From Chiloscyllium plagiosum (taxonomy: Eukaryota), in assembly GCF_004010195.1 (NCBI RefSeq), contig NC_057759.1, positions 7,955,022 to 7,978,478 of the forward strand: 23,457 nt of DNA, written 5' to 3'. Made by a program: the position numbers and the translations under genes. Of the stretch, positions 1 to 23,457 are shown piece by piece. The notes below the pieces were generated by a model. The model saw nothing but the letters and a program-made list of their open reading frames with translations, did no database searches and was not told where the DNA came from. The number at the start of each line of letters is the position of its first letter. The first letter of the stretch is position 1.

Positions 1-1820
1 GGGCCACATTGACTATCGGAAATAAGTCCTTTTGCCTTTCCAAATACACACAAATTCTGACCCTCAGGATTCCTTCCAACAACCTACTCTTCAAAAACAC
101 TGATGTCAGGCTCACTGGTCTATGGTTCCCTAGCTTTTCCTTACCATATTTCTTAAGTAGTCGTTCCCCATTAGTCAACCACCAGTCTTCTGATACCTCA
201 CTTGTGGCTATTGATGGTACAAATATCTCAGCAAGGGGCCCAGCAATCACTTGCTTAGCTTCCCACAGAGTTCTATGATATGCCTGATCAAGTGTGAGGA
301 TTTATCTACCTTTATGCGTTTTAAGGCGTCCAGTACCAACACCTCTGTAATATGGACATTTTTCAAAATGTCGCTATTTATTTCCCCATGTTCTCTATCT
401 TCCATATCCTCCTCCACAGTAAACACTCATGTGAAATACTTGTTTAGTATCTTTCCTCATCTCCTGCAGTTGCACGCATAGACTGCCTTGCTGATCTTTG
501 AGGGGCCCTATTCTCTCCCTAGTTACCCTTTTGTCCTTTATGTATTTGTAGATTCTCCTTGGCCTTATTTCCCAAAGCTCTCATGTCCCCTTTTTTGCCC
601 TCCTGATTTCCGTCTTAGTTATATTGTACTGCCTTTATACTGTTCACAAGATTCACTCAATCCCTGCTGTCTATACCTGACCAATGCTTCCTTCTTATTT
701 TTGACCAAAACATCAATATCTTTGGTCACCCAGCCTTGCCCTCTGCCCTAACAGGTATGTATTATCTCTGGACTCATTTTTGAAGGCTTCCCATGTTCTA
801 GCTGTCCTTTTACATGCAAACATCCACCCCAAATCAACTTTTGAAAGTTCTTGTTTAGTACCATCAAAATTGACCTTCCTCCAATTCAGATCTTTAAATT
901 TTAGATCTGGCCTATCCTTTTTCATCACTATTTTAAAACTAATAGAATTAAGGTCGCTGGCCCCAAAGTGCTCCCACACTGACACCTCAGTCACCTGCCC
1001 TGCCTTATTTCCCAAGAGTAGGTCAAGTTTAGCACTTTCTGTGGTAGGTACATCCACATACTGAGTGAGAAACTTTTTATGTACGCACTTAGCAATTTCC
1101 TCTCCATCCAGTCCCAATCTATATTTGGAAAGTTAAAATCTCCTATTGTTCTTACAGGTAACTGAGATCTCTGAACAAAGTTGTTTCTCAATTTCCTGTT
1201 GACTATTCGGGGAGTCTATAGTACAATCCCAAAAAAGGTGATTATACCTTTCTTTAGATTCCCTGCAATGTGCAAACAGGCCCTTCGGCCCAACAAGTCC
1301 ATACTGACCCTCTGAAGAGTAACCCACCCAGACCCATTTCCCTCTGACTAATGCACTTAACACTGTGGGCAATTTAGCATGGCCAATTCACCTGACCTGC
1401 ACATCTTTTGGACTGTGGGAGGAAACCGGAGCACCTGGAGAAAACTCATGCAGACATGGGGAGAATGTGCAAACTGTGAGGCAGCAGTGCTAACCACTGA
1501 GCCACCATGCCGTCCCAATTTCTCTTATTTCTCAATTCCACTCAAATATTTTCCCTGGACGTATTCGCAGGACAATCCTTTCTAATTATATCCGTAACAT
1601 TGTCTCTAATTGAAAATGCCAATCTCCCTCCTCTGTTGCCACCCCCCCTCCCCAGCAATCCTATCTAAACTGTGGAACATTAAACTGCCAGTTCTGTCCA
1701 TCCCAGAACTGCGTCTCTAATCGCTATGATATCCCAGTCCATTTTTCCATCCTGAATTCATCTGCCTTACCTGTTGGGCTTCTTGCATTGAAATAAATGC
1801 AGTTTAATTTCTCAGTCCTA
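1..1820 (-). mobile_element. Decayed CR1/HER1-type LINE ORF2 fragment (endonuclease to linker), interrupted by a SINE at about 1252-1515
   Basis: Minus-strand peptides GDFNFPNIDW, LDLLLGNKAGQVTEVSVWEHFGASD. Aligns by eye with the + strand copy at 14590-16450. Stops and frameshifts are present. Confidence 0.9.
1252..1515 (-). mobile_element. HE1-type tRNA-derived SINE with an internal deletion
   Basis: Shares the blocks gcagcagtgctaaccactg, ctgcacatcttttggactgtgggaggaaaccggagcacc and caggcccttcggcccaacaagtcc with the other copies. The B-box segment is missing. Confidence 0.9.
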
Positions 1821-1857
1821 AATGAAACTGAGGAGATTTCAGAACAAGGGAAATTAT

Positions 1858-2194
1858 AGCATAGAATGTCCACCATGCGGAAGCAGGCCATTCAACCCAT
1901 CGAGTCCACACTGACCATCTGAGAACATCTGACCCAAACCCACCCTATCCTTGCAAGTCTGCATTTTCCATGACTAATCCACCTAGCCTGCATGTACCTG
2001 GACACTATGGGCAATTCGATATGGCCAGTGTACCTAATCTGCAAATTATTGGACTGTGGGAGAAAACCTGAGCACCCGGAGGAGATCCTTGCAGGCACTG
2101 AGAATGTTCAAACTCCACACAGATCGTTGCCAATGGCAGAATTGAACACCGGTCCTTGGCGTTGTGAGGTAGCAGTGCTAGCCACAGTGCCACA
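1858..2194 (-). mobile_element. HE1-type SINE, diverged
   Basis: Same conserved SINE blocks (ggactgtgggagaaaacctgagcacccggagga; gtagcagtgctagccac). Confidence 0.85.
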
Positions 2195-2726
2195 AAAGGA
2201 AAAGTGTTTCCTCTAATTTGGATCAAGATTTTGAATCCAGTTCTTGGGAAATACGGAATCATTAACATTTAATGGCTTTTATATGGTAATCTAGACCGTA
2301 AATATCAAGATGCCAGTCAGAGCTTTTTGAACTTGACGCTAGCAAGTCTGACCCAGGAAGTTAGAATGTCAGGCATCAGAGAAAACTCATTCTCGTCTTT
2401 ACAATCATCTGAAAATCCACTCCAAGTCAAACTCTAGCCTGACTTGGAAACATTTTCATTGGGTCACAATCCTGGAATTCCCTTCCCACTGGCAGTGTGG
2501 TTGTCTTTACATGCCAGGGACTGCAGTAGTTTAAAACGGCAGCGCACCTTGAGAATATTTAGGGATGAACAAGAAATGCTGGTCCAGACAGTGAAACCAA
2601 CATGCCATGAACAAATGAAAAAAGCAAACAAAGCATGAGACAAAGGTTTTTATTTTGCAGAAAAGAAATTAGGTAGTCTTGTTTGCACCTCAACTTAAGA
2701 TACTAAGGTTAGGTGATTCTTAATCA

Positions 2727-3063
2727 CAGAATGTAGTAAGAAAACATTCAGCCCTTTGAGACTGCACCAACCATCCAAACAGCATTCCATCCAGACTAGC
2801 TAGACCCTATCACCATAACCAGAGATTTACCATGCTGATCGACCTACACTGCACATCCCTGGACATTGCAGGGCAATTTAGCAAGCGTAATCCATCTAAC
2901 CTGCACATCTTCGTACTGTGGGAGGAAGTTGGAGCACCAAATGGGAATCCACATAGACACTGAGAACAGGCAAACCTTACACAGACTTACCCGAGGCTGG
3001 AATCGAACCAGGGTCCCCGTCGCTGTTAAGCAGCAGTGCTAACTAATGAGTCACCATGCTGCC
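2727..3063 (-). mobile_element. HE1-type SINE, old and diverged
   Basis: ctaacctgcacatcttcgtactgtgggagga ... ggctggaatcgaaccagggtcc ... cagcagtgctaac. Confidence 0.85.
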
Positions 3064-3259
3064 GAACCTCCAGTCTTTCACCTGAATGATGCTCCCTTGT
3101 CATTGACCCTAAAAGTAAATGGAATAGTTGCTTTCTATTCATCCAGTCGCTACCCTGCAACGTTATGCTTCCTCAAGGACCAATCAAATGATTAAGATAA
3201 TCCAGAAGATCATTCGCCTTGGCCTTCTCCAGTGATCCCTTGAATTTGCACTGGACTGA

Positions 3260-3745
3260 GTATGGCATCAATATAGCAAAACTGTAGTCAATCAGAACTG
3301 GGGGAAAACTCTTTGCTGTTTGGGATCAGACTTTGCACAGAAGAAGGAGTTAGTTGTTAAAGGTCAGTCATCTCAGCTTCAGGAGATCTCTGAAGGAGTT
3401 CCTCAGGGTAGTGTCCTAGGACCAACCTTCCCTCCATCATAAGGTCAGAACTAGGCCTAGCCAGTGACACCAATATCTCAAGTGAAGAAAAAAGTATCTG
3501 CAAGCTTCTTTATCATGCCCTCTTCTCGATGTTTCTCTCTTCTCCTCTCCTCCCCCACCACATCTTTTCTACATATCATAAACAATGATAGATCCAGCAC
3601 CGATTTCTGGGGTGCACCAATGGTCTCTAGTCTCATAAACAGGTTCAATTGCCATCCTTTGTCTTCTACTGCTAGATTAATTTTGGATCCAACTTGACAG
3701 TTACTCTGGATCCCACATACTTTTACCCTCTTTATCAGTCTCCTT
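3260..3745. mobile_element. Old CR1/L2 reverse-transcriptase fragments in both orientations
   Basis: ggagttcctcagggtagtgtcctaggacc (GVPQGSVLGP) on + near 3395-3425, and GAPQKSVLDLSLFMI on - near 3570-3625. Confidence 0.6.
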
Positions 3746-4407
3746 CCCATCATCAGCATTTATACCAACCTTTTCCTAGCTATATTCCATTCTGAAGAAA
3801 TGTTATTGAACCTATTATGTTAAGTCTACTTTCCTTCCACAGATGCTGCCAAACATGCTGAGTTTTTCCAGCGATTACATTTTGTTTCTGATTTCCAGCA
3901 TCCATAGACCTTTCATCTTTTGTTTATTAAAATAGGAATTTTTAAACCATGAGTTGGAAGTTTTTAGGAGAAGTTCAAAGACATTCTGAATTCAGATCTT
4001 GAGCACAGTGCTGTATTTTGTTTCCTGAGAACTCACAATGAAGGTCAAAGCAATGTGAGAAAGGTTGGTCCATATGTGAGCTTAATCCAAAAATACTCAG
4101 AATTGCCAGCATCATGACCAAAGAACAGTTCTATAAAAACAGGCCACAACCAGAACATTCAGTTGCAATTTACCTCCTCCTGAGGAAGGCTGTAGACTGT
4201 TGATTAGTTTCAGGACAATGTGATTTTTCTTTCTCCCTTATTTCCCCTTGCCTGCCTCAGTCTGTGGTACTTGAAAGGTGGCCTGTTGTCTGACTTCTTC
4301 ACCACTTTGCCTGCCCATTTTAATTCATTCCATTTTAATTCATTCCTCTTTAACCTGCCCTCCATTTCCATTGTTTTGCTGTGGGCGAGATGCTGTGGCA
4401 TTTGTTT

Positions 4408-4708
4408 TTACAGATTTACAGATTTCTTACAGTGTGGAAACAGGCCCTTCAGCCTAACAAGTCCACACCGACCCGCCGAAGAGCAACCCACCCAGACCTA
4501 TTCCCCTACATTTACCCCTTCACCCAACAGTTCGGACAATTCACCTAACCTGCACATTTTTGGACTGTGGGAGGAAACTGGAGGAAACCCACGCATGCAC
4601 GGGGAGAATGTGCAAACTCCACACAGACAGTTGCCTGAGGTGGGAATTAAACCCGGGTCTCTGGCGCTGTGAGGCAGCAGTGCTAACCACTGTGCCACCG
4701 TGCCGCCC
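4408..4708 (-). mobile_element. HE1-type SINE, young
   Basis: Nearly collinear with the copies at 14235-14540 and 21345-21672. The reverse strand begins ggcggcacggtggcacagtggttagcac. Confidence 0.93.
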
Positions 4709-4824
4709 ATTTGTTTGGAATGATTTTCTTTATTTCTGCTTCCAAAGGATGTGGGTGTTACTGACTAGGCCAGCATTTGTTACCCTTTGAGCCAAATAGT
4801 TTGCTTGGCCATTCCAGTGGTCAG

Positions 4825-5440
4825 TGCTATGGACCAGGCCAGACCCCCTCAAAACATTTCAAGAAGTTAGCCCAGACCCTAACCTTTGTAGTTGTTTTAA
4901 GCAGATGTAAAGTGGATATTCCAGGAGTGACATGGCTGACCCACCCACTCAGTTTTGAATAAAGTAATGTATTTACATATGAATAAAAGAAAACCAAATT
5001 TAGAATAACATAACTATTTGAAAAACCAACCAACATGAGGACAATCTTAATGATACTGTTCTAAGTGCTTACAACATTCCCATAAACACCCCCTTGGCAA
5101 AAAAATAATATCAAACAGGTTCTTACAGGAAAGATGTCAGATAGAGAGAGGATTAACTTGGAACTGCTTCTTTGCGTCCCCTGCAGTTTCTCTGGGTTCC
5201 CAGCTAAAACTTGACCAGCAGCTGCAAACAAAACAACCAGACTGCTAAAACCAAACCAAACCAAATCCTGAACTGGGAGAACTGACCATTCCCCTTTCAT
5301 TGTCCAAGTGTTTTAAAACAAAGACTTAAAAGCATTCTGAAGTAGATAAACCCAGACATATTAGAAACCCTGACTTTATGACTTCTCTGGAAAAACACCC
5401 AGGGACAACAAAACCTTATTAAAGAAGCAGCATCGACACA
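4825..5440. mobile_element. Probable solo LTR (TG...CA)
   Basis: Starts tgctatggaccag and ends gcagcatcgacaca. Flanked by tcag/gcag (imperfect 4-bp TSD). Collinear with 11332-11961. Confidence 0.6.
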
Positions 5441-6027
5441 GCAGTTAAGATCAGGTAGACCTGGTAAGGGTGATGTCTGTCCTTCCCTGAAGGACGTTAG
5501 TGAATCAGATGAATTTTTGCCACAATTAATAGTTTCATGGCCATCAATGTAGGCTGTGTACACCTCTTTCTTCTTGATGCTTTTACAGTACATTCCCCAG
5601 TAGAATGAGGAGGATATCAGTGCAGTATAATGGTGGATTTGGAATTCAGTTTGACACCAAGCTACTTTTCTACCTTATATAAGATTGCACTAATGTCTGA
5701 TATAAAGGAAGAGTCATTTTACTCGGAATGATAACTCTTCGTGATTCACAGATGCTGCCAGACCTGAGTTTCTCCAGTATTTTGTGATTTTATTTTAGAT
5801 TTGCAGCATCCACATCACTACTTTTATTTGAAAGATCGCTGGCACATAGTGGTTATTATTTCAGAATATTTTACTGACCTTGTTTTAAACCCATGTTTTG
5901 CTAGTTTGAAAACTAAACTCTTGAAATGATATTTATCACAGACTTTTCATCACAATGTTCACCATAGATAATCAATTTGGAGAGGGTTTCTATTTCGCCA
6001 CCGTAACATCCTCTGCCTTTTGCACTG

Positions 6028-6345
6028 AATCATAGAATCCCTACAGTGCAGAAACAGGCCCTTCGGCTCAACAAGTCCATACCGACCCTCTGAAGAGTAA
6101 CTCATCCCTACTACTCTACATTTCCCTACTACTCTGCATTTATACCTAACCTACACATTCCTGAATATTACAAGCAATTTAGCATGGCCAATTCACCTAA
6201 CCTTCACATCTTTGGATTGTGGCAGGAAACCAGAGGAAACCCACACAGACACTGGGAGAATGTGTAAACTCCACACAGACAGTCGCCGGAATCGAACTTG
6301 GGTCCCTGTGCTGAGAGGCAGCTGTGCTAACCATTGTGCCATTGT
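6028..6345 (-). mobile_element. HE1-type SINE
   Basis: Conserved SINE blocks and CR1-like tail (atcatagaatccctacagtgcagaaacaggcccttcggc). Confidence 0.88.
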
Positions 6346-6449
6346 ATCGACCCCCCCCAAAATAAAACAACCAAAATGTATGCATGTTTAAATGGATTTT
6401 CTGCCACTATCTAATAAATACACTTATTACTGTAATATATATTTTCCAG

Positions 6450-6564
6450 ATTGGGACAGTGCGATTCTTGGCAATGAGACTTTGTTGGATACAGCTTCGA
6501 GATTTGTCCTTGCAGCTCTTTTAAAGCACACAGGTTTACTAAATCAAGTCTGTGGTGAAAGCAG
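6450..6564 (+). CDS. HERC1: HERC1 internal coding exon (D)WDSAILGNETLLDTASRFVLAALLKHTGLLNQVCGES(R)
   Basis: Pyrimidine tract and acceptor ttttccAG at 6448-6449. The peptide closely resembles human HERC1 as recalled (DWDSATLSNESLLDTVSRFVLAALLKHTNLLSQACGESR). Ends at AG|gcaagt (GC donor), phase 2. Confidence 0.93.
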
Positions 6565-9526
6565 GCAAGTGAAAAGTATTCGTTCAATGTACTTGTCTGA
6601 TCTGAAACTGAATTTTTGTTTGTGTGTGATGTTCTTTGTGTGATCTTGGCACCGTTATATAGATATGTCAAATTTACTAGATTTCTTAAGATAGCACAAT
6701 GTGACTGTGAGACAGGTGAATGATTTTTAGATTATTCTTATGCAATTACTCCATAACTGGGTTTGTATACAGGCAAGACTAAATGTGTTATTCAGGTCAA
6801 GCTGGACTGGAAGGCAGGAGAAAATTGGAACGGAAAGAGGAGAGAAGGAAAGGGAAGGTATTGAACAGGAACAGGGTGAAAGGGAAGGAGAAAGGGGGGA
6901 GGGATTTGGGGATGAGAGGCAAACTTCTGTGTGTGACAAACGTTGGACCTCTTTGGTGGAATTGGAAGGGAGGAGGTTGTTTTAATGCTGAATCTCTTCC
7001 ATCATGGGCTAACCTTCAATCTCAGTTGGGGAAGCGTCTTGGTTTCATTCTGTCACCACCTACTGGGAATCTAAATAAAGCAGGAGCAAATTGATTTCCA
7101 TACTAGGGCACAAGGGTAGAGAAGAACCCCGAGTCAAAAGCGTTATACTAATTTAACATTGTGCTTTTGTCATCTTGTTTGGCAATGTGAATAAGTAGAA
7201 TATAACTCATAGCAGTTATTCAGTATATACGAAAGTTCATTCAGTATTCATTCAAAATGGCAGAATTTCTGAAGTTATTGGTTCCCTGGCTGAGAAAAAA
7301 AAATCTGAGTCCAATTCTGTATGAGGCACTACTGTAGTCAAGGACCGTTCATGTGAAAATAGGAGGTGACTTGCTGACAGGATATTAGCCTCTGTGGAAT
7401 TATTTCAATGGCAACAAAAGTAAAGCATGATCCCAAATAAGTTTGCTCATAACAGTCAGGCTAAATATTTTGCATGTCATACCTTTGTTTGGAAAGCACT
7501 TACTTGTTCGACCCTGCTGTCGAGGACTGGGTCCAATGCATAGAAAGAATAAGTTATTTTGTTTGGGCAAATGACACTATCGTGGCAGATAATAAACAGC
7601 AAGTAATTCTCCTGACAGCCTGTGGAGCTGCAGCTTCTCTGTCATTGGGAGACTAACTATCCCTGAGGCACCAGATACTAAAATATTTCAAGAATTGACT
7701 GACATAATTAAATAATAATAATGACCCCCAAGCCACCTGTAATTCTGAGATGCTGTTTCATTTACTTGGCAATTCAACAACCAGAGGAAACTGTGTGTTG
7801 GGATTTTTGACAAGGTTAAGACAACTGGCGGAAGCCTGTGAATTTGGTTTAACCCTTAATTAGATGCTTAAGGACTGTCTGGTATGCCAGGATTAACGAT
7901 GTAACCATACAAAACACCCGCTTTGCTGAGTCCAAGTGGATTTCAAACAGTTACTACACCTGACTTCATCAATGGAAAATGTGGCAAGTGGAGCATATGA
8001 GTTGCAAGATATTCCGATGGAAGCGGACATCCCTCGCCAGTCTGACTGAGCTTCAGGCATACCACTTGATTGCAGGTATTTGCACACTTCACTCAGGACG
8101 TAACCTGACCAGAGGGATTCTTGGTTGGCCCACAGCAAAACTCCAAAACAAAGCTGAGCCTTGGCCAAGCAGTTAATGTTTTCTTCAGGATTCTGACTGG
8201 TAAGCCATTGTAGTTGTTGTTGGTATGTGGACTCAAGAAAGCAAATAGGTGCTACCACACCTAAATCGAGTAAGAGAGCACACATAGAATAGTATCCAGG
8301 AGAATCCATACCTTGGAAAGCCCACCTACATCTGGTTTGAAACAGTAAAGTTGCTTAGCAACATCAAAATCAGAACCAATTATGATAAATATCTTGTTAA
8401 ATAGTTATCTCGTTCTACTGGAGGCCAATACCAGTGCAGCTGTATCAGTGATCATGAAAACTGTTTTTAATAAAATTTGCTCTGGACTCCAGTCCCTAAC
8501 TTTGTACAAAACCTCAGCTAGGCTGAGAACCTATACCAAGGAACCTTTGCATATCAACTGTTAAGTTACAACTGTTGTAAAGATACAACTTCGCTTCCGG
8601 TCTCTTATGAAAAGCAGCTAGTTAAGTTACCAGTGATTGTAGTAAAAGGCTTGGACCCAATCTTAATGAGGTGAAATTGGTTGTGAGAGATTTATTTAGA
8701 TTGGCTCAACAACTTTCAAGTAGAAAATTGCTGCCTGATTGAAGCCCTAATTAAGTATCTGGAAGTCTTCCTGGAAGGTTTAAGGAATATAAAGGAATAA
8801 AGCGGTCTTTATGGACCTAGAGAGACCAGCTCACTGTAGAGGATGACATATGAGAGCAAAAGGGATTGTCCCAAACATAGGTTGCTTTTAAATACTGGCA
8901 GAGCTTTACCAGTGCCATCTAGGGGTCTCCAACATGAAGATTTTGACTAGAGGTTATGTCTGGTGGCCAGGCCCAGCCACAGATGTAATCGCATTGGTGG
9001 GGAAGTGTCAACAAGGTCAAAAGCGCTGACAGAAGTCCCTCCAAATTCGTGGGAATGGCTGGGTGAACCCTGGACTTAGTTGCACATTGATTATGCAGGC
9101 TCTTTCATGGGTTCTATGTTCTCAGTCATTGTAGGCAGCCTACTCAAACTGGTTGGACGTGCATAGGCTCCATTCGTCTCTCACTGGGCGATGTAAAAAG
9201 CTGCACATAGTTTGCTACACACAGAGGACCAGAAATGTTGGTCACAGATAAAGGGCCATGATTTTACCAGCAGAGAATTTGATTATTTCTTGGAGTTGAA
9301 TGGAATTTAACATAGAAGGACAGCTCCATACCACCCATCATCAAATGGCCTGGCAAAAAGAGCAGTCCAGACTTCAAAGGTTTGGCTGAAAAAGCCACCT
9401 ACAGCCTTGCTAGATAGATCATAGAATCACCCTACATGTCAGTATAGAGATTTAGTACTGGCAGATTTGCTAATAGGTAGAAGACTCTGTGTCAGGTTAA
9501 GTCTGATCTTTTCAGACCTGGTGGGA

Positions 9527-9584
9527 AGGTGAAACTGCATCAGGTGAAACTGCATCAGGTGAAACTGCATCAGGTGAAACTGCA
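9527..9584. repeat. Perfect 15-bp tandem repeat (AGGTGAAACTGCATC) x3 plus 13 nt
   Basis: Directly visible. It produces MQFHL repeats in ORF 9439..9657. Confidence 0.97.
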
Positions 9585-10013
9585 ATGTTGGACCCAAAAC
9601 TCCGGCAATTGCGAGAAAGTGTTTGATAGAGGGGATGAAGTTTTGTGTAAGAATCATGGAAATAACATCACATGGTCAACTTGAGGTCAGGACTGATATA
9701 TAAAGTTTGGGTTGGTGCAATGGTTCTGAATAAATATGTGACTACATGAAAGCTGTGGATTCTCAAACGATGAGGGAGCAAAATGTGTCCTGCTCTTTGG
9801 AATTATCAAAAATGCTGCCAGATCCTGTGGATATGCTCTCTTTGTGAAATGTTGTTGAGTCCTCAATCAGAGATAGAGAGGATGGAAGTAGTCACTTCAA
9901 TGTCCTTGCCGCTGGAAGAAGAAAGTGAAATTCTACTGAGGCATTACTGGTGCAAGAGATGATCTAGCATGTGCTGCATGCTCTCTCTGTCAGTTGCTGA
10001 GTCAGAGGAGCCT

Positions 10014-10217
10014 AGCAGAAGTAGGTACTGCAGATGCTGGAGATTAGAGTCAAGATTAATGGTGCTGGAAAAGCACAGCAGGTCACTCAGCATCCGAGGA
10101 ACAGGAAAATCGACGTTTCGGGCAAAAGCCATTCATTAGGAATTCCTGTCGATTTTCCTGCTCCTCGGATGCTGCCTGACCTGCTGTGCATTTCCCGCAC
10201 CACTCTAATCTTGACTC
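10014..10217. mobile_element. Palindromic Penelope-like (pseudo-LTR derived) non-autonomous element inserted in the Gypsy
   Basis: Arms 10047-~10114 and ~10148-10217 are reverse complements. Flanked by tcagaggagcct / tcagaggaacct. A degenerate hammerhead motif lies on the minus strand in the loop. Confidence 0.75.
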
Positions 10218-10809
10218 AGAGGAACCTGACATGATGCTAAAACGCCTAAGAAAGCTATCCAAGAGATCTCAGTGAGTCCCTCTCTTGCCCTCCTTGAAGA
10301 AGCTCTCTTCCTCCCTCTACAAAGATCTCAGTGAGTCCCTCTCTCACTGCACCCCCCAGGTTGCCTTCCTATCCAAGAGATAGGACAAGCCTGTGTCCAC
10401 AGACTCTAAGTCAGCTAGCTGGACCTCATGGAATAAGTTCCCGGATTGGGGCTATTAATTAGATCCAATCAGGCAGCTCTGGCTATCAAAAATGTTAAGT
10501 ATTAGAGATACTGACATTTTGGTGGCTGACTCTTTATGATGTTCTAATATGGGTTTTATCTCATCTTCATAAAGTGGAACTTCTCAGTTGCATCTCAACA
10601 ACATGTATTAACAATCTATAAATGATGGTAAGGCTACAAACAGCATGCTCTGCACTGCACAGATTCTAACTTTCTAGAGGAGTACAAACATACGACTACT
10701 GAGATTACAGTTACACCACTGCTTACCACAGAAGCTTGCCATAAAGCCTTACCTTGAAAGATGTGATGAAATTGTTCTTAACTGAGTCGATGTCTAAAGT
10801 AGGACCTGA

Positions 10810-11065
10810 TTAAAGTAATTCCAGAAAGGCCAGTATCCCATCACCAAGTCATCCTTGACTATAGTACTGCCTCACACAGAGCCAACCATCAAAACATCAG
10901 TATCTCTAATACTTAACATTTTTGACAGGCAGAGCTGCCTGACTGGGGCTATTAATCAGATCCAATCAGGAACTTATTCCATGAGGATTGACTAGCTGAC
11001 TTTGCTATAATTACTATATCCCTCCCTCTTGGTCTGTGGACAGTCTCTTGTCCTACCTCTTGGAT
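10810..11065 (-). mobile_element. Gypsy 3' end plus LTR of the same family, inverted
   Basis: The reverse complement reads atccaagaggtaggacaag...gagggaggga (PPT-like), then an LTR matching 10410-10533 and ending like the 5' LTR at 7315-7407. Confidence 0.7.
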
Positions 11066-11331
11066 ACTTTATGCACCATTATAAAAACACACCATATTTC
11101 TAGTACTGGTGTACAGTGCAGTTCTCATGCTCTAAGCCCTCCTCGACGATAAAGCTTTGTTAATTTTACAAGGCTTTCTCCAAAATGCCTCAACACAGCA
11201 ATATATGTGGTAGATCAAAGAGCCCATGGAGTTCAGTCTGGTTAGCTGACTATATAATTTGACAAGTTATTACATGAGTTACAATTGTCTTTGGAAAAGG
11301 AACAGACTAACTTCTTGAAAATTGATTTCAC

Positions 11332-11961
11332 TGTTTTGGACCAGATCAGGTGCCCTCAAGAAGGTATACTAGACCCTAACCTTTTCTTATTTTTAAGGTA
11401 GATGTGAATTGCGTGTTCCAGATATGATACTGGTTAAACTTCTCACTGTTAAGTAAAACAAAATTTATTTAAACACTATAGTTAAAATACAAATTAAGAA
11501 AAAGAAATTTAGAATAGCTGACTTATTAGAAAACTTAACTGAATAGTAGATACAGTACGTGTTACTGACTAACTATTCCAATATAGTAACATCCCATAAA
11601 TACATTCTTGGCAAAAAAAAGTAAATTCAGACACAGATTTTTACATGCAGTCCTCCAATTCAGGAGGAAACAACATCGAGAGATTTGTAAGAGAGTCGCA
11701 GCTATGAATCATTCACTGTAACTTCCAGCTCTTCTGTAAACCCAAACATTTTCTGACTGCTAAAGCTTAAAAGAAATACTAGTCTGTGGGAACTAGCCAC
11801 TCCCCTTCAAGCTGCTTCCAACTTTTTAAAAATTGAAAAGCCTCCCAAGATGTTTATTTACGTCATTTTTCAGTCGGCAATTTGCCATCTCTGCCTTTAC
11901 AAACTCTCTTAAAAAAAAACCCAGGACAAAATAAACTTTTTAAATTCACAGCATTGTCACA
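11332..11961. mobile_element. Probable solo LTR, same family as 4825-5440
   Basis: tgttttggaccag...agaccctaacc...ccaggacaaaata...cagcattgtcaca is collinear with the first copy. Confidence 0.6.
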
Positions 11962-14183
11962 CTGTCTGTCCCAAAATGTATTGAGGAGAGGCATAAAATG
12001 TGAAGTTAGTCATTTGTTTTACCCTCAACTGGGATAACATCAGCTGCACTTAGGGTTCAACCAAATACAATGTTAATTATTTGAATGATATGACATAAGT
12101 TGACAGGACAATTGATGCTAGCCACTTGAGACTTGTGTTCACCATTTAACAATGATCCCAGATAATGATGATAGCAATTTGCACTTTTAAAGCACCCTAA
12201 AGGGTAACAAAACATTCAAGTTGTTACCCAATTTGGAAGTATGGAACTAGTAGGAAGAAAGCACTAGGGTGAATCCTTTGGGGAGTACTGAAGTAGGCTA
12301 GCCAAAGTCTGTAATCACAATTGGACAGAAATTTCAAGAAACCAGAACTGAAGCATGAAGAGTGAAAGTTGAACTACAAGATTGAAGAAGATTACAATGT
12401 TCTAAGAATACCTCAGAACAAGATGGAGCAGATGTTGCTTGGTATACTTTGTTCCTTTAAAGTTGTGAAATTCTGCTAGATATTTGATCTCAGATACTTG
12501 CATAAATTTACACATGGTTCTGAATCGTTTCATTGCTTTAAGTTGTTCAGATGGATTCAGAGTCTTGGCTGTTAGTCTGGTCATGCAGAGCTCTCAAGTT
12601 CAGGATTGTAGCAATGTACCAATGTATTCGTCAGCCTTCCACGGTATTTGCATTTTCTGATGTAGAAGTCTATAACACAGTAGCATTTGTAACATTATCC
12701 CCTGTTGAAGAATTGGCTGATGAGAGAGTTCCTTGTTTTACTGGCAGTTTGAGAAGCTCAGTAACATACAGTTAATAAGAAAGCAGTGTAGGGTAATCCA
12801 AGATGTAAAAGCTGCTCCTTTTTGTTTTGAGGTATTTTAGGTGTTGGAGGTGATTTCCTCGAATTCCAGGAACAGCAATTACTGTTTTATATACTGTTGC
12901 ATTGTTTTGGAGCTATGGGAGACAAAAGATCAAAGCAATGCCACTTTAAAAAGGAGGAAGACAGCCAAAGACAGTGACCACATGGTCAGAGAAAGAAACC
13001 TATACTGCTATTTGACAAGGCAGTGAATCTGCACAGTTACTCCCTTTGCTGTTTGAGTTCAAGTATCTCTGGACATCGGAGTGTGTCTAGGAAAAATGAA
13101 AAAACAGTGAAACTCACAGATGACCTTGGAAACATTTTGGGGAAGCTCACAGCTCAGGAACAGATAGGTGCATCGTTTTTTTTTAAGTGTAGCCTTGCTG
13201 TAAATCTTAAATAGTGAAATGTTTTGCTTGCGCATCCCATCAGATCACATGGATGGGTTGGAGCGGCAGTTAGAGACAGTAAGGAATTTACAGGAGCTGG
13301 GGGTGTGACGGATAGCAGTTGTAGGAAGGGAGAAAAGGATGCCGATACAGTCAGGTAGATGGGTAAAAGCCAGGAGGGGTAGGCAGGTAGTGCAAGAGTC
13401 CACTGTGGCTATTCCCATCAAAACAGCAATATGTTGTTTTGGAAAACGAAGGGGGTGATGGAGTCTCAGGAGAATGTAGCATGAGCACCCAAGTATCTGG
13501 TACCAAGAGTGTCTCTGTTGTAATGAGGGGTATGTTGGGTTCCAAGCAATCGATTGTGATAGGGGATTCTCTAGTCAGTGGTACAGACATTTCTGCGGCC
13601 GGCAGTGAAAAATCAGAATGGTGTGTTGCTTCCCTGGTGCCAGAATCAAGGATGTCTCTGACAGGGTGCAGAATGTTCTCAAAGGGGAGAGGAATCAGCA
13701 ATCGGTCATTAGTTCCAATGTGTACAATGACATAGGAAGGGAAAAGGATGAATTTCGGAAGGGAGAATACAGAATGGAAGGAATTTAAAAAGGAGATCCT
13801 TGAGAGTAGTAATATCTGGATTGCACCTGGTGCTATGAGCTTGTGAGGGTAGGAATAGGAGGATGGGGCAGATGAAGAATGTGTGTTTGAGGAGCTGGTG
13901 CAGGGGAGAAGGGTTCACGTTTGTGCATAATTGTAATCTCTTCTGGGGTAGAAGTGACCTGTACAAGAAGTATGGATTGCACCTGAATTGGAAGGGTACT
14001 AATATACTGGCAGGGAGATTTGCTAGAGCTGCTTAGCAGGATTTAAATTAGTAAGGTAGAAGGGTGGGACCCAGGGAAATAGTGAGGAAAGAAATCAATC
14101 TGAGACTAGTATAATTGGGAAAATGAGTGAGTCAAAAGTCAGGGCAGGCAGGAACAAAGCAGAGAAGAAGGTAGGACTGTTAA

Positions 14184-14219
14184 ATTCCTGAAGAAGGGCT
14201 TATGCCCGAAACGTCGATT
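14184..14219 (+). ncRNA. Minimal type I hammerhead ribozyme motif
   Basis: CUGAAGA core (14188-14194), stem II GGGC-uuau-GCCC, GAAA, palindromic ACGU, GUC cleavage triplet (14213-14215). Stem I is weak. Confidence 0.6.
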
Positions 14220-14234
14220 TCCCCTACTCCTTTT

Positions 14235-14540
14235 TAGATTACTTACAGTGTGGAAACAGGCCCTTCGGCCCAACAAGTCCACACCGCCCCGCCGAAGCGC
14301 AACCCACCCATACCCCTACATTTACCCCTTACCTAACACTACGGGCAATTTAGTATGGCCAATTCACCTGACCTGCACATCTTTGGACTGTGGGAGGAAA
14401 CCGGAGCACCCGGAGGAAACCCACGCAGACACGGGGAGAATGTGCAAACTCCACACAGTCAGTCGCCTGAGGCGGGAATTGAACCTGGGTCTCCGGCGCT
14501 GTGAGGCAGCAGTGCTAACCACTGTGCCACCGTGCCGCCC
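14235..14540 (-). mobile_element. HE1-type SINE, young
   Basis: Intact tRNA-like head and CR1-like tail on the minus strand. tcctt on both flanks. Confidence 0.95.
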
Positions 14541-14717
14541 ATCCTTGGATGTTGCGCTTTTCCAGCAACACATTTTTCAGCTCTGATAAATTAAACTGTA
14601 TTTATTTTAGCGCAAGAGGCTGAACAGGGAAGGCAGATGAATTCAGGACATGGTTAGGACCATGGGGCTGGGACATCGTAGCAATTACAGAAACATGGCT
14701 CAGGGGTGAACAGGACT

Positions 14718-15040
14718 AGATTAGATTTTTTTTAGATTAGATTACAGTGTGGAAACAGGCCCTTCGGCCCAACAAGTCCACACCGACCCGCCGAAGCGAA
14801 ACCCACCCATACCCCTACATTTACCCCTTACCTAACACTACGGGCAATTTAGCATGGCCAATTCACCTGACCCTGCACATCTTTGGACTGTGGGAGGAAA
14901 CCGGAGCACCCGGAGGAAACCCACGCAGACACGGGGAGAACGTGCAAACTCCACACAGTCAGTCGCCTGAGGCGGGAATTGAACCCGGGTCTCAAGCGCT
15001 GTGAGGCAGCAGTGCTAACCACTGTGCCACCGTGCCGCCC
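14718..15040 (-). mobile_element. HE1-type SINE, young, inserted in CR1 ORF2
   Basis: Near-identical to 14235-14540. (tagat)n tail. actag on both flanks. Confidence 0.95.
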
Positions 15041-16121
15041 TACTAGCAGCTTAATGTTCCAGGATACAAATGCTATAGGAAGGATAGAAATGGAGGCAAG
15101 AGAGGAGGGGGAGTAGCGTTTTTGATAAGGGATAACATTACGGCTGTACTTAGGGAGGATATTCCTGGGAATACATTCAGGGAAGTTACTTAAGTAGAAC
15201 TGAGAAATAAAAAAAGGATGATCACCTTATTGGGATTGTATATAGACCCCCTAATGGACAGGGGGAAATTGAGAAACAAATTTGTAAGGAAATCTCAGTC
15301 ATCTGTAAGAGTAATAGGTTGGTTATGGGCGGGGATTTTAACTTTCCAAACATAGACTAGGACTACCATAGTGTTAAGGGTTTAGATGGAGAGGAATTTA
15401 AGTGTGTACAAGAAACTTTTTGGATTCAGCATGTGGATGTATCTACTAGAGAAGCTGCAAAACCTGACCTACTCTTGGGATATAAGGCAGGGCAGGTGAC
15501 TGAGGTGTCAGTATGGGAGCACTTGGAGGCCAGTGACCATAATTCTACTGGTTTTAAAATAGTGATGGAAAAAGATAGACCAGATCTAAAAGTTGAAGTC
15601 CTAAGCTGGAGGAAGGTCACTTTTGACGATATTAGACAATAACTTTCAAAAATTGATTGGTGCAGATGTTCGCAGGTAAAGGGACAGATGGAAAATGGGA
15701 AGCCTTCAAAAGTGAGATAATGAGAGCCCTGAGACAGTATATTCCTGTTCAGCTGAAAGGCAAGGCTGGTTGGTGTAGGGAATGCTGGATGATTCGAGAA
15801 ATTGAAGTTTTGGTTAAGAAAAAGAAGGAAGCATATGTCAGGTATAGACAGCAGAGGTTGAGTCAATCTGTAGAAGAGTATAAAGACAGTAGGAGTATCC
15901 ATAAGAGGGAAATCCGGAGGGCAAAAAGGGGACATGAGATAGCTTTGGCAAATAGGGTTAAGGAGAATCTGAAAGGATTTTATAAATATATTAAGGTGAA
16001 AAGGGTAACTAAGGAGAGAACAGGGCCCCTGAAAGACCAGCAAAGCAACCACAGGAGATGAGAGACATACTAAACAAGTATTTTGCATCAGTGTTTACTC
16101 TGGAGAAGGACATGGAAGATA

Positions 16122-16245
16122 TCAGGGGAAATGCAAAGTAATAGGGTAGGGGAATGAATCTGGGTGGGTTACTCTTCAGGCGGTCAGTGTGGACTTGTTG
16201 GGCCATATTCTGTTTCCACACTGTAGGGATTACATGATTCTATGA
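16122..16245 (+). mobile_element. 5'-truncated HE1-type SINE 3' end inserted in the CR1
   Basis: ctgggtgggttactcttcaggcggtcagtgtggacttgttgggcc...tgtttccacactgtagggatt...ctatgat. gatat on both flanks. Confidence 0.75.
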
Positions 16246-18057
16246 TATAGAATGTGGGAAATGGATGATATCTTGGAAAAATGTCCATATTACAGAGATG
16301 GTGGTGATGGATGTCTTGAAATGCATAAAGATGGTTGGATACCCAAGACTTGATCAAGTGTGCCCTGGAACTCTCTGGTGGCTGGGGGTGATTGCTCGGA
16401 CCCTTGCTGGGATATTTGTATCATCGATAGTCTTGGTTGAGGTGTCGGAAGACTGGAGGTTGGCTGGCATGGTGCTGTTACTTAAGAAGGGTGGTAAGGA
16501 AAAATTAAGGAACTACAGACCGGTGAGCCTGACATCGGTGGTGGGGAAGTTGTTGGAGAGAATCCTGAGGGACAGGATTTACATGCATTTGGAAAGGCCA
16601 GGACTGATTAGGGATAGTCAGCATGGCTTTGTGCGTGGGAAATCATGTTTCACAAACTTGATGGAGTTTTTTGAAGAAGTAACAAAGAGGATTGATAAGG
16701 GCACAGCAGTGAACGTGACCTATGTGGACTTCAGTCAGGCATTCGACAAGGCTTCTCATGGTAGACTGGTTAGCAAGGTTTGATCTCATGGGATAGATGG
16801 AGAATTAGCCATTTGATACAGCACTGGATTGAAGATAAAAGGCAGAGGGTAGTAGTGGAAGGTTGCTTTTCAGATTGGAGGCCTGTGACCAGTCGTGTGC
16901 CACTGGGATCGGTGCTGAGTTCGCTGCTTTTCGTCATTTATATAAATGATTTGGATATGAACATAGGAGGTATAGTTAGTAAGTTTGCAGATGACACCAA
17001 AATTGGAGGTGTAGCGGACAGCGAAGAAGGTTACCTCAGATTATAATGGGATCTTGATCAGATGGGCCAAGGGGCTGAGGAGTGGCAGATGGAGTTCAAA
17101 TTGGATAAATGTGAAGTACTGCATTTTGGAAAGACAAATCATGACAGGGTTTATACACTTGATGGTAAGGGACTGTTGCTGAACAAAGAGACCTTGGAAT
17201 GCAGGTTCATTGTTCCTTAAAAGTGGAGTTACATATAGATAGGATAGTGAAGATGATGTTTGGTATGCTTTCCTATATTGAACAGAGCATTAAGTATAGA
17301 AGTCGGGAGGTCATGTTGTGGCTGTACAGGACATTGGTTAGGCCATTTTTGGAATATGGAATGCAATTCTATGATCCCTGCTATAGAAAGGATGTTGTGA
17401 AACTTGAAAAGGTTCAGAAAGATTTACAGGGTTGGAGGATTTGAGCTATAGGGAGAGAGTGGGGCTGTTTTCCCTGGAGCGTCGGACGCTGAGGGGTGAC
17501 CTTATAGAGGTTTATAAAATAATGAGGGTCATGGATAGGTAAATAGCCAAGGTCTTTCCCTGGGATGGGGGAGTCCAGAACAAGAGGGCATAGGTTTAGG
17601 GTGAGAGGGGAAAAATGTAAAAGTGACCTAAGTGGCAACCTTTTTCATGCAGAGGGTGGTGCATGTATGAAATGAGCTGCCAGAGGAACTACAACATTTA
17701 AAATACATCTGGATGGGTATATGAAGAGGAAGGGATTAGAGAATATGAGCCACATGCTGGCAAATGGGACTAGATTAGATGTGGATATCTGGCTGACATA
17801 GATGAGTTGGCCTGAACGGTCTGTTTCCGTGCTGTGTGTCTCTATGATTCTGGAGAACAAAGTTAGAAGAGGCTTATTGATGTTTTGTTTCAACTGACTG
17901 AGTGAGATGTTCCTGCTCCAAATCAGATAGCAGCCTTCTCAATGCTGAGGTCAGATTTGGTTGAAGAAGTTTGGGTTGCAACAGAAGACTGTTGGAATGT
18001 TTTTTTGTAAAAGTCATGAACCTTCTCACAATTTATTTGTCACATGTTGCCAATTGA

Positions 18058-18219
18058 AAAAGAACAACCTTAGTTACCCGAATGTCAATTATCCGAAGTT
18101 CAGATTATCTGAACAAGATCTCAAGCTCCCGTAAAAACATTGTCTGATATCCAAACAATTGGTTATCCAAACAGCATACTCCCCACTGGTCTCATTCGGA
18201 TGATCAAGGTTGCTCTGTA
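18058..18219. mobile_element. pogo/Tigger-like MITE
   Basis: Imperfect TIRs agaacaaccttagttacccgaat ... attcggatgatcaaggttgctctg followed by TA, with internal attatccgaa-like subrepeats. Confidence 0.6.
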
Positions 18220-18268
18220 TTCCATTCATCAACATTTTCAAACCTGATGTTTTTCTAATATCTTTTAG

Positions 18269-18389
18269 GTATCAGCCAAGTAAAACACTTGCAGAAATAT
18301 ATCGTTGTGTTTACAAAGTTCGTAACAAACTGCTAGCATGCAAAAACCTGGAACTTATCCAGACCCAGTCACTTTCCAGTGAAAGGAGA
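18269..18389 (+). CDS. HERC1: HERC1 internal coding exon (R)YQPSKTLAEIYRCVYKVRNKLLACKNLELIQTQSLSSERR
   Basis: Acceptor tcttttAG at 18267-18268 and donor gtaagt at 18390. Its first G completes the AG|G Arg codon of the upstream exon. Matches recalled human HERC1 YQPGKHLSEVYRCVYKVRSRLLACKNLELIQT. Confidence 0.95.
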
Positions 18390-18464
18390 GTAAGTTCTTG
18401 AAATAACTTTTTAAAAATATAAATAATTTAAATGTAACTGAGTTAGACCATTCAAATATTCTTG

Positions 18465-19198
18465 ACAATGTTACATGAGTAAAATGCAATAATGTTCTGT
18501 AAAGCATGGATTATTGCTTTTGCTGGAACTCATACTGCTGTCTGTCCTTATGGACAAATGTATTTGCAACAAGGCCTGTCAGACAGCTCTCCCAATTTTA
18601 ATGAGTACCCAGATTTTAGTAAATTTGACTTTGCAAGATCAAGGGCTGGGATTGCTGTCGAAACTCGTGGTGGCATCTGTGGAGAGAAAGCGGAGTTAAC
18701 ATTTTGAGTCTGGTGACCTTTCTCGAGGACATAGTTTTTGTTTCAGATTTCCAGCATTTTCACTTCTTTGTTTTATTTTTGTATGGCTGTTGTTCTCATT
18801 GCTGAGGTTAATACCAGGTGGTTCATCTGGGTTCAGATGAACCACCTGGTATTAACCTCAGCAATGAGAACAACAGCCATACAAAAATAAAACAAAGAAG
18901 TGAAAATGCTGGAAATCTGAAACAAAAACTATGTCCTCGAGAAAGGTCACCAGACTCAAAATGTTAACTCCGCTTTCTCTCCACAGATGCCACCACGAGT
19001 TTCGACAGCAATCCCAGCCCTTGATCTTGCAAAGTCAAATTTACTAAAATCTGGGTACTCATTAAAATTGGGAGAGCTGTCTGACAGGCCTTGTTGCAAA
19101 TACATTTGTCCATAAGGACAGACAGCAGTATGAGTTCCAGCAAAAGCAATAATCCATGCTTTACAGAACATTATTGCATTTTACTCATGTAACATTGT
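18465..19198. repeat. Long inverted repeat, 365-bp arms with a 4-nt spacer
   Basis: 18465-18829 is the reverse complement of 18834-19198. Identical mirror ORFs 18492..18707(+) and 18956..19171(-). Confidence 0.98.
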
Positions 19199-19527
19199 GT
19201 TCTTCATGCTTGAAAAATGTGTTTTGAAGATGAAAAGCCAAGGATGTAACAAATCCCTCTGTGTTGTGTGTAGTCTTTAAATGAAAAATGATCCATTACG
19301 TATATTTTTTGTTTGATTCCATCAGTCTCTGCCTGTTCAAGTTGTTAGTCTTGAGGAATAACTGTTCATCAATTTCAGTTTTGAATCTTTTTTTTTAGCC
19401 AGCCCACAAAATGGGTATAGTAATCTTTTCTAAAGGAAAGATAAAGTATTGATTTCTCAAATAAATAATGCAAAATACCACAACATTTTAAAAAAAAAGT
19501 TTTACTTTACCTTCCCTTTTTCACAAG

Positions 19528-19693
19528 TTGTCAGAAAATCAAGACACGACAGATGTTGATCTTCAAGAGCTTTCTTTCACTCGTACCATTGATGAAGAAG
19601 CTGAAATGGAAGAGCAGGCATATCGAGACCGTGAAGATGAGCATCTGGAACAAGAGGAGGAAGAAAGGGAGCAAGAAGTCATGACTGCTGGAA
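19528..19693 (+). CDS. HERC1: HERC1 internal coding exon LSENQDTTDVDLQELSFTRTIDEEAEMEEQAYRDREDEHLEQEEEEREQEVMTAG (acidic region)
   Basis: Long pyrimidine tract, acceptor cacaAG at 19526-19527 and donor gtaagt at 19694. In phase 0 with the previous exon. Matches recalled human ISENQDSADVDPQEHSFTRTIDEEAEMEEQ...EVMTAG. Not in the ORF track. Confidence 0.95.
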
Positions 19694-19819
19694 GTAAGTA
19701 AATATACCTAGAACTAACTTGTTTGAATGGCATTTGGGTACAACTCAAATTGTTTGTCTTGTAGTCCTAGCAAATAATATGGTAGTTACCCATTGTTTCA
19801 TTCATATTGTATGATGGCC

Positions 19820-20325
19820 ATGATTGGAGTATTGCTTGCGGTTCTGGTCGCCACATTATAAGGAGGATGTGGAGTCTTTGGAGAGAATGCAAAAGAGGTT
19901 TACCAGAATGTTGCCTGGATTGGAGTGTATTTGCTATAAGGAGAGGTTGGACAAACTTGGAGCATCAGAGGTTGAAGGGATGACCTGACTGAAGTATATA
20001 AAGTTGTGAGACATAGATAGGTAGATAGTCAGTCTTTTCCCCAGGGTGGAAATGTCAAATACTAGGAGGCATGGGTTTAAGGTGAGAGGAGATATGTTTA
20101 AGGGAAATGTGCGGGGAAGGTTTTTTTTCACAGAGGGTGGTGGGTGCCTGGAACATACAGCTGGGGACATGGTAGAAGCAGAAATGATAGCAATGTCTCA
20201 TAGGCATTTAGATAGATGCATGAAAAGGCAGGGAATCAAGGGATATGGACAATGTGCTGGCAGATAAAATTAGTTTAGAATGGCATCATGGTTAGCCATG
20301 GTCTGTTTCTGTGTTGTACTGTCCT
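19820..20325 (+). mobile_element. CR1-type LINE 3' fragment
   Basis: FWSPHYKEDVESLERMQKRFTRMLPGL-like coding remnant and TRRHGFKVRG motif, followed by a CR1 3' UTR. Confidence 0.85.
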
Positions 20326-21344
20326 GGAAAATTAATAATTTACAAAACTCAAACTAAATTATCTGTCCAAATCTACCAGCTGCTGTTAGCAATGGTCATC
20401 TCCAAAAAGCAGCAACAAACCTGGAGGTGACGATTAACCAACTTTTTGGATTTAGTTGAAGATTGTTTTGGTAGTTGTATAGCTAAATTAACCAGATCAA
20501 CATTAAAGATAGCTGTAATATTATTCTTTTGGTGTAAACTGTTGTTGGTCCTAATTAGTGCAAATGATTTTCACCGATGGTGGTTGTACTATTGATGCAA
20601 CAATTCCAAACAACACTGCTAAAGTTTGCCTTGCATTCTTGAAATAGTATGTCTTTTATACCTTGTGGACTTAACTGTTTCCTCAGCCTTTTGCTAGATT
20701 CCTATGTGTTATTTTCTTTTTGAGGGTTGTATCAAAGTGTGCCAATTTCTCAAGCAGATAAGCTGTTAATACTGTGAAATAGCCAGAAAATCTTGTGGAT
20801 GCTGCTTTTAGTCAGATGGGAAAAAAAATACCATAAAGGGATTTAGCCTTTTATGATTTTCTTCAGTTTGAAAATTGGACTTTCAGTCAGACATTCAGAA
20901 TATCTCTATTTGAAGAATTTAAAATAATCCATCATTTTATTTTTTAACCATTTCTATTGGTGTAGTTGAAGAGATTTATGTCCATATTTTTGCAAGGTGA
21001 GTTTTTTGGCTGCTAAATGTTAACACTATTTCAGGATGTTGCATTATTAGTTTGCATATTGTATAACATGCTGTTTGCTTTAGGAAAAGAATGAATATTA
21101 AATCTAAAGCAGTGCATCCTGCATTGGAACAACTGTTCGAGTAGAGGAGTTGCTAGGATTTGGAATGCGTTGGTTTGGAGTGTGGTGGAAGTGGATTCCA
21201 TAAGAGGATTCAAAAGACAGCTGGATATGTATTTGAAAGTGATAAATTTTGAGGATGATGGAGATAAGGCTGGAGAATGAGACTAGCTGGGTAGCTTTCT
21301 CAGGAACTGGTACAGACACAATGAATCTGATGGCCTTCTTGTGA

Positions 21345-21672
21345 GCGGCACGGTGGCACAGTGGTTAGCACTGCTGCCTCACAGCGCCAGAGACCCGGGT
21401 TCAATTCCCACCTCAGGCGACTGACTGTGTGGAGTTTGCATGTTCTCCGTGTGTCTGCGTGGGTTTCCTCCGGGTGCTCCGGTTTCCTCCCACAGTCCAA
21501 AGATGTGCAGGTAAGATGAATTGGCCATGCTAAATTGCTCGTAGTGTTAGGTAAGGGGTAAATGTAGGGGTATGGGTGGGTTGCGCTTCGGGTCGGTGTG
21601 GACTTGTTGGGCCGAAGGGCCTGTTTCCACACTGTAATGTAATCTAATGTAAAAAGAAAATCTAATCTAATC
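21345..21672 (+). mobile_element. HE1-type SINE, young, inserted in an old LINE 3' fragment (about 21140-21700)
   Basis: Pol III A box tggcacagtgg (21354-21364), B box ggttcaattcc (21398-21408), CR1-like tail and (aatct)n end. Confidence 0.95.
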
Positions 21673-22647
21673 TCTCTGTACTGTAAAATGTATGATTCTG
21701 AAACATTATAGACTTTCCTTCCTTGAGATTTATTATCTCAATACAAAAAAGGTATATCAAAAGTAACAGCAAGAGAATTCGGTGGAGAAACTCTGCAGCA
21801 TTTGTAGAGAGAAAGTAGCGTTAACATTTCAAATCCAGTGACTATTTTTCAGAACTGTTGTTAGCAATGTAATGTCAGTAATGACGTTTGAATAGTAAGG
21901 TGTTTCTGCATTTGGTCCTGCCCTTCATAACAAAGGTACTTTGCTCTTTTCGTTTAAGCCTGAAGTTAAACATGGGATATTAGAGATTGTGTGATTTTCT
22001 CACATGGGTCAGCAAAATCTATTTCACATTTTCCATGCTCAAAATAGTCAAAAGAATTCTCAGTACTGTACTTGAAATTTCAATGCAATTCAACTCCCTG
22101 CAGTTTTTTTTTAAAAGAAGTGTCATCTTATGGTTCCAAAATGAAATAATGTTGCTCTAAACTAAAGATCAAAATAACTTGTGATAACTTTTAGCTGACA
22201 GCAAATGTTTGCATTCTCAAGTAAATATGTTAAAAGATAGTTGAGCCTGTGGTCTGAAAAGGAAGCTATATTCACAGGGAGTACATGTTCACAGGGAGCA
22301 TCAGGGCTATATTGTTGTAACCAAGTCTCTGAACATCCTTCTGTAGTTATTTTATTGTGAGCAAGAGATTATGCAATCTTATCAACATTTTTACTCACTA
22401 GCTGCCAGTGCTTTTTAAAAATTTAGGTCTTTTGTTCAACCAAACTATATTTTGACATTCCACTTCTTGAAAATTAGCCCTTGTTGAGCATTGTTTTCCA
22501 CCTTGAAAGAATCTCTTCTATTTTCTAAGCGGCTTGCATTGCTGGTGTTTTGCATATTCATTTTCAGGAATATTTTGATGCCTGTGATGCAGTGCTCCAT
22601 CTCCCTTGAGTGCAGGTAGAAGATACCCGATATCTCAATAAATAATG

Positions 22648-22812
22648 ATTTGGAGATGCCGGTGTTGGACTGGGGTGTACAAAGTTAAAAATCACACAGC
22701 ACCAGGTTATAGTCCAACAGGTTTAATTGGAAGCACACTAGCTTTCGGAGCGTCGCTTCTTTGACAGGTGGTTGTGGAGGACACAATTGTAAGGCACAGA
22801 ATTTATACCAAA
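22648..22812 (-). mobile_element. Penelope-like pseudo-LTR fragment of a second family, with a degenerate hammerhead
   Basis: The reverse complement of 22736-22770 is cac-ctgtcaa-a-gaagc-gac-gctcc-gaaa-gc-ta-gtg. Confidence 0.55.
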
Positions 22813-22814
22813 AC

Positions 22815-23457
22815 TAACTCTGCAGGGGCATGGGAACCCAGACTGTAGCTTTAGGGTGCAGGACCTGGAATGTAGGGAGGTTAGGAACATGCATCAATTT
22901 TCAAAGGAGGGTGCCTGTAAACAGGAAAGTGGTTTGAAGTGTGTATACTTCAATGCAAGAAGTATACGAAATAAGGTAGGTGAACTTGCAGCGTGGGTTG
23001 GTACCTGGGACTTCGATGTTGTGGCTATTACGGAGACATGGCTAGAACAGGGACAGGATTGGCTGGTGCAGGTTCCAGGATTTAAATGTTTGAGTGGGGA
23101 GGGGGGGGGGGGTAAAAGAGGGGGAGGTGTGGCATTGCTTGTCAAAGATAGTATTACAGCGGTGGAAAGGACGATGGATGAGGACTTGCCATCCGAGGTA
23201 GTTTGGGCTGAGGTTAGGAATAGGAAAGGAGAAGTCACCGTGCTGGGAATTTTCTATTGGTCTCCGAATAATCCCAGAGGAAAGGATAGCAAACATGGCT
23301 CTCGATAGGAGTGAGACAGGCTGGGTAGTTGTCATGGGGGACCTCACCTATCCAAATATTGACTTGGATCATTACAGTACGAGTAATATAGATGGGTCAG
23401 TTTTTGTCCAGTGCGTGCAGGAGGGATTCCTGACACAGTATGTAGACAGGCCTACAA
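22815..23457 (+). mobile_element. CR1 LINE ORF2 N-terminal APE endonuclease region (a different subfamily), running off the window end
   Basis: LKCVYFNARSIRNK...DVVAITETWL...KRGGGVALLVKD, then GDLTYPNID after a frameshift near 23280. Confidence 0.9.

Follow-up and report, generated by a model that had tools for sequence, protein, structure and literature searches.

Long perfect palindromes are thought to be quickly purged. A 15.4-kb palindrome in a mouse transgene was rearranged in about 35% of the offspring, and hairpins can make plain PCR fail (PMC8701086). Among human palindromes with a spacer of up to 8 nt, perfect arms reach at most 140 bp (PMC13155455). PATRR11, PATRR17 and PATRR22 are described as intronic, near-spacerless palindromes, PATRR17 being located in an NF1 intron and PATRR22 having a size of about 600 bp (PMC1851657, PMC7999016); for PATRR22, a short spacer is reported to greatly lower extrusion (PMC1851657).

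In snap-back SD-MMEJ, a 3' end primes on a tiny nearby inverted repeat, copies its own strand and rejoins the other side, the insert turning into a longer inverted repeat; primer repeats of 3-4 nt less than 10 nt apart are preferred, 1-2 nt being used as well, and the synthesis is described as limited (PMC5728401). Four-point template switches in great apes yield a local reverse-complement tract, a perfect inverted repeat and a net gain, with a median tract of 12 nt and a reported hominid maximum of 128 bp in the gold-standard set, the ancestral state being taken from alignments (PMC7954356). Human fold-back inverted duplications show an inverted microhomology of 2-8 bp with a single-copy spacer forming the loop, spacers of 766-70,466 bp, megabase arms and a terminal deletion following a dicentric stage (PMC3907307). 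Penelope-like fold-back units are near-spacerless palindromes carrying pLTR ends, a tail and a target-site duplication of 8-10 bp (PMC3846280).

Here we analyse a palindrome in a HERC1 intron of the shark Chiloscyllium plagiosum. It is like the PATRRs in being intronic, near-spacerless and of similar size, but its arms have a GC content of 39%, i.e. they are not AT-rich, they are built of decayed LINE DNA and no translocation is known. With snap-back SD-MMEJ it appears to share the priming on a tiny inverted repeat, the copying of the own strand and the rejoining of the other side, whereas the presumed copy comprises 363 nt and the microhomology at the return is at most 1 nt. The perfect inverted repeat and net gain seen in great-ape switches are found here with a far longer tract, and the ancestral state is deduced from an old LINE instead of alignments. 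In contrast to the human fold-backs, the spacer has 4 nt and the arms 365 bp, and the structure is interstitial with the gene order intact. Near-spacerless Penelope-like units are abundant in this genome, but the arms described here have no pLTR ends, tail or 8-10-bp target-site duplication, and the Penelope-type piece they contain is an old passenger in mid-arm. The kind of scar is already known; its size is unusual, the arm being 2.6 times as long as the longest perfect human arm. A literature search joining shark, HERC1 and palindrome returned no paper.

Results

The window, i.e. the whole stretch of DNA that was analysed, comprises 23,457 nucleotides (7,955,022-7,978,478 of the assembly scaffold), contains no N and holds the single locus of the palindrome. 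Some 100 kb separate it from the end of the 8.08-Mb scaffold, and an N gap of 1885 adjoins its end. Computed pairing of the assembled sequence shows the arms to be complementary at 365 of 365 positions (100%), separated by the 4-nt spacer GGTT (18830-18833) and giving a palindrome of 734 bases in total, which confirms what a sequence-only reading had recognised by eye. The abrupt end of the symmetry described there is also found, as pairing is lost at 18464/19199 and at six further positions outward. Other exact arms of at least 10 nt with a spacer below 30 nt were found nowhere else in the window. The left arm has a GC content of 39% compared to 38.5% for unique intron DNA, and the central 10 bases of the palindrome have 60%. 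The features of the locus are compiled in Table 1.

Table 1. Features of the palindrome and of the intron harbouring it (window positions)
Feature	Position	Strand	Remarks
Upstream HERC1 exon	18269-18389	+	translation matches HERC1-named proteins at 72-74%; exon order collinear in tblastn
Host intron	18390-19527	+	1138 nt; GT at 18390, AG at 19526-19527
TTCTT	18459-18463	+	repeated at 19200-19204; resembles a target-site duplication, one base off each end
Left arm	18465-18829	+	365 nt; presumed original DNA (LINE through the spacer, T-skew)
Decayed LINE, outer piece	18576-18648	-	APE-endonuclease type; about 70-79% to other copies
Penelope-type stub (presumed)	~18650-18783		splits the LINE remnant; longest matches at 72-80%
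Decayed LINE, inner piece	18785-18835	-	continues through the spacer (BLAST ends, agreement per position)
Centre CTG-GGTT-CAG	18827-18836	+	spacer with putative pre-existing priming stem of 2-3 bp
Right arm	18834-19198	+	18836-19198 (363 nt) presumed templated inverted copy
Start of right flank	19199-19214	+	possibly direct LINE continuation after 18835; weak
Downstream HERC1 exon	19528-19693	+	tblastn with two protein queries

The assignment to a HERC1 intron made by the sequence-only reading holds, considering the GT/AG bounds, the HERC1-named matches and the collinear exons. HERC1-named proteins account for three matches among the eight candidates for the upstream exon, and one of these proteins gives 21 tblastn stretches on the plus strand up to this exon. 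Two more HERC1-named proteins reach past the palindrome into the following exons, the exons being collinear on the plus strand at both sides. The palindrome begins 75 nt past the donor and ends 329 nt ahead of the acceptor; lacking the 363-nt copy, the intron would measure 775 nt.

The arm had been described as ordinary intron sequence including an old Penelope fragment. The Penelope piece stands, 18650-18783 being a stub that we take to be of Penelope type, whereas plain intron has to be replaced by mostly decayed LINE. We retrieved 25 LINE copies for comparison. Following the 81% matches led to an old repeat collinear with 18576-18648 and approximately 18770-18835, and a weaker LINE match may extend the outer piece to about 18535. 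Among eight long frames of the LINE family tested, Exo_endo_phos_2 was above the cut-off in three and RVT_1 was present in one below the cut-off, all of these matches being located on the strand opposite to the left arm. Judged by these matches, the interrupted old repeat is a non-LTR LINE, presumably CR1/L2-like, and the arm is composed mostly of decayed LINE with a Penelope-type interruption, which is new here. Repeat matches are confined in our sample to 18668-18783 and its mirror image, with none at the centre or at the outer ends where pLTR arms of a Penelope-like unit would be placed; instead of a duplication of about 8-10 bp, only the five bases TTCTT are repeated, at a distance of one base from either end. 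The repeats in the arm are 20-30% diverged from their relatives and the two arms are identical to each other, suggesting the duplication to be much younger than its contents and the palindrome to be of recent age.

Searching the assembly with the whole region gave one full match and short matches to old repeats (best 40 of 882 candidates). The outer 176 nt of the arm match the two arms at 100% and three old partial copies at 81-82% (all five candidates), the inner 90 nt match the two arms and the tail of the Penelope-type stub, nothing more (19 of 19 candidates scored), and the right flank matches itself alone (the one candidate scored). These searches of the assembly found no second high-identity copy, donor or alternative allele. 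Within the limits of the searches, one full locus with old partial matches only argues against a transposon family. A TIR transposon, MITE or foldback element is rejected on account of the single locus and the lack of a terminal-repeat family in these searches, in accordance with the sequence-only reading, which had rejected a TIR transposon.

The direction of copying can be read from the LINE. By BLAST, six of the 25 LINE copies match the inner arm and four of these end at 18835. For comparison per position, three of the 25 copies were dropped as they gave no anchor; the window agrees with most of the remaining 22 at 19 of the 22 positions from 18814 to 18835, where, the anchor being 18813-18833, evidence free of the anchor comes from 18834-18835 and the BLAST ends. 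At 18834 and 18835, 82% and 86% of the 22 copies agree. From 18836 on, agreement with most copies drops to 4 of 17 positions. In left-arm orientation, LINE homology is continuous across the spacer up to 18835, so that left arm and spacer would be original and 18836-19198 the copy. T-skew speaks weakly for a native left arm (ratio 4.8; 73 intron chunks) and G-skew is uninformative (ratio 1.2). With 18834-18835 native, the original DNA would have held a 2-bp stem around GGTT, or 3 bp if G18836 is native too. This stem may have primed the copying; its computed energy in CTG-GGTT-CAG is -0.2 kcal/mol. We also considered the right arm as the original, with a 2-nt TG microhomology, which we reject on the basis of LINE agreement, BLAST ends and T-skew. 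A junction by duplication of the 4-nt GTTC (18831-18834/19199-19202) was dropped as the LINE copies show 18835 to be native, and a heterozygous inversion could, by reasoning only, not yield the centre junction.

At the return junction, the microhomology is at most 1 nt. The LINE continuation past 18835 fits the right flank best at offset 0 among 40 offsets, with five of the first six bases and 5.0 bits (reached in 3.0% of 20,000 null draws and, gapped, in 2.9% of 1,500), a score equalled at 13 of the 291 other start positions along that flank. Agreement is lost within about 15 nt, and a search of 17001-19527 gave no later stretch of LINE continuation. A clean insertion of 363 nt into an intron of 775 nt is weakly indicated. 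About equally likely is that a native stretch was replaced, which would also leave a LINE match ending within about 15 nt of the centre. The sequence-only reading had seen no target-site duplication. A TTCTT is in fact found on both sides (18459-18463 and 19200-19204), the chance of such a repeat flanking the palindrome being about 1.5%, but it is probably not a target-site duplication. The same five bases serve both the LINE-continuation match and this repeat, and one of the two matches is due to chance. The six bases outside the arms (TTCTTG at 18459-18464 and GTTCTT at 19199-19204) mirror each other without being complementary, for which pairing offers no explanation and which is probably fortuitous; a third GTTCTT is located at 18394-18399.

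We compared the locus with the fold-back background of the assembly, sampling 800 kb (29,262 N in 28 N runs) plus the window. Besides the palindrome, about 0.8 Mb contains 41 inverted repeats at close spacing whose arms measure at least 60 nt and are 68-99.5% identical, 38 of these being repeat-derived and many having spacers of 1-5 nt; none of the 41 has arms of at least 150 nt at an identity of at least 90%. The span of 68-99.5% identity indicates that the assembly does carry natural hairpins. Outside the window, 852,202 non-N bases, or 0.02% of the genome, were scanned for exact arms; 81,464 of them belonged to unplaced contigs. This gave six perfect arms of 38-103 nt, five repeat-derived and the sixth alike by its letters, and no comparable palindrome. 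Hairpins of a range of ages are common here, and the palindrome in the HERC1 intron is an outlier in length and content. Four perfect palindromes of the 852-kb sample (L083 5366-5572, L091 8300-8410, L032+033 10954-11034 and right neighbour 72469-72622) combine arms of 38-103 nt with only 1-5 nt of spacer and are all repeat-derived; if the sample is typical, the density of perfect palindromes would be far above human reports. The fold-back at L034 2747-3372, which is old and repeat-derived, has arms of about 313 nt that are 80% identical, suggesting that hairpins of such length can survive here while they decay. Three old inverted repeats of 68-76% identity without repeat matches in the sample (L044+045 14991-15331, L071 8482-8855 and L038+039 5217-5410) may be older cases of such an event.

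We searched 117 words from the locus in the sequencing runs, 24 of which were listed. Two samples of one study hold the highest shares among these, i.e. 0.91 and 0.85, and one of the two might be the source of the assembly. These values exceed the ceiling for an arm-less allele (0.50-0.64), showing that arm DNA is present in both samples; as they are below the ceiling for a one-arm allele (0.95-0.96), they fit one arm as well as two and do not demonstrate the palindrome. Four runs from three samples labelled as the same organism have shares of 0.40-0.41, values compatible with a diverged lineage, a mislabel or an arm-less allele, and a second organism label has 0.33, which likewise fits divergence as well as an arm-less allele. 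Six runs at 0.12-0.17 and two at 0.00 were left out as evidence, and no RNA run among the 24 listed held words of the locus.

The predicted fold of the intron (-759 kcal/mol) contains a 365-bp duplex, and a pre-mRNA hairpin of this length is predicted to leave both splice sites free outside. A crude splice scan by consensus count gave a single acceptor-like site for the right arm, at 18985 inside the predicted duplex, and no donor-like site for this arm. Rfam returned 21 generic hairpin matches, none at the gathering threshold. We see no sign of a function for the palindrome, and the 41 other fold-backs in about 0.8 Mb make a dedicated role for this hairpin unlikely. On the DNA level, we predict that the allele readily loses its centre by deletion, a tendency which the spacer of 4 nt and the GC content of 60% in the central 10 bases may dampen; we expect this allele to be short-lived and probably polymorphic.

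Discussion

Our data favour, with a probability of roughly 0.6, the palindrome being a real, recent and functionless scar of repair or replication created by snap-back copying; that the palindrome, observed here in assembled sequence, is real we regard as quite probable. In the proposed model, a break with resection or a stalled fork would expose a top-strand 3' end at 18835-18836, which would pair back on the 2-3-bp stem around GGTT, be extended along its own strand by about 363 bases as far as 18465, unwind and rejoin the downstream intron at 19199 with little or no loss, making the return nearly clean. Going by known pathways, this could have happened by snap-back SD-MMEJ, polymerase-theta-like, for which templated insertions were reportedly described by Khodaverdian et al. 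in 2017, or by a four-point template switch. The sequence-only reading had put a fold-back or template-switch duplication next to an artefact; its fold-back reading is carried further here by a direction of copying and a candidate priming stem. The insert is the reverse complement of directly adjacent DNA (365/365) with no donor elsewhere, and the spacer, with the LINE running to 18835, appears as original single-copy DNA holding a short inverted repeat beforehand. It counts against snap-back copying that 363 nt are far beyond the hominid maximum of 128 nt, that synthesis in SD-MMEJ is described as limited, that 852 kb gave no similar case and that the return shows at most 1 nt of microhomology.

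An assembly or library artefact, in which, owing to a fold-back chimera or to a gap filled wrongly, the reverse complement of the left arm came to stand in place of or ahead of the true downstream sequence, is unlikely but deserves serious attention. The 3.56-Gb assembly is fragmented (101,977 contigs; 28 N runs with 29,262 N in the 800 kb), an N gap begins directly after the window, no listed run exceeds 0.91 of the words, LINE homology ends at about the centre and the arms are 100% identical at a length well above the human maximum of 140 bp (PMC13155455). Exactly 100% identity could be the assembler's doing even with a real repeat. Against an artefact, the nearest gap is 4.3 kb from the palindrome, and the offset-0 LINE continuation, weak as it is, leaves no missing stretch to fill. 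A common fault of the assembly is disfavoured, as perfect arms elsewhere in the 852 kb sampled, 81 kb of which came from unplaced contigs, do not exceed 103 bp. Two false junctions would have to beat one true junction in low-copy DNA; the need for two separate junctions, the intact exon order and the low-copy DNA favour a real structure. On artefacts of this type, literature searches gave nothing pertinent by title or start of abstract.

Among readings of a real structure, a retroelement might have made it locally, an abortive Penelope-type nick providing a 3' end to be extended by reverse transcriptase, either along that DNA strand or along HERC1 pre-mRNA, with no sequence of the element itself remaining. 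Penelope elements are described to self-prime into palindromic junctions (PMC3846280), and 38 of the 41 other sampled fold-backs derive from repeats, many with only 1-5 nt between the arms. The copy runs antisense to the transcript from the 3' end on, which gives it the polarity of a cDNA. Yet there is no young Penelope sequence, tail or 8-10-bp target-site duplication at the centre or the ends, the copy stops in mid-intron at no RNA landmark and nothing tells an RNA template from a DNA template, making this origin very unlikely. Even less probable is the arrival of the whole 736 nt from elsewhere, folded back on arrival and flanked by TTCTT as target-site duplication. The repeat at both sides (chance 1.5%) and the word shares of 0.40-0.41, nearer to the arm-less ceiling of 0.50-0.64, would fit, but our searches of the assembly gave no donor copy, the TTCTT copies are each separated from the arm by one base and the same five bases are explained as LINE continuation, and a share of 0.40 is below the arm-less ceiling, so that those samples are diverged anyway. 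We give hardly any credence to a selected regulatory hairpin in HERC1 acting as editing substrate, source of endo-siRNA or splicing aid. The predicted perfect 365-bp duplex would bring the splice sites to about 404 nt from each other, but it is built of decayed repeats, its 100% identity allows no compensatory changes, Rfam yields only generic microRNA-hairpin matches below the gathering score, and shorter but similar hairpins are everywhere in this genome.

If the palindrome is real and inherited, it would be one of the rare cases in nature in which a long snap-back insertion, our preferred reading, is still fresh enough for the priming stem to be recognised, and the locus would lend itself to studies in a shark of how palindromes decay and how intronic dsRNA is edited. 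That a real palindrome of PATRR size, perfect, not AT-rich and made of host DNA, is inherited intact in several animals within a transcribed intron of a hairpin-strewn genome is doubtful and distinctly improbable. If true, it would be an element-free product of the fold-back chemistry that builds Penelope stubs and a natural test of differences between vertebrates in removing long palindromes. As an artefact, it would caution against errors of the fold-back type where assemblies are fragmented. Taken alone, one locus with no demonstrated function changes no model.

Apart from the palindrome, the window contains further repeats. A Penelope-type fold-back stub with arms of about 85 nt is located at 10047-10217, and a perfect 15-nt tandem repeat of about four copies at 9527-9584. 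Old long repeats form an inverted pair (89-1212 and 15248-16549; about 80-87% alike, 14-16 kb apart), a second inverted pair being present at 10441-10550 and 10861-10970 (78%). Three young SINE copies (14231-14540, 14729-15040 and 21342-21647) share about 95-98% of their sequence; a distance of 500 nt separates two of them, and the third, 6.3-6.8 kb off, is inverted and could pair with the other two in the pre-mRNA.
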